Positions 1 to 64,000 are shown, counted from the stretch's first letter. The stretch is 64,000 nt of DNA from an uncultured Bacteroidota bacterium (GCA_963700635.1 CAVOYH010000004.1:544001-608000), one strand, 5' to 3'. A program made the numbers and translations. The notes: a model not told the origin generated them from the letters alone.

Positions 1-945
1 CCAGCGGAATGCGGCTGACGTTACTCTTGAGCCAGCTTTCAAATGTCTGCAATGCCGGATTTAATTCCCGGGAGACCTCGATGCTGCGCGCACCGCAGTA
101 GTCCTGCTCAAAGTCGCGCTTGAACTGGAACATATTCCCCATCTCCTCGGCTCCCGGAAAACCAAAACCGCGGTACACGTCAGGTGGAACGTCGTTGTAG
201 CGTACCTCCCGTCCAAGCGCTCTGGTCAGAGCGGCGGCCATCTGTGCGCCGGTCAGGTGTTCCCCGGCAATCCCGACTGTCTTCCCGACAAATTCGCGAC
301 CCTTCTTGAAAATCCCGTACGCGCACCGGCCGATGTCTTCGGATGAGATCCCGGGGAGTTTTTTGTCACCCATGGGGAACGTGATGCCCAGCTTGCCGTC
401 CGGACCTTTCTGCGGACCGGCCCCGAAGTAGATAAGGTTTTCCCAGTAAAATGATGTAAGCAAAAACGTCGTCGGGACGCCGAGGTCTCTGAAGACATGA
501 TCTGCTTCGCTTTTTCCATCAAAGTGAGCCACTTTGTATTTGCCCATGAGTGTCGGCATCCGGTTGTCGGTCAGGGGCACCCACTTGCGCGTATCCTCGA
601 AGGTTGACCAGATGGCGTGCTGCACACCGGCCGCCCTCGCTGCCCGTGCCATGGCCGTCGCATTGGCGATCTCCGTCTCCGGTGAAAAATGGCCCAGAAA
701 AAGGTGACGCAAAAAACTCCGTGCGCGCCCTTGAATGCCCGCTCCAGACTCGCTTCGTCATTGACATCAGCTGCGACGACGTCGGCGCCCAGCTTCGCCA
801 GGGCCTTGGCTTTATCAGAATTGATGTCTCGTGTCAGTGCCCGTACTGTGAAAGCGCTGTGAGGGTCGCTCATGATGGCGCGGACCAGACCGCCTCCCTG
901 GGCGCCGGTGGCACCGACTACCGCAATGATCTTCTTCTCTGCCAT
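1..945 (-). CDS. NmrA/HSCARG family NAD(P)-binding protein (frameshift near 691; runs off window start)
   Basis: N-terminal Rossmann motif IAVVGATGAQGGGLVRA. After adding one base near 691 the frame continues FSPETEIANA...HAIWSTFEDTRKW...KYKVAHFDGK...TSFYWEN...GFPGAEEMGNMFQF to the window edge. Confidence 0.85.
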
Positions 946-1102
946 GGTCTTTTCCTCTCGTAGGTGGACATGATTGTGTACTTCGTGTCAACTAACCATT
1001 CAAACCCTTTTTGCCCTGTGATGGTTCCCTGAGGATGTCACGGTTCACGCGGAGAGAGAGTGTTGACCAGAGTCCGATTGACTCTGCAGGCGGGATCCGT
1101 AT

Positions 1103-1131
1103 TTGACCTTAGGTGGGGGAGGTGCTATATT
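1103..1131 (+). promoter_or_regulatory. sigma70-like promoter for the DUF362 gene
   Basis: TTGACC-17 bp-TATATT, with TG just upstream of the -10 element, 55 bp before the ATG at 1186. Confidence 0.6.
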
Positions 1132-1185
1132 GCTCCATAGTGTAAACAGAAAGCCGTGTCACACACTTCCAGGGGGTGCCTCCAG

Positions 1186-2769
1186 ATGTTCACGCGCCGT
1201 TCTTTCCTCCAATCTCTGGCCGCAAGCAGTGCGACACTCGCGCTTGTGCCACGGGAGATCCTGGCCGGTACATGGAAAACCACCGCCGACTATTTCGGCG
1301 TGCACCCCTTCATCGAGGCAAATCCAACGGCAGTGTTCATTATGCGTACCGCTGTGGACGCCAAGACCAACTCCGCAGCGGTCAAGCAGGCAGGCCTGAC
1401 GTTTGGATCGTCTGTGTTTGTCGGAGGCACGACCGGGGGAGTTCCGATCTCGCACCGGGTAGTCATTAAACCGAACATTGTCATGATGCCCAATACCGAT
1501 GTCGATAATATGGGCATCGTTACCGACGCGCACTTCGTCGAGGGGGTTATTGAAAGTCTGAAACTGCTCGGCCTGCAGTCAAACCAATTCTACCTTCGTG
1601 AAGTGAATGATCCCGGCCAATTTGCCAATAGTGGATATGCGCAGATGGCGGAGCGCACAGGTGCAGATCTCCGCAAACTCGATGACCCGATTGGCGTCAT
1701 CGCCGAATCGGATCTCCAGTGGGTCGATGTTCCGGGGGGACGCTGGTTCACAAGAATCCCGTTCCTCTGGCCGGTGAACGCTCCCGACACCTGGCTTCTG
1801 AATATCGCCAAGCTAAAGACTCATCTTATGGGAATGACCCTGTGTGCCAAGAACATTCAGGGCGCCATTGCTACGCCGTATGTGCAGCATTGTATCCGGT
1901 ACAATGACAACATGAACATGGCCCCCGAGCACATCCAGGCTGGAGCGAAGGCGCGCATCCTGGAGGACTATACACGCCACCGTGGTGAAGGGGTACCACG
2001 CTGGGACCGACCTGGGGAAGAGGGTGGAATATGGCAGGAAACCTGGGCAGCACGGTGCATGGATAACAATTCGGTCACACACGCGGGGCTCAATATTATT
2101 GAGGCGGTCTACGGGCGTGAAGGACCGTTCACGTACGGTCCCTCCCCGGAGGGGAAGGGGATCGACCATCTCTCAAACATGATCATTTTTGGGAAGAATC
2201 CATTTCATGTCGATACGGTGGGCTACTGGCTTGCAGGTCACGAGCCGGGAAACCTCGGTGTTCTGCATATCGCGCGGGAGCAGGGATTGTCGACCATCCT
2301 CAACCCAGCATCTATTCCTGTGTTTGAATGGAAAGCTGATGGATCCGCCGTGCCCACACCTCTGAACAGTTTTGACCGGTATCCATTACGCACCCAGTAT
2401 CTCCGGAGAGACTACAACGGCCAGCTGGAGGATGAATGGCATCTGCTCAACGAGCCGTACGTGTACGGGACCACGTACGCAGATGGGTTAACGGCCACGA
2501 CGCCGAAGTCTTTTCTGCTCCGCCAGAACTTCCCCAATCCATTCAACCCCTCCACCTCCATTCAGTTTGAGTTACCCCGCCCGGGACATGTCCGGCTTGA
2601 GGTGACAGATATTCGCGGCCTGGTTGTGGATCTCCTGCTGGACGAGTTCAGGGCAGCCGGGTCACACCTGGTTCGATGGGACGCAAGGCGTAACGCCTCC
2701 GGTGTGTACTTCTGCCGCGCGATGTATGGCGGATCAAGTCTGGTAAAGAGCATGATGCTGGTCCGTTGA
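1186..2769 (+). CDS. DUF362 domain protein with Tat signal and T9SS C-terminal sorting domain
   Basis: MFTRRSFLQSLAA twin-arginine signal; VVIKPN and NIAKLKTH..GMTLCAKNIQG DUF362 motifs; C-terminal QNFPNPFNPST...SGVYF. Confidence 0.8.
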   Translation: MFTRRSFLQSLAASSATLALVPREILAGTWKTTADYFGVHPFIEANPTAVFIMRTAVDAKTNSAAVKQAGLTFGSSVFVGGTTGGVPISHRVVIKPNIVMMPNTDVDNMGIVTDAHFVEGVIESLKLLGLQSNQFYLREVNDPGQFANSGYAQMAERTGADLRKLDDPIGVIAESDLQWVDVPGGRWFTRIPFLWPVNAPDTWLLNIAKLKTHLMGMTLCAKNIQGAIATPYVQHCIRYNDNMNMAPEHIQAGAKARILEDYTRHRGEGVPRWDRPGEEGGIWQETWAARCMDNNSVTHAGLNIIEAVYGREGPFTYGPSPEGKGIDHLSNMIIFGKNPFHVDTVGYWLAGHEPGNLGVLHIAREQGLSTILNPASIPVFEWKADGSAVPTPLNSFDRYPLRTQYLRRDYNGQLEDEWHLLNEPYVYGTTYADGLTATTPKSFLLRQNFPNPFNPSTSIQFELPRPGHVRLEVTDIRGLVVDLLLDEFRAAGSHLVRWDARRNASGVYFCRAMYGGSSLVKSMMLVR

Positions 2770-2915
2770 TCGCAGCTCTTGCACCAGAGGTCCCGGCAAC
2801 ATATATTGTACAGCGTTTCTGTCTCCTGTTCTTACCACACGTCAGGGTCTCCCCGGGAATCCGGGAAGGCGATTCGTCCGTAAATGTTGTTGAGTACAAA
2901 ACGGAGCTTTACCGC

Positions 2916-4079
2916 ATGACCACGCATCGCTGGACTGAAGATTTCCTGAACCGGCTCCGGAGAGAATCCGATCCCCACGCCGATGAGGCCCTCCGCCGTA
3001 TCGTCGCGGACCAGGAGGCGAACGCGATCCGCGCCGTGTTCAGCCGGATGAACTCGAATGATGACATTCCCATCGGAAGCACCTTTCCCGTCCTTGCAGA
3101 CTTCTTCCAGACGACCGGCAATCTTCCTCCGGACGTTGACCCTGACCGGATCCGGCGAGGCGAGGAGGTCTTTCGTCGCCATGTGTTTGCGGGTGCTCTG
3201 GTGCTGCTCACGAAAAGCCTCCCCGAAGGGTACCAGGCCCCCAATCTTTCCATAATCCTGAACATATCAGGACAACTCAGAACCCACACGTACAAACGGT
3301 TGCTCGCAACCCTTCAAACGGTTGTAAACGTGTCAACCGGCGGGGGATTCCAGCGGGACGGACGTGCCATCATAACGGCGCAGAAACTCCGGCTTCTTCA
3401 TGCCGGCATCCGCCACCTTACGCGAAAATACCGTCCTGACTACGAATCAACCTACGGGATCCCTGTCTGCCAGGAAGATATGCTCGGTACGATTATGGGA
3501 TTCTCGTTGCTTGTTCTTGAGGGCTGGCGCACACTCGGGGCGGGGTTGAGCCGGGAGGAAGAAGAAGACTATCTGTATCTCTGGCTGGTGTTCGCCCGTA
3601 TGATGGGAGTGCACCCTGCCGGAGAACACAACAGTCGGGCGTACATCCCCGATAACGTCGACGATGCCGCGGTCTTTTACCGTGCGTATCAGCGCCGCCA
3701 CTACGTGCAATCACTGCACAATCCCGATGGAGTGGATCTGGCGAAAGCCAACCTTGCGATGTTGAAGGGTCAGATTCCGCTCCTCTTTCGTTTATTCGGT
3801 TTCGGGATCCTTCCGAGACTTTGTATGCAGGAACTCTTGGGAAGCGAAGCGTGTGCCCGGCTTGACATGACGCAGGTGAGGGGGCATGCGCTGCTCAAGT
3901 GGATATTGACCCATATCCATGCGCTTGTGAGTCCCGAAGCGCGTGCGCTGAGTCGGATTGAGGAACGGTTCGGATTGATTATTTTCCAGGACATGATCAA
4001 CGTCGCATATGACGGCGAGGTGACGTTCACCGTTCCGGAAAACTTGCGGCAGCTCAAGACCATGACCTACGACACGTGA
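2916..4079 (+). CDS. DUF2236 / MpaB / Lcp-like heme oxygenase family protein
   Basis: DPHAD at the N-terminus, SLPEGY, KRLLAT (Arg/Thr), LRLLHAGIRH (heme His), PVCQEDMLGT; RBS GGAG before ATG 2916. Confidence 0.85.
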   Translation: MTTHRWTEDFLNRLRRESDPHADEALRRIVADQEANAIRAVFSRMNSNDDIPIGSTFPVLADFFQTTGNLPPDVDPDRIRRGEEVFRRHVFAGALVLLTKSLPEGYQAPNLSIILNISGQLRTHTYKRLLATLQTVVNVSTGGGFQRDGRAIITAQKLRLLHAGIRHLTRKYRPDYESTYGIPVCQEDMLGTIMGFSLLVLEGWRTLGAGLSREEEEDYLYLWLVFARMMGVHPAGEHNSRAYIPDNVDDAAVFYRAYQRRHYVQSLHNPDGVDLAKANLAMLKGQIPLLFRLFGFGILPRLCMQELLGSEACARLDMTQVRGHALLKWILTHIHALVSPEARALSRIEERFGLIIFQDMINVAYDGEVTFTVPENLRQLKTMTYDT

Positions 4080-4086
4080 GGGACTC

Positions 4087-4767
4087 ATGCTCGGCAACCT
4101 CGTAAATCTTTCCAGTTACACCCCGCTTGAACTCATTCTCTTCGGGGTCGGGTGTTATATGTGGGTTGTTGTGTATGCGATCTATATCAAAGAAATCCGG
4201 GAGCGGAAATGTATCGGCATGCCGGTGTTTGCCGCGTGCAGTAATTTTGGCTGGGAGATCGTCTGGGGAGTTATTCCGCCGTCCACGGACATGGGACCTC
4301 TCCTTGTCTGGGCCTACCGTGCATGGTTCTTTCTGGACCTCTACATCATGTACGGGGTCTACCGCTACGGCTCGGATCAGATCACGGTACCGGCGATAAA
4401 AAAAGCATTCAAACCGCTTGTCCTGGTCACGGTTGCCGGGTGGACAATCGTGTACTACCTGTTCAAGTCGGGAGGATACGACACGCCGATCGGCGCCACT
4501 TCCGCGTACATTGCCCAGATGTTCATCTCCGTCCTGTACCTTGTGCTCCTGCTTCGTCACCAGAAACTGGTCTGGCAGTCGTTGAGTATTTCCTGGCTCC
4601 GGATGATCGGCACAGGGTTGAACACCATATTCCTGTTTCTCCACTATCCGCATCTGCACTTTCTCCTCTCTCTGGGAGTAATGGCGCTGATCATCGACAA
4701 TGTCTATCTCTACCTCTTCCTCAAAGGCCGAAAAGGAAACGTGGGTGAGCCTGCTCCACTCAGGTGA
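4087..4767 (+). CDS. Pyr4/PaxB-like integral-membrane (transmembrane-type) terpene cyclase homologue
   Basis: About 7 TM helices; motifs W..VY, MP..A...NFGWE, WFFLD, QS....W.RMIGT and a final-helix Asp (IIDNVY). Confidence 0.7.
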   Translation: MLGNLVNLSSYTPLELILFGVGCYMWVVVYAIYIKEIRERKCIGMPVFAACSNFGWEIVWGVIPPSTDMGPLLVWAYRAWFFLDLYIMYGVYRYGSDQITVPAIKKAFKPLVLVTVAGWTIVYYLFKSGGYDTPIGATSAYIAQMFISVLYLVLLLRHQKLVWQSLSISWLRMIGTGLNTIFLFLHYPHLHFLLSLGVMALIIDNVYLYLFLKGRKGNVGEPAPLR

Positions 4768-7700
4768 TATTCCGGGTTACACCATTGACAACGAGCTGTA
4801 CCGCGGCAATCACACTGTTGTTGTCCGGGGTCGACGCCGACCCGACGGACATCCCGTAGTCCTCAAAACCCTTCAGCCCTCCGGTGCTCCATTCAGTGAA
4901 GCGCTCCGCCTCCACCATGAATACGAAATCATAAGAGGGATACAGAGTACGCAGGTTATTCAGGCCGTCGGGTTCGAGAGGCATGAAGGTGTTCACGCGC
5001 TGGTGCTCGAAGACTTCGGAGGGTTGTCGCTCAACAGACATCTGGCGACGACCCGTGTGGATATCCTCTCGTTCCTTCAGATTGCGATCCAGCTCGCGGA
5101 GGGGCTGAAGGATATTCATGCGGCCAATGTGATCCACAAGGACATCAATCCGTCAAATATCGTCATCAATCCTTCCACAGGGCAGGTGAAGATTATTGAC
5201 TTTGGTATCGCCTCTCCTCTCCCGATGGAAAGTGCCCGGACCTTCCAGCCGCGGTTTCTTGAAGGAACCCTTGCGTACATCTCGCCTGAACAGACAGGGA
5301 GGATGAACAGGTCTCTTGATTACCGGAGCGATTTTTATTCGCTTGGCGTGACGCTCTACGAGATGCTCATCGGATGGCTGCCGTTTCCCTCTGGTGACCC
5401 TATGGAGATGCTTCACTCTCACATCGCCCGCATTCCCCGGATCCCGTCCGAATTGAACCCGGCGCTCCCGCGTGCGCTCTCGGCGATCGTGATGAAGCTC
5501 CTGGCTAAAACGGCGGAGGAGCGTTATCGTAGCGCTGCCGGGTTGAAGCACGATCTCGAAGAATGTGTACGGTTTCAGAAGGAGCGGGGAATGATCCCCG
5601 ATCTCACGCCGGGTGATCGTGACATATCGGACAGGTTTCGGATCCCGGAGAGGTTATATGGAAGGGAGCAGGAAGTTCTCGAGCTGGAGCAGGCCTTTGA
5701 GCGCACCAGCAAGGGTGACTCACAGTTATTGCTTGTCTCGGGCGGTCCCGGAATCGGGAAATCTGCGCTGGTGCATGAAGTCCAGCGATCGATCGTCCGC
5801 CACCGCGGATTCTTCATCGCAGGAAAGTGTGATCAGTTTAACCGGGATGCTCCCTACGCATCCCTGACTCAAGCCTTTCGCGGGTTGATCTCCCAGCTGC
5901 TCGCTTCAAGTCCCGCTGAGCTTGACGTCTGGCGGCTGAAACTCAAAGAAGCCCTCGGACCCAACGGCGATGCCCTTAACGGAATTGTTCCCGGTATGGA
6001 ACTTCTCGTCGGCGACGTGGCCCGGACGCACGATCTGCCGGCTGTAGAGGCGCAGAACCGGACGAATCGTGCTCTGTTGAGTTTTGTGCGGGCACTCTCC
6101 CGCCCCGAACATCCGTTGGTGATTTTCCTGGATGATCTCCAGTGGACTGACCGTGCTTCGCTGAGGATTATCCATCTCCTCCTGACAGATCCCGCTATGG
6201 AATCCCTTCTCCTTATCGGAGCGTATCGGGATGACGAAGTGGTGTCCCCCCATCCGCTGGCGGTTGCCATCGACGGGATTCTTGAGGCAAAGGGAACCGT
6301 TCATCGTATAACATTGGCCCCCCTGAGAGCGGAGAGCCTGACTCATCTGCTTGCGGACACGTTGCAGAGTGATGCAGCGCAGTGTGGGGGATTAAGCGAT
6401 CTTGTTGCTTCAAAAACCGGCGCAAACCCCTTCTTTGTGGGTGAATTCCTCAAGGCGCTTCATCAGGAGCGTCTGCTCAGTTTTAATGACGAACAGCGGA
6501 CATGGACATGGGATCTCGAGGCGATACGCAGGAAGGGGATTACGGAAAACGTTGTCGCGCTGATGACCGGGAAGATCCGGCGCCTGCCGGAGGAGACGCA
6601 GCATCTGCTGCGTTTTGCAGCATGCCTTGGCAATCGTTTTGACCTCGAGACGCTTCTCCAGGTCTCAGGCGAGGGGCTCGAACGTATAGCGGCCGGACTT
6701 ACGGCTGCTATCAAAGAGGGGCTCCTTCTCCCCATGGGGGATGCAACGCAGTGGATGCATGGTGCAGAGGCAGTGTCAGAGAGGTTCAGCCGGGAGCATT
6801 CCTCTCTGCGCGTGGATGTCTCCTACCTGTTCGCGCACGATCGTATTCAACAGGCGGCGTACTCGCTGATTCCCGCTGAGGAAGCCCCCGCAGTGCACTA
6901 CGCTATCGGGCAGAATCTTCTGCGTGCGCGCACCGACCGCCTTTTCGATGTCGTGGAACATCTGAACAGGGGAAAGGAATGTCTGGCAAATGAGCAGGAG
7001 CGTGTGGAACTCTGTCGTCTCACTCTGGCGGCGGGGAAGAAGGCAAAAGCTTCTGCAGCGTTTGATCCCGCCCTTCAGTATTGTACGGCTGGATTATCCC
7101 TGCTCCGGGAGGAGGATTGGACCAATCTTTATGACGTTGCACGGGACCTGCTTATGGAGCAGGGAGAATGCGCGTACCTTACCGGGTCCTTTGAGCTGGC
7201 GGAGCATTCATACGACCTTGCCCTCACACGCGCACGAACGGCGGCGGACCGGGGACGGATTTACGGCCTGATGATTGATCTTTTTATTCATCAGGGCCGG
7301 ATAGATCTTGCGCTGGAAACCGGAATCAAAGGTCTGAACGTTCTGGGGGTCCGGCTCGCGCCACACCCCGGCCGGCTTACGGTCCTGCGGGAGATGGCAA
7401 TGGTGCGTCTGAGGCTCCGGAATAGAAGAATCGGCGACCTGATTCACCTGCCCGAGATGACCGCGGAGGAACCCCGCGTGGCGATGAATATCCTGATGAG
7501 TCTCTTTGGTGTCGCCTATTCGCTGAGTCAGGAGATGACCGCCCTTGTGGTCGCCAGGATGATGAACCTTACCCTCAGGTACGGCAACACCGACGTTTCA
7601 GCCTATGCCTATGGCATCTACGGCCTCATCCTGAGAACCCTCGGTGCAGTGTCATCCGGATACGCCCTGGCACTCCTGGGGCTGGACGTGAGCGACAAGT

Positions 7701-10011
7701 TTGACAACATTCTGCTGAAGGGTAGATGTAATTTCGTCGTTGGATGTCTGCATAATCACTGGCACAATCATGCCCGAACGAATCCGCGCTATATGAGCGA
7801 ATGCCATCGGTGCAGCGCTGAAAGTGGAGACTTGCTTTACGATTCGTATGCCTATTCTCAGGAAACAATCGTCGGGATATTCACCGGCAACCCACTGGCC
7901 ACGGTATTCGACAAGGCCACAGAGTATCTCGGATTTGTCGAAGGCATCGAGCACAAGGACATGATTCACTACTTCGTCCTCGCACGCCAGTTTATCCTCA
8001 ATCTCCAGGGAAAGACGGAGGGCCCGGCTACCCTCACCGGGGAAGGGTTTGATGAGGAAGCGTATGTGCGCGAACTCGACAAGACCGGTTGGACCGCTCC
8101 ACGCATGTACTACCGCGCCTTGCGGATACAACTGTGCTACCACCACCGCTTATACCCAGAGGCTCTCGCGGTGATTGAAGAATCCTCCGCCCTCAGTCAC
8201 GCATTAACCGGCCAGGTCGTGGAAGCGGAGTTTGTTTTTTACCATTCGCTTACCCTGGCAGCGGCATGCGCAGGAGCCGATGATACCAGACGACGGATGT
8301 TTCGCGCAGCAATACGATCCAACCAGAAAAAGATGAAGCGCTGGGCAACATACTGTCCGGAAAATTTCCTCCACAGATGGCAACTGATCGCGGCAGAGCA
8401 GGCCCGCCTGGAAGGCGATGGTGAGACGGCCATGCGGCTGTACGATGAGGCCATCGCGGGGGCGCGGAAGCAGGAGTATTTTCAGAACGAGGCGCTGGCC
8501 AATGAACTGGCAGGGTGTTTCTACCTGGGGCTCGGGCGGGAGAAGGTGGCCCGGACGTATCTCTGGGAGGCCCGACAGGGCTATTCGCTCTGGGGGGCGA
8601 TGGAAAAAGTCCGCCAGATGGAAAATATGTACGGTCTTCTCGCCTCTCGTACTCATTATGGTTCATCGGCCGCGGGGCAGACGCGGGAACCGTCCACCGT
8701 CACGGATGCCGTTCCCGCGAGCATGGACCTGTTGTCGGTGCTGAAGGCCTCTCAGGCTCTCTCTGGTGAAATCGTTTTTTCCAGGTTGTTGCAGACCATG
8801 ATGACGATTGTCCTGGAAAACGCTGGGGCGCAACGGGGAGTCCTGGTGATGGAACGGGGGAACACGCTGGTTGTGGAGGCGGAGCATGATGTCAACATGG
8901 CGGCCGCGACCGTGATGCACTCCCTCCCGGTCGCACAGTGTGAGCGCGTCTGTGAAGGGATCGTCCGATACGTCGCACGGTCGCATCAGACCGTCGTTCT
9001 CCACAACGCAGTAGAAGAGGGGGACTTCATCGGTGACCCGTACATTCTCCGGGTGAAGCCGAAGTCTGTTCTGAGTATGCCGATCGAACACCAGGGGCGT
9101 CTTACGGGTATTCTGTACCTTGAAAACAATCTTCTCTCGAATGCATTTACGCCTGCCAGACTGGAGATCCTCCGGCTTCTCTCATCCCAGATCGCGGTGT
9201 CGATGGAGAATGCGCGCCTCTATGTGCAGGAACGCGAACTGGCCCGTATGCAGGAGGAAGTCCGTCTGGCCGCCGCGATACAGCGGGACCTGCTGCCCGC
9301 AGAGCAACCCGTGGTGCCCGGTTATGAAATCCTCGGTCGGAACATTCCTGCGCAGACGGTCGGGGGCGATTATTTCGACTTTATCCGGATCACCGGCGAA
9401 CGTCTGGCCGTCACCCTCGGGGATGTCTCCGGTAAAGGCCTACCAGCATCGCTGCTGATGGCGAATTTACAAGCCGCGCTCAGGGGACAAACACTCCATA
9501 ATCTCCCGGCCGCCGGGTGCCTGGCACGATCCAACCGCCTGCTCTATGAAAGTACAGGTCCTGAGAAATTTGCTACGGTATTTTACGCCATCCTCGACAC
9601 CGGCACGCACACGCTGCAATACTGCAATGCAGGCCATGAACATCCCTTCTTGCTTTCGACAAACGGCACACTCCGGACTCTGGTGACAGGGGGACGGCCC
9701 TCGGGTTCCTTCCTGAGTTCGCCTATGAGGAAGAGGCCGTTTCCCTTTCGGAGGGCGACCTCTTGCTCGTCTATTCAGACGGAATTTCGGAAGCGATGAA
9801 CCCGCAGGGTGATCTGCTGGGTCATCAGGCGTTGACGGAGATTCTCATGGCACATCAGGATCTTCCGCTGCATGAACTTCTGGACAGAATCGTTGCGCGG
9901 GTCCATGATCACGCCGCCGGCGCCCCCCAGTCCGACGACATCACACTGGTTGCCGTCCGACGATCAATTTCCTCCGGCTCTCCCCTTGCGAATAAGCCCT
10001 TTCTATCATAG
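4745..10011 (+). CDS. Ser/Thr kinase-AAA ATPase-TPR-like-GAF-SpoIIE (PP2C) multidomain signalling protein (frameshift in G-run at 9689-9693)
   Basis: HKDINPSN/DFG kinase motifs, GGPGIGKS Walker A, FLDDLQW Walker B, GAF domain (LYLENN), PP2C motifs VGGDYFD and DVSGKG; YSDG and SDDIT lie in the shifted frame (9763..10011). Confidence 0.88.
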
Positions 10012-10080
10012 ATTTACGTGACACGATACACAATTTCAGGAACCGCCTGCCACGTAACACACAAAGGAATATCAACTATT

Positions 10081-11265
10081 ATGGACCACTCTCAGAAACA
10101 CCATCCGGACAGACACGGATACCTTTCGGGAAAACGTGTACTTCCCAAACCGATCACAAAGGATAGCGACATTGCCAGCGTCATCGATAACATGGATGCC
10201 TACAATGGGGGAAGGCTGAGGGCTGCCTGCCAGCTGATGCGTGACAAGTACTCGAAAGAAGATGTCACCATCGGATTGAGTATCGCGGGGGCCTTAACAC
10301 CGGCCGGTCTCGGTCCATCCACCATCATCCCCCTTATGAACCACGGGTTCGTGGACTGGCTGGTGGCGACGGGCGCCAATATGTATCATGACATGCATTT
10401 CGCCTTTAATATGCCGTTGTTCCGCGGCACCCACACGGTTGACGACGCTGACCTGCGTGAAAAAGGGGTGACCCGGATCTACGATATCCTGTTTGATTAT
10501 CAGGACGTCTTGATGGCGACCGATCGTATCCTGCGGAAGATCATGTTACAGCCGGAATTCCAGAAGGAGATGGGGACGAGAGAATACTACCATCACCTCG
10601 GAAAGGTGCTCAACGAGTACGAACGGAAAGCCAATCTTGGCGAGGTCAGCATCCTGGCGGCAGCATACCGGAATGGAATACCGGTCTTTACCTCTTCGCC
10701 GGGGGATTCCACCATCGGCATGAATGTCGCGGGACTGGAACTCCTTGCTGAGGCGGCCGGGCTTAAAGAGCATTTTAAACTTAAGATCAATCCGAGTCTG
10801 GATGTCAACGATTCCACCGCCATCATCCTGAATGCCAAGAACTACGAGAAAGGGAAGACCGGCGTGCTCCTCATCGGTGGCGGCAGCCCGAAGAACTTCC
10901 TGCTCCAGACAGAACCGCAGATTCAGGAAGTGCTGATGATCCCGGAGGTCGGGCAGGATTACGATATCAACATCACCGACGCACGTCCGGACACGGGTGG
11001 TCTTTCCGGCGCCCCTCCCAGCGAAGCGGTGAGCTGGGGGAAGATCGACCCCACGAAGCTTGAGGAAACCGTGACCGCCTACATCGATGTGACTGTGGCC
11101 TTCCCGCTTCTGGTAGCGTACGTTCAGCAGACAACAAAGCCCAAGAAACAAAAACGTCTCTATGACCGGGGAGACGAACTAAGGGCAAAGTTGATCAAAT
11201 CGTATCTTGAGAACAACAAGGAAATAGAAGAGCTAAAATCCGTCATGAAGAAGCTGCCCGCCTGA
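10081..11265 (+). CDS. deoxyhypusine synthase-like protein (homospermidine synthase, SpeY-type)
   Basis: AGALTPAG, ATGANMYHD, SPGDSTIG, IGGGSPKNF, TGGLSGA..SEAVSWGK motifs. Confidence 0.85.
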   Translation: MDHSQKHHPDRHGYLSGKRVLPKPITKDSDIASVIDNMDAYNGGRLRAACQLMRDKYSKEDVTIGLSIAGALTPAGLGPSTIIPLMNHGFVDWLVATGANMYHDMHFAFNMPLFRGTHTVDDADLREKGVTRIYDILFDYQDVLMATDRILRKIMLQPEFQKEMGTREYYHHLGKVLNEYERKANLGEVSILAAAYRNGIPVFTSSPGDSTIGMNVAGLELLAEAAGLKEHFKLKINPSLDVNDSTAIILNAKNYEKGKTGVLLIGGGSPKNFLLQTEPQIQEVLMIPEVGQDYDINITDARPDTGGLSGAPPSEAVSWGKIDPTKLEETVTAYIDVTVAFPLLVAYVQQTTKPKKQKRLYDRGDELRAKLIKSYLENNKEIEELKSVMKKLPA

Positions 11266-11305
11266 TGGTTATCCCGTACCTCACATCCGTTACCTGGAGA
11301 ACGAT

Positions 11306-12460
11306 TTGGACAATCACGAAGACCTCTTGAACCTCGTGGAGCAGCATGGCTCCCCGTTGTTCATCGTTGACCATGAAAAACTCCGGGAGAACTACCGGAC
11401 ATTCAAAAAGCACCTGCCGCGGGTTCAATGTTACTATGCGGTAAAGGCGAACTCACAGCAGGAGATCATCGAGACCCTGTTCGAGGAGGGATCGAGTTTT
11501 GATGTCGCCTCGTACCGGGAATTTATGCAGGTCTATCAGTACATCAAACACTTTGAGAAAAAAGAGAAGAAACATTTTGTCTGGGACAAAATCATTTTCT
11601 CCAACACGATCAAAGACCGCGCAACACTTGCGAAAATAAAGCAGTACAGACCCCTGGTGACATACGACAACAACGCCGAACTGATCAAGCTCAAGCATGA
11701 GTGTGACACTGCGGGACTGGTGCTGCGCCTCAAGGTGCCTGACACCGGTTCTCAGGTGGAGATGGCCTCCAAATTCGGTGCGGAACCGGGGGACGCCCAG
11801 CAACTGATACAACAGGCCTTTGATATGGGTCTGAAGGTCGAGGGGATCAGCTTCCATGTGGGGAGCCAGTGCACAAACTTCGACAACTATACCGTGGCCC
11901 TGGACATCGTTGCTACTGTTCTCCATGATGCGCGAAAAAAGGGGTTCCCCTTGAATCTTGTGGATATCGGAGGCGGGTTTCCGGTTCCGTACGACCCCGG
12001 GGTTCCGCATTTCGAACGGCTTGCCACTCTCCTGAACTCCGAGTTCGCGCGGTTGTTCCCCGACGATATTGAAATCCTTGCTGAACCGGGGCGGTTTATT
12101 GTGGCAACGGTTGCCACGCTGGTCTCGGAGATCATCGGCAAGGCCCGTAGGGACGGGAAGGTATTCTACCACATTAATGACGGGGTCTATCATACCTTCT
12201 CGGGCGTGGTGTACGATCACTGGATTCCGAACTTTCACGCTTTTAAGGAGGGCGAAACGGAGATCTGTGCGGTGGTCGGACCTACCTGCGACAGTTTTGA
12301 CAAGATTTCTCTTTCCGTGGACCTCCCCTGGAATCTCGAGGTGGGGGATTATCTCTACACGGAGAACATCGGGGCGTACAGTACGGCATCCTCAACAAAG
12401 TTTAATGGATTTGACGGGGCGAAGATACTCCACAGGAAATCTCCCGCGTCGCATCGTTAA
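11306..12460 (+). CDS. fold-type III PLP-dependent ornithine/lysine decarboxylase
   Basis: YAVKAN (PLP Lys), FDVAS, SFHVGSQ, DIGGGF, EPGRF, GPTCDS, GAYS motifs; TTG start. Confidence 0.9.
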   Translation: MDNHEDLLNLVEQHGSPLFIVDHEKLRENYRTFKKHLPRVQCYYAVKANSQQEIIETLFEEGSSFDVASYREFMQVYQYIKHFEKKEKKHFVWDKIIFSNTIKDRATLAKIKQYRPLVTYDNNAELIKLKHECDTAGLVLRLKVPDTGSQVEMASKFGAEPGDAQQLIQQAFDMGLKVEGISFHVGSQCTNFDNYTVALDIVATVLHDARKKGFPLNLVDIGGGFPVPYDPGVPHFERLATLLNSEFARLFPDDIEILAEPGRFIVATVATLVSEIIGKARRDGKVFYHINDGVYHTFSGVVYDHWIPNFHAFKEGETEICAVVGPTCDSFDKISLSVDLPWNLEVGDYLYTENIGAYSTASSTKFNGFDGAKILHRKSPASHR

Positions 12461-12504
12461 ACGAGAAACGCCGGCTTGTGGCCGGATGAACTCTCGGAAC
12501 AACA

Positions 12505-12539
12505 GAGCGGGCAACCCGTGAGTCTCAGGTTGCCCGCTC
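12505..12539. terminator. hairpin between convergent genes
   Basis: Perfect 12-bp stem GAGCGGGCAACC ... GGTTGCCCGCTC. Confidence 0.65.
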
Positions 12540-12572
12540 GATTGTACAGCTGTTACGATGTACCGTGTTGTA

Positions 12573-13316
12573 CTACCTTGCTGTGCGTCCTTCCACAGCA
12601 TTACGTCCTTCCACGGCATTACGTCCGTCCACCGCATTACGTCCTTCCATGACATTACGTCCTTCCATAACGTTGCGTGCTTCCATCGGCATCGCATTGA
12701 GGACGCTTGTCCGCTCGGCAACCGGTAGCGCATTAAACGTTGCCATTTTGGATTCAACGGGGAGCGCGTTGTAGAGGGCCGTCCGTGACTCCACCGGTAT
12801 CTTCGCCAGGCTCAACGCACGCGCGTCAAGGCTGCTCAGGCGTTCCGCAAACGTCGCCCGTTCTTCGGCCGGCATTTTTGCCAGGATTTGATTCCGTTGT
12901 TCCGTGCTCATTCGATCAAATGCGGCTTTCATTGCCTCGGCCGGGGTCCGGTCCAGGAGAATCTTCATCTGCTCGGCAGGAAGGGCAGCGAAAAAGCCAG
13001 CTCTCTGCTCGAGTGCGGCGCGGCTGATGAGCGAGGTCTTTCCATCTGCGGCAACGCGGCTGTTTGCATCAACGTTGGCCGCGGGGTTGTCCGTTGCCGA
13101 TGTGGCCGCGTCCTGACCTGCAAGCTGAACGTCCGCTTCACTGATCTGTTCCGCCCGGTATTTCGTGGCGGCCCCGATCGTTCCAGCCGCATCCTCTTCG
13201 GGAGGATAGGGCAGCAGAATCGCGACAAGGGCGATAACCACGATGATCGCTGCTGCGCTGCCTATGAGGATGCGGGACTTGCCCTTTCCTGACGCTGGGG
13301 TTTTTGAGTTTTCCAT
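12573..13316 (-). CDS. single-pass membrane-anchored protein with helical 12-aa repeats and a C-terminal (V/M)EGRN(A/V) hexapeptide repeat
   Basis: TM segment ILIGSAAAIIVVIALVAILL followed by YPPEEDAAGTIGAA; repeats LPAEQ/MPAEER/LPVES; RBS AGGAGG. Confidence 0.8.
   Translation of the reverse strand: MENSKTPASGKGKSRILIGSAAAIIVVIALVAILLPYPPEEDAAGTIGAATKYRAEQISEADVQLAGQDAATSATDNPAANVDANSRVAADGKTSLISRAALEQRAGFFAALPAEQMKILLDRTPAEAMKAAFDRMSTEQRNQILAKMPAEERATFAERLSSLDARALSLAKIPVESRTALYNALPVESKMATFNALPVAERTSVLNAMPMEARNVMEGRNVMEGRNAVDGRNAVEGRNAVEGRTAR
12582..12686 (-). repeat. 18-bp tandem repeat, about 6 copies, encoding MEARNV-MEGRNV-MEGRNA-VDGRNA-VEGRNA-VEGRTA
   Basis: Repeated unit similar to cattacgtccttccacgg on the + strand. 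Confidence 0.9.
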
Positions 13317-13368
13317 GGTGCCTCCTAACAGAGAGTTGTGGGGTGATGGTGAGGTATCTGGTCTATCC

Positions 13369-13401
13369 TAACTACTTTTGAAAGGCCTGAAAGTTGGCCG
13401 G
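13369..13401 (-). promoter_or_regulatory. putative ECF-sigma promoter of the repeat-protein gene
   Basis: CCGGCCAACTTTC-aggcctttcaaa-AGTAGTTA; same boxes and spacing as 18917-18949. Confidence 0.75.
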
Positions 13402-13464
13402 TTTTATGATATTTTCTCCCTGCGAACAGTGCTTTTCGCCCAAATTGGACGAAAACAGGCAAAA

Positions 13465-14481
13465 TCAGTCCTTTTCGAGAAAAGAGAGCTGCCACAGGTC
13501 CCGGCTCCGTGTGTTCAGGATGGGGTGCAGTGCGAGCAAACCCGTCCTGCCAATACTCTTTTGAAGGTATTGAAGCTCCTGTATCTGGGCCTTCGCCTCC
13601 GGATCCGGGGGAACGTCAAACCCCGAGTCTCGCATCATGAGCATCCCCTTTGCTTTGACAGCAAGTTCGCTGTGTAATCTGAGCAAACACAGCATGTCGG
13701 CCACCGTCCCGGGAGGGAATCTATCCTGTAACGAATGAAGGTACCGGCCGACCCTGTTTTCCGCAAGCACTCCGGCACTGATCATTTCGAGGATGTCCCT
13801 GTCTGTATCAAACCCTGACCCCAGCCATTCGCGGGTCACCGATTCACTCTGTCTGAAGACCATAATCAGAAGGAGCGGGAGAATCCCCATGGTCAGCAGG
13901 GTCGAAATCAACGGAGACAGGAAAAAGTGATTAAACAGTGAATGGATCACCATCGCAATCAGCAAACCGGGAAGAACCAGGTGACTTTTCCAGGAACCTG
14001 CGCGGTCAATCAACGCTTTTGCGGTAATCCCGACGATCGCTGTGGTTCCGCCATGCATAAGTGCGGTGCCGAATCCCCGGATGATCCACACGACAAGATG
14101 AGCATCCTGACGTACCTGCATGTAGTAAAGATTTTCCACTATGGCGAATCCTGCTCCGATGGCGAACCCGCGCACGGAGGCATCGACCATGAACCCCACC
14201 TTGTGGCTGCGGATGAGGTAGATGAGAAACGACGATTTGAGAAGCTCCTCTATGGCCGGGCCGACATACCGGGTGAGCGTTTTCGCCTCGATATGGAAAT
14301 TGCTCACTATCGACGTGTTCACAAAATAACTCACCACGGCAACCAGAAACCCGATCACAATCGTAAGAAGGACTTCCCGGACCCGTAAAAGCTTGAAACT
14401 GTCCAGAAGCACCAGACTCCCCAGAAAGGCAAGAACGGGGAGAAGAGCAATGCCCAGCTGCAGAATTCGTTCCGCCATCAA
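13465..14481 (-). CDS. PrsW family glutamic-type intramembrane protease
   Basis: GPAIEELLK, FAIVEN, H(GGT) and HSLFN motifs; multi-TM; overlaps the upstream gene by 4 bp. Confidence 0.88.
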   Translation of the reverse strand: MMAERILQLGIALLPVLAFLGSLVLLDSFKLLRVREVLLTIVIGFLVAVVSYFVNTSIVSNFHIEAKTLTRYVGPAIEELLKSSFLIYLIRSHKVGFMVDASVRGFAIGAGFAIVENLYYMQVRQDAHLVVWIIRGFGTALMHGGTTAIVGITAKALIDRAGSWKSHLVLPGLLIAMVIHSLFNHFFLSPLISTLLTMGILPLLLIMVFRQSESVTREWLGSGFDTDRDILEMISAGVLAENRVGRYLHSLQDRFPPGTVADMLCLLRLHSELAVKAKGMLMMRDSGFDVPPDPEAKAQIQELQYLQKSIGRTGLLALHPILNTRSRDLWQLSFLEKD

Positions 14482-17426
14482 AGGATCTTGATCGATATCA
14501 TAAATTCCTTCGTCGGGAGATTCTTCTTTTCAAACGCCAGCGCGTACCCGACGGAGAGAGTTGCCGAGAGATTCGAAAACATGACCAGTTTGAAATCAGC
14601 CTGGGCCCCTACATTCGAGACCACGCGGAAGAGAGAGGGGTTGTGGGGGTTCGCCAGGATTGATCCGCCGAAAAACGCAAGGCGGGTCCATGTGCAGTAC
14701 AATGCTGCAAAACCCAACCGTCTAAAACGAACCGGCGGCAGCGTCCATTCCGCCACACCTTTGATAAACGTCGTGCCCCCGACCGCGTTGAGCTTTGCCC
14801 CCGGGAAACTGTCAAACTCCCGGTACCTGCTGACTTCGCGGAAGTCCACGTAATTGTTGCCGAAACCTCCGAAGTAGAAATTCGAGAAGGGTTCGTCCTC
14901 GTCTTTGGGGGAATAGCCCCCTGCTGTCCTGAACCAGAGCGACGAATGGTTCCACGGGAGAGCGAACCCAAGATCGGCAGTCGCGTAGAACTGCGGAAAC
15001 CACACCGAACGAACGACGTAGGTAACGTTGCCGAGCGACAGCTGGATCCCTTTTTCGTAATCCACGGCTCCGAGAGAACGCAAACGGCGGAGATAGTCCA
15101 GGCTGCCGCTGAGCACGAAGAACTTGTCGTACGTCACGGCGATGTTCTGCGAATACGGTAATCGTTCCAGCCCCCAGAATGCACTCACGCTGAGCGAATA
15201 GTCGAGTGCGGAAGGACGATCATCCAGAATGTTGTCGTGGTACCCTACGGTGACGGAATTTCCCTTCCGGCTTCGTTTGGTCGGCCCGAAAAGATCATAA
15301 AAATCGGCGGAGTTGTATCCGGCCCGGATACTCCATTGCCAGTACGTGTAGCGCAGGGAAGCATGGAATCGTTCTGCCGGATCAAGCCCCTGATTCGGAG
15401 AATAGGAGGCCGTCATCTCGAAGTTGTGCATGAGCAGCGGATCAAAGAGGTTCGCCCTGGCGCCCCACGCCACCGTGTTCTTGTAACCCTGGCCGATGGG
15501 ATAGATTGATCCGAGCTGAATGTGTGCCAGGCCGCTGTAGTCGCCCGCGGAGACCGTAAGCGAATCGATGTTGATCCGTTGAGGAGAAGGAGGGGGAAGT
15601 ATCCAGTCCTTCACGACAGGATGCATGTCCACCACTGACTGCCCCAGATAGGAAATCGCATGGACATCATCACGGGTGGTGTTGGCGATCATGACAGGCA
15701 GGAATCCCCTGGCGGTGTACCGGAACGCCACAAGGGAGTCAGGAGATATCGGGACCGGCCGGAACAACCCTGTTTCGACGTTGGTGAGCCAGTCCATTTT
15801 GTTTTGGGCAATATCGTACCGAACGATGTTGCTCACACCGGTGTAAAATGTGGAGCCGAACAGGTACTTCCCGTCCGGCGAGTGCGTGAAGTTCAGAGGT
15901 GCGGTGTTCTCGAACTCATAGAGCACCGTATAGTCTACGTTCGCGCTGAGCAGGCTTGAAAGGGGGATCATGATGAGCGTGTGGCGTCCGGTGATCTCGG
16001 TCATGGAAGCAACAAGGGTCTCTCCGTCCGGCGAAATGTCCGGGTCGTACAGGTCGATGCCGTACTTGAAAGGAACAATTTCCTGGTATCCCTCATACGG
16101 GTACGGAACGCGCACCAGGCGCGAGATCCCATCGTGATGCTGGATGCCCCAGATGGATTTGTCGGTCTTGTTGTACGTGAGATCGCCGATGCGGGCGTTG
16201 GCCAGGAGGACCCTGTTCTTCCCGGTCCGGACATCCAGTGCGACGAGGTCTCGCCATCCCTTGGAGTTTTTGGTGGTGTAGTAAAGGGTACCGCTTGAAT
16301 CGTTGTAGATGGTCGAAGTCACATTGTACAACGAGGGAGTGGGTACGTCCGTAATCTTGCGGATGGAGCCATTATCAACATCAAGGGAAATGATGTGCGC
16401 CGTTTCTCCCGGAAAATTTACGCCCAGGTACAGTTGTCGCGTGCCGGCATCGAAGTGGGCGCGGGAGATGGCGCCCAGCGGCTCAACAACGAGAGGTCGA
16501 TCGTTGGTAAGCGGGTACATTCTGATGGAGTCGAGATTCGCCTTCTGCCAGCGATGCTCAAAGGTAATCCACTCAGACCAGACGTCATCCAGGTCCCGTC
16601 CGAAGACGTTTTCAAAATGCGACGCAAAGTAGGCACTGCTGGAATCGGAGCGGTCGAACCAGTCGATGACTCGCTGCGGTCCGAACTCCCTGCCCAGGTA
16701 GGTCACGAACCGCGTTCCGTAGAGATAGGAGTTGGCTCCGATCTGGAAGTCGATGGTTGTGCCTTCGGACTCGAGACCGACAAAGTCATAAAAATAGCTG
16801 TTTTCCCGGACCATAGTGCGGAACACCATCTCGTCATATCCGTTGATTGCGCGTCCGATTCCACCTGACATCCATGTTTCCATGAATGTGGCTATTCCTT
16901 CATGGTACCACCGCGGCGAGTACTTTCGTGGCGTCGTCAGATAGCTGTAAATCATGGACACGGGTTCCTCGGTAACAGGCAGAACCTTTCCAAAGAACAG
17001 GGTCCGGAAGAACCGGTCCGAGGCGGCGGCCTTGTCTGTGGCAACAATGTGGGCGAGTTCGTGGCTGATCACCCAATTGAACCGCTCATTCGTCGGTGAG
17101 GTTTCGTACGTGTATTCGTAAGGTGAGATGCCGAGGATCATGTAGTTACGGGGGATACTGGTGGCGCCCGCATATCCGTAATCGTCATAGTCCTGCAAAA
17201 AAACCAGCACGTCCTGGGATGGCGTGTAGTTAAACAGTTTCTGGTGAAAGGAGAGTGAATTCTGAAAGCTGCGTGTGAGATGCGGAACAATATAGTTGTG
17301 CGCCGGCGAGTAATACACAATGCGCATCTGCTCAGTGCGCAGGGTGTAAAAATCCACTCCGTAGCAGGTCGACGTTACCAGCGCACCGGCAAGAAAGGCA
17401 AGCAGGAGTAGTGGTTTTTTGGGCAT
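14478..17426 (-). CDS. outer-membrane protein with N-terminal gluzincin metallopeptidase, TolB-like beta-propeller and C-terminal beta-barrel
   Basis: Signal peptide; HELAH plus WYHEGIA zinc motifs; PD40-like DPDISPDG and HSPDGKYL; FYFGGFGN loop and amphipathic C-terminal strands. Confidence 0.7.
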   Translation of the reverse strand: MPKKPLLLLAFLAGALVTSTCYGVDFYTLRTEQMRIVYYSPAHNYIVPHLTRSFQNSLSFHQKLFNYTPSQDVLVFLQDYDDYGYAGATSIPRNYMILGISPYEYTYETSPTNERFNWVISHELAHIVATDKAAASDRFFRTLFFGKVLPVTEEPVSMIYSYLTTPRKYSPRWYHEGIATFMETWMSGGIGRAINGYDEMVFRTMVRENSYFYDFVGLESEGTTIDFQIGANSYLYGTRFVTYLGREFGPQRVIDWFDRSDSSSAYFASHFENVFGRDLDDVWSEWITFEHRWQKANLDSIRMYPLTNDRPLVVEPLGAISRAHFDAGTRQLYLGVNFPGETAHIISLDVDNGSIRKITDVPTPSLYNVTSTIYNDSSGTLYYTTKNSKGWRDLVALDVRTGKNRVLLANARIGDLTYNKTDKSIWGIQHHDGISRLVRVPYPYEGYQEIVPFKYGIDLYDPDISPDGETLVASMTEITGRHTLIMIPLSSLLSANVDYTVLYEFENTAPLNFTHSPDGKYLFGSTFYTGVSNIVRYDIAQNKMDWLTNVETGLFRPVPISPDSLVAFRYTARGFLPVMIANTTRDDVHAISYLGQSVVDMHPVVKDWILPPPSPQRINIDSLTVSAGDYSGLAHIQLGSIYPIGQGYKNTVAWGARANLFDPLLMHNFEMTASYSPNQGLDPAERFHASLRYTYWQWSIRAGYNSADFYDLFGPTKRSRKGNSVTVGYHDNILDDRPSALDYSLSVSAFWGLERLPYSQNIAVTYDKFFVLSGSLDYLRRLRSLGAVDYEKGIQLSLGNVTYVVRSVWFPQFYATADLGFALPWNHSSLWFRTAGGYSPKDEDEPFSNFYFGGFGNNYVDFREVSRYREFDSFPGAKLNAVGGTTFIKGVAEWTLPPVRFRRLGFAALYCTWTRLAFFGGSILANPHNPSLFRVVSNVGAQADFKLVMFSNLSATLSVGYALAFEKKNLPTKEFMISIKIL

Positions 17427-17530
17427 GCATCATCCGGAAGTATGAAGTATGATTGATGGACTGCCGCGTCGCTCCCGCAGGGATCGTTTCTGCATCTGGA
17501 GGGGCAAGCGAAAAAAGCCAATGAACAGCC

Positions 17531-17566
17531 AAAAAAAGCACGCGGAGGAGGGGTGAACCCTCCTCC
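17531..17566 (-). terminator. Rho-independent terminator after the anti-sigma gene
   Basis: GGAGGAGGG/CCCTCCTCC stem followed by a T7 run on the minus strand. Confidence 0.65.
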
Positions 17567-17596
17567 GGATACGCGCCGTACTCTTACCCGGTTCTG

Positions 17597-18379
17597 TTAT
17601 TCAATAAATGCCGTAGTCGATACGAGCCTGGTCTTCATGCGGGAGATGTGCGTTTGCAAGGTCAGCCGCCCGGATGTGCTACGGTTCACCGTGAGCTCCA
17701 CGCGGGCATGCGTTCCCGCGCGGACAGTGACAATTCCCGGATCAACCGTGAGGCTGCCGGTGAATCCATCCAGAGGCCGGACCGTTTCAATTGCCCCCAA
17801 AGACGGATCAAACGTAAAAGCAGCGGAGCATGAGTCTGGACATGTCACGTCGAATCCGACGATGATCTGACTGTCCGTCGTCCGTGTGAAAAAATTACCC
17901 TGAACACCTTCCGCACTGAGCGGGGTGATCTTAAAACCCTCCATCCCATCCGTTCGCTCGTGATACACAATCGTCCCCGCGATTTCACCCTCCGAAACCT
18001 CCGGAACAAGGTAGAGCTGGGACGCCAGAATGAACCCGAGAATGCCGAACGCCATGCCGCCGGCAAAGGCAAGGGAAATCCGCAGTTTTCGCACGCGGAA
18101 GCTGTCGAACAGACCTTTTGAGGATGGGGAGTGGCGTACAGATCGGTTTTCGTGTTGTTCGATGCGTCGCATGACGCCGGGAAGCAGGGAAGGAGGAGCA
18201 ACGGCCTGGTCCGCAGAGGCAAGCGTGGCCTTGAGCGTGTGGAGATCCGCCTGCAAGGAACGTGCTTCTTCGCTTGCTGCAAGGATACTCTTCAGTTGTG
18301 CCGCCTCGGCAGGGAGCAGTGTGCCGTCCAACTCCTTGTTCAGTAATGTGATCATCTCAGATTTTCCCACTTGCACCAT
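17597..18379 (-). CDS. membrane-bound anti-sigma factor
   Basis: Directly follows the ECF sigma gene; N-terminal LNKELDGTL anti-sigma-like helix without ZAS Cys/His; single TM; periplasmic beta-rich domain. Start could be 18379 or 18355. Confidence 0.75.
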   Translation of the reverse strand: MVQVGKSEMITLLNKELDGTLLPAEAAQLKSILAASEEARSLQADLHTLKATLASADQAVAPPSLLPGVMRRIEQHENRSVRHSPSSKGLFDSFRVRKLRISLAFAGGMAFGILGFILASQLYLVPEVSEGEIAGTIVYHERTDGMEGFKITPLSAEGVQGNFFTRTTDSQIIVGFDVTCPDSCSAAFTFDPSLGAIETVRPLDGFTGSLTVDPGIVTVRAGTHARVELTVNRSTSGRLTLQTHISRMKTRLVSTTAFIE

Positions 18380-18917
18380 ATCCTTTCCGCACCAAAGTTT
18401 CCCGAAGGAGCATCCGGGCCGAAAAAAGTCTCGACTTGACACGTTTTTCCGGAATGCTTAAAATTTGTCCTATTTCTTCATAGGAGAGTTCCTGAAAATG
18501 CCGCAGCACGATAACCGCCCGGTAGTCAACAGGGAGCTGGTAGACTGCATTCTGTACGGATGCAGCGACTTCAGATTCCTCATGAAGCTCTTCCGGTGAC
18601 AGGTCATTGGCGGGGAGATCAGGTGAAAGTGACTCACGTCGTTTTCCTCGTTTCAGAACATCAACAGCGTGATTCGTCAAGATTCGATACAACCAGCTGA
18701 AGAACCTGTAGCGAACATCGAACGAACCGAGGGCTTCATATGCCCTGACGAATGCTTCCTGCACTATCTCTTCTGCCTCATCGCGATCTGACATCATGCG
18801 GAGCGCGACATTGAACATCGGCGTCTGGTACTTCTTGACCAGCGCAGCGAAAGCATCACGATTGCCTTCGCGACTCTGCAGCACCAGTCTGAGGTCTTCG
18901 TCCTGTTGTTCTACCAT
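18357..18917 (-). CDS. ECF RNA polymerase sigma factor
   Basis: Region 2 AEEIVQEAFVRAY...FFSWLYRI; region 4 LRHFQELSYEEIG...VKSRLFSAR. Confidence 0.93.
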   Translation of the reverse strand: MVEQQDEDLRLVLQSREGNRDAFAALVKKYQTPMFNVALRMMSDRDEAEEIVQEAFVRAYEALGSFDVRYRFFSWLYRILTNHAVDVLKRGKRRESLSPDLPANDLSPEELHEESEVAASVQNAVYQLPVDYRAVIVLRHFQELSYEEIGQILSIPEKRVKSRLFSARMLLRETLVRKGYGASGKI

Positions 18918-18949
18918 AATTACTGTGTACGGGTCAGAAAGTTGGCCGG
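18917..18949 (-). promoter_or_regulatory. putative autoregulatory ECF promoter
   Basis: CCGGCCAACTTTC-tgacccgtacac-AGTAATTA; AAC-N16-AGTA spacing typical of ECF promoters. Confidence 0.75.
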
Positions 18950-18953
18950 AAAA

Positions 18954-19241
18954 TCAGTCTTCAATGCGACAGACGAGGTCAAATCGGGCTATTTTGAATA
19001 CGTCACGGACCATTTTGTTCATCCGTGTGAGGATAAGGTCCTGCCCTGTAAGGCTTAGCCGCTTCTGGGTCTTAAGAAGAAGCCCCAGGCCGGCGCTGGA
19101 AATATACTCCAATCCCTCAAAATTGACCCTGCAGGTTTTTGTGATGCCATCCATAACGCGGGATGCTTCGTCGACCTGAGAAGCATCAAGACGGCCCACA
19201 AGAAGAACTTCTCCATTATCATCTATTGTGGTCGAAAACAT
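18954..19241 (-). CDS. STAS domain anti-sigma factor antagonist
   Basis: GRLDA and YISSAGLG (phosphoacceptor Ser) motifs. Confidence 0.9.
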   Translation of the reverse strand: MFSTTIDDNGEVLLVGRLDASQVDEASRVMDGITKTCRVNFEGLEYISSAGLGLLLKTQKRLSLTGQDLILTRMNKMVRDVFKIARFDLVCRIED

Positions 19242-19648
19242 CAGCTATTCTCCAGGATCTTCGTGAAAGTAATCGTGCTACATCTGTCGGCGTACGTATA
19301 TTCCAGTGAGTCCACCATCTCGCGAACCAGATGGACTCCCAGGCCGCCCGGTACCCGATCTTCAAGGGGAAGCGAGGTGTTTGCGGGTTCAGCACGTGTG
19401 ACGTCAAAGGGTTCGACGTCGCGGTCCACCATCGTCACGATCACCCTCTGATCTCGTTTTTCGAGGCGAATCCAAACATCCTGGACTCCCTCGGGGGCAT
19501 ACTTCACCATATTGGTGAAAAATTCTTCAACAGCGAGATTCAGCACGTATGCAGTCGATGGGTCGGCGGGAAAGGATGAGAGGCATTCTGCGACGAACGC
19601 AAAAATCTCCTCGAGTGAAACCATCTCTTTAGGAAAGGATCGCTCCAT
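19241..19648 (-). CDS. RsbW-like anti-sigma serine kinase (HATPase_c_2)
   Basis: LAVEEFFTNMVKY and R.PGGLGVHLV motifs. Confidence 0.88.
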   Translation of the reverse strand: MERSFPKEMVSLEEIFAFVAECLSSFPADPSTAYVLNLAVEEFFTNMVKYAPEGVQDVWIRLEKRDQRVIVTMVDRDVEPFDVTRAEPANTSLPLEDRVPGGLGVHLVREMVDSLEYTYADRCSTITFTKILENS

Positions 19649-19818
19649 GAGGATTTGCTTGAGTGGGTCCGGGCATCCGGAGTTCGAAAGAGCTGATGCG
19701 GCGTTGGATACTTACGATAACTTTTTTTTTGGCTTATGTCAACCCGAGCGGTGCCGGTCGTATGAGGCCTGCTCCGGTGGAGCGTTGATTCTTCCGGCGT
19801 ACTGTCGTATCTTGATGA

Positions 19819-21270
<1,452 letters not shown>

Positions 21271-21290
21271 GAGGAGATGGTCCGGTGTCG

Positions 21291-22688
21291 TTATTCCTTG
21301 CGCCGCCACGTCCAGTAGTAATAGAGAGGCAGCGAGAGCAGGAGAAGGACGATTCCGATCAGCGCGTTGCGTGTGTCCTCCACGAGCGTGTTGTACACGA
21401 ACCACCCCGCGAGCGCGACAAAGAGGAGCGTGACATAGGGATACGCCCACACTTTGTACGGCCGCTTTGCATCGGGCATCTTGCGGCGGAGCACGATGAC
21501 GCCGAGTGCGGTGAGCGCGTAGAAAAACCAGGACCCGAACACAACGTACGAAGTAATCTGATCGTACGAGCCGCTCATCGTCAGTATTGCCCCCCAGACT
21601 CCGAGTGTGATGATGGAAATGTAGGGGCTGCGATAGTGGGGATGAACTTTCCCGAACGCCTTGGCGATCGTGCCGTCGGTGCTGGCGGCGTACAATGATC
21701 GTGGTCCGGACATGAGCATGCCGTTCGTGGTCCCGAATGTCGACGCCATGATGCCGACGATGATGAGTGATACTCCCACCGGGCCCAGCACCGCGCCGGC
21801 GACATCCGCTGCAATCCGTGTTGAGCCGGCCATCTGGTCGATCGGGATCGCGTAGGCATACGCCAGGTTGGCTGCAAGATAGAGCACAATCACCGCAAGC
21901 GTGCCGAAGAGAAGGGAGAACGGGACGTTTCGTTCCGGGTTCCTGAACTCACCCGCCGTGAGGGTGACATCAATCCACCCGTCGTATGTCCACAAGGCCG
22001 AGATCATCGCCAGCCCGAAGGCGGCAGTCAGCTGGCCGCTCCACTCCGCCGGCCACCACGGCAGGAAATTCTCGCTGCTCCCTTTTCCAGAGAAGACCAC
22101 AGCAAGAATCAACCCGATGAGCGCGGCCACTTTTACGGTTGTGAAAAAGTTCATGACACGGCCGCCGAATCGGATTCCGCGGACATTGATAAATGTCACG
22201 AGCAGAATGGTCAGGATGGCAACAATCTGATTCCACCCGAACGCGAATTCCATGTGCTCGCCGAGGAACATGTACTGGCTCTGGTAGAATGCGTTCTCGG
22301 GGCTGACGGCCGGAATAAAGTAGCCGAGATACGTGGAAAACGCTATCGCGACTGCAGCGGCCGATCCCGCCTTGTTAATGAAGAAATCATTCCAGCTGAA
22401 CATGTAACCCCAGACGCGTCCAAAGCTGTGGCGGAGATAAACGTACGGTCCGCCGGTCTGCGGGAGAACGGAACTGAGTTCCGCAAGAGACAGGGCTCCA
22501 AACAATGACAGCAAGCCTGCGAAGATCCACACGATCATAATCGGACCCATGGCTTGCAGGTGCCCCGCGATCGTGGCAGGCACAAGGAAAATTCCGGAAC
22601 CGATTATCACGCCCATGTGAAGGGCGATCCCTTCCTTTAGTCCGAGGGCGCGGAGCAGTTGAGGCTGCTCCGGTTCATGCTGGCTCAA
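21291..22688 (-). CDS. APC family amino acid permease
   Basis: GVIIGSGIF, AELSSVLPQTGGPY, WTYDGW, GEFRNPERN; TTG start with AGGAG RBS. Confidence 0.9.
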   Translation of the reverse strand: MSQHEPEQPQLLRALGLKEGIALHMGVIIGSGIFLVPATIAGHLQAMGPIMIVWIFAGLLSLFGALSLAELSSVLPQTGGPYVYLRHSFGRVWGYMFSWNDFFINKAGSAAAVAIAFSTYLGYFIPAVSPENAFYQSQYMFLGEHMEFAFGWNQIVAILTILLVTFINVRGIRFGGRVMNFFTTVKVAALIGLILAVVFSGKGSSENFLPWWPAEWSGQLTAAFGLAMISALWTYDGWIDVTLTAGEFRNPERNVPFSLLFGTLAVIVLYLAANLAYAYAIPIDQMAGSTRIAADVAGAVLGPVGVSLIIVGIMASTFGTTNGMLMSGPRSLYAASTDGTIAKAFGKVHPHYRSPYISIITLGVWGAILTMSGSYDQITSYVVFGSWFFYALTALGVIVLRRKMPDAKRPYKVWAYPYVTLLFVALAGWFVYNTLVEDTRNALIGIVLLLLSLPLYYYWTWRRKE

Positions 22689-22792
22689 TGGCGGCTCCTG
22701 ACGTGTGGGGTTGTAGGTGGCTTCGCTGATCCGGAAAACATACGGGATTCCGTGGAAAAAGACAAGCAAAGTGGTCTGAGGTGCCCATTCAC

Positions 22793-24947
22793 TTATTTGA
22801 TCACGGCCATCCTTCGTGTCCGGACAAAATTCCCTGCAGTGAGTTTGTAGAGATACACACCGCTTGACAGACCTGCGGCATCAAAACGAACCTCGTAGCG
22901 CCCTGGCGCTTGATTCTCGTTCACCAGTAGTGCCACTTCGCGGCCAAGAAGATCAAAAACGGCGAGTCGCACCCATCCAGATTCCCCGCTTGAGATCCCG
23001 TACCCGATTGTCGTGCCCGGGTTGAAGGGATTGGGATAATTCTGGAGGAGGGAGTTTGACCGGGGGATACCAGGGCTGTCTTCAGAAATCCCCGTCACAT
23101 TCTGCGTGTGAATGACGATCTCACTCCACGCGACCCACGACGGGCTCACCGTAGAAAAGATTCTTATATAACGGTACGGAAGCAGGCCCGGCGGAGCTGT
23201 GTAGGTCAGCAGTTGACCCGATTCTGTAGGGCCATCGAACTCGGACAGAAGCACCAGCGAGTCCGAGGGATCACTGCCTCTCGCCCAGATTTGGTGGACG
23301 GTTCGACCTGCAGGATACTGATCGACAAGGAGATCAACACCCATAATCCGGGAATCCTTGAGAAGGTCCACCTGAATCCACTGGGGGGGATGGGTTCCTG
23401 CTGTCCACATGGTTGCGGGGTCGCCGTCAAAAGCCTGATCCGGCGTGAAACCCGGAATATATGCCGATGCCGAAACAAGGCCGGAGTCGGTCCTGAAGGA
23501 TCTTCACGGTCGGACAAAGGGAACCGTGTGAAGCCGTATCACAGTATTCAACTTCCCCGCCCACCATCGTGAGGTGAGTCCGGATGCCGAGAAGATCTTC
23601 GGGAACAGAAATCTCCAGGGGATTCTCCGAGACGATCACCAGGTCAGCCACTTTGCCCGGTACCAGACTCCCTTTGATGTTCTCTTCAAATGTCGCATAG
23701 GCGCCGTCCACGGTGAGCAGTCTCAGCGCGGTTTGGACCGACAGACGTTGAGAAAGCTCCCAGTTGGCATGGGCGCGATTCAAATACCCCTCGCGTGTGA
23801 TGGCCTGAAAGATGGCACGGAATGGAGAGTAATCACACGGCGTATCATTGAACGGAGCGTCGGTGCTGCCCGTGGTCCGCAATCCTTCTGCTACGGCACC
23901 ATCAAAGTCCTTCCAGCGCAGGCACCATTCGGGATGGGTGTTGCTGATGTACGTCTGGAACGTCGTCTGGTCAGGCCAGTCCGGCGGACCCATCAGTTGA
24001 AAGGAGGCAACAATACCCTTCTGCTTCATCCGGGTCAACTGATCGTCTGATACCTTGACGGCGTGTTCAATGCGGTGGCGGTGGTTGTCGTTGGATCCCG
24101 ACCCCAGAGCAAGTTCATAGGCGTTGAGGATCTTCTCGACAGCGCTCTGGTTTACTGCATGTGCGGCAATTTGCCATCCGCCGGTGTGGGCGAACTGAAC
24201 AAGCTGATTTACCTCTTCCTGTGTCATGATATCCGTAGTGCCGAATGGATCGTCAACGTACATCTTGACGCCCGGGACCCTGATCCGATTGGTAAAAGCG
24301 GTGCGAGGGGCGATCGCGGAGTCTGCGAGGATCTGGATCAGTGAAGGATCGGTAAGCGTTCCCCAGTACCCATTCACACGAACGGATAATTCACCTCGCG
24401 CATCCAGATCCACGGCGTTTTCGAGATGGTCGCGCACAAAATCAGGCCGGCCGAAATTTAATTCAGAGATGCTTGTCCACCCTTTTTCAGACAGCATGCG
24501 CATGATGCCTTCCAGTGACGGGTACGTTGTGTCGTTGGTGACCGAACAAATGTGTTGTCTCCAGCTGAACCAGTGGGTGTGCGAATCGTTAAAGCCGGGG
24601 AGCAGCGTGAGCCCGTGGAGGTCGACAACGCTCGCCCCGCATCCCGGCGCCAGCAGCGCCAGGATCTCCCCGTTTGAACCGACAGCCTGGATCGAGCCCG
24701 CCTTGATTGCGATGGCCTCTGCCCGCGGAAAGGCCGGGTCCATGGTAATAATGGTGCCATTATAGTAGATGATATCGGGGGAGACGTCGCAGGAACCCGG
24801 CGAGTTGGTTTGTGGTTGAGAACCGTAAAGTTGCGTCGTGATGAGTACAACACAGAAGATGAGTGGGAAGGAAACGTGTAACATGCCACGGTGATGTCGC
24901 CATGCAACGGTGACCGAATGAACTCTGCGCGCGGTGAAAGCTCTCAT
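22793..24947 (-). CDS. secreted amidohydrolase-3 + discoidin (F5/8-like) + T9SS CTD protein (frameshift near 23500)
   Basis: PGFNDSHTH, AAHAV, RIEHA and GSTDAP amidohydrolase motifs; the shifted frame gives AFDGDPATMWT...PQWIQVDL and QNYPNPFNP...SGVYLY. Confidence 0.8.
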
Positions 24948-25415
24948 TGGACACCTCCCTGTTGCTTGTGATAAGAACGCGGCAAGCCAACAGCCAGGAT
25001 CCGGTTGCCGTACTCTATACTACCGGTTGAACGGGATAGATTCAAGTTTCTCCGCTGAGCCTGATGCTGTTTCACGACACCACATGAGCGACCGTTTTCC
25101 CGGGCGTCTTGCCCCTGCTTTCCGGCATTTTCTTGCATCGACATGTGGCTACCTACGGTCAGTCGGGGCCCGCCAGACATAAGCATATTTCCGGTTTCGG
25201 GAGGATTTCGACAGTTGCTCCAAAGGAAGTGTTCTGGCATGTCATTTGTACTAATATAGGTATTATATCATTCTGTGCGTCGGGCAGATCTGCACCGGCA
25301 CGAGGGGAAAGGTCCGTGAGTTCTGGGTTGTGCATTGCTGATCCGCAATACATGCCCGGATAGTCCCCGCGCCGTTTGCGCGCAGGATACGAACAGGAAC
25401 AACGAGGTGGTTGTT

Positions 25416-26624
25416 ATGGCAACTGTTGATTCGACATCGAGCCCGAACCCCTTCGCTGCGGCCAGCGAGGAGGTCCAGGCTCAAAGAAGCCGGGTGGCTC
25501 AGTTTGCGATGTACAAGGCTGCACAGAAATTGAGTGAAGGGAACGAAGAAGAGGCGATCAAGGAATTTAAGACAGTTCTGGCCTTTGATGCGCAGAATGC
25601 GACCGCCCGCACGTATCTCGGCAGGATATATCAAGGCCAGGGGAAAATGGCGGAGGCGATAGACCAGTTCAAAAAAGTTGTGCAGTTGGACCGCCTCTCC
25701 GTTGAGGCCCGCAATAATCTTGGCAACGCGTACGTGCGGGATAAACAGTATGCCAATGCTCAGGAAGAATTCGAATTTGCCGCAAGATTGGACCCGGCCG
25801 ACCCGGTTGCAGATTATACTCTCGGCATCATGTTTACTGAGACCGATCGGTTCGGCGAGGCTGAGGCCCAGTTCAACAAGGTTGCCAAGATTTCACCCTC
25901 CGATGGCAACGTACCGTATAGTCTCGGCGTCCTGTACAATAAGATGGGGCGGGCGGAAGCGGCGGCGAAACAACTGGAAAGAGCGTTGTCACTAAAAACG
26001 GACTTTCCGGCGGCCAACTATGAACTGGGCGCTGCCTATGTAAAAATGGGTGAAACGGAAAAAGCCAACAAGCAGCTGGACATCCTCTTGACGAAGGACG
26101 CAGGGTATGCAGGCGACCTGCTCTTTTTGCTCGACAAGCCCAGAATATCTTCCATAGACGGGACGAAAAGCCTCAACTTCAACGCCGGACTTGGAGCAGG
26201 GACCCCGGTCTGGATGCTCAATCCGCAAGAGCTCTCATCACCCAATGCCAGTGTACGGGTTGCGGTCGCCATCCAGTTCACCAATGAGATGGATATCGCA
26301 TCGGTCATGAATCCGGCAAACTGGGGAATCTCAAAGGCAAAAGACACGAAAGGTGGCTTCTACAACAACACTCTCCCGATCGGCCCCAATGAAGTCACCA
26401 TCCCGAACCGCCCCTTTTCTGTCACCTATGATCCCCTGACACGTCAGGCAAAAGTATTCTTTATCCTGAGCCAGAACAGCAGTATAGACTTTGGCACCGG
26501 GAATGCCGGCGCCACCATCGACCCCAAACATCTGGTTTTCAAATTCTCCGGCGTAGATGCTGCCGGAAGGCAGATGGACACGAGTGCCGATCAGATCAGC
26601 GGATATTCGATCCGCGGCTTTTGA
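25416..26624 (+). CDS. tetratricopeptide repeat protein with C-terminal Ig-like region
   Basis: About 6 TPR motifs (ARTYLG, ARNNLG, ADYTLG, VPYSLG, ANYELG). Confidence 0.8.
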   Translation: MATVDSTSSPNPFAAASEEVQAQRSRVAQFAMYKAAQKLSEGNEEEAIKEFKTVLAFDAQNATARTYLGRIYQGQGKMAEAIDQFKKVVQLDRLSVEARNNLGNAYVRDKQYANAQEEFEFAARLDPADPVADYTLGIMFTETDRFGEAEAQFNKVAKISPSDGNVPYSLGVLYNKMGRAEAAAKQLERALSLKTDFPAANYELGAAYVKMGETEKANKQLDILLTKDAGYAGDLLFLLDKPRISSIDGTKSLNFNAGLGAGTPVWMLNPQELSSPNASVRVAVAIQFTNEMDIASVMNPANWGISKAKDTKGGFYNNTLPIGPNEVTIPNRPFSVTYDPLTRQAKVFFILSQNSSIDFGTGNAGATIDPKHLVFKFSGVDAAGRQMDTSADQISGYSIRGF

Positions 26625-26767
26625 TTGACAATCACGCATCCCCGCCTTACATTACCCCTCACATCGGGGGAATGAACAACGATACTCTCCAGGGCCTCTT
26701 TGTCCGATGGATGGAGAGGCTTTCTTCTGGTCTTCTCTGAATACCGATGCAGACACCTGAGGAACAC

Positions 26768-27880
26768 ATGGCCGACACTGTGTACAGTCTGCTGGCCCGG
26801 CGGCTGGATGCACTTCCGAACCGTTTCCCCTCGACGAAGAGCGGTGTAGAACTACAACTGCTGACAAAGCTCTTCACCGTGAAGGAGGCGGGGCTTGCCT
26901 GCGCGATGGGTCTTGAGCCTGAACCGGTGGCGGACATTGCCAGCCGCGCCGGTGTTGATCCCGGAGATGCCCGCAACGATCTGAAAAGAATGGCAGCAAA
27001 AGGGCTGATTGGTCTCACGAGAGGAGAAGGAGAATTCGCCTTCGCACTCAAACCGTTCGTCGTCGGTTTTTACGAAACCCAGTTGCCGCGAATGGACGAT
27101 GAAATGGCGGCGCTCTTTGACCAGTATCTTCTGGAGACGCAGGGGAGCATCTTGCGGGAAGTTCCAGCGTTTCACCGCGTGATCCCTGTCGGACGGGCGA
27201 TTCCATTTCAGATAGCGATCCATCCGTATGAACAGGCCAGCGCATTGCTGGAAGGTGCCTCGTCGTGGGGGGTGCGTCCGTGCATTTGCCGCGTTCAGCA
27301 GCGACTCGTGGGAAAAGGCTGTAACCCCCCGGAGGAGACCTGCCTGGTGTTTGCGCCGGTTGAGCATGCTTTTGACCGGAGCAAAGTCGACCGCGTCATC
27401 ACGAAAGAGGAAGCCCTGCAAATCCTGCGCGCGACCGAAGAAGCCGGACTGGTTCATACCACCGGCAACTACCGGGACGGTATTGATTACATCTGCAACT
27501 GCTGCACGTGCTGTTGTGGGATCCTTCGCGGTATTGCCGAGTTTGGCATACACACTGCCGTTGCCCGTTCTGATTTTCGCATGGTGGTGGAGGCCGGGAT
27601 GTGTTCGGGCTGCGGGTCCTGTCTCGAGCGGTGCCAGTTCAAGGCCCTTGCAGCGGCTGAAGAGATTGTCGTAGTCGATTACAATAAATGTATGGGTTGC
27701 GGGTTATGTGTAGAGGCCTGTTCCACCGATGCACTCCACCTGGAGCGCCGCCCCCCGGGCGAACTGGGCCAGCCGCCGGCCAACATCAACGAATGGAGGT
27801 CGCAGCGTATGATGTTGCAGAATGGAAAGGGATCTCGTTCAGCTGGTGTTGTGGCCGAGCAAACAAAAGGGAGACAATGA
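26768..27880 (+). CDS. 4Fe-4S dicluster domain-containing protein
   Basis: [13 protein letters not shown] and two ferredoxin motifs ([22 protein letters not shown]). Confidence 0.85.
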
Positions 27881-27956
27881 CCCAAACCAGAAAACGGGTA
27901 CGAAAAGCCACACCTCCATCGTCTGTTCACCGCCCATTCCATGTGGAGCCACAGCA

Positions 27957-28890
27957 TTGAAAAGAAAAAAGAGCATTCTGGCAGAAGGATGGTGGGATTA
28001 TACCACTCTGGATGAGAAGATCCTGCATGATGCCTCACAACTCTCGGAAAAGGATCTCTTCGAGCTCTCCCGTCCCGGATTCCGGGTTGTTCTGTACGAT
28101 ACGATAGAATCGTTCTACATGAATGAGGCTCTGGAATACATCTCGGCCTGGAGGCGGGCAACGTCGTCCCGTCCGGCAGGCATTTGCGGGCCCATTGGTC
28201 CGACCGAACAATTACCTCTGGTCGCTGAACTGGTTAATGGTCTGGATCTCTCGTTGCGGAATTGTCACTTCTGGGGGATGGATGAATGGTTTATGGATGG
28301 GAAAGAAGTACCGGTCACTCATCCACTTTCCTTCGCACGGGCAGATATGGAATTGTGTTTTCATAGAATCAGACCGGATTTGAGGATGCCTGCAGAGAAT
28401 ATCCATTTTCCCACGGCAGACCAGTTACAATCCTATACTGAGAGCTTTGATAACGTTTTGTGCGCCGTCATGCAGGGGGGGCAAGGAGAAGTGAAACATT
28501 GGGCTTTCAACGATCCCTTCAGGCGGGAAGGGAACTATACCGAAGCACCACCATCCCCGGAGGAATACAGGAAACTGTCGGCCCGCAGGGTTGATCTGCA
28601 TCCGATTACTCTCGCACAGAACGCCAGAACGTCAGGCGGAGGATATGTCTCCGGAGTGCCTGGAGCAGGCGCTTACCGTCGGCCCGCTTGAAACGTGGAA
28701 GGCGGAGAAAGTCTCAATCTGGCATGCCGGGAATCATGACAATCCGTTCGGAATGCGACTTTCGGCATTTATGATTGCCAAACGCATCGTCGATACGTCA
28801 GTTCCGATCTCTCTCCTTGCGGATCACCCCAATGTGCAGTTTAACTATTACAGACCAGCCATCCGAAGCGTCGGAACGGAAATGCACTAG
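27957..28890 (+). CDS. glucosamine-6-phosphate isomerase/deaminase-like protein (frameshift, extra G near 28662)
   Basis: [34 protein letters not shown]; continues QALTVGP...SLLADHPNV in the second frame. Confidence 0.75.
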
Positions 28891-29691
28891 ATGAACGTCC
28901 ACAACAAACGGACCGTTCTCGCCGTCGGAGCTCATCCGGATGATCTGGAAATATTGTGCGCCGGGACGTTGGCGTTGTTGCATACAAGGGGCTGGAACGT
29001 GGAATGTGCCACGATGACACCGGGAGACTGCGGATCCGCGACTCAAACCAGGGCAGACATTAGTGCCATACGGAAGAAGGAGGCCGCGGCTTCGGCCGCA
29101 CTGTTGAACGGTACCTACCATTGTCTGGAATGCGACGACGTCTTTATCACGTACGACCGTCCCACGTTATTGAAGGTCATCAAACTTCTCAGACAGGTCA
29201 GGCCTGAAATCGTCTTCACGATGAGCCCTGCGGACTATATGGTCGATCATGAAATGACGAGTAGTGTTGTGCGCACCGCGTGTTTTTCAGCCGGTATGAA
29301 CAATATCCATACCGACGGCATCGAACCGATTCCGAATATTCCTCATCTGTATTATCTGGACCCGGTGGAAGGAAAAGACATACTGGGTACTGCCGTCCAA
29401 CCAACAACAATCGTGGATATCAGCAGCACGATAGGGAAGAAAGAGCAGATGTTCCTGTGTCACGAGAGTCAGCGCAGCTGGTTGACGACACATCACCGGA
29501 CTGCCGAACACGTGGCAACCATGAGAACCTTATCAACGATGCGTGGTACAATGGTTGGTGTTCCCTATGCAGAGGGCTTTCGCCAGCATCGCGGGCATGC
29601 ATATCCGCAAGACAATATCCTCGAACAGGAACTGACCGGTCTTGTGCATTGTGTCCCGGATCCTGGGATGACGACCAGGTCGATGGGCTAA
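28891..29691 (+). CDS. PIG-L family deacetylase
   Basis: AHPDD, DYMVDH, CHESQ and AEGF motifs. Confidence 0.9.
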   Translation: MNVHNKRTVLAVGAHPDDLEILCAGTLALLHTRGWNVECATMTPGDCGSATQTRADISAIRKKEAAASAALLNGTYHCLECDDVFITYDRPTLLKVIKLLRQVRPEIVFTMSPADYMVDHEMTSSVVRTACFSAGMNNIHTDGIEPIPNIPHLYYLDPVEGKDILGTAVQPTTIVDISSTIGKKEQMFLCHESQRSWLTTHHRTAEHVATMRTLSTMRGTMVGVPYAEGFRQHRGHAYPQDNILEQELTGLVHCVPDPGMTTRSMG

Positions 29692-29747
29692 AAGCAGACC
29701 GCGGCACACGGTGGAATGGTTCAGCGGGCAGATGTGATGAAGGTGCC

Positions 29748-30473
29748 CTACAATCCAGGGGCGCTTGCCTGGATCACTGTATAGCGAGAACGTAACCGTT
29801 CCTCCACCATCGCGGCGTGGTGGTCATTTAGGCAGTGGAACACCACCTCTGCCGTGCGGTGGTCTCCCCCGCCGAGAAGCCGGACGGATGGCAGATGGCG
29901 ATGGTTTACCCAGGGAGAGAGAAGAATCTCCTTTTGAATTTCTTTCCGCACGCTATCGACGTCTCCCGGGATCCCCTCAAGAGAGACGGTGGTCTGAAAA
30001 CGCGGCAAGGAGTGATCCTGGGCGTTCTCGACGGCCACCTCGCCAACAAGGTTGCTATACGGGACCGAAAGAACTTCTCCGCCGTCGGCCGCAACCTGGA
30101 GCCCCGTGAACCCCGCTTTAAGAACTCTTCCCGTCACCGTGCCCGCCCTGATGCGCCGATTCAACGCGTCAGGATGTTTTGTGGAGAAAATCACGCCTGC
30201 CACAAGATCCCGGAGGATGAACCATGCGAACAGCAGGAGCAGCACTCCGGCCAGTCCTCCGGTCAGTCCTCTATAGAACGGAGCGTCTGCAAACAGCGTC
30301 TTGAGTGTCCAGAAGCTGAACAACACCCAGAGTAATAACAGAAGGCCGGGCCGGATTCTTTCAAGTTTCCGGCGGACGGTATCCGAGAGAGGTATGAGGA
30401 GCGTGATCCGTGCCATGAAAATCTGGGCCAGCACCAGTGCTCCTCCGGCGATCAGAACGGATATCACCTTCAT
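29748..30473 (-). CDS. MscS-like mechanosensitive channel domain protein
   Basis: 3 TM helices, LRDLVAGV, middle beta domain (GRVLKAG...VPYS); overlaps the upstream gene by 4 bp. Confidence 0.65.
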   Translation of the reverse strand: MKVISVLIAGGALVLAQIFMARITLLIPLSDTVRRKLERIRPGLLLLLWVLFSFWTLKTLFADAPFYRGLTGGLAGVLLLLFAWFILRDLVAGVIFSTKHPDALNRRIRAGTVTGRVLKAGFTGLQVAADGGEVLSVPYSNLVGEVAVENAQDHSLPRFQTTVSLEGIPGDVDSVRKEIQKEILLSPWVNHRHLPSVRLLGGGDHRTAEVVFHCLNDHHAAMVEERLRSRYTVIQASAPGL

Positions 30474-33400
30474 AGTATCTGTCTCTCCTCCAGGAGCTTG
30501 AGCACCAGCCGGTCGATGTATGGATTTATGGTATAGACGCCAGCAGATCGTTCGTGGAGCAACCCGACGGTGGTCATCCTGCGGATTGTTCTCTGCACAT
30601 TTTCAGTTTTCATTCCTGTAATCCGCTCTGCCTTGACGATCGTCAGCCGCTTGTGAATCACGAACTGCGCGAGGAAGATGAGCCAGTCAGGGTCCAGGCT
30701 CCCGAGCAGCCGGGTTGACACCACGTCCGGCTTCCGTATCTCCAGAACGCGGTCATTCACGCGGATAATGCACGACAGCCACACATTGAGCGCGGTTCCG
30801 GGGTTGCCCTCGGAGGCCCGGAAGCATGCGTCAAAGAGTCGGGCTGCGAGAAATCCAGACAATTCCTGTTCTGACCGCCGCCCGAGGCGGTACAACATTC
30901 CGCTCGAGGCATGCCGGAGCATGATCATGGTCTTGAGGTCTTCGGCCGACAGGGGGGCGAGGTGGATCACTTCCGTACACACTTCGTGAAGCGGCTCCAG
31001 GTGCCGTATCACCGAAAACGCGGCGGGACTTGTATTCAGCACAATCATCACATCCCTTGAGCACGAATCGATCAGAGAGTGAATCTCGGCAAGCACGTCG
31101 AGTCCGGTGGAACTGCGTTCGAACCAGAGTTCAATATCATGAAGGAAGACGGCACTCCCGTGCGGAAGGGAGCGGAGAATCTCGGACGCATCCCCGGAGA
31201 ATCGCGTAACATGGGCAAGCGTTGCGGCGAACACGGTCCGGTCAACAGATCCCTCCCGCGGTGGGAAGACATGGAATTGGTTCCCCCGCTTGAAGTTCAA
31301 CGCGTCAACCCGCCTGCAGAATGACGTCTTCCCCGCGTTTCTGCTGCCAAGCAGAAGGACCGCGCCCTGGCCCCCGGCCCGAAACCGGCGCACTGCCCGG
31401 GCAAACGCCTCCTCCTCGGTCTTCCGGGGGACCCAGAATTCCTCACCGATGGTAGATTTGCCGCTGAACAGGTTGGCGTAGAACTGGGGCAGACTCTTGA
31501 TGACTTCGGGTTTTGGTGTCACGGAGGCAACGAGGGCCTGTACCTCCGCTGTCGGCGCAGTTGCAGTCCGGCCGGTTTTTCCCGCCATAAGCACACCGAC
31601 GCTTCTGCTGTAGACGACGCGGACCAGATTCTTCTCGAGGAAGTCCCGCCCCAGCGTTATATACCGGTCAAATGACGAAAGCATCCACCGGCCTTTGTAT
31701 CCACGCAGAACATCACGGAGGTCCACCGCACTCTTCACGATCATGTGCGGGGCCAGGGGGGTATAGGACCGTTCCAGAGCCGTTCGGGTTACCGAAGAGA
31801 CTTCCTTTTTGAGTTCACCAAGGTGCTTGTGTTCGAGCTCCAGCCGGGCGAGAGCATTTTTTACGATCGCCGAGAGTGCGGATGCGCGGTCCGCGATATC
31901 ACGGTCAATATTGTCCACCTCGAACTTGGTGAGGTTCACCTGGTCTTTTATCGTATAAGCGCTTTTCCGGAGCTGTTCCCCGGCTTCTGTGAGATATTGC
32001 TGTACCGGGCTGACAAACAGTGATTCAAGGTGGTGATGTGCGAGCTTGACGGCCGGGACTTCGACAGCTTCCAATACTCCTTCGGTGCTTCCTTCTTCGT
32101 CGCAGACCAGCATCGACTCGGGAAGCGTGCGCGTCAGATCATGGATATCCTCACGCGCATCATCGAGACTCTCCAGAAATCCAAATGACGGCTCAACGTC
32201 GAACTCGGCCGAAACGTCCGTGCCTTCCTTGAGGGCCTGTTGAAATTTCTCCCGCACACGCGCAAGATCTGTGAGCACGTGAGCGTCGATTTTCCGGCGG
32301 ATCTCCGTGAGCAGTTCCTCGGCCCTGTCAGTGACGCGACCCTGAAGGGAGGCGATGGCGATATCAAGGGTGACCTTATCAGCGACCAGGCGGACATCCT
32401 GGATCCATGAGTCGGCAAATGTTTTGTTGGCGCGAACCAGCTCCTTGTACGCCTTCGAGGAGACCCGTTGCCGCTGGGATCGGGGAGCGCCCCCGAAACG
32501 TTCCAGTTCGTCCCGCAGGGCCACGAGAGCGTTCCGGAATTCCAGGTGCAACCGATGATCAAACAACCGGTGCCGGGCAACCACAGTAGCGTCAAGAGAT
32601 TCCATGCCCGTGCGGAATGAGGCCATAATCTGATCCACATCCTCCTCCCGCCATCCACGGGCTGCAAGGGTAACTTCAAGCTCGTGAAAACTGGCCGCAA
32701 GGCCCAGCATTTCCGCTTTGAGGGCCGAGAGCGACTTCATCGTCGCCCCGAGAAACTGCTGGAGGTAGGCTTTGAGGAAAACATGCCGTGTGTGCAGCAC
32801 ATGGTGTTCGGCGGTCTTGCGGTAGGGAACCGGGCGTGTTGCCGGATAGCCCAGCACGCCATGCACCAGCCGTCGTGCGGCCTTGCGAACTCTGGTCACT
32901 GCAGCATCATCAGGTCTGGGCTGCAGTTCTTCCCGCGAGTACACCATGCGGAGCGATGTCGGGATGCGTGCAGCATCCCCTGCGAGTCGGTCGGCATATT
33001 CCTCAAGCGCCGCAGCAAGAGAATCACGTTGCGTCGGAAGGATGTCGTTGTTGATCGATTTGACCAGGGATCTGCAACGGAACAGATACTCGTTCTGGAT
33101 TTTTACGATCGCCTTGCGTCGGCGGAATGGATCCGGAAAACGGCTCGCGCGATCGAGCGTATCGTGGAAGGTGAGTCCGATATCGCTGAGCGCGGCAATC
33201 AGACGGCGTTCCTCGGTGAACCACGTGGCTATCCCCCGCTCGAAGAGCAGGCGGAGCACGCGGTCGCCGTTGGCCTCCATTTTCTGGAGATCCTCATTGA
33301 GGAGGGCGGATCGGGACGAGGGAGAAGGAGGAAGCTGGATTTCGGTGTCAGCAGGCGGGCTGATCGTCTCTTCATCCTCCTCTGCAAGCCCTATTTCAAG

Positions 33401-35536
33401 ATCCTCGAACTGTGAGGAGCCGTGGACAACGATGACAGAGCCCAGGACCGCGAGCAATCCTTCCAGACGTTCGAGAGTGGCCTCCAGTCGGTCGGGTGTC
33501 GTGCCGGAGAGACCAATAATCGTCAGGTCTGCGCCTCCACTTTCCCGCTGGATGATTTCCTCCATGGACAGCTGATGCTGTTCGCGTTCAATGATCCGTA
33601 CCTCCATCCCCATGCGGTAGTCTCGCAGAATCCGGTGGAGTGTGCGGTAGACCTTTTCCGTCCGGCTGGCATCATCATTGACGACCAGCAATCGCATCCG
33701 CGCAGTCTGCCACATGACAGAGGTGGAGAGATAACGCAGCAATGTGATGGCAAAGGAAAGGTCTGATCCACGGCCGTCCCACCATACGTCCAGCGTCGTG
33801 GCGTCCCCAAATTGCCTGTTCGGATGATGACGGAGTAATACAATGTTCATATCACTCTTTATCACCGTACGGATGAGATCTGCAAACTTTGGTCTGGACT
33901 TGAGGTGCTTGCTCCATCCCATGAGCACGGTGTTGGGGTGCACACCCGAGAACCCATACAACCGGATGATCTCCTTCATGCCGGTGTACACGTCGGTGCA
34001 GTAATGGCGCAGTGTGTGCACGGGGGCGTTATCAACCGGTTCCAGGGGCTCGAGCCGCCTCGACTCGTCACCTTCTCCGGGAGAAAGCTCAAAATTACTC
34101 AGGACGCCAAGACGTCCGGTGATAGCGGTGCCAAGACTCCGGAGATGGGGGCGTTCCGCCGCTTCTCCGCGGAACATGATGATATTCGGACGCCAGTTAC
34201 GCTGGTGGGTGGTCTCACGGGTGAGTCGTTCAATGCCTGACTTGACCAGCGATGCCCACACGCTGCTCCAGGCGTCACCCGTCTCGAGTCTGAGTTCTTT
34301 CCTCTTGAGCAGGGTAAAAAGTCCGCCCAGGAGCAGAATGCCCCCCACCATGGCTGCAAAATCAAGTTGGATCATCACGACGACGCACGCAAGGGCGCCG
34401 AGCAGACTGACCCACACGGGGGACCGGAATTCCGGCCGGAAGTCCGCGCTGGTCCAGACCTCGAATGCACAGCTCAGGTTGAGGAATCCATACGTCGTTA
34501 TGAAGAAAATTGAAACGATTCGGGCGATAAGGTTCAGCTCGCCGATCAAGATGCCTGCCTCGGCGATCAGAACCGTAAGCAGCAGAGCGTTCCGTGGCTC
34601 CCTGGCGGGGCCGGAACCGCGAGAGAAAAACGACGGGGCAATCCGGTCCGTGGCTGCCGCCTGGAGGATACGGGGGGCGCCCAGGATGCTCCCGAAAGCG
34701 GAGGAAAGCGTCGCCCCCCAGATTCCCGCGACTACAAGCTGTGGGACCAGGGAGATGTCCAGGAGCACATTTGCGTCTGTTGCGAGTTTTGTGCCGTCAA
34801 CTGTATATGCCAGGAAGGTGGTGAGACCAATATAGACGAAGAATCCGACGGTGATTGCTGCTATGGTGCCGGTTGGTATGGACTTCTTGGGATCACGCAG
34901 GTCGCCTGACATCGACACGCCTGCTTCGAACCCGGTGACAGCGGGGAAGTAAATCCCGAAAAGGACCATCAGCGGAATCGTGCTCCCGGGGTTAAACAGG
35001 AGGGGCTCCGCAGGTGTAAACTCGTGGCGGCCCAGTAACACTGATAGAAGCGAGAGCGCGATCGCAGCCATGATGAAGTACTGGGTCTTGATCGCCAGTG
35101 ATGTACTTATCAGTGTGACTGTTGCAACGACCACCAGGAGAATCGTCCCGGTCAGACGGATTGTGTCCCGGGTGGGTTCCAGTCCCCAGTACGCGACAAA
35201 ACTTTCGGCAAACCCGATGAGGTAGAGACTAATGCTGAATGAAAGTCCGATGAACAGCGCGATACCCAGTGTCCCTCCAATGGGCAGGCCCAGACTGCGG
35301 GAGATCATGTAATAGGTCCCTCCCGCCTGCACTTTCTTATCCGTCGCAATGGAGGAAACGCTCAGACCGGTGGTCAGAGAGATTGTGTGTGCGATGACAA
35401 TAATACCGATGACGGCGAACAGTCCGGCCTCTCCGATGATCATCGGAAGTCGCAGGAACATGATCACGCCGAGGATCGTCAGGATGGAAGGCGTGAACAC
35501 TCCGCCAAAGGTCCCAAATCGTGGAGTGCCTGGCAT
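30470..35536 (-). CDS. SLC12/cation-chloride cotransporter fused to a long helical region and a P-loop ATPase/winged-helix domain
   Basis: FGTFGGVFTPSILTILGVIM, FPAVTGFEAG and NWRPNII CCC motifs; GSRNAGKTS Walker A and FLHDIE near the C-terminus. Confidence 0.85.
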   Translation of the reverse strand: MPGTPRFGTFGGVFTPSILTILGVIMFLRLPMIIGEAGLFAVIGIIVIAHTISLTTGLSVSSIATDKKVQAGGTYYMISRSLGLPIGGTLGIALFIGLSFSISLYLIGFAESFVAYWGLEPTRDTIRLTGTILLVVVATVTLISTSLAIKTQYFIMAAIALSLLSVLLGRHEFTPAEPLLFNPGSTIPLMVLFGIYFPAVTGFEAGVSMSGDLRDPKKSIPTGTIAAITVGFFVYIGLTTFLAYTVDGTKLATDANVLLDISLVPQLVVAGIWGATLSSAFGSILGAPRILQAAATDRIAPSFFSRGSGPAREPRNALLLTVLIAEAGILIGELNLIARIVSIFFITTYGFLNLSCAFEVWTSADFRPEFRSPVWVSLLGALACVVVMIQLDFAAMVGGILLLGGLFTLLKRKELRLETGDAWSSVWASLVKSGIERLTRETTHQRNWRPNIIMFRGEAAERPHLRSLGTAITGRLGVLSNFELSPGEGDESRRLEPLEPVDNAPVHTLRHYCTDVYTGMKEIIRLYGFSGVHPNTVLMGWSKHLKSRPKFADLIRTVIKSDMNIVLLRHHPNRQFGDATTLDVWWDGRGSDLSFAITLLRYLSTSVMWQTARMRLLVVNDDASRTEKVYRTLHRILRDYRMGMEVRIIEREQHQLSMEEIIQRESGGADLTIIGLSGTTPDRLEATLERLEGLLAVLGSVIVVHGSSQFEDLEIGLAEEDEETISPPADTEIQLPPSPSSRSALLNEDLQKMEANGDRVLRLLFERGIATWFTEERRLIAALSDIGLTFHDTLDRASRFPDPFRRRKAIVKIQNEYLFRCRSLVKSINNDILPTQRDSLAAALEEYADRLAGDAARIPTSLRMVYSREELQPRPDDAAVTRVRKAARRLVHGVLGYPATRPVPYRKTAEHHVLHTRHVFLKAYLQQFLGATMKSLSALKAEMLGLAASFHELEVTLAARGWREEDVDQIMASFRTGMESLDATVVARHRLFDHRLHLEFRNALVALRDELERFGGAPRSQRQRVSSKAYKELVRANKTFADSWIQDVRLVADKVTLDIAIASLQGRVTDRAEELLTEIRRKIDAHVLTDLARVREKFQQALKEGTDVSAEFDVEPSFGFLESLDDAREDIHDLTRTLPESMLVCDEEGSTEGVLEAVEVPAVKLAHHHLESLFVSPVQQYLTEAGEQLRKSAYTIKDQVNLTKFEVDNIDRDIADRASALSAIVKNALARLELEHKHLGELKKEVSSVTRTALERSYTPLAPHMIVKSAVDLRDVLRGYKGRWMLSSFDRYITLGRDFLEKNLVRVVYSRSVGVLMAGKTGRTATAPTAEVQALVASVTPKPEVIKSLPQFYANLFSGKSTIGEEFWVPRKTEEEAFARAVRRFRAGGQGAVLLLGSRNAGKTSFCRRVDALNFKRGNQFHVFPPREGSVDRTVFAATLAHVTRFSGDASEILRSLPHGSAVFLHDIELWFERSSTGLDVLAEIHSLIDSCSRDVMIVLNTSPAAFSVIRHLEPLHEVCTEVIHLAPLSAEDLKTMIMLRHASSGMLYRLGRRSEQELSGFLAARLFDACFRASEGNPGTALNVWLSCIIRVNDRVLEIRKPDVVSTRLLGSLDPDWLIFLAQFVIHKRLTIVKAERITGMKTENVQRTIRRMTTVGLLHERSAGVYTINPYIDRLVLKLLEERQIL

Positions 35537-35599
35537 GTGCGGTAATACTTTCCTACCTTGATAGAAGGTTGTGGTGCCACGTTCAAGGTACTAAGAAAA

Positions 35600-36892
35600 A
35601 TGGACTACTTCAATTCTCATATCCTGGTCATGGCGGCGTGCGCCGTGCTCATCCTATCCCACCTCTTCGGTGGACTCGGCCGCAAGACGAACATCCCCAC
35701 CGTTCTGCTCCTGATTGGCCTGGGGGTCGGGATCGAGCAATTCCTCGAAGCGATCCATGTCGACACCACCGGCCAGATCTTTCAGGTGCTGGAGATTGTC
35801 GGGCTCGTGGGGCTCATCATGATCGTGCTGGAGGCGGCGCTTGATCTAAAACTCACCCGGGAAAAACGATCCTTGATCATCAGGGCTTTTGTTGTCGCCC
35901 TGGTGGGCCTTCTCGTTTCAACGTTTGCGATCGCGTACCTTCTGCATGCAACGATTGCGCTGGATCCGTTCAGGGCGTTTCTGTTCGCCATACCTCTTTC
36001 CGTCCTGAGCAGCGCTATCGTTATACCCAGTGTCAGAAGCCTGGTCGAGGAAAAACGTGAATTTCTCGTGTACGAAAGTACGATCTCCGACATCCTCGGG
36101 ATACTCCTGTTCAACATCACCCTCGGCATGGCTGACGGCGGGTCCGCTGTTTCGCTTTCACTCGAGGTGATGATTAATCTGGGTGCTTCAACGCTTCTGG
36201 GGTTTGTCATCAGTTTCGTGCTGATCTTCATCCTTCAATCGATGGGCAAAGGCGCAAAGCTCTTCTTCCTCATCTCCTTGCTTGTGCTTCTGTATGCGGC
36301 GGGGAAAATGCTCCATCTTGCCGCGCTGGTGTTTATCCTGATATTCGGTCTCGTTCTCAACAACGTAGACGTATTTTTCCGTGGACGGCTCAAACGGTTT
36401 GCACGGAGAGAGGTGCTTGCCGAAGTCATCGATCATTTTTATGTCGTGACCCGGGAATCGGCCTTCGTAGTGCGCACCTTCTTCTTTGTCATATTTGGAA
36501 TGTCACTGGATCTGCAATCCTTGCTCAGCCTGAATGTGGCGATGATAAGCCTCGGCATACTTCTGGTCGTCTATGTCTTACGTTTTGGCACGCTGAAGGC
36601 AACCGGTCTCAAAGATGTTCTGGCAGAGTCCCTTATCGCTCCGCGTGGACTTGTCAGTGTTCTGCTGTTTTTCTCCATACCGGCAGAATTCAGCACGCCC
36701 ATTTTTGAGCCCGGGATACTCCTTTTTGTTATCCTCGGAACGGGTATCGTGATGTCGGCGGGACTGGTTCTGTCCAGAAGGAAGGGAGTGCATGCGCAGT
36801 CACTGACATTCACCGATTGGGACACCCTCGACCGGGAGATCGCCCGGCTGGAAGAGCTCCGGCAGGACCGGACCCCGCCTGCGAAACCGTAA
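35600..36892 (+). CDS. cation:proton antiporter (CPA family)
   Basis: About 12 TM helices; IVLEAALDL, SSAIVIP, YESTISDILG, APRGLVSVLL. Confidence 0.85.
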   Translation: MDYFNSHILVMAACAVLILSHLFGGLGRKTNIPTVLLLIGLGVGIEQFLEAIHVDTTGQIFQVLEIVGLVGLIMIVLEAALDLKLTREKRSLIIRAFVVALVGLLVSTFAIAYLLHATIALDPFRAFLFAIPLSVLSSAIVIPSVRSLVEEKREFLVYESTISDILGILLFNITLGMADGGSAVSLSLEVMINLGASTLLGFVISFVLIFILQSMGKGAKLFFLISLLVLLYAAGKMLHLAALVFILIFGLVLNNVDVFFRGRLKRFARREVLAEVIDHFYVVTRESAFVVRTFFFVIFGMSLDLQSLLSLNVAMISLGILLVVYVLRFGTLKATGLKDVLAESLIAPRGLVSVLLFFSIPAEFSTPIFEPGILLFVILGTGIVMSAGLVLSRRKGVHAQSLTFTDWDTLDREIARLEELRQDRTPPAKP

Positions 36893-37153
36893 GTCGGATC
36901 GTGCTGTGAGAAGATGGGAAACGAAAGCACAAAGGGAGTTGGTCTTTGACAGGGGACACCGCGGGCACGAGCACACCAGAATGAGCGTATTCCAGATGAG
37001 CAGACAATTCGGGATCACCGCCGCTATTGGCGCGATCGTTGTCCTTGGCGCGTCGGGAGGCGCGTTACTTTCACCCGATGCGAACGTGCGCGTTTCCGCC
37101 GGCCTGTTACGATGCGGCAGCAGATGTTCATGCTGTGAATGTCTTCTAAGGGG

Positions 37154-39880
37154 CTACCGGAGCAGCAGCATTCTGCGTGTCTGAACAAAATCGCCGGACA
37201 TAAGCCTGTACAGATACACTCCGCTCCCAAACCCGGGAGCGTTGAACTTCACTCTGTAGCTCCCCGGTGCCTTTTTTTCGTCCACTAACACCGCCACCTC
37301 GCGGCCGAGCACATCATACACGACAAGCCGGACCACGCCAGACTCCCGGCCCGAGACCCCGGACTCGCGATCTTGGCCCAGCACATCAAACCTGATTGTC
37401 GTTGACGGATTGAACGGGTTAGGGTAGTTCTGCTCCAGGGAATATTTCCCGGGGACTCCGTCATCTCCCTTCACCGTGCTTGCCCCATCACGAATCCACT
37501 GAAATCGAATCGCGTCCGCGCGAAGCACCTTTCCCGGCTGAACGGGTGACATCGCATCGGTGATCTCCAGCCGGGCCTCGGTGTTGCCGGAGACAGGATG
37601 TTCGAAGATGGTGGTCCACGCGCCACTTCCTGCATTCTGGTCAATGTACGCCGAGTCGACAGGGACGGAATCCAAAACCAGCACGTGCCGGGCGCGCACG
37701 GATGCATTCACGGTCGTCGGCACGATCGCCTGAATCCTGTAGACTCCGGTTTTCCTGAGTTGTGCTTTGAATGTCGCCAATACACCGGGGGCGGGATATG
37801 CGTAGCGGCTGGTTCCACCGTATGCCTGGGCGACACTGAAGTACCACGTCCCGGTTTCGGCGTATGATGGCGCATCGTTATCGTCCACGAGAGCGAAATA
37901 TTCTTGAACGTTTCCACGCAGCGGGATCAGCACGCGCGAATGGTGGGGATCATCCGAGAGCACCACCAGCGTGTCGGCAAAAGGTCCGATCACGGATGGC
38001 ACAATGGTGAGTGCGATTTGCGCTTCACTCATTGCAGGAACCGTCACAGGCAGGGGAGTATTTGGCGTGACTGTTCCCTGCGCCGAAGTCACCGCAAGAA
38101 TCACAACCGGCTGAATACCTTCGTTGCGCAATAGGACCGATGTCATGTTCTCCTCCTGCACGATCATCTCTCCTGCATCAAACATCTCAAGAGGCACCAA
38201 CCACTGGTTGCGGACGAGCGCGGACACCTTGATCGCGTCAGCGCCGACCTGCGTACCGGATTGTGTCGTTCCTCTCGCGACCATCACGACGGTGATATCT
38301 GCACCCGAAGAAAGGTACGGGGTCCAAAGATAGACCCACTGGTCACCCTGGATGCCATTCGTGAAGTGCCGTGAAGTCACCTTCGTCAATCCTTCCCACA
38401 TCTGGAATTCCACTTGCTGTGCCGCGTTGGGAAGCGACGGGACCCGCACGGAGATATTATAGAGTGATGATACCTGAATCGGGGCCGTCCATTCTGCTCT
38501 TGCAGAATCCGATACACCGAGGGTTGCCTGTCGGGATGATGCTCCCCATGAAGCGTTCAGGGAAGTAGTCCATGTCCCCGACCGCTCCACATATCCGGGA
38601 TCGGCGTTGTCTATGATAATGTCATCGGGGAGATATCTCATGATCGCTGTCGCGAGATTGCCGGCGGTGTCGGTTGCTGCCACACCTGATTTTGCGAGAT
38701 CCGCCCGCGACACTGCGGCGGAGGTCTCCCACGAGCGGTCGCCGACTGCCTGGCAGGGAAGGACACGGAATTCTCCGTATTTGTCTTTCACTGCTACGAA
38801 GGGAGCAGGTTGGAACAGGGGCTCGTCGCTCGTGACGGCCCACCGGACCATAGGGCCTTCAGAAATCTCCCCGAATGTCAGGTGAGGTCGCACCGTATCG
38901 CCGGTCTGCCTCCAGCGCTGCATGGCTTCGATGGCAGTACAGTATCGGAAGCGTAATCCAGGAAATCGCTGCAACGCCTTGTGGGTTGACGCATCGACCT
39001 TTCGAATGTTGTCGAGAAAGTCCGTTTCGGGGAGATGTGCCCAGAGGCAAACCACCTGGTCGATTCCGGACGCTGCCTTGGCGAATACAGCATCCATAAA
39101 AGCCGAATCCACCGAAGCCATGTATTCGGACCGGACATTCCAGCCATTGCATGAGCCGGGCACCTGGTAATCAGTCGGGGAAGGATGGAACGGGACGAAT
39201 GAAGATGGGGCGCGCGACCAGTCGTAGGTGTTGTCCAGCGGTTCTGTCGTGTCGGTGCGTCGCGCAGGCCAGTCGTTGTGCAGAGAGTACGGCAGCAGCA
39301 CGTCGAGCCGTTGCTGCCAGTGGTTGTCCATTGCATGCCAGCCGCTTCGAAACGAGACCGGAAAGGTCTCCTCCTCCAGGAGCATTTCGGCCAGGGTGAC
39401 GTCGAAATCGTCCGACGACTCAGGAAAGGAAAGCGCTTGATTCCAGTAATACGTTCCATTGCCGTCGTAGTCCGTCCAGACAAACGTATGGTAGTGAAGC
39501 GTCAACTCGTCTCCCCACGACCTGAGCAGCTCTCCCTGGGTCTTTTTCATAAGGTAAAGCGTCATCGTGTTGGGATTCGGGACGTTCGTGTTTGTGGCAT
39601 GCCGGAAGATGTTCCCGGCCATCATCCACCAGGTGAGCTTTACCGGAGTCCCGTACGAATCCTTCAGCGGAAGGCGAAAGCCAGGATCCATGACGCGCGT
39701 GGCATTCCGTGAGGGGTCTGTGAACAGGCTGAGTGCATAGGTACAATTGTACCGGGAGACACTCATCCCGTCCCAAATAGCGGTATCAGAACCGAGGACG
39801 AGGTAGACACTCCCCTGGGCGCGAACAGCAGGGAGCGGGAAAAGGAGGGAAGCCGTGAGAAGTGCACACAACGTTTTCAT
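37154..39880 (-). CDS. secreted multidomain protein (polysaccharide-deacetylase-like barrel, two golvesin/Xly CBD-like modules, Ig-like domain, T9SS CTD)
   Basis: Signal peptide; LHYH and SFRSGW; IIDNADPGY..ADAI and VDDND..ADAIRF modules; QNYPNPFNPST. Confidence 0.7.
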   Translation of the reverse strand: MKTLCALLTASLLFPLPAVRAQGSVYLVLGSDTAIWDGMSVSRYNCTYALSLFTDPSRNATRVMDPGFRLPLKDSYGTPVKLTWWMMAGNIFRHATNTNVPNPNTMTLYLMKKTQGELLRSWGDELTLHYHTFVWTDYDGNGTYYWNQALSFPESSDDFDVTLAEMLLEEETFPVSFRSGWHAMDNHWQQRLDVLLPYSLHNDWPARRTDTTEPLDNTYDWSRAPSSFVPFHPSPTDYQVPGSCNGWNVRSEYMASVDSAFMDAVFAKAASGIDQVVCLWAHLPETDFLDNIRKVDASTHKALQRFPGLRFRYCTAIEAMQRWRQTGDTVRPHLTFGEISEGPMVRWAVTSDEPLFQPAPFVAVKDKYGEFRVLPCQAVGDRSWETSAAVSRADLAKSGVAATDTAGNLATAIMRYLPDDIIIDNADPGYVERSGTWTTSLNASWGASSRQATLGVSDSARAEWTAPIQVSSLYNISVRVPSLPNAAQQVEFQMWEGLTKVTSRHFTNGIQGDQWVYLWTPYLSSGADITVVMVARGTTQSGTQVGADAIKVSALVRNQWLVPLEMFDAGEMIVQEENMTSVLLRNEGIQPVVILAVTSAQGTVTPNTPLPVTVPAMSEAQIALTIVPSVIGPFADTLVVLSDDPHHSRVLIPLRGNVQEYFALVDDNDAPSYAETGTWYFSVAQAYGGTSRYAYPAPGVLATFKAQLRKTGVYRIQAIVPTTVNASVRARHVLVLDSVPVDSAYIDQNAGSGAWTTIFEHPVSGNTEARLEITDAMSPVQPGKVLRADAIRFQWIRDGASTVKGDDGVPGKYSLEQNYPNPFNPSTTIRFDVLGQDRESGVSGRESGVVRLVVYDVLGREVAVLVDEKKAPGSYRVKFNAPGFGSGVYLYRLMSGDFVQTRRMLLLR

Positions 39881-39907
39881 AACGTACTACAAGCTACTGC
39901 TTCTACA

Positions 39908-40162
39908 TTAAATATCCAAACCGATCTGCTTCAGGAGTGCGCGGAATCCCGGGTTCGAGTGCATTTGGTCCCATCCCGGATCGATCCCGATTGTGTACGC
40001 TCTCTGGTCCCGCTGACCCGCCCCCGACAAGGGATCAACGGTGGAAGCATCAAATGTTGTCGTGGTGAGAATGGCGGCTGGGATGGCGTCTTTGTTCTTG
40101 GGATTAATACTGCTAGGATAGCTGCCGGGCTTGACGTCGATGGTCGGCTCAAACTCAACCAT
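39908..40162 (-). pseudogene. chimeric remnant: IDVKPGS..SINP module joined to the C-terminal tail of a kinase/TPR protein
   Basis: IDVKPGSYPSSINPKNKDAIPAAILTTTTFDASTVDP followed by IDPGWDQMHSNPGFRALLKQIGL, which resembles the tails of 40248 and 63122. Confidence 0.55.
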
Positions 40163-40247
40163 ACGGAAATAGACTCCTGGCTGTTCCGAGATAGAAAATT
40201 GTCCCCGAGAAGGCGAGAGCGGTAAGGTAGGGGGTTCTCCTCAGGGC

Positions 40248-42560
40248 TCAGGTTCCGTCCTCCGGCGGTGGCAGATTCATCCGTTTGAGCAGTTGGTCGT
40301 AGCGCGGGTCGCCCCGTAAGGACTTGAAATCGTCAAGAACTCTCACCCACGGCAACCACGCGTGTGGGTGCTTGTAATTCAGCCAGCGGAATGCCTCGTC
40401 TTTGTTGCCGAGAAGGGTGTGCAGGACAGCCAGCCAGTGTGCATTCCACGGACTGGGCTTGAGTTGTTCCAATTCCGTTACCAACTTCCGTGCCTCATCT
40501 GGCCTTCCGGCTGCAACATAGCCAATTCCGATTGCGAATCGCCATGGCGGCGCAGCTTCCGCCGCCTTGCGAAATTCCGTGAGTGCCTCTTCGTATCGCC
40601 CTATATCGGTATACACGTGGCCGAGCACGAAATGCCCGACCGGTGTGTTGGGATTGATTTCGATTGCCTTGCGGCATTCCGCAATCGCCTCATCATAGCG
40701 TCCCAACCCGCGGTAGATTTCCCCGAGCCACGCGGTATGGAGCGGCAACAGCGGATCCAGTTCCTGTGCACGTTTGTGAGCAGCGATGGCTTCTTCCGAG
40801 CGTCCCAAGAGCACATAAAACCACGAGGAATGATAGTGGGCGATTGCAAGATGGGGGTTAAGACTAATTGCCTTATCTATGAGCCGGCGGGCCTCATCCC
40901 ATTCCCAGTCGTAATATCCCTTGATAAATCCCAGCGCAGCGTATGCCATATCCAGCGTGCTGTCCAGCCGAATCGCTCTTTCGGCTGCTGCCCTCGCAAA
41001 GGGGAGGGCATCTGCAGGTGGATCAGGTCCGTGGGCGACGGTAACATATCCCATTGCCAAGCCAGCGTAGGCCCTTGGATCTCCGGGGTCCTTCTCTACC
41101 GCCTCTTTTAAGTATCCCATCCCCTTGGCCTTACCATCAGGGGTGGCCTTTTGTAACCAGTGCATGCCCCGCAAATAAGCTTCGTAGGTTTCGACGTTAA
41201 CCGGGCGTGCCTGTGCCAGTTCTTCAGCCTTTGAGGGTGATACCTTGAGGTTGAGCTGTGTCGCGATGGCCGTCACAATCTCATTCTGGAGTGTCAGCAC
41301 ATCGCGCAGCTCGCGTTCATACCGTTCGGCCCAGATCGACCCTTCGGTGAGCGGATTGATAAGTTGAGCGGTGACCCGTACTGAATTGCCCACCCGAACT
41401 ACAGCCCCCGTCAACAGGGCATCGACATTCAGCTCCCGGGCGATCTCCGAGGGGGATTTGTGTTGATCTCTGTAGCGTTTAACCGATCCACGTCCGATGA
41501 CCCGTTCGAAGCAGCCAAGCTTTGCAAGATCCGTAATCAGGGCATCGTGGATGCCTTCAACGAGGTATTCCTGCTCGCTGTCTCCGGAGAGATTCTCTAG
41601 CGGAAGCACGGCAATCGACGTTATGCCGCCAGCCCTCCATACGGTGGTCCAGAGAATCACGAGGAGAGCTCCGAGGAGTACCACGAAGAGAGCCGCTGCG
41701 TATATCAGCGATCTGCGTGTCGTGAACGCTCGCCACAGCGTCGCCCCTTTTCTCGGCTGACCCGACAGGGCCTCAAGTTCCAGAACGACGTCATCCGCTG
41801 TTTGGTAGCGGCCTTTTTTTTCTTTCTGGAGCAGCTTCAGGACGAGCGCCTCGAGCTCGGTCGGGACACCAGGAAACCGGCCACAGATCGGCGGGGGAGT
41901 GTCGTTGAGGATGGAGTAGACTACCGCCGTCTCATACTCCGATTGAAACGGAAGCCGTCCTGTCAGGAGTTCGTACAACACCACGCCGAACGACCAGAGA
42001 TCTGAGCGATGATCCACAACTTCTCCACGTGCCTGCTCGGGCGACATATAGGTGACTGTGCCTGCCGTACTTCCTTCTTTGGTGATCTGTGTCCTGTCGG
42101 CCAGCTTCGCGAGCCCAAAATCCATGATTACGATCTGGCCGTCCGGAGTCAGCATGATATTCGAACTCTTAATATCACGGTGAATGATCTTCTTTCGGTG
42201 GGCTGCCTGGAGGCCACGGGCGATCTGCATGGCGTAGCCGAGGACCTGTTGAACCGATTGAGGTCCCGTTTCAAGCAACTGCTGTAAGGTCATTCCCTCG
42301 ACATAGGCCATGGAGATATACGGCGATCCTCCGGCATCATCGACTTCATAGACGGTGCAGATGTTCGGGTGGTCGAGTTGGGCGATGGCCTGTGCTTCAC
42401 GGACGAGACGGTCCCGCTCCTTCTCGCCGCCTGTTGACGGAAGGAACTTCAGGGCAACGGTTCTCGTAAGTTTCAGGTCCTCGGCCTTATAGACGACGCC
42501 CATGCCGCCTTCGCCGAGCTTTTCGAGGATCTTGTAGTGGGATACAGTCTGGCCGATCAT
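40248..42560 (-). CDS. Ser/Thr protein kinase with TolB-N-like and TPR domains
   Basis: LGEGGMGVVY, HRDIKSSN, DFG, SIAVLPLENLS, TPRs, tail LRGDPRYDQLL. Confidence 0.93.
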   Translation of the reverse strand: MIGQTVSHYKILEKLGEGGMGVVYKAEDLKLTRTVALKFLPSTGGEKERDRLVREAQAIAQLDHPNICTVYEVDDAGGSPYISMAYVEGMTLQQLLETGPQSVQQVLGYAMQIARGLQAAHRKKIIHRDIKSSNIMLTPDGQIVIMDFGLAKLADRTQITKEGSTAGTVTYMSPEQARGEVVDHRSDLWSFGVVLYELLTGRLPFQSEYETAVVYSILNDTPPPICGRFPGVPTELEALVLKLLQKEKKGRYQTADDVVLELEALSGQPRKGATLWRAFTTRRSLIYAAALFVVLLGALLVILWTTVWRAGGITSIAVLPLENLSGDSEQEYLVEGIHDALITDLAKLGCFERVIGRGSVKRYRDQHKSPSEIARELNVDALLTGAVVRVGNSVRVTAQLINPLTEGSIWAERYERELRDVLTLQNEIVTAIATQLNLKVSPSKAEELAQARPVNVETYEAYLRGMHWLQKATPDGKAKGMGYLKEAVEKDPGDPRAYAGLAMGYVTVAHGPDPPADALPFARAAAERAIRLDSTLDMAYAALGFIKGYYDWEWDEARRLIDKAISLNPHLAIAHYHSSWFYVLLGRSEEAIAAHKRAQELDPLLPLHTAWLGEIYRGLGRYDEAIAECRKAIEINPNTPVGHFVLGHVYTDIGRYEEALTEFRKAAEAAPPWRFAIGIGYVAAGRPDEARKLVTELEQLKPSPWNAHWLAVLHTLLGNKDEAFRWLNYKHPHAWLPWVRVLDDFKSLRGDPRYDQLLKRMNLPPPEDGT

Positions 42561-42696
42561 GGGAATCTCCGCGGACGTGAGTGATCCCGATGGCAAGGAG
42601 AGCAATGATACACTTTAAGATAGGCCGGGGCTTGGCGAGAGTCAAGCCGGAGTTCTGCGTGGACCCCCGCCAGCCTTTAGCGCTCGCATGCTACAG

Positions 42697-43548
42697 TCAA
42701 CTCTCTGCAACCTGCCGCAGGAATTCCCGGCTGGCCTGTGCCGTCTGCTCGGTTGTATCTTCCAACAAAATGCTGATGCCCGGTTTGTCATTGACGGCAA
42801 ACTTCATTACCAGATCGTGCCGCAGTTTTCCAAGACCTGCGCCTGCACTTTTGATCTGGCCGTTTTCCACGACAAAATCCTTCGCATGAATAATCGCGAT
42901 CCGGTCTCCGAACAGTTCGAACGATTCGCCGATGACCCGCTCCTGCTCGTGAACATTGTCAAGCGAGAGGAGATTCACCGGATCGAAGACAACCTGCAGA
43001 TTATTCGACGCGACAGTATCCAGCATCCGCCTCATTTTTTGGGGCGTCGAAACGACGTGTGATGCCACCGCCTCAATGCCGACGATGACGCCGAACCGTT
43101 CGGCTTCGGCGGCAAGTTCTGCGATGCTCGCGAGTGATTGTTCGAACGCTGCCTCGCCGTGGTTTCCGGGATGAGGTGAATAGTCCGCGTTGAGGGAACC
43201 GGTTTCGAGCGCGACGAGCCCGTTCCCGAATTCACGGGCATAGCGCAGATGTTCCTTAAAAAGTCCTAGCAGCGATTGTCGTGTCGCGGGATCGGGGTGG
43301 ATCGGATTCACGTAGCAGCCGAGCACCGCGATTTGAACCCCATGATTCTGAAACGCCTCTTTGATGTCAAATGCGAGACCAGGATTAAGAACACCGGGTT
43401 TTAACGTAAATCCGGCGATGGCCTTGCCGAGTGCGAGTTGTGCGCAGACCAACTGCTTTGCCGCGATCTTCGCAGCGAGTTCTCCTGCTGGCAGGCAACC
43501 AAAATCGTGGGCACGCACACCGATGCGAATGGGTACGGAGGAACTCAT
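42697..43548 (-). CDS. sugar phosphate isomerase/epimerase (AP endonuclease 2 TIM barrel)
   Basis: GVRAHD, GCYVNP, IEAV, FDPVN and HAKD metal-binding motifs. Confidence 0.85.
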   Translation of the reverse strand: MSSSVPIRIGVRAHDFGCLPAGELAAKIAAKQLVCAQLALGKAIAGFTLKPGVLNPGLAFDIKEAFQNHGVQIAVLGCYVNPIHPDPATRQSLLGLFKEHLRYAREFGNGLVALETGSLNADYSPHPGNHGEAAFEQSLASIAELAAEAERFGVIVGIEAVASHVVSTPQKMRRMLDTVASNNLQVVFDPVNLLSLDNVHEQERVIGESFELFGDRIAIIHAKDFVVENGQIKSAGAGLGKLRHDLVMKFAVNDKPGISILLEDTTEQTAQASREFLRQVAES

Positions 43549-44642
43549 GTCGCTGCCTCAATTGTTGCGGACCTTTTCTGAAACAGGTATTCACTGAGCA
43601 TCAGAAGTGTCAAACCCTGACCGTACAGCGTCGGATAGCGAGTCAGTTGTCCATACGCATCAATCGTAGGCATGATTGGCGTCCCTCCCGATACGCCTTC
43701 GACTGCGCCTTCGGGATTGATCTTTGTGATCACTCCCTCCATGGCTTTGAGGGCACTCACCATCGTGCCGGGCTCCAGCATACCGAGACGTACCGCTTTC
43801 ATCATGCCGCCGGCATTGCCTGCACTACCTGATGTTTCCTGATAAAAATCGGGTCTGTCCATGACGGTGTGCCATAGACCATTTGCCGCCTGGTATTTCA
43901 AAATGCCATGCACCAGTTTCTCATACCTCGCGGTGATTTCTTTCGGCACTTCCACCATGTCACGTATCGTCTCGATTATCATTGGAGCGCCAATCACCAC
44001 CCATGAATTTCCTCTGGTCCAGAGGGCGCCCGACATATGGTGCTTTCCCACACAATGATACCCATGAAAAAGAATCCCGGTCTTCTCGTCTTGCAGAAGT
44101 TGCAGGTGCGAAAGTAATTGTTTGATGACCTGGTCGGCGATGGTGGTATTCGACGTCAGTTTCGCGGTGCGTGACAGAAAGACCAATGCCATAAAGACAG
44201 TATCTGCCCATACTTCTTCCGAAACAGATGCGCCGTGAAAGAACACGCCATCCCGGGATCTCCCCGCATTTGCCAGGACCCACTCTGCGTACTCGACCGC
44301 TGTTTCCCGATAATACGGTTCTTTGGTTCTCAAAAACATATCTGGATACATGGCAAGCGGGGTCAGGTTATTGACATGGTCTTTCTTTGCACACTGGTGC
44401 TTGTTGCGAGCCATCCAATCTTTGATATACTGCAGTATTTCTGGGTTCTGCGTCTTCTCATAGTAGTCCGAAATGGCTGTCATGCCAACTCCTGCATTCC
44501 AGTCCCAATCATCAATATCCATACCCCAGCTGGCAGGATCATGGTCCACCTCATGTGCTGTCACCTGGGTGAGTCCTGCGGTTCCTCTCTTCATATACGC
44601 ATAGACCTGACTTGCTTTTTCTTGCGCCAATGGTAGATTCAT
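43545..44642 (-). CDS. glycoside hydrolase family 105/88 (unsaturated uronyl hydrolase)
   Basis: WDWNAG, WADTVFM, WTRGNSW, GLWHT, ETSGSA, YGQG. Confidence 0.88.
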   Translation of the reverse strand: MNLPLAQEKASQVYAYMKRGTAGLTQVTAHEVDHDPASWGMDIDDWDWNAGVGMTAISDYYEKTQNPEILQYIKDWMARNKHQCAKKDHVNNLTPLAMYPDMFLRTKEPYYRETAVEYAEWVLANAGRSRDGVFFHGASVSEEVWADTVFMALVFLSRTAKLTSNTTIADQVIKQLLSHLQLLQDEKTGILFHGYHCVGKHHMSGALWTRGNSWVVIGAPMIIETIRDMVEVPKEITARYEKLVHGILKYQAANGLWHTVMDRPDFYQETSGSAGNAGGMMKAVRLGMLEPGTMVSALKAMEGVITKINPEGAVEGVSGGTPIMPTIDAYGQLTRYPTLYGQGLTLLMLSEYLFQKRSATIEAAT

Positions 44643-44757
44643 GTCGTTTTTGCCTTTTTTTGTCAATTCCTACGTCTTTTGTTTGATTGCCGTCCTTCTT
44701 CACCGAGCTGCAGCCCGTCATACAATAGCGAAATTCTTTTGAAATCGATACTCCTAT

Positions 44758-45600
44758 TCAAACCGGCAATCTTCTTCGTGCTACCGGAAAGACCGGAAAT
44801 TTTGCGTGCGGCTCCAGCTGATACCAATACGCTGTGGATGCAATGTCGTGAGCAAGAGGCCGGTATTTTCGGGGTTGGCCCGGCCACCAGCCCAATGCCT
44901 GAATTGTCACTTTGATGTCCTGTTCGAAACAGATGGGATCCAGAAGATGCCAGCGATACATGCTCCACTTCGGCGGACCATCTTCATTGTGCTGCTTTAG
45001 GGTATTGCCCGAGTAGGCGGTAGTGTAGACCTGGGGGAATCCATAACTTCCGCAGAAATAATCTTCGGTGCCGGTCCCGCAAATGGTCGGAAACCGGGTG
45101 TCGCCATCCAGGTAAACTTTCAATTCACCTTCGCCGAACCATCCATCAGACAATTGTATCCAGGCCAGGAAGGTACCAACATACCGTCCTTGCCCTTTCA
45201 CATTGTCAAGAATGACGAAGTCGGGCCGCTCCGGGTTCGTCACAGCACGGCGCCACTGAGCATGAAAATAACCGGCATCTTCCGGAACAGCGGTTTCGGC
45301 GTAGGTAATCTGATATGCCAGAAGATCCAGATCCTCAGCACCCTCATTCGTAAAAGTGATCCGGACATGTTTCCGGAACGACATCGGCCAATAACAATTC
45401 AAAGCGTTGAGCGGGTTCACCACAACAGCCAGTGAATTGACCGGAGCAAACAGTTCGTGCCCCACCGCGAAAAAATCAGGCGCCGGCACTTCGACGGAAG
45501 GAGTCGTTTCGCCATCGGACAACATCCCCGACGTAAATTTAGGGAGAAATTTCGATAGAAGCACATCTCCTTCATGGACAACCTTTTTCATCTCTGTCAT
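44758..45600 (-). CDS. DUF2961/GH172 family protein, apparently N-terminally truncated
   Basis: DGETTPSVEVP, WFGEGE, GTGTEDYF and YRWH are present; the first ~27 aa do not look like the family N-terminus. Confidence 0.75.
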   Translation of the reverse strand: MTEMKKVVHEGDVLLSKFLPKFTSGMLSDGETTPSVEVPAPDFFAVGHELFAPVNSLAVVVNPLNALNCYWPMSFRKHVRITFTNEGAEDLDLLAYQITYAETAVPEDAGYFHAQWRRAVTNPERPDFVILDNVKGQGRYVGTFLAWIQLSDGWFGEGELKVYLDGDTRFPTICGTGTEDYFCGSYGFPQVYTTAYSGNTLKQHNEDGPPKWSMYRWHLLDPICFEQDIKVTIQALGWWPGQPRKYRPLAHDIASTAYWYQLEPHAKFPVFPVARRRLPV

Positions 45601-45711
45601 CCGTTCGTTGAAGTACTCCTGCTCGACGTCGTATGAGGGATTGACATCAAAAAAATGTTATATTGTTGTTAGTCGCAGTCGCTTGTGGACCTCCACCTCC
45701 CTTGAGTCGAC

Positions 45712-48700
45712 ATGCCGATGCAGAGTTTAAGGATTTTCGCCGCTCTTGGATGCGAAATCAGCATCGCCGCACTCATTCTGTGCCCGTCTCTTGCCTTCTC
45801 TCAATCACTGACCCACAGGGCTAATCCGGAACTATCGGTAATTCAACAGGCAAAGGGCTTACAACCGCTGCGTTCCAGACTGCCGGGGGCATCTGCCATA
45901 GACGATTCAGCATTTGCGCTGCGAAGGGCGCTCCGACCCCTGCGTCACCAGGAATTCCGGATCGCGCCCAGTGAGAGTCTCCGTGTTCTAGGGTTCTCGA
46001 CATTCAACTCGATCGCGGGGCCAGCACAGGAAATACCTTATGCCATCGCAGCCGACGATTCCGGCAATACCTATATCACTGGAACGGGAACCCTCGTTCC
46101 CAATGGGTGCAGCTATCTGACGATCAAGATCGACCCGACCGGTCGGACGCAGTGGATGGCGCGATACACGAACGAAACTCCCATGTCTTCGCACAGCGCA
46201 ACCGGAATCGTCGTAGACAATGACGGCAATGTGATTGTGACCGGGACGAGCGAAGGGGCTTCGGGAACTGATGACATTGCCACGGTGAAATACGATCAGA
46301 ATGGCATACAACTCTGGGCTGCCCGTTATGACGGAATCTCAGGTGGTGACGATGCGGCGGTGGGAATTGCGCTTGATAGTGCCGGTTCCATTTGCGTCAC
46401 CGGCTCCACAATCGGCAGCAACGCGTCTGGGGACATAGTCGTCCTGAAGTACCGTCCCGATGGCACTCAGGTGTGGTCAGCCCACTATGATGGGAATGAT
46501 CATCTTGAAGACGGTGCCGTAGCGATGACGGCGACTCCGTCGGGGGATCTTGTTGTGGTTGCCCAATCAGTCAATGCGCGAGGGGATTGGGACTACCTCA
46601 CGATCTGCTTCGATAGCACAGGCGCTCTCCGGTGGGCAGCACGCTACGACAGGGGGCCGGGGTATGACGAGTATGTCTGGGCTGTCGATGGCAATGATAG
46701 TGGCAATGTTTACGTGACCGGGTGGAGCAGCAATCATACCAACTCCCATGAAACGGTGACCATGTCGTATTCTCCTTCGGGCTCGCAGCGATGGCTGGCA
46801 CGATATAGTGTTCCAAATAATGGGTATATGTTTCCATACGCTATCGCAGTTGATTCCCGGGATGATGTCATCGTTACGGGTCAGCACGAAGGTGGCGGAT
46901 CCGGCGACCTCGGGACCATTGCGTACGACAGTGTGGGCAATCAACGCTGGATAGACGTGTATGATGGACCCGCCGGGGATTACGACGCGGGCCGGGACGT
47001 TACCATCGGTAAAGACGGATCCGTCTATGTCGTTGGCGAGAGCCGTGGTAGTGGAGCCATCTGGGGTGCACAGGATGACTTTGTCTCGATAAAATTCACC
47101 AGGGATGGCGTGCGAGAGTGGGTTCGGCGATACAATGGTCCAGCGGACGGCTACGATCAGGGCGCGCATTGTATCCTTGACGGGGAAATGAACCTTACGG
47201 TGGCGGGACGGAGCGAACGAGCCAATACCGACAATGACATTGCCGTTGTCCGATATGACAGATTCGGCACAGAGCAATGGGTTACGCGTTATGACGGTGA
47301 CGGCTCATCGTATGTCGTCCCAACCGCCGTGTCCACTGACGCAAGCGGTAATATCTATCTGCTGGGATCAAGTAGCAGGAGTGGGAGTTGGTATGATATG
47401 GCGTTGTGCAAGTTCGACCGGGATGGTGTCCTGCAATGGTCGAGGACGTTTGAATTGACACCCGGCGGGTATGATTGGTTTCCTTTCCTTGCCGTGGATC
47501 GAGAGGGGAGTGTTGTCGTATGCGGAGAGGGTGATGCCCCGAACTCTTCATACCGGGACATTGTGACGATCAAATACGACTCTACGGGAAAACAACTCTG
47601 GGTCCGGACGTACAACAGCCCCGCAAACGACTGGGACTATCCCACCGGCATGCAGGTGGACAGCCAGGGCAATATCGTTGTTGTCGGAACAACCTCATCC
47701 AACTCGATTTTAGTCATCAAGTACGATACGAATGGCAACGAGTTGTGGAAGTATGGCTCCACGGTCAGCGGCAGCAGCGAGCTCGGCCCGGTTATCGACA
47801 AGGGCGGCAACGTCTATTCAATGCTTCTGCGGTATGGTTCACAAGGTGGCATCACTCTCCTCAAACACTCGGCCCGGGGCCAGTTATGTTGGACGGTTGA
47901 CTGGTCCGTCCCGCAGTCCAGCATCCTTCCCGTTGACATCGCCGTGGATCGGTTTGGATTTGTGTTCCTTCTTTCGAAGCTGGGCAAATCCGGATCGTCA
48001 GATGTGATGACCGTAACCAAATTCAGCCCACTCGGACGTCTCCATCTGGACTGCGAGCGAAGAACCATCGGCGGGGGCGCAATGGGGCTTCTCTCACCGC
48101 CTGTTTGTTGACGAGGCCGGACGTTGTGTGATCGCGGGAACGAGTTGGTCGTATTCAGCGGGGGCAACAAGATTGGAAATGGTGGCCCTGGACGACAAAG
48201 GCCAGAAACGCTGGAGCAGCTCGGGCTCCACCGGCAGAAACTCAACAATTCAGCATCTCCGGGGACTGTCCAACGGCGGATATGAAGTCGCGGTAACGAT
48301 AGACGGCAGGGAGCTACAAGTGCTTCAATACGCAGATGACGGCCAGAGGCTCAGCATCCATGGCCTCCCCCTGAGTGTATTCACCGGATCCACACAAATT
48401 GCCTCAATCAATAGATTCGGCGAAATGGTACTGGCGGGTGCGCGCAGTGGCCCAGGGTGGGCGACGTCCGTAGTATTAAGGATCGGGGGCTTCCCCGCGG
48501 CACGTGAGGTCGTCCCGCCATTCATAGCTGGTACGGTGCGACTCGAGCAGAACTTCCCCAACCCCTTTAACAACTTAACAGTAATTCACTTTGCCCTGTC
48601 CATGTCCGCTCATACGACGGTCAGCGTCTACAACAGTCTCGGACAGACGGTCTCACAGCTCATCGACGATGACCTCCCATCGGGGGAACACAACATCGTT

Positions 48701-48793
48701 TGGGATGCCCGTGGCATGGCGAGTGGGCTTTACCTGGTGGTGGTCAGAGCCGGAGCAGGACAGGCGGCAACAAAAGCGATTCTCCTCAGGTGA
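45712..48793 (+). CDS. SBBP-repeat beta-propeller protein with T9SS CTD (frameshift near 48042)
   Basis: Many repeats of D..GN..VTG...D..T.KYD..G...W..RY; the second frame ends QNFPNPFN...ASGLY. Confidence 0.85.
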
Positions 48794-48803
48794 GGGGGGG
48801 TCG

Positions 48804-50213
48804 TCAGTTCTCGTGCACATCAGGATCAAAAGCAGGGAGGCTGACGCGAAATTCCGTCCGGCCGGGTTCGCTTGCCACTTCGATCTCGCCGTTGTGCCAG
48901 TCCACGATCCGCCGGACAATATCCAGGCCGAGTCCCGTCCCTTCGCCAATCGATTTGGTCGTAAAGAACGGATCGAAGATTTGGGCCTTCGTGTCCGGGG
49001 GAATCCCCGGTCCGTCGTCTATTACCCGGACAACGACTGCTGGCCCTTCATGCACAGCAGTCACGATGATGCGCCCGTTGTCGGGGGCGGCATCGATTGC
49101 ATTGTCCAGAAGGTTCATCCAGATCTGGTTTATTTCCGCGCTGAGCCCGTAGGCGGAGGGAAGATCCGTGGGCGTGTCGAGTGTGATGGCTACAGATTTG
49201 TTCCTTGCCTTGCCCCCGAGAAGCGCGATCGTATCCGTTAATCCTGCCGGGATGTCCACCGGACCCTGATCCGGTGCCCGGTCCATGTGTGTGAAGCCCT
49301 TGACCGCGGTGACGAGTGAGTGAATGCGGCCGGCTGCGCGTTCTATATTGATCGCCAGCGAACGTGCTTCACAACCCGCAGTAATCCACCGGAGCGCAGC
49401 ATTGAGGCCGGCTCCCGTGAGAATGGAGGCAAGGCGGTTCAGTGTCTCATCGGCTACGGCGATACGGGCCAGCTCTCCGGCCATACCTGTGTCGGCTCCA
49501 CGGGATTCAAGCCACACGAGGATCTCCTCCTCTCTGTCAGAGAGCGCTAATCCCGAGATTGCCGGGTTGGTAGACCCGGTGATGCACAGGGTGTGGAGAC
49601 TGTCAAGTTCCGCCAGTTGAGGGGCGGTGAGGCCTGAGGAGCCGAGCCTCCGGGCTGCTTCTTCCGCCGCAAGCAGAGCACCCATTAACGATTTTGCATC
49701 ACGCATGGCGGCTGAGGCAGGATTGTTCAGTTCGTGAGCAAGGCCTGCCGCGAGCTTTCCGAGAGAGACCATCTTTTCATTACGAAGGTCTGCCGAGGTG
49801 AATCGCCGGGCACGATCGAGCATCGCATGGACCAGAATTGACGTGACTTCATGACATTCGCGAATCAACGCGGGTAAATCGCTGCGATGAAGAGTGAGGG
49901 ATTCGACCGACTCTTCGACAAGCGTATTGCCCGGCGACGTGACCATTCGTGAATAGGGTAGAACCCCGGTAACGTCGCCATCCCGCCATTCCATGATCCG
50001 TCGCTGGGTCGTCCCCAGAGTCTGGTAGAATGCCAACCGGCCGGAAAGCAGAATCTGGAGTGACTCGACGACCTCTCCGTGATGGAGGACAACCTTACCC
50101 GGCGGGTAATGATTGAGTGTGCCGTGGGTGGCCAGCCAGGATAGTTCAGTGCGCGGAGCCTTGCCGACTGTCCGATGAGATGCGAGGCGATCAATGAGTT
50201 CTTCGATATTCAC
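48804..50213 (-). CDS. cNMP-binding-domain sensor histidine kinase
   Basis: N-terminal cNMP-like domain; LAHELNNP H-box; NLLDNA, DDGPG, FFTTK, GTGLGL. Confidence 0.92.
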   Translation of the reverse strand: MNIEELIDRLASHRTVGKAPRTELSWLATHGTLNHYPPGKVVLHHGEVVESLQILLSGRLAFYQTLGTTQRRIMEWRDGDVTGVLPYSRMVTSPGNTLVEESVESLTLHRSDLPALIRECHEVTSILVHAMLDRARRFTSADLRNEKMVSLGKLAAGLAHELNNPASAAMRDAKSLMGALLAAEEAARRLGSSGLTAPQLAELDSLHTLCITGSTNPAISGLALSDREEEILVWLESRGADTGMAGELARIAVADETLNRLASILTGAGLNAALRWITAGCEARSLAINIERAAGRIHSLVTAVKGFTHMDRAPDQGPVDIPAGLTDTIALLGGKARNKSVAITLDTPTDLPSAYGLSAEINQIWMNLLDNAIDAAPDNGRIIVTAVHEGPAVVVRVIDDGPGIPPDTKAQIFDPFFTTKSIGEGTGLGLDIVRRIVDWHNGEIEVASEPGRTEFRVSLPAFDPDVHEN

Positions 50214-50400
50214 GTCATTTCCCTTTAAATTCGTCCTTCAGATGAAAAAAAATTACTTTCATCCATGCTCCTCAGTTAACGTTTCTCGGCCCCTTTCAGT
50301 TTCCGCGTTCGGCTTTTGAATAATAGGGATCCCCGGCAGGAACCTGGAAACGGATTAAAACGTTGCCATTTGGATAGGGACACAAGGGAGGGAAAGAAAC

Positions 50401-52062
50401 TTGGCAAAACCGGTAATCATGACCGTCGACGACGACCCACAGGTGCTTTCGGCGATCGAGCGCGATCTCCGTCAGCACTACCAGAATGACTACCGTGTTG
50501 TGAAGGCAGGATCCGCAGGTGAAGCCCTTGATACCGCACGCCAGCTCAAACAGAGGGGTACCGCAGTTGCCCTTTTTCTGGTAGATCAGCGGATGCCTGA
50601 GATGACCGGCACACGATTGCTCTCCGAAATGAGGGGTCTTCACCCCGAAGCCCGCAAGGTCTTGCTCACTGCCTATGCTGATACAAGGGCTGCAATCGAT
50701 AGTATAAATGAGATCGGGCTTGATCACTATCTGATGAAGCCCTGGGACCCGCCTGATCAGAAGCTCTATCCTGTCCTTGACGATCTTCTTGCAGATTGGA
50801 GGAGTCACGCTCACCCTCCCTACGACGGCATCCGGATCGCCGGCGCGAGTCTCTCGCCCCAGAGTTACGCTGTTCGTGATTTCCTGTCGCGCAATCAGGT
50901 CCCGTACCAGTGGGTCGATATCGATGAAGACGCTGCCATGCACAAGCTCATCGAGGGTCTCCCGGAGGGCCTCACGGGGTTGCCGGTGGTGCTCTTCCCT
51001 GATGGAACATATCTGAGGGTTCCCTCAAATACCCAGCTTGCACAGAAAATCGGCCTCCAGACAGAAGCACAACGCCCGTTTTACGATGTTGCCGTCATTG
51101 GAGGTGGACCAGCGGGGCTGGCAAACACCCTCTACGCAGCCTCCGAAGGTATGCGCGTCGTCCTTGTTGAGCAGAGCGGGCCAGGCGGCCAGGCAGGAAC
51201 AAGCTCCATGATCGAAAACTACCTTGGTTTCCCCAATGGCATATCGGGTGCGGACCTTGCCCAGCGAGCGAGTGCGCAGGCCCGACGATTTGGTGCTGAG
51301 ATCCTGACCGCACAAAAGGTCGTGGGGATCCGCCGTGAAGACCCGTACAGGATCGTTCAACTGGCGGATGGAAAAGAGATCTCAGCGTATGCGGTTGTCC
51401 TTACGACGGGGATGGCGGTTCGGACACTGGATGTGCCCGGTGTAGAGACTTTCAGCGGTCGTGGTGTCTTCTATGGTGTTGCTTTGAGCGAGGCGGCTGC
51501 GTACCGGGGTCAAGATGTTTGCATAGTCGGTGGTGCGAACTCCGCGGGACAGGCAGCATTGTTCTTCTCGCGATACGCCCGGCGGGTGACGATCCTGGTG
51601 CGTGCGCCTGACATCAGCCCGGGCATGTCCCACTATCTCGTCCAGCGCGTGAAGGTCACAAAGAACATCGACATCATCCCGAAAAGGGTGGTAGTCGCCG
51701 TCTGTGGTAATGGTCACGTGGAACACGTAGTGCTGCGGGACGTTGAGACGGGCGACGACAGGAAGTTGGATACTGCAGCCATGTTCATTTGCATCGGCAC
51801 GTCGCCCCATTCCGAGTTCGTTGTAAACCTCCTGGAACGAAACGATAAGGGTTTCATTCTCACCGGACTTGACCTTCCCCGCGTCAACGGCAAGCCCCGC
51901 GGTTGGACCCTTGATCGGGATCCCCTCAATTTCGAAACAAACGTCCCCGGAATCTTTGCGGCGGGAGATGTGCGCGCCGGTGCCAACAGACGGGTCGCTG
52001 CGGCCGTGGGAGAAGGCTCTGCTGCGATCTATTCTGTTCATCGATACCTCAACACAGTGTAA
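50401..52062 (+). CDS. response-regulator receiver-thioredoxin reductase-like fusion
   Basis: VDDD, DQRMP and KPW receiver motifs; GGGPAG, GGANSAG and AAGDVR flavoprotein motifs; no CxxC. Confidence 0.9.
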   Translation: MAKPVIMTVDDDPQVLSAIERDLRQHYQNDYRVVKAGSAGEALDTARQLKQRGTAVALFLVDQRMPEMTGTRLLSEMRGLHPEARKVLLTAYADTRAAIDSINEIGLDHYLMKPWDPPDQKLYPVLDDLLADWRSHAHPPYDGIRIAGASLSPQSYAVRDFLSRNQVPYQWVDIDEDAAMHKLIEGLPEGLTGLPVVLFPDGTYLRVPSNTQLAQKIGLQTEAQRPFYDVAVIGGGPAGLANTLYAASEGMRVVLVEQSGPGGQAGTSSMIENYLGFPNGISGADLAQRASAQARRFGAEILTAQKVVGIRREDPYRIVQLADGKEISAYAVVLTTGMAVRTLDVPGVETFSGRGVFYGVALSEAAAYRGQDVCIVGGANSAGQAALFFSRYARRVTILVRAPDISPGMSHYLVQRVKVTKNIDIIPKRVVVAVCGNGHVEHVVLRDVETGDDRKLDTAAMFICIGTSPHSEFVVNLLERNDKGFILTGLDLPRVNGKPRGWTLDRDPLNFETNVPGIFAAGDVRAGANRRVAAAVGEGSAAIYSVHRYLNTV

Positions 52063-52092
52063 ATTCTGCAACGCACAAAGGGAGACACACCA

Positions 52093-52359
52093 ATGAAGAG
52101 GTTTCTGGTAATATCACATCACGGTGCGGCGGAGTGCAATATGGCTCTCAAACAGGTGCTTGCAATCGGATACCTGACACATTATGACTGGGGATGCAAG
52201 GATGGGGTGCATGCCGGCTGGGCGGTTATAGAAGCGGAGGACAAAGCGGAAGCATTGATGAGCGTTCCCATATTCCTCCGCAACCAGGCTCAGGTCGTGC
52301 GGCTCACGAAGTTCAAGGCGGAGCACATCGAAACGACCCATCAAACACGAGAATCATAA
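52093..52359 (+). CDS. small hypothetical protein (ferredoxin-like fold possible)
   Basis: RBS AGGGAG; motif H....C...WGC..G.H.GW. Confidence 0.7.
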   Translation: MKRFLVISHHGAAECNMALKQVLAIGYLTHYDWGCKDGVHAGWAVIEAEDKAEALMSVPIFLRNQAQVVRLTKFKAEHIETTHQTRES

Positions 52360-52368
52360 GGCCACTTT

Positions 52369-53052
52369 ATGTGTTTTTCGGCAGGAGCAAGTTTTGCAGG
52401 CGGAATTGTTATCTCTTCAATAGGAGTTGCTACTCTCAGGGAAGTTAAGAAGCCTTCTCAGGTGGCGTTCGCAGGTATTCCATTGCTCTTCGGAATCCAG
52501 CAGATTGCTGAAGGGTTCGTATGGCTGGCATTGACAAATCCTGAGTATGCTCACTTCGAGAAAGCCGGCACCTATCTGTTTCTGATGATGGCAAGGGTCA
52601 TTTGGCCGGCAATAGTTCCGCTCTCAGTGCTTCTGATGGAAGAGGATCGGATAAACAGGCGGATCCAATCCATCCTGCTTGTCATGGGCCTATCGGTCTC
52701 CCTGTATTATGCGTACTGCCTGGCGTTCCTCAACGTCTTTCCGCAAATTCTTGGTCATCATATTCAGTACATTAGCGACTTCCCGGAGTCTTTGGCAGTA
52801 CCGGTCTTTGTCATATATTTTATCGCGGGGATCACACCCCTCTTTGTCTCGAGCATCAAAAAGACACGTCTCCTGGGCGTGCTGATGTTCTTATCGTGTC
52901 TGGTCACAGCAGTGTTCTTTGTTGAATATCTCACTTCGGTCTGGTGTTTCTTTGCGGCGCTGGTAAGCGGCGTGGTTTTCTGGATCCTCAAAGGATCGGG
53001 ATACAGTCATAATCCCGAGTTGACCCGTCCCCCGAAGGGTGACCCCATTTGA
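52369..53052 (+). CDS. multi-TM membrane protein (DUF6629-like)
   Basis: MCFSAGASF start, PLLFGIQQIAEG, SVWCFFAA. Confidence 0.75.
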   Translation: MCFSAGASFAGGIVISSIGVATLREVKKPSQVAFAGIPLLFGIQQIAEGFVWLALTNPEYAHFEKAGTYLFLMMARVIWPAIVPLSVLLMEEDRINRRIQSILLVMGLSVSLYYAYCLAFLNVFPQILGHHIQYISDFPESLAVPVFVIYFIAGITPLFVSSIKKTRLLGVLMFLSCLVTAVFFVEYLTSVWCFFAALVSGVVFWILKGSGYSHNPELTRPPKGDPI

Positions 53053-53164
53053 TATGGTGGAATTCACCAGGGTAAGCAACGTGAAGCTGCCACCTTCCTG
53101 ATCCTCGCCACCGACCCCGCTGTTGAAGAGTCCCTTCCAATCGCCGGGCGATTGTCCCCTCATT

Positions 53165-54677
53165 CTACCGCGCCGGGGGGTCGGATTCCTCGCGGGACAG
53201 CACGTATCCCCGCAATTCTGGCTCACGCTCGCGCACAAGAGAGACCGCTGTTGCGCGGGCGACGTTCCAGGTGCGGATATCCTCTCCATGCGCCGTGTTT
53301 GCATACTGCTGCAAAAGTCTCTCGGCCAGGGCACTCCGATGTATCGCCTCCATAGTCGGGAGGGCATCGAGAAATACCGGCACCGCGTCCGCGCTCAGTC
53401 TGAAGGTGTACTGCGGATCGAACTTCCCGTCGGCGACCATTCGAGTCATGTTCACGCGGGCAACGAGCGCATCGGGGTTCACAGCGTTCATCCCCAGGAG
53501 AATCATGTATCCTGAAAGTGCAATAGCAAAGGGAAGCAGGTTTCGCTTACCCCGGAGAACTGTTGCGCAGAAAAGGAGAAGGGTCAGCGCGATCCAGATG
53601 AGGATCGCAGCGGCATGAACACGCGAAGTCGTCAGCCCGTAGGCGTCCATGTAGAGAGAGAGTCTGTGCATCGCCGAGACGAGCATCACGCCGAGGAGGG
53701 CTACCATCACGATCGAGAGAGCACGAATAAGCCGGCGGTCTCGTGCATGCTCGCCATGGAAGAGCCAGTCGGCAGTTACGAGAAGGGGAAGGCTTAGGGC
53801 TGCAACGGTGATCAGTTGAAAGAAACCGCGGCGGGCATACTCCGCATAGGTAAGCGCCGGCGTGCCCAGGACCGTGTCGTGGCCTCCGAAGAAGTAGGAG
53901 ATCTGGAGCACGACGAACGTTCCGAACAGCACATTCAGCGATCCGAGGACAATGGTGATCTCCGTTGCCCCGAGTGTGATCCGACGGGGGAAGAGAGTAG
54001 CGGGCAACACGGATTCCGTGGCAAAGAATCGACCGCGCAACCAACCACCGATGATCCAGCTAAGAAAGGCGATAAGAGCGGCGTGGCCCAGAAGCGTCAT
54101 GATATTGATCCTGAGGACCTCAGTGATCAGATATTCAAATTTCGCGTCGGCAGCCGTAAGCAGCGATCCGAACACCAGCAGGGCCGGAACGGCCAGTGCG
54201 ATCCCGAGCCACACGCGACCCCGACGCGTAAGCCGGGCTTCTCCCTCTCCGCGATCCGGCGCGAAGGTCGTGGAGGAGAAGAAAGACGAACCCTATGCCG
54301 GCGTGGATAATCTGATTTAGCAGTTGGTGGAGATGGTCAAAGAATGTCATGCGCAGGAGATCTCCCGGGCGCTTTCGCGCTGTCACCAGGAGTGCGGCAG
54401 TAATCGTCGCCAGGAAGTTGAACGCGGTCAGATCGGGAGAGTCGCGCCACGAAAAGCAGGCAGCACTCAGAAGGCCCAGGCCGGCGATCGGCCAGGCCTC
54501 AATCGGTATGGGGTCATGCAGCCGGTGGCTGAGGAAGCCGATTCCGGCAAAAAGGAGAAACGCAGCCGCGGTGAAGTTGAGGCCCCAGGGCTCAGCTCTG
54601 AAGATGATATCTCCCGTCACTGCCAGAAGGAGCGTGGTAAGGAGCAGGGAACGGGCTGCAGCGGAATGTGGTGCCAT
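53165..54677 (-). CDS. DUF4153/DUF4173 membrane protein (frameshift near 54220-54250)
   Basis: LLTAADAKF, TYAEYARRGFFQL, RLSLYMDAYGLT, LSADAVP. Confidence 0.8.
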
Positions 54678-54707
54678 GGTTTTTTGCCTTTAGTGTTAAA
54701 TGTCAGA

Positions 54708-54726
54708 GTACTTTGTGTCACAAAGG
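54708..54726. promoter_or_regulatory. operator-like inverted repeat, copy 2
   Basis: GTACTTTG-tgtca-CAAAGG upstream of the DUF4153 gene. Confidence 0.65.
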
Positions 54727-54745
54727 TTATGGACAAAAAAAGAGA

Positions 54746-55045
54746 TCACTGCGCGCTCCGGATCACTTTCTCCAGCCCCTTCAGGTGGTCCTGGAACGCC
54801 CTGCGGCCGGCCTCGGTGACCAGGTACGAAGTCTGGGGCTTCCGGTTAACAAACTCCTTTTTCACCTTCACGTAACGGTGCTCCTCCAGGACCTTGAGAT
54901 GGCTGGCGAGATTTCCGTCGGTGGCGCCGAGCACTGACCGGAGTGTTGTGAAATCTTTCGGATCTCCCACGAGGAGGACCGACATGATTCCCAGCCGGAC
55001 CCGGTTCTCGAAGACCGGGTTGAGTTGTGCAATGACGGTGTTCAC
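54746..55045 (-). CDS. winged-helix transcriptional regulator (HTH_34/MarR-like)
   Basis: FENRVRLGIMSVL, TDGNLASHLKVLE, KP.TSY..T..GR.AF; GTG start overlaps the upstream stop. Confidence 0.88.
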   Translation of the reverse strand: MNTVIAQLNPVFENRVRLGIMSVLLVGDPKDFTTLRSVLGATDGNLASHLKVLEEHRYVKVKKEFVNRKPQTSYLVTEAGRRAFQDHLKGLEKVIRSAQ

Positions 55046-55668
55046 TGGCGGTACTTCCGGAAGAAGAGACTCCCGTAGACAATGTGGACCGCGCCGAACC
55101 CCGCGGCCCAGAAGTATAGTCCGAACTCCGGAAAGACCGCGGCAGTAAGGCCGAGGAGAATCTCGATCACTCCCAGCGTCCTCACCTCTCCGAACGTAAA
55201 CGACCCGGCGCTGAAGATCCCAAGCCCGTAGAAGAGGAGCATTGACGGAACAACTGGCCAGAGCGGACCGTGATAGAACAGCAGCAGCGTCATGATAGCA
55301 CCAACCACAATGGGCACTGCGAATGAAAGCACCAGGTGCCGCATCACGGTCCCGTTCACGGCCTCTGCGTTCTTCCGGATGATCCGCCGTGAGAAGAACC
55401 ACGCTATTGCCAGCGCCAGCACGAGCACCACAACGCCAAGCAGTATGAGGTTGATCCGTGTGTCGGGCGTCAGGTCGGCCGCCGTTGCGCTGTGAGTAAG
55501 CGCAACTCCATCCGCAGTGAACATCATCCAGGCTGCCCAGGCGCCCAGCAGGGCGACCAAGCCCGCGCCTATCCCGGCAAATCCGCTTAGGGAGATGAAT
55601 TTTGTGGAGCGCTCCATGATGGAGCGGATCTCGGCAATGTCCCGGAGTCCGGAGTTGACGTCTGTCAT
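55042..55668 (-). CDS. multi-TM membrane protein co-transcribed with the wHTH regulator
   Basis: IAEIRSIMERSTKFISLSG, FYGLG, GFGAVHIVYG. Confidence 0.8.
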   Translation of the reverse strand: MTDVNSGLRDIAEIRSIMERSTKFISLSGFAGIGAGLVALLGAWAAWMMFTADGVALTHSATAADLTPDTRINLILLGVVVLVLALAIAWFFSRRIIRKNAEAVNGTVMRHLVLSFAVPIVVGAIMTLLLFYHGPLWPVVPSMLLFYGLGIFSAGSFTFGEVRTLGVIEILLGLTAAVFPEFGLYFWAAGFGAVHIVYGSLFFRKYRQ

Positions 55669-55682
55669 AGTGTTCCCTTAAA

Positions 55683-55725
55683 GTACTTTGCGCTACAAAG
55701 TACAATGTTGGAAGTTCAAAGTCAA
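55683..55725 (-). promoter_or_regulatory. sigma70-like promoter overlapped by a perfect palindromic operator
   Basis: Minus strand TTGACT-17 bp-TACTTT; palindrome GTACTTTG-cgcta-CAAAGTAC at 55683-55703. Confidence 0.75.
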
Positions 55726-55829
55726 GGAAAATATTGACTCGTTTTCCTCAAGCCTCCGGATTGGTCTGGCGACGAGTGTACTTTCAACCAAAGGAGTGTG
55801 GGCTGTTCGGGCGGGTCATCCGTATTCCC

Positions 55830-56333
55830 TCAATCAGGTACAATCTCCTCGATGATCTCCTCGATAATGGGGTACTTCGGATTGTCATTGAAGCGAACTC
55901 TGTAGAGATGCCCCCTGTGGACTTCGGATTCTATCCTGAGTGATGTGTAGGCATGGTGTTTTGAGACATAGGTCTTCTCCGTTTGCGAATACACCTCAAA
56001 GAACACCTTTGACTTCTGAGATGGGCCTCCATAGCTGGAACCCTTTCGATAGATCCTGACTGTCTCAATTTGGCCCTTCGCCGGGTAGAGACTCGAAGAA
56101 GTGCCGCGTAATCTCGAGCGCCCAACTTTCCCCGATTGGAATCCGCGATCGCGTACTCGCCACTCCATCCTTTGGTTGGTTGTTTCTGCAAAACCGATCT
56201 GTAAGATTGTCTCGGGTTCTTTGTCGCTCGTATCTGGGTATTCAACGATGGCCGCAATCCCGCCGACTCCACCTGGGTTTCGGTATGCAGATCCATCGAT
56301 ATGTATTTTCAGTGCGTACGGATCGTATGCCAT
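55830..56333 (-). pseudogene. RNase HI-like gene with an apparent internal in-frame deletion
   Basis: IDGSAYRNPGG and TTNQRME motifs are present; the TDS and third-Asp segments are absent. Confidence 0.6.
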
Positions 56334-56518
56334 GCGAAACAGATACGGAAAACTTCAGATATCTGTCCGCTTTCTGCGTGGCAGGTATACCCATTCCGGG
56401 TAGACGGGTAAACGACAAGTCAATTCGATGAGCCGGGGCTTGACTATCGCCCACGGTTTTCCTACACTGTCCGCACACACACGCGTCCCCGGAATGGAAG
56501 CGTGATGGAGAAATGTGC

Positions 56519-56556
56519 AAAGGCCCCTTCTGTCTGGAATGACGGGGGGCCTTTCT
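56519..56556. terminator. hairpin/terminator
   Basis: AAGGCCCCTTCTGTC / GACGGGGGGCCTT stem followed by a T-rich tail. Confidence 0.5.
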
Positions 56557-56597
56557 GCTTTATTGATACGCGTTGCGAGCACAGGATGCGTGTGCCA

Positions 56598-56637
56598 TGA
56601 ATCGACCCGTGAAACTCGGCCCAAGATTGCGTAGGCA
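56598..56637. mobile_element. isolated IS3-family-like terminal repeat
   Basis: TGAATCGACCCGTGAAACTCGGCCCAAGATT closely resembles the IS end at 62704. Confidence 0.55.
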
Positions 56638-56781
56638 AAGTTTTCAAAAGGGAAAAATCGAGATCAATATTAGTACACGAACCGGGGGCAGCTCAAAGTC
56701 CACGCTTGGGCTCTCAGATTCACTGGAGAGATCTATCGATACCAAGGAATCTGAACCCATCCAAGGGTCACAGTTGGCGCA

Positions 56782-56906
56782 TTCTAACCCACGTCTGCAC
56801 CTGGCGCCGGGTTGATGCGAGTCGTCACCGTAGTCATTTGTAGGTTCTGGCAGGGCTTCCAATTCGACATTCGTTTCGAGGAGCAGGTAGGGCGCGACCG
56901 TTAGGC
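56782..56906 (+). mobile_element. integron attC site 1
   Basis: R'' TTCTAAC, L'' CACCTGGCGCC, L' GGAGCAGGT, R' GTTAGGC. Confidence 0.7.
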
Positions 56907-56941
56907 AGCAACGCACTGACTCACACCACAAATGAGGTGCC

Positions 56942-57538
56942 GTGATGATTGAATGGTTTGCAGCCCAACCTTGGGTAACAGGCGTCGTCACATTCTTCTT
57001 GATGTGGAGTGATTGGTTGCTTACCATCGGCCAGGAACGCGAGCGTCAACTGCACTATTCCGAGCACTATGAAAGTTATCCGATCAACACCATTGAAGGA
57101 AACCCTCTGTATCAGAAAGCGGTGTTGGCCCGGCGAATCGTCGATCCCAGGCATATTGTTCCGGCGGCAATTCTTAGTGTGGTTGTGGCATTGGGACTGG
57201 TGTGGATCCCGGAGCAGTTTCGTGTGCTGTTGATCGGTTACGTCTGGGGATTATACCTCATCGTGATCACAACTCATTTAGGCAATCTCCTGGGCTATAG
57301 AGCCGCTCGTCGCGGGCTTCACGGCAAGCTCTATCTCCATCTGCGCACCGGGTACATCATTCAGATGGGTCGTTATGTTGCTCTGGCTATCTTCCTGATC
57401 GTGATGGCGATATGCTCGGCCTCCATGTTCATGCTGGGCGTTGCGATAGCGGGAATATCTTCAGCAGCCCGACAGCTGGCGGGGTTGCGAAGGACGCCTG
57501 CGATCGACCCCTCAGATTCAGCCCCCACATCCGCATAA
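56942..57538 (+). CDS. cassette-borne hypothetical membrane protein
   Basis: About 5 TM helices; flanked by GTTAGGCAGCAAC upstream and GTTGTTGCCTAAC downstream. Confidence 0.75.
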   Translation: MMIEWFAAQPWVTGVVTFFLMWSDWLLTIGQERERQLHYSEHYESYPINTIEGNPLYQKAVLARRIVDPRHIVPAAILSVVVALGLVWIPEQFRVLLIGYVWGLYLIVITTHLGNLLGYRAARRGLHGKLYLHLRTGYIIQMGRYVALAIFLIVMAICSASMFMLGVAIAGISSAARQLAGLRRTPAIDPSDSAPTSA

Positions 57539-57649
57539 GAGAATTAATCGGTCGACGGGGTCAGGCTCTGCACACTTCTGCAGTTTCACGGCGGCAACTG
57601 GATGCGCGCACAAAAATGGTGTTCGCCAACCGGCTCACTGAGGGTTGTT

Positions 57650-57680
57650 GCCTAACCCCCGCCTCTACCTGACTCCACGC
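57650..57680 (+). mobile_element. truncated attC site 2 (R'' and L'' only)
   Basis: GCCTAAC...CTACCTGAC, interrupted by the non-coding repeat. Confidence 0.6.
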
Positions 57681-57690
57681 TGAATGAGTA

Positions 57691-58010
57691 AAACAAAATG
57701 CCCCGATGTCTGGGGCATTGTCTTATCACGCCCTCGCCTTTTGAAGCAAAAGTAATATCTGCAATCAAGTCAATCGTGCGATGTGCACGTATCTCTCACG
57801 TGTTCGACACTTCAGGACCCTGAGCAGGTTTTGAAAGAACATGTCACCCGCTCGAATGAAAGCTGCCCACCGAAAACAAAAATGCCCGAATCAAATTGAT
57901 TCAGGCACTTTCTGCGGGGCGGACGGGGGTCTCACAGAACCCTCATGGTGCTGACAATCGTTCATTCCGGGCCGAGATAGGCAGTCAGGGCGAACCCACG
58001 AGGCAGTTGA
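57691..58010. repeat. dispersed non-coding repeat, copy 1 (about 320 bp)
   Basis: Near-identical to 62848-63120 and 60669-60807; two terminator hairpins on the minus strand. Confidence 0.92.
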
Positions 58011-58046
58011 ACCTGAATCCAAAACGATGTACCTTTTCTTCTGACC

Positions 58047-58616
58047 ATGCCATCTCTTTATATCATAGGAGGTCCGAACGGTGCGGGGAAGACAACCCTC
58101 GCAAGGACATTGTTGCCAGAGTATCTTAAAGTGGTGAACTTCGTGAATGCAGATTCCATTGCAGGCGGGCTTTCAGCGTACGATCCAGAATCTGTTGCGA
58201 TCGAAGCAGGGAGGATAATGCTGCGACGCATCCATGAACTCGCGGATTCGAAACAGGACTTCGCGTTTGAGACGACTCTTGCCTCGAAATACTTCATCCA
58301 ATTCGTGCAGGATGTCAAGCGCGATGGATACTCGGTAACGCTCATCTATGTTTGGCTGAAATCGGTGAATTTAGCGCTGCGGCGCATACGCCACCGTGTG
58401 TCCCTCGGCGGACACAACGTTCCCAAGGACGTGGTCCGTCGCCGGTACGAGCGGGGAATTGCGAACCTTCGTTCCAGCTACATTTCCCTTGCGGACGCAT
58501 GGTATGTTTTCGATAATTCAGCTCCAGCACCAGTACTTATAGCAGAACGGCAGTTGAGTAGCGAGCCGGTGGTGTATCAGGATCCAGTCTGGAAGAAGCT
58601 CTGGGAGGGTGTATGA
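58047..58616 (+). CDS. zeta-toxin-like / AAA_33 P-loop protein
   Basis: GGPNGAGKTT, FVNAD, FAFETTL, RV..GGHNVP, VFDNS. Confidence 0.88.
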   Translation: MPSLYIIGGPNGAGKTTLARTLLPEYLKVVNFVNADSIAGGLSAYDPESVAIEAGRIMLRRIHELADSKQDFAFETTLASKYFIQFVQDVKRDGYSVTLIYVWLKSVNLALRRIRHRVSLGGHNVPKDVVRRRYERGIANLRSSYISLADAWYVFDNSAPAPVLIAERQLSSEPVVYQDPVWKKLWEGV

Positions 58617-58792
58617 CAAAGCAGCAACGCAAGATACGGGAGCTCATCATCGAGGGTGTAAAGGAATCTGTCGCAAGGGCTCTGGAGCGTCATAAGAAAT
58701 TGGGTGAATCGGTGGCGGTCTGGAAGGATGGGAAAGTGGTGATGCTCAAACCAAGCCAGATACCTTCCCGGCCGCGCCGTCAATGCAAATAG
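58613..58792 (+). CDS. small partner protein (putative antitoxin) of the zeta-toxin-like ATPase
   Basis: 59 aa MTKQQRKIRELIIEGVKESVARALERHKKLGESVAVWKDGKVV...; ATG overlaps the upstream TGA; not in the ORF track. Confidence 0.75.
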   Translation: MTKQQRKIRELIIEGVKESVARALERHKKLGESVAVWKDGKVVMLKPSQIPSRPRRQCK

Positions 58793-58825
58793 GCGCGTGT
58801 TGCTTCTTGAAGTTAAAGGTGGCAG

Positions 58826-59164
58826 TTGGCTCGATTTCGGGGGCAGGTCAGGGTGGTCACGTTGGATGGGTATGAGGGGCTGTGGGCGTCGCCAACCATA
58901 GTCTTATCAGGCGCCATTGGATGGTACATTCCGATCAGCCAGGCAGTGACGTTTCGTCCAATCCTCGGTCTTGGAGACTTCGGGTTTGGGGGCTTTCCAT
59001 ATGGGCCCATGGCGATATTCACTGTGCACCTCGGGATGTGGGTGGAGGCGCGAGTCTCGGATCGTTTGTCCGTGGCAGGGAAAGTGGGCAAACGATTCGA
59101 CATCACGTATAGAAACTATTCCGATTGGGAGATTGGCGCAGGCATCCGATTGAGCCTTGAGTAA
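58826..59164 (+). pseudogene. 3' fragment of an outer-membrane beta-barrel cassette gene
   Basis: Amphipathic strands ending WEIGAGIRLSLE; no signal peptide; followed by attC. Confidence 0.5.
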
Positions 59165-59183
59165 TCTTCGGGTGTGATGCGCT

Positions 59184-59324
59184 CCCTAACCCGCCTGTGC
59201 CTGACGCTGTGTCTGGGGCACCGGGGTTGGGCACTTCGTCACACGGGGGTTTTCGGTTAGAAGAATACAACAGCGTTTCCAACTCAGCATTCGTTTCGCG
59301 GCGTGGGAAATCGCAACGATAGGG
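59184..59324 (+). mobile_element. integron attC site 3 (R' mutated to GATAGGG)
   Basis: CCCTAAC...GCCTGACGC...CATTCGTTTCGCGGCG...GATAGGGGGCACGC. Confidence 0.7.
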
Positions 59325-59350
59325 GGCACGCCTTAGAGGGGCGCGACAAA

Positions 59351-59914
59351 ATGAGCATACGATCTCGGCTGGTCTGCAGTTTTGTCCTCCTTGTCGGCGG
59401 GACATGCTTCGCGCAGTCCGCGAGGTCGACGGGTTCGGACTCGGTGAAGGTTTATTCTCGTAGCCCGGTCCGATGGGATGTATCGTTTCGAAGCGTCGAT
59501 GTGGATGTCGCGACGTTGATATTCAGCTACTCTGCGTCAGGATCTATCGATGTGGATTTCGTCAACCTCACGAAGGAATCGACTGGCAAGGTGGGCCTTC
59601 GCTTGGGTGCTGAGTGGGTGGGAACCGGCGGTGCGGGCGGCGACCGAAACTTCTACCACGACCTAAATGCACTTCTACGGATTAGCGCAGCTGGGGACCG
59701 GGGCCGCTTCGACATATTGCTTGGAACTTGTGTTCGCGGCCGCGACACGTGGGGATTTGGGCCATCGAATGAACTTGCATCCAAGATAGGAGTAGAGGTT
59801 CGGTTGAACATCGTCAGCAACTATCTCGGCTTGCTAGGGAAGGTGAGCATTTCGGAAAGGTTGACCTTTGTTGGGGTCGGTCTCTTTCTTGGTTATGACT
59901 CGTGGCAGCGATAG
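59351..59914 (+). CDS. cassette-borne secreted, probable small outer-membrane beta-barrel protein
   Basis: Signal peptide; amphipathic strands ending VGVGLFLGY. Confidence 0.7.
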   Translation: MSIRSRLVCSFVLLVGGTCFAQSARSTGSDSVKVYSRSPVRWDVSFRSVDVDVATLIFSYSASGSIDVDFVNLTKESTGKVGLRLGAEWVGTGGAGGDRNFYHDLNALLRISAAGDRGRFDILLGTCVRGRDTWGFGPSNELASKIGVEVRLNIVSNYLGLLGKVSISERLTFVGVGLFLGYDSWQR

Positions 59915-59920
59915 CGTGCC

Positions 59921-60048
59921 CCCTAACCAATGCCTGTGCCTGACGCCGCATCTGGCGCACCGGGGTCGTCACCGAACCATATATAGATGTTGGTATGCCT
60001 GCCATTATGCATTCGTTTCGCGGCGCAGGTAAGGCGCGACAGTGTAGT
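59921..60048 (+). mobile_element. integron attC site 4 (R' degenerate)
   Basis: CCCTAAC; CCTGACGCCGC pairs with GCGGCGCAGG leaving one extrahelical base; ends GTGTAGT. Confidence 0.7.
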
Positions 60049-60071
60049 CTTCGAGAAGGAAACCAGTCACA

Positions 60072-60602
60072 GTGAACCAACGATCATGGTGGGGTCGTCT
60101 CAGAGTAATCAAACTTTGGAGAATCGTTCTTCTTGGGAGTTCTCTGGCGTTCAGTGGTTGTACGACTTACTACCACGTTTCTGAGACCGACGATCACAAG
60201 CCGGGACGTGTTAGTCTAGAAGAGTTTGCAGAGGAAAGTAGGGGGCGTCACGTTGAAATGGAATTGTCGGACGGTTCCCTACACTATGGAGTCAATTTGG
60301 AAGTTACAACGGGACACACTCAATGGCGCGATTCGCTGACTGGGGCGGTGAGGCGTATTGCAAATGACAGTGTGAAAATTGTTTCATGGAAGAGCTGGTC
60401 GCGAGGTATGATCGACGGTCTGTTGCTGGGTGTTTCTGGAGGATTCCTTTCAATGCTCAGTTTCGTGGGCGCTCCCCCCTATGCATTAATTGCTTGGCCA
60501 TATGTTCTGACGGGAGTCCCAGCAATTGGAGCGGTCATTGGTGCGTGTGTTGCCCACACGTATCGCTACCGTATCGGGTCGCAGGCGGCCTCAAAGAAGT
60601 GA
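60072..60602 (+). CDS. hypothetical lipoprotein with glycine-rich C-terminal hydrophobic hairpin
   Basis: Lipobox LAFSG-C; beta domain; G-rich hydrophobic helices. Confidence 0.7.
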   Translation: MNQRSWWGRLRVIKLWRIVLLGSSLAFSGCTTYYHVSETDDHKPGRVSLEEFAEESRGRHVEMELSDGSLHYGVNLEVTTGHTQWRDSLTGAVRRIANDSVKIVSWKSWSRGMIDGLLLGVSGGFLSMLSFVGAPPYALIAWPYVLTGVPAIGAVIGACVAHTYRYRIGSQAASKK

Positions 60603-60668
60603 GCAAAGAGGACCAAGCACCATCATGGATGATCCGGGCAGCGGCCGCACATGATGCCACACTTATGG

Positions 60669-60807
60669 GAAAACAAAAATGCCCGAATCAAATTGACTCA
60701 GGCACTTTCTGCGGGGCGGACGGGGGTCTCACAGAACCCTCATGGTGCTGACAATCGTTCATTCCGGGCCGAGATAGGCAGTCAGGGCGAACCCACGAGG
60801 CAGTTGA
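60669..60807. repeat. dispersed non-coding repeat, copy 2 (right 139 bp)
   Basis: Nearly identical to 57872-58010. Confidence 0.92.
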
Positions 60808-60928
60808 GGAAATTCAGGGGGATATGACGCCCCGTGGGTGGGGAAAGGCAAATGTTTTACGAGTCTGTGACACAAAAGCCCGCTTACGTGAGTATCTTCC
60901 CCACAGAGAAATGGGAAAGGGGCATGAA

Positions 60929-61612
60929 ATGAAAGCGTATATCCTCTGGTGTTTACTTGGTGCGACAATGCTCTCCGGCTGCTTCTGGGGCCACATTGAG
61001 AGATCTCAGACTCTGACCAAAGAAAATGCCACGTCTCTTGTGGGGAAAGAGGCAACGGTCATGCTGACAGACTCTGTCGAGCACGAGGCCAGCATTCTTG
61101 AGATCACCACCGACTCCGTTGTGCTCAATGTCGCGGACTCCAACCTGCACATTCCCCTGACAAACATCGAATCCATTCTCATTCAAGGTTCAACTCTAGG
61201 CCGGGCCGGTGGAGCCTTCGTCGGTAGTATGGCAGTATATGTAGTGGGCTTCGCGAACATGAGTTCATCAAACATGTTTTCGACCCATACGCATAGGACC
61301 GAGGATTGGGTCTGGATTACCGCTATACTCCTCGCAACGAATGGCGGAGCCCTCATTGGTGAGTACGCCGTAACCCCTAACTGGAGATACATCGTTTCTC
61401 CAATGAAATCAGGAGGGCTTCCTGAAATCAAAAAGTGGGGCGGAACAGATCCCCGCTACGTGCTGGAGGTCGAGAAATTCCCTACGGAAACCGATTCGAC
61501 CGTAACCATTCCCTGGCAGGGGAAGGAGGTGACACTGCCGAAGGCGGAGATCACCATTGAGAAGCATGAGGGGGGATTCCGAATCACGGTACCGATGCGA
61601 CTGTTGCAGTAG
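60929..61612 (+). CDS. hypothetical lipoprotein
   Basis: Lipobox MLSG-C; Sm-like beta domain (ATVMLTD...IPLTNIESI); G-rich hydrophobic helices. Confidence 0.7.
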   Translation: MKAYILWCLLGATMLSGCFWGHIERSQTLTKENATSLVGKEATVMLTDSVEHEASILEITTDSVVLNVADSNLHIPLTNIESILIQGSTLGRAGGAFVGSMAVYVVGFANMSSSNMFSTHTHRTEDWVWITAILLATNGGALIGEYAVTPNWRYIVSPMKSGGLPEIKKWGGTDPRYVLEVEKFPTETDSTVTIPWQGKEVTLPKAEITIEKHEGGFRITVPMRLLQ

Positions 61613-61717
61613 AATGATCGGCTATGGTATAGTCCACCGAATGTGAGGCGGATACCCCTGGGAGGCGATGTACCGATCTCATTTTGAGCTGTCCCAAAGA
61701 TGAGATAGGCGTCGTCC

Positions 61718-62449
61718 TCAAAACTTTCCTCCTATTCTGAAGCCCCCCGGTCCGAAGCCCATGCCAGATCTGAAGATGATGAGACTGACGACATCTGCGA
61801 CAGCGCCGACAATCAAACCGGTTACAATACCTGCGTGCGATGGTTCCCTAAGGATCCCGCTGATTTCATGAGTTGGGATCCAGAGAGTGTCCCGAGGATG
61901 GAGTAGTCCGAGCTGCGAAAGGAAGGGAACGCGATTGCTATCGATCATTCCGACCAGTGTGGCGGTCGCAATGGCGTGACCGTCGTCGCTCACTATGGAG
62001 TCTAATGAGGAGAGGGGAAAATCCGGGCGATATCGGGGTTTCACCGGCAGCAAACGTACAATTCCCGGATCGAATCCCAAGACCTTTGCCTCGAATCTGT
62101 ACTGATGGTACCCGAAGCGTTCATCTTTCTCATGAGTGACGATTGTCGCGTGTTCTCCTGGTGAAGGAAGGACATCGCCCAGAGGAGTGCCTGAGACTTT
62201 TTCGCGAAAGAGAGTGTCGTACCTCCGGTCTTCTTGGAATCCAGCCAGCTCTCCCTTGAGAGTGTCTTTGTGAATGGTGACCAGAGTGATGGGAGTTCCT
62301 TGCGTGAGATCATCCAGCCGTTTGACGGGGGTGAGCTCTTCCGAGGCACGGTTATCATTTTCGGCACCGACGAGGGCTCCGATAACGGTGCAACCCGACA
62401 GAGGAAGTGCAAAGATTAGAATGAGAAGCGTTGATGGGATCGTTTTCAT
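61718..62449 (-). CDS. hypothetical lipoprotein
   Basis: RBS AGGAG; lipobox LPLSG-C; C-terminal GIVTGLIVGAVAD hydrophobic helix. Confidence 0.75.
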   Translation of the reverse strand: MKTIPSTLLILIFALPLSGCTVIGALVGAENDNRASEELTPVKRLDDLTQGTPITLVTIHKDTLKGELAGFQEDRRYDTLFREKVSGTPLGDVLPSPGEHATIVTHEKDERFGYHQYRFEAKVLGFDPGIVRLLPVKPRYRPDFPLSSLDSIVSDDGHAIATATLVGMIDSNRVPFLSQLGLLHPRDTLWIPTHEISGILREPSHAGIVTGLIVGAVADVVSLIIFRSGMGFGPGGFRIGGKF

Positions 62450-62703
62450 GGTGGCTCCTGTGAGAGATTCTGGTAGAAAGGTATCGAACGCTGTAGGGCG
62501 AAGTGTCATCGAATTGTAAAAACACGTGGCTTCCCTATGACATGGAAGTGGCCCGAAGTGGGAAGATGCATTTTGGGTTCCCACCAGATAGGGAAAAGAA
62601 ATGACCAAAGCCGAGGATACACCTCAGGAGGGACATGAGCTATTTCCTGCGTCTATTGAGACGGATCATCCTCCGCTTCGTTGTTCTTACCCTGTTGGCA
62701 GAG

Positions 62704-62815
62704 TGACGTGACCCTGAAACTCGGTCCAAGATTTTGTAGACAAAAATGTTATCTTGGACCAGAAGGAGGGCATATGGGTAAGCAAGGGCACACGGCGGAG
62801 CAAATCATCAGCAAA
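62704..62815 (+). mobile_element. IS3-family left-end remnant with the first codons of OrfA
   Basis: TG-initiated end TGACGTGACCCTGAAACTCGGTCCA; RBS AGGAGG followed by MGKQGHTAEQIISK. Confidence 0.7.
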
Positions 62816-62847
62816 GAGAAGAAGGGAGTGTTGTGGTTCGTGACCGC

Positions 62848-63120
62848 AAACAAAAATGCCCCGATGTTCTGGGGCATTGTCTTATCACGCCATCGTCTTT
62901 TGAATTAAAAGAAATATCTTCAACCAAGTCAACCGTGCGATGAGCACATATCTCTCACGCGTTCGACACTTCAGGACCCTGAGCAGGTGTTGAAAAATTG
63001 TTGAAAGAACAAGGCACCTGCTCGTGCGAAAGCTGCCCACCGAAAACAAAAATGCCCGAATCAAATTGATTCAGGCACTTTCTGCGGGGTGGGTGGGGGT
63101 CTCACAGAACCCTGATGGTG
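62848..63120. repeat. dispersed non-coding repeat, copy 3
   Basis: Matches 57691-57950 with substitutions and a 12-bp insertion. Confidence 0.92.
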
Positions 63121-63121
63121 G

Positions 63122-64000
63122 TTACGTTCGAGCGTATTTCTTAAGAAGAGCCTGAAACCGTGCGTCGCTCCTGAGTGCATCGTAGATCGGATCGAGACGC
63201 AGAAATGGGGGGGTAATGTATTTGGGACCACGCAAGGACAGAAGGTATTCGAGCTTATCGAGCGCCGCATCAGTGTGCCCCACCATAACGAGGACCTCTG
63301 CATAGCTGATCTGGGGCCAGACACCTGCCACTGCGTCAACGGATGCCGGCATCGCCTCTGTTGCGCGCACAGCAATCCGGAGTGCCTCATCCCTTCGACC
63401 GAGGCCAGCCAGGGTGATGGCCAGGCTTTGGAGTAGCCGATAATCGTCCGGCCTTCTGGCAATCTCTGATTCCAGAATAACACGGGATGAGTCGAACGAG
63501 GTTCGGGAACGAACCGTATCACCGAGGAAGCGATACACAAGCCCTCGCAGCTGGGTGACAGGAACAATCTCATGCTGTGACACGCGGAGCTGTCCGGGTG
63601 AGGTCGACAACAGGTTGAGTGCCGCCGTGAAATTTCGATCGTAGATTTCGAGGTGAATAAAGGCGTCCCACGGCGAGTAGATGGTGGGCGCAAGCTTGAG
63701 GATGTTCCTGGACCTCTTTGTGTCGCCATGCCAGCGGAGGTACATATTGGATTTCAACTCATAGGTGAGTCTCTGATCAGGCTGGAGATCAATGGCCTGG
63801 TCCATGTAGACCTCCGCTTCAGGATACCTCCCGAGTTGAAACAGCGTGTTGCCGATCTCACGCGCCATGCCAGCGGAACGGGGATTGAGCCTCAAGGCCT
63901 TCTGGAGTTGATCAGCCGCTTCATCAAACCTTCCCTGCCGGCGCCAGATATATGCAATGCTGGATAGTGCCAGACCATCGCTCGGACGCATCTTCTCGTA
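63122..64000 (-). CDS. C-terminal TPR part of a kinase/TolB-like/TPR family protein (partial)
   Basis: TPR motifs; tail LRLDPIYDALRSDARFQALL; open to the window end. Confidence 0.85.
   Translation of the reverse strand, partial: YEKMRPSDGLALSSIAYIWRRQGRFDEAADQLQKALRLNPRSAGMAREIGNTLFQLGRYPEAEVYMDQAIDLQPDQRLTYELKSNMYLRWHGDTKRSRNILKLAPTIYSPWDAFIHLEIYDRNFTAALNLLSTSPGQLRVSQHEIVPVTQLRGLVYRFLGDTVRSRTSFDSSRVILESEIARRPDDYRLLQSLAITLAGLGRRDEALRIAVRATEAMPASVDAVAGVWPQISYAEVLVMVGHTDAALDKLEYLLSLRGPKYITPPFLRLDPIYDALRSDARFQALLKKYART

Follow-up and report, generated by a model that had tools for sequence, protein, structure and literature searches.

Three repeat copies downstream of a tRNA-Asp gene as probable recombination junctions of a genomic island

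Repeat copies, cargo genes and attC sites in the window

The window, that is, the whole 64,000-nt stretch of DNA analyzed, belongs to the 4.2-Mb assembly of the source genome (G000) and contains three repeat copies together with cargo genes and integron attC sites (Table 1). The three copies are all on the minus strand and co-oriented, and the genome-wide count that an earlier note on this DNA had called for gave no copies besides these. They follow one plan: a left arm that is conserved and includes a T-arm look-alike, then a 14-nt core corresponding to the 3' end of a tRNA, then a terminator hairpin. A 29-nt motif (GGGTTCTGTGAGACCCCCGTCCGCCCCGC) had three matches in the window with up to three mismatches, against 0.00 expected from 100 shuffles. 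The earlier note had described three copies of about 320 bp, each with two terminators. The number of copies held, but their lengths are 320, 139 and 273 nt, and terminator calling found both hairpin plus T-run terminators in copies 1 and 3, while copy 2 retains only the first hairpin, with one mismatch and no terminator call. Overall, that observation was partly confirmed: the copies are real, and its claims on size and attC sites were corrected.

Table 1. Positions of the repeat copies, their parts and neighboring features in the window (counted from its first nucleotide).
Feature	Position	Strand	Remarks
attC site	56784-56905	plus	profile 1.4e-8
attC 5' part (R''-L''), GCCTAAC...CTACCTGAC	57646-57690	plus	stops at edge of copy 1
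Copy 1, full junction	57691-58010	minus	left arm, tRNA-Asp 3'-end core, two-terminator right arm
Copy 1, terminator 2	57697-57719	minus	8-pair hairpin, T-run
Copy 1, terminator 1	57878-57912	minus	16-pair hairpin, T-run
Copy 1, core CCCGTCCGCCCCGC	57914-57927	minus	identical to last 14 nt of the tRNA-Asp call
Copy 1, left (element-side) arm	57928-58010	minus	terminates in T-arm look-alike GAGGGTTCTGTGAGACC
Zeta-toxin-like kinase gene	58047-58616	plus	PF06414, 6.8e-13; cargo of unit ending at copy 1
59-aa ORF overlapping zeta-toxin-like gene	58613-58792	plus	other half of putative toxin-antitoxin pair
attC site	59185-59310	plus	profile E=4.5e-31; cargo, outside repeat family
attC site	59922-60039	plus	profile match in two pieces, 5.9e-5 and 1.7e-5
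Copy 2, short junction	60669-60807	minus	83-nt arm, core 60711-60724, first hairpin only
IS3-like left-end remnant and orfA start	62704-62847	plus	abuts end of copy 3; IS3 assigned by eye
Copy 3, junction	62848-63120	minus	arm of ~23 nt, decayed core 63084-63097
Copy 3, terminators 1 and 2	63048-63082; 62855-62878	minus	terminator calling
Ser/Thr kinase-TPR-type gene (884 aa), 3' end	63122-64000	minus	continues past window

Copy 1 consists of an 83-nt left arm, the core and 223 nt rightward with the two terminators. Copy 2 has the same 83-nt arm and the core followed by 42 nt, and it is 99% identical to copy 1 over 139 nt at a distance of 2.8 kb; this identity could also stem from local duplication, which counts against a site-specific origin. 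Copy 3 has a complete right part (87% identity with copy 1) and a core, CCCACCCACCCCGC, with three substitutions. The right arm is common to all three copies, and its 245-nt module finishes at terminator 2, with the same end in copy 1, copy 3 and the same-genus genome G001. The left arm of copy 3 is unlike the one that copies 1 and 2 share, and the three copies have unrelated flanks. A MITE or other non-autonomous transposon was considered and rejected: apart from the hairpins of the two terminators, the only inverted repeats were chance pairs of 8-9 nt, and the three copies end differently rather than showing consistent ends with target-site duplications.

The left arm of copy 1 runs uninterrupted into the zeta-toxin unit, which G001 carries twice and which recurs on contigs of metagenome runs X1 and X4. 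In the unit between the cores of copies 2 and 1, which has a perfect core at each side, the zeta-toxin-like gene was the sole Pfam match, the other ORFs giving none. CIMEs (ICESt1/ICESt3 type) are integrase-less derivatives flanked by att sites, and this unit fits that kind, with att at either end and an interior free of recombination or transfer genes. The units between the copies lack an integrase, so that the earlier description of a non-autonomous element bracketing cargo genes fits. Copy 3 begins about 1 nt past the stop of the Ser/Thr kinase-TPR-type gene, as had been noted; this gene is cargo of the unit ending at copy 3 and has paralogues in the arrays of relatives. On the other side of copy 3, the IS3-like region is 89% identical to positions 13594-13708 of locus L032, and the ORF at 62681-62908 had no Pfam match.

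An attC profile was built from the attC sites adjoining the IntI gene of the same-genus genome G003. Over the window it matched four other places and none of the repeat copies. The attC cassettes of the stretch are of the integron type of the genus, and the site at 59922-60039 shows 80% identity with a site inside the array of G001; genuine integron cassettes thus lie within the units and form part of their cargo. Copy 1 had been said to cut an attC site. An R''/L''-type start does end at the edge of the copy (the R''/L'' pattern had three matches against 0.17 expected), but the profile is weak there (E=12) and found no attC 3' half behind the copy 1 insert. The proposal that copy 2 occupies the place of an attC is backed by a weak 24-nt profile match beside it (60639-60662, E=1.5). 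As for IntI itself, the best match to TIGR02249 in the source genome scored 83 bits against a cut-off of 265.

Target tRNA, arrays in relatives and integrases

The only tRNA-Asp(GTC) gene of the assembly, called by ARAGORN, is at G000:C4:612325-612400 on the minus strand, equivalent to window positions 68325-68400 and thus 4.3 kb past the window end. Its 3' end, CCCGTCCGCCCCGC, is exactly the core of copies 1 and 2, copy 3 differing by three nucleotides, and each of the copies is downstream of the gene and shares its strand. The prediction of a tRNA-3'-end mimic with a minus-strand tRNA-Asp beyond position 64000 was therefore borne out, and att scars of repeated integration at this gene, one of the origins proposed earlier, gained support from it. 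The hairpin of terminator 1 also stands directly 3' of real tRNA-Asp genes in G033 and G012 (loci L032, 15363, and L035, 9810) and on a 126-nt contig of metagenome run X1. The terminator following the core is thus a tRNA terminator.

Sixty-one genomes of relatives were screened with the arm+core pattern GTTCKNYSNGACCSCCRTCYRCCCCGC, allowing up to one mismatch. It was present in 14, all of family f1 (13 of 36 plus the source genome), and in none of 24 genomes of eight other families; a reversed-pattern control gave no matches. In nearly all of the 14 motif-bearing genomes the copies shared one strand, and a single contig held almost all copies of a genome. The arrays of eight of them (G000, G001, G003, G005, G014, G019, G033 and G062) were mapped and all were one-strand arrays, three lying directly behind an intact tRNA-Asp (G000, G014 and G033). 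Co-orientation with an upstream tRNA-Asp also holds for G014, for G033 and for metagenome contig L090, and in G014 ten junctions extend downstream of the tRNA over a span of ~80 kb. The units are small, often consisting of one co-oriented gene followed by an arm, and, by reading of the ORF maps, about two thirds of the junctions have a co-oriented upstream gene that finishes a short way before the motif. The terminator type that follows the tRNA in the source genome is found at the far array end in G001, an order that misfits a simple history with the newest unit next to the tRNA and counts against one.

Comparison of arrays between genomes (G000/G001, G003/G005, G019/G062 and G005/G033, the last with two G005 junctions and one G033 block) located the breakpoints. 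Copy 1 shows 87% identity over 261 nt with a junction of G001; its arm together with the toxin-antitoxin unit shows 92% over 904 nt, and the homology ends 1 nt off the core. In the five inter-genome comparisons, 0-1 nt separated the end of the shared block from the core. The toxin-antitoxin unit and its arm match G001, an X1 contig and an X4 contig as far as 57913, and each of these three has a different sequence beyond that point. The units are thus modular, with their breaks at the core. The non-tRNA arm is conserved across genera. The sequence to the right of the core is not conserved, so that a second, inverted core-type binding site was not evident there, which counts against site-specific insertion.

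A complete element was found in G022 (contig C4), in the order tRNA-Asp, integrase, seven cargo ORFs, arm and an identical 14-nt core. The tRNA ends in CTCGTCTACCCCGC, the distal arm ends in ...ATGAGGGTTCGTCCAGACC before the identical 14 nt, and 16,383 nt separate one core from the other (an element of 16.4 kb). The integrase is of the tyrosine type (345 aa, PF00589 at 1.8e-30 plus a SAM-like domain), and six of the seven cargo ORFs had a Pfam match, corresponding to five carbohydrate-active or esterase enzymes and one T9SS-sorted protein. This element suggests that the copies are attR/attP-type junctions of tandemly accreted integrative units. Metagenome contigs L100, L110 and L123 likewise carry the arm and core, then an 8-9-nt direct-repeat pair and an integrase of the same family in the same direction. 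L053, the locus that defines this integrase family, scored 66 bits against the 265-bit cut-off of the IntI model, a score that belongs to L053 and not to G022.

The earlier note had also predicted a nearby tyrosine integrase, which failed: the four PF00589 matches of the source genome all lie elsewhere in the assembly, none in or beside the window. Three of them are above the curated cut-off, of which two are Xer-like and the third is a conserved gene adjoining leuS; the other, below it, is a 95-aa fragment. No L053-type integrase was detected in the source genome at E<=1e-25, and no serine recombinase was found there. Since no such integrase is present, the units of this genome are non-autonomous, CIME-like ones. 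The mapped arrays of G001, G003, G005, G014, G019 and G033 contain no integrase, and that of G062 contains one, beside a 3'-half tRNA copy and not at a mimic junction. Across the eight mapped arrays, including that of the source genome, a single integrase gene accompanies ~39 mimic junctions; among the array ORFs scanned against Pfam (97 + 105) the only Phage_integrase was that of G062, so most units never show the enzyme. The absence of a same-family integrase from the source genome and the near absence of integrases from the mapped arrays count against insertion by such an enzyme.

Origin of the copies

Building on the anatomy of the copies, the tRNA, the arrays of relatives, the breakpoints at the core and the one complete element with an integrase, we regard the three copies as recombination junctions of a tRNA-Asp-anchored genomic island, in which units of one family were inserted successively at the tRNA 3' end (probability about 0.78). 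Stacking mobile blocks at a tRNA end is a known route to genomic islands, and the blocks are here mostly integrase-less. Integrative units of one family would enter the single tRNA-Asp 3' end serially, by site-specific recombination. Each insertion would leave at the far end of the unit its own left arm (~25-90 nt, with the T-arm look-alike last) and the final 14 nt of the tRNA; the beginning of the older unit would come next, opening with the terminator that had served the tRNA while adjoining it. In tandem units of the same family the junction would re-create their attP, which would account for the 99% likeness of copies 1 and 2. The enzyme would be a tyrosine integrase that autonomous members of the family encode, as G022 shows, and the crossover would fall near the last 6-7 nt (CCCCGC). 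The units of the source genome would be putative fossils, or else mobilisable only in trans. We infer the order of insertion and, likewise, any present-day mobility; neither an excised circle nor an empty site was seen in contigs of four runs (0.05-0.10 of sampled words). The proposed second gene-capture system layered on the integron agrees in part with a tRNA-anchored island whose units carry integron cassettes as cargo, but a new recombination system acting here was not demonstrated.

An unlikely alternative is that integrase-less, arm-bearing cassettes were captured at the tRNA-Asp 3' end by a host recombinase in trans, on an integron-like platform for which the third Xer-like recombinase or XerC/D would be candidates and in which the rare integrase-bearing elements would be one kind of cargo. 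The single integrase gene among some 39 junctions in eight genomes and the small, often single-gene units speak in its favor, as does the presence of the third tyrosine recombinase in all 14 motif-bearing genomes. However, this gene is also present in 23 motif-less genomes (37 of 61 overall) and sits in a housekeeping setting beside leuS, and the G022 element is a classical one that encodes its integrase and has this arm and core. Local segmental duplication, in which unequal homologous recombination or replication slippage would have copied the stretch after the tRNA-Asp or one junction and the three copies would owe nothing to site-specific insertion, is quite improbable. It agrees with the near identity of copies 1 and 2 at 2.8 kb and with the shared right arm, but not with the different left arm of copy 3, the unrelated flanks, or the occurrence of the same junction types elsewhere with other neighbors and with homology breaking exactly at the core; it also leaves the cross-genus conservation of the non-tRNA arm unexplained.

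We give very little credence to the copies being a special attC class or IntI products at a tRNA end, and the array an integron cassette array. Real attC cassettes are found in between the copies and next to them, attC 5' parts abut copies 1 and 2, the plus-strand arm of these two copies shows, by eye, an R''/L''/L'/R'-like order, and their mutual homology stops at GTTGA. Against this, the attC-likeness of the copies did not survive examination: the attC profile misses them, RNAalifold predicted 0 consensus pairs for 51 distinct arm+core copies, and the inter-genome breaks are at the core and not at the R'-like end. Furthermore, the source genome has no IntI above cut-off, and IntI occurs in 2 of the 14 motif-bearing genomes versus 16 of 61 overall. 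It is just as improbable that the copies are a structured RNA or 3'-UTR module, transcribed with its tRNA-like 3' end and terminators and having a role in RNA processing or stability. The core, together with the T-arm look-alike, does resemble the 3' part of a tRNA followed by terminators, and a co-oriented gene often ends just before the motif. The Rfam and covariation checks suggested earlier were negative, though: ARAGORN called 0 tRNA/tmRNA genes in the window, Rfam gave 0 matches at gathering score (best permissive match 19.6 bits against an 80-bit threshold), the acceptor 5' strand is absent, and substitutions in the look-alike stem are uncompensated, with no consensus fold. Moreover, the orientation of the motif tracks the tRNA gene and not the neighboring genes.

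Comparison with known systems

The preferred reading, serial insertion at tRNA-Asp, can be compared with three kinds of system. Integron cassette arrays and CALINs, which are attC clusters lacking integrase (PMC4889954, 10.1101/2022.09.11.507474), resemble the present arrays in their one-directional small accessory-gene units, each closed by a recombination site, in the toxin-antitoxin unit, in an array with no adjoining integrase, and in the presence, within the same stretch, of true attC cassettes that are of the integron type of the genus. In contrast to them, the repeat described here is no attC (no profile match, no conserved hairpin), the anchor is a tRNA gene instead of attI, and in the complete relative the associated enzyme is an integrase of ordinary phage type.

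The tycheposons and tRNA-flanked islands of Prochlorococcus show site-specific integrases that target tRNA genes, newer elements displacing older ones deeper, scattered partial tRNAs, and DNA that is mostly not recognisable as an active element (bioRxiv 10.1101/2020.12.28.424599). The likeness, one of features, extends to tRNA-targeting integrases, older elements pushed inward, scattered partial tRNAs and mostly unrecognisable island DNA. Unlike tycheposons, the array ORFs showed no replication module or hallmark genes in Pfam scans, and the repeats are a 14-nt tRNA end plus a conserved non-tRNA arm, not plain partial tRNAs.

Tandem accretion of integrative elements at tRNA/tmRNA genes, as in the Dehalococcoides ssrA islands (PMC3146451, PMC5704250), and CIME systems share with these arrays direct repeats that match the target RNA gene at its 3' end and lie co-oriented downstream of it, serial stacking of units, and some units with a gene-adjoining tyrosine integrase among a majority flanked by att sites and devoid of a recombinase. 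The present arrays differ in lineage, the motif records being mostly Ignavibacteriota, Bacteroidota or Calditrichia MAGs, and in their target, tRNA-Asp. They differ also in extending to 10 junctions with no integrase at all, in an element-side arm with a conserved T-arm look-alike that has three extra loop bases, and in a cargo that includes integron cassettes.

Anatomy and tRNA target of the three repeats

The earlier note had described three copies of a non-coding element of about 320 bp; the three minus-strand repeats are real, but they are unequal, copies 2 and 3 being shorter. The left arm of copy 1 ends in GAGGGTTCTGTGAGACC and is followed by the core CCCGTCCGCCCCGC. Against copy 1, copy 2 has 99% identity over 139 nt and copy 3 has 87%; the arm of copy 3 begins directly past the stop codon of the 63122 gene. 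With up to 3 mismatches allowed, the window contains the 29-nt heart of the repeat 3 times, against 0.00 expected (100 shuffles). A search of the full 4.2-Mb assembly with copy 1 as query, the genome-wide count that the earlier note had called for, gave matches in the same three places and no more. From the core to terminator 2 the right arm measures 245 nt, with the identical end base in copy 1, in copy 3 and in the same-genus genome G001; past it, the DNA of the three is unrelated. Rfam gave no match over the window at the gathering score, and a permissive search with copy 1 returned nothing approaching threshold.

Coordinates of the repeats, their terminators and associated features in the window
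Feature	Position	Strand	Description
Copy 1	57691-58010	minus	83-nt left arm, 14-nt core, 223 nt right part
Copy 2	60669-60807	minus	arm and core of copy 1, 42 nt right of core
Copy 3	62848-63120	minus	arm of ~23 nt, core with three substitutions, full right part
Terminator 1, copy 1	57878-57912	minus	16-pair hairpin and T-run
Terminator 2, copy 1	57697-57719	minus	8-pair hairpin and T-run
attC	59185-59310		G003 attC profile, 4.5e-31
attC	56784-56905		G003 attC profile, 1.4e-8
attC	59922-60039		G003 attC profile, two pieces
Toxin-antitoxin unit	58047-58616; small ORF to 58792		zeta-toxin-like gene, small ORF, arm

ARAGORN found no tRNA in the window and, in the whole assembly, a single tRNA-Asp(GTC) on the minus strand of the same contig (C4:612325-612400), 4.3 kb past the window end. 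The call ends ...GGGTTCGAGTCCCGTCCGCCCCGC, so that copies 1 and 2 have cores identical to its 14 terminal nt; a minus-strand tRNA-Asp with this 3' end is what the earlier note had predicted, and of its alternative readings of the copies the one as att scars is supported. All three copies lie downstream of the gene and on its strand, and GGGTTC-TGT-GAGA-CC in the arm resembles a T-arm with three additional loop bases. The hairpin of the window copies was also found directly 3' of real tRNA-Asp genes in the relatives G033 and G012 and in a metagenome contig of run X1; since real tRNA-Asp genes carry the same hairpin in this position, the hairpin after the core is a tRNA-Asp terminator, displaced by insertion. 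About 30 nt just past terminator 1 (57841-57877, GGTGGGAACCTTTCAATCGAGCAGGTGCCAT-like) are kept across genera (L031, L032, L035, L053, L058, and L065), more conserved than expected of spacer DNA, and might serve as a binding site, or as promoter for whatever originally came after the tRNA.

The three copies are junctions of stacked units. Down the minus strand, the tRNA-Asp and the terminator that it has now come first. The next unit consists of kinase genes and closes with copy 3; the one after it, of an IS remnant with two genes, closes with copy 2; and a third, of integron cassettes and a toxin-antitoxin pair, closes with copy 1. Past copy 1, further integron cassettes reach to conserved chromosome, at about 55.8 kb, that is 84% identical to the DNA past the final G001 junction. 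Copies 1 and 2 agree at 99% in arm, core and the beginning of the right arm, a likeness that would be expected where two units of the same family meet in tandem, because such a junction re-creates their attP; local duplication is the alternative way in which these two copies could have become alike. The units of this genome may be fossils or may be mobilisable in trans. Many array copies carry CCCATCCACCCCGC at positions where tRNA genes keep G, and the tRNA of the relative G014 has only its last bases in common with its junction cores, which points to a putative crossover within the last 6-7 nt.

Directly past the tRNA-Asp, a Ser/Thr kinase gene (G000:C4:609859-612173, window-equivalent 65859-68173) seems split into a kinase part of 261 aa and a C-terminal part of 415 aa, and an intact paralogue of 884 aa comes next; among the cargo of the arrays of G001, G014, G019, and others, kinase-TPR or kinase-beta-propeller genes are recurrent. 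At the edge of copy 3, an IS3-like orfA start (MGKQGHTAEQII...) with its upstream region (62704-62850) is cut off; this stretch is 89% identical to L032 13594-13708, 1.7 kb from the tRNA-Asp of G033.

Distribution in relatives and associated integrases

A degenerate motif (<=1 mismatch) was found in 14/61 related genomes, all of one family, f1 (13/36, plus the genome under study), and in 0/24 genomes from eight other families of the order; a reversed-pattern control gave 0 matches, as did a scan of viral contigs. Copies within one genome lie on a single strand and nearly all on a single contig, with counts of 5 in G001, 6 in G003, 5 in G005, and 10 in G014, where the ten junctions follow the tRNA-Asp across about 80 kb. 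Further stretches with the motif came from public genomes (40) and metagenome collections (95). Across 53 distinct copies the conserved part covers about 37-50 nt (...ATCAGGGTTCTGTGAGACC plus core); the arms to its left form subfamilies common to several genomes, and in nearly every copy a strong hairpin of variable sequence opens the right side of the core. Conservation of the arm as the C-terminus of a conserved gene was rejected, since 28 copies showed no consistent ORF end at the arm.

In other genera (L022, L023, L040, L054, L061, L072, L073, and L076) the right arm opens with a long perfect GC-rich hairpin that shows compensatory stem changes, often without a T-run; past it stand GAATT and AT-rich palindromes (TTATCCAT...ATGGATAA or CAGATATCTGAA), and hairpin and palindromes together look like a second conserved site type. 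The G005 array contains a group II intron reverse transcriptase/maturase gene (L022:11722-13038), and the G019 array contains IS3-family transposase genes (L029).

The nearby tyrosine integrase that the earlier note had proposed to look for is absent. PF00589 has four matches in the assembly under study, none of them in or near the window: three above the curated cut-off, of which two are Xer-like and the third is a conserved gene adjoining leuS, and a 95-aa fragment below that cut-off. An integron integrase search of this assembly gave no match up to the cut-off, and no serine recombinases were found in it, in G001 or in G033. The ORF at 54746-55705, considered as an integrase, is an HTH_34 protein. 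The mapped arrays of G000, G001, G003, G005, G014, G019, and G033 contain 0 integrases and that of G062 contains 1; in a Pfam scan, 1/202 array ORFs was an integrase. Just upstream of leuS, the third Xer-like tyrosine recombinase (G000:C1:467045-468010) is single-copy and kept in 37/61 relatives. As the array enzyme it is non-discriminating, because it is present in 14/14 motif-bearing genomes but also in 23 motif-less ones, and in a housekeeping context. The L053-type integrase family occurs in 21/61 genomes, only 6 of them among the 14 that bear the motif, and is too broad to be informative.

A complete element is found in the relative G022 (contig C4), in the order tRNA-Asp, integrase, seven cargo ORFs, arm and core. 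The tRNA-Asp 3' end is CTCGTCTACCCCGC, and the tyrosine integrase (345 aa, L187:17832-18869, same direction as the tRNA) matches PF00589 at 1.8e-30 and has a SAM-like N-terminal domain. Pfam matches were obtained for 6/7 cargo ORFs: five carbohydrate-active or esterase enzymes (two GH31 proteins, a fucosidase, an esterase, and an apiosidase-like protein) and one T9SS-sorted protein. At the far end, 16,383 nt from core to core, the arm ...GAATTCGAACATTATGAGGGTTCGTCCAGACC is followed by 14 nt identical to the tRNA end. In this family of elements, which target tRNA-Asp, the T-arm look-alike arm is therefore the arm of attR on the element side, and the core tracks the tRNA variant of its genome. 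The integrase is linked to arm and core by association: one of G022's family lies near the motif in 9/79 metagenome loci (8 contigs), and in L100, L110, and L123 it stands directly past arm and core, separated from them by two 8-9-nt direct repeats resembling arm-type binding sites. In a sister type (L053, L120, and L142) a 45-nt tRNA 3' half replaces the look-alike. On contig C3 of G019 (L190 18912, L029 14777) a stretch of ~24 kb has a 45-nt tRNA-Asp 3' half at either end; the integrase adjoins the first, and TGGTTAC-N5-TGGTTAC direct repeats stand beside both, after the first and before the second.

Integron cassettes and exchange at the core

An attC profile made from the sites that adjoin IntI in same-genus G003 (L077) matches at three window sites, and therefore the window holds a genuine attC cassette cluster without an integrase. 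These cassettes are cargo within tRNA-anchored units. A further site of the same family lies elsewhere in the genome (G000:C2:35151-35268); the sites of both places are about 120-150 nt long and belong to the attC family adjacent to G003 IntI, in a genome without an integron integrase. The arm itself was considered as an attC and rejected: copies 1-3 gave no match to the G003 profile, RNAalifold on 51 distinct arm and core copies gave no consensus pair, IntI occurs in just 2/14 motif-bearing genomes, and homology breaks at the core.

According to the earlier note, copy 1 cuts an attC site ('attC2'). On the plus strand, the apparent first 25-45 nt of an attC do stand before copy 1 (57646-57690), as they do before copy 2 (60639-60662), with a pattern match and profile E-values of 12 and 1.5, respectively, and both partial sites abut the same terminator end, ...AAAACAAAA(A)TGCCC; the 3' half of 'attC2', seen by eye behind the toxin-antitoxin unit (about 58840-58876), receives no support from the profile. 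The claim thus holds tentatively for the 5' part only.

BLAST among the arrays of eight genomes revealed five homology blocks of 0.7-2.8 kb (86-92% identity) that end 0-1 nt from the core in both partners, and units appear exchangeable at the core. One comprises the toxin-antitoxin unit: window 57913-58816 is 92% identical to G001, the homology ends at the core, and beyond it the two sequences differ. Contigs of two metagenome runs carry this unit ending at 57913 and 57910, with other hairpins past it. Contigs of four sequencing runs, each holding 0.05-0.10 of the sampled words, contained no joint skipping a whole unit; a lone 'skips 170' joint (60216-60387) lies within a cargo gene and was contributed by a relative.

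A bolder reading, which we consider unlikely, is that the conserved arm of ~50 nt with its look-alike is a cassette-borne recombination site, and that the stretch behind tRNA-Asp in this bacterial family is a working integron-like capture platform. At the last bases of the tRNA, an integrase acting in trans, from rare autonomous elements or a chromosomal recombinase, would insert, excise and reshuffle units of 1-13 kb that lack an integrase of their own, and true integron cassettes would be recruited as cargo.

Comparison with known systems

The finding locates a hotspot of gene gain in an uncultured family of bacteria, about 12 kb long in the genome under study and about 80 kb in one relative, and accounts for its punctuation. 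It yields a short specific motif with which metagenomes can be searched for such islands, a candidate integrase together with its attP and attB, and a natural instance of integron cassettes carried in tRNA-anchored units. A full-text literature search found no paper on this element family, on Ignavibacteriota tRNA-Asp arrays or on the look-alike arm. Insertion in tandem at tRNA or tmRNA genes is already described, as are att-flanked derivatives that lack an integrase and islands with scattered partial tRNAs; sources for known islands of this kind include the tycheposon preprint (bioRxiv 10.1101/2020.12.28.424599), work on Dehalococcoides ssrA islands and an IME/CIME review (PMC3146451, PMC5704250). 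If the integrase-less units are immobile, the arrays are an ordinary fossil record of insertions; if they are mobile in trans, they would form a counterpart to the integron, anchored at a tRNA.
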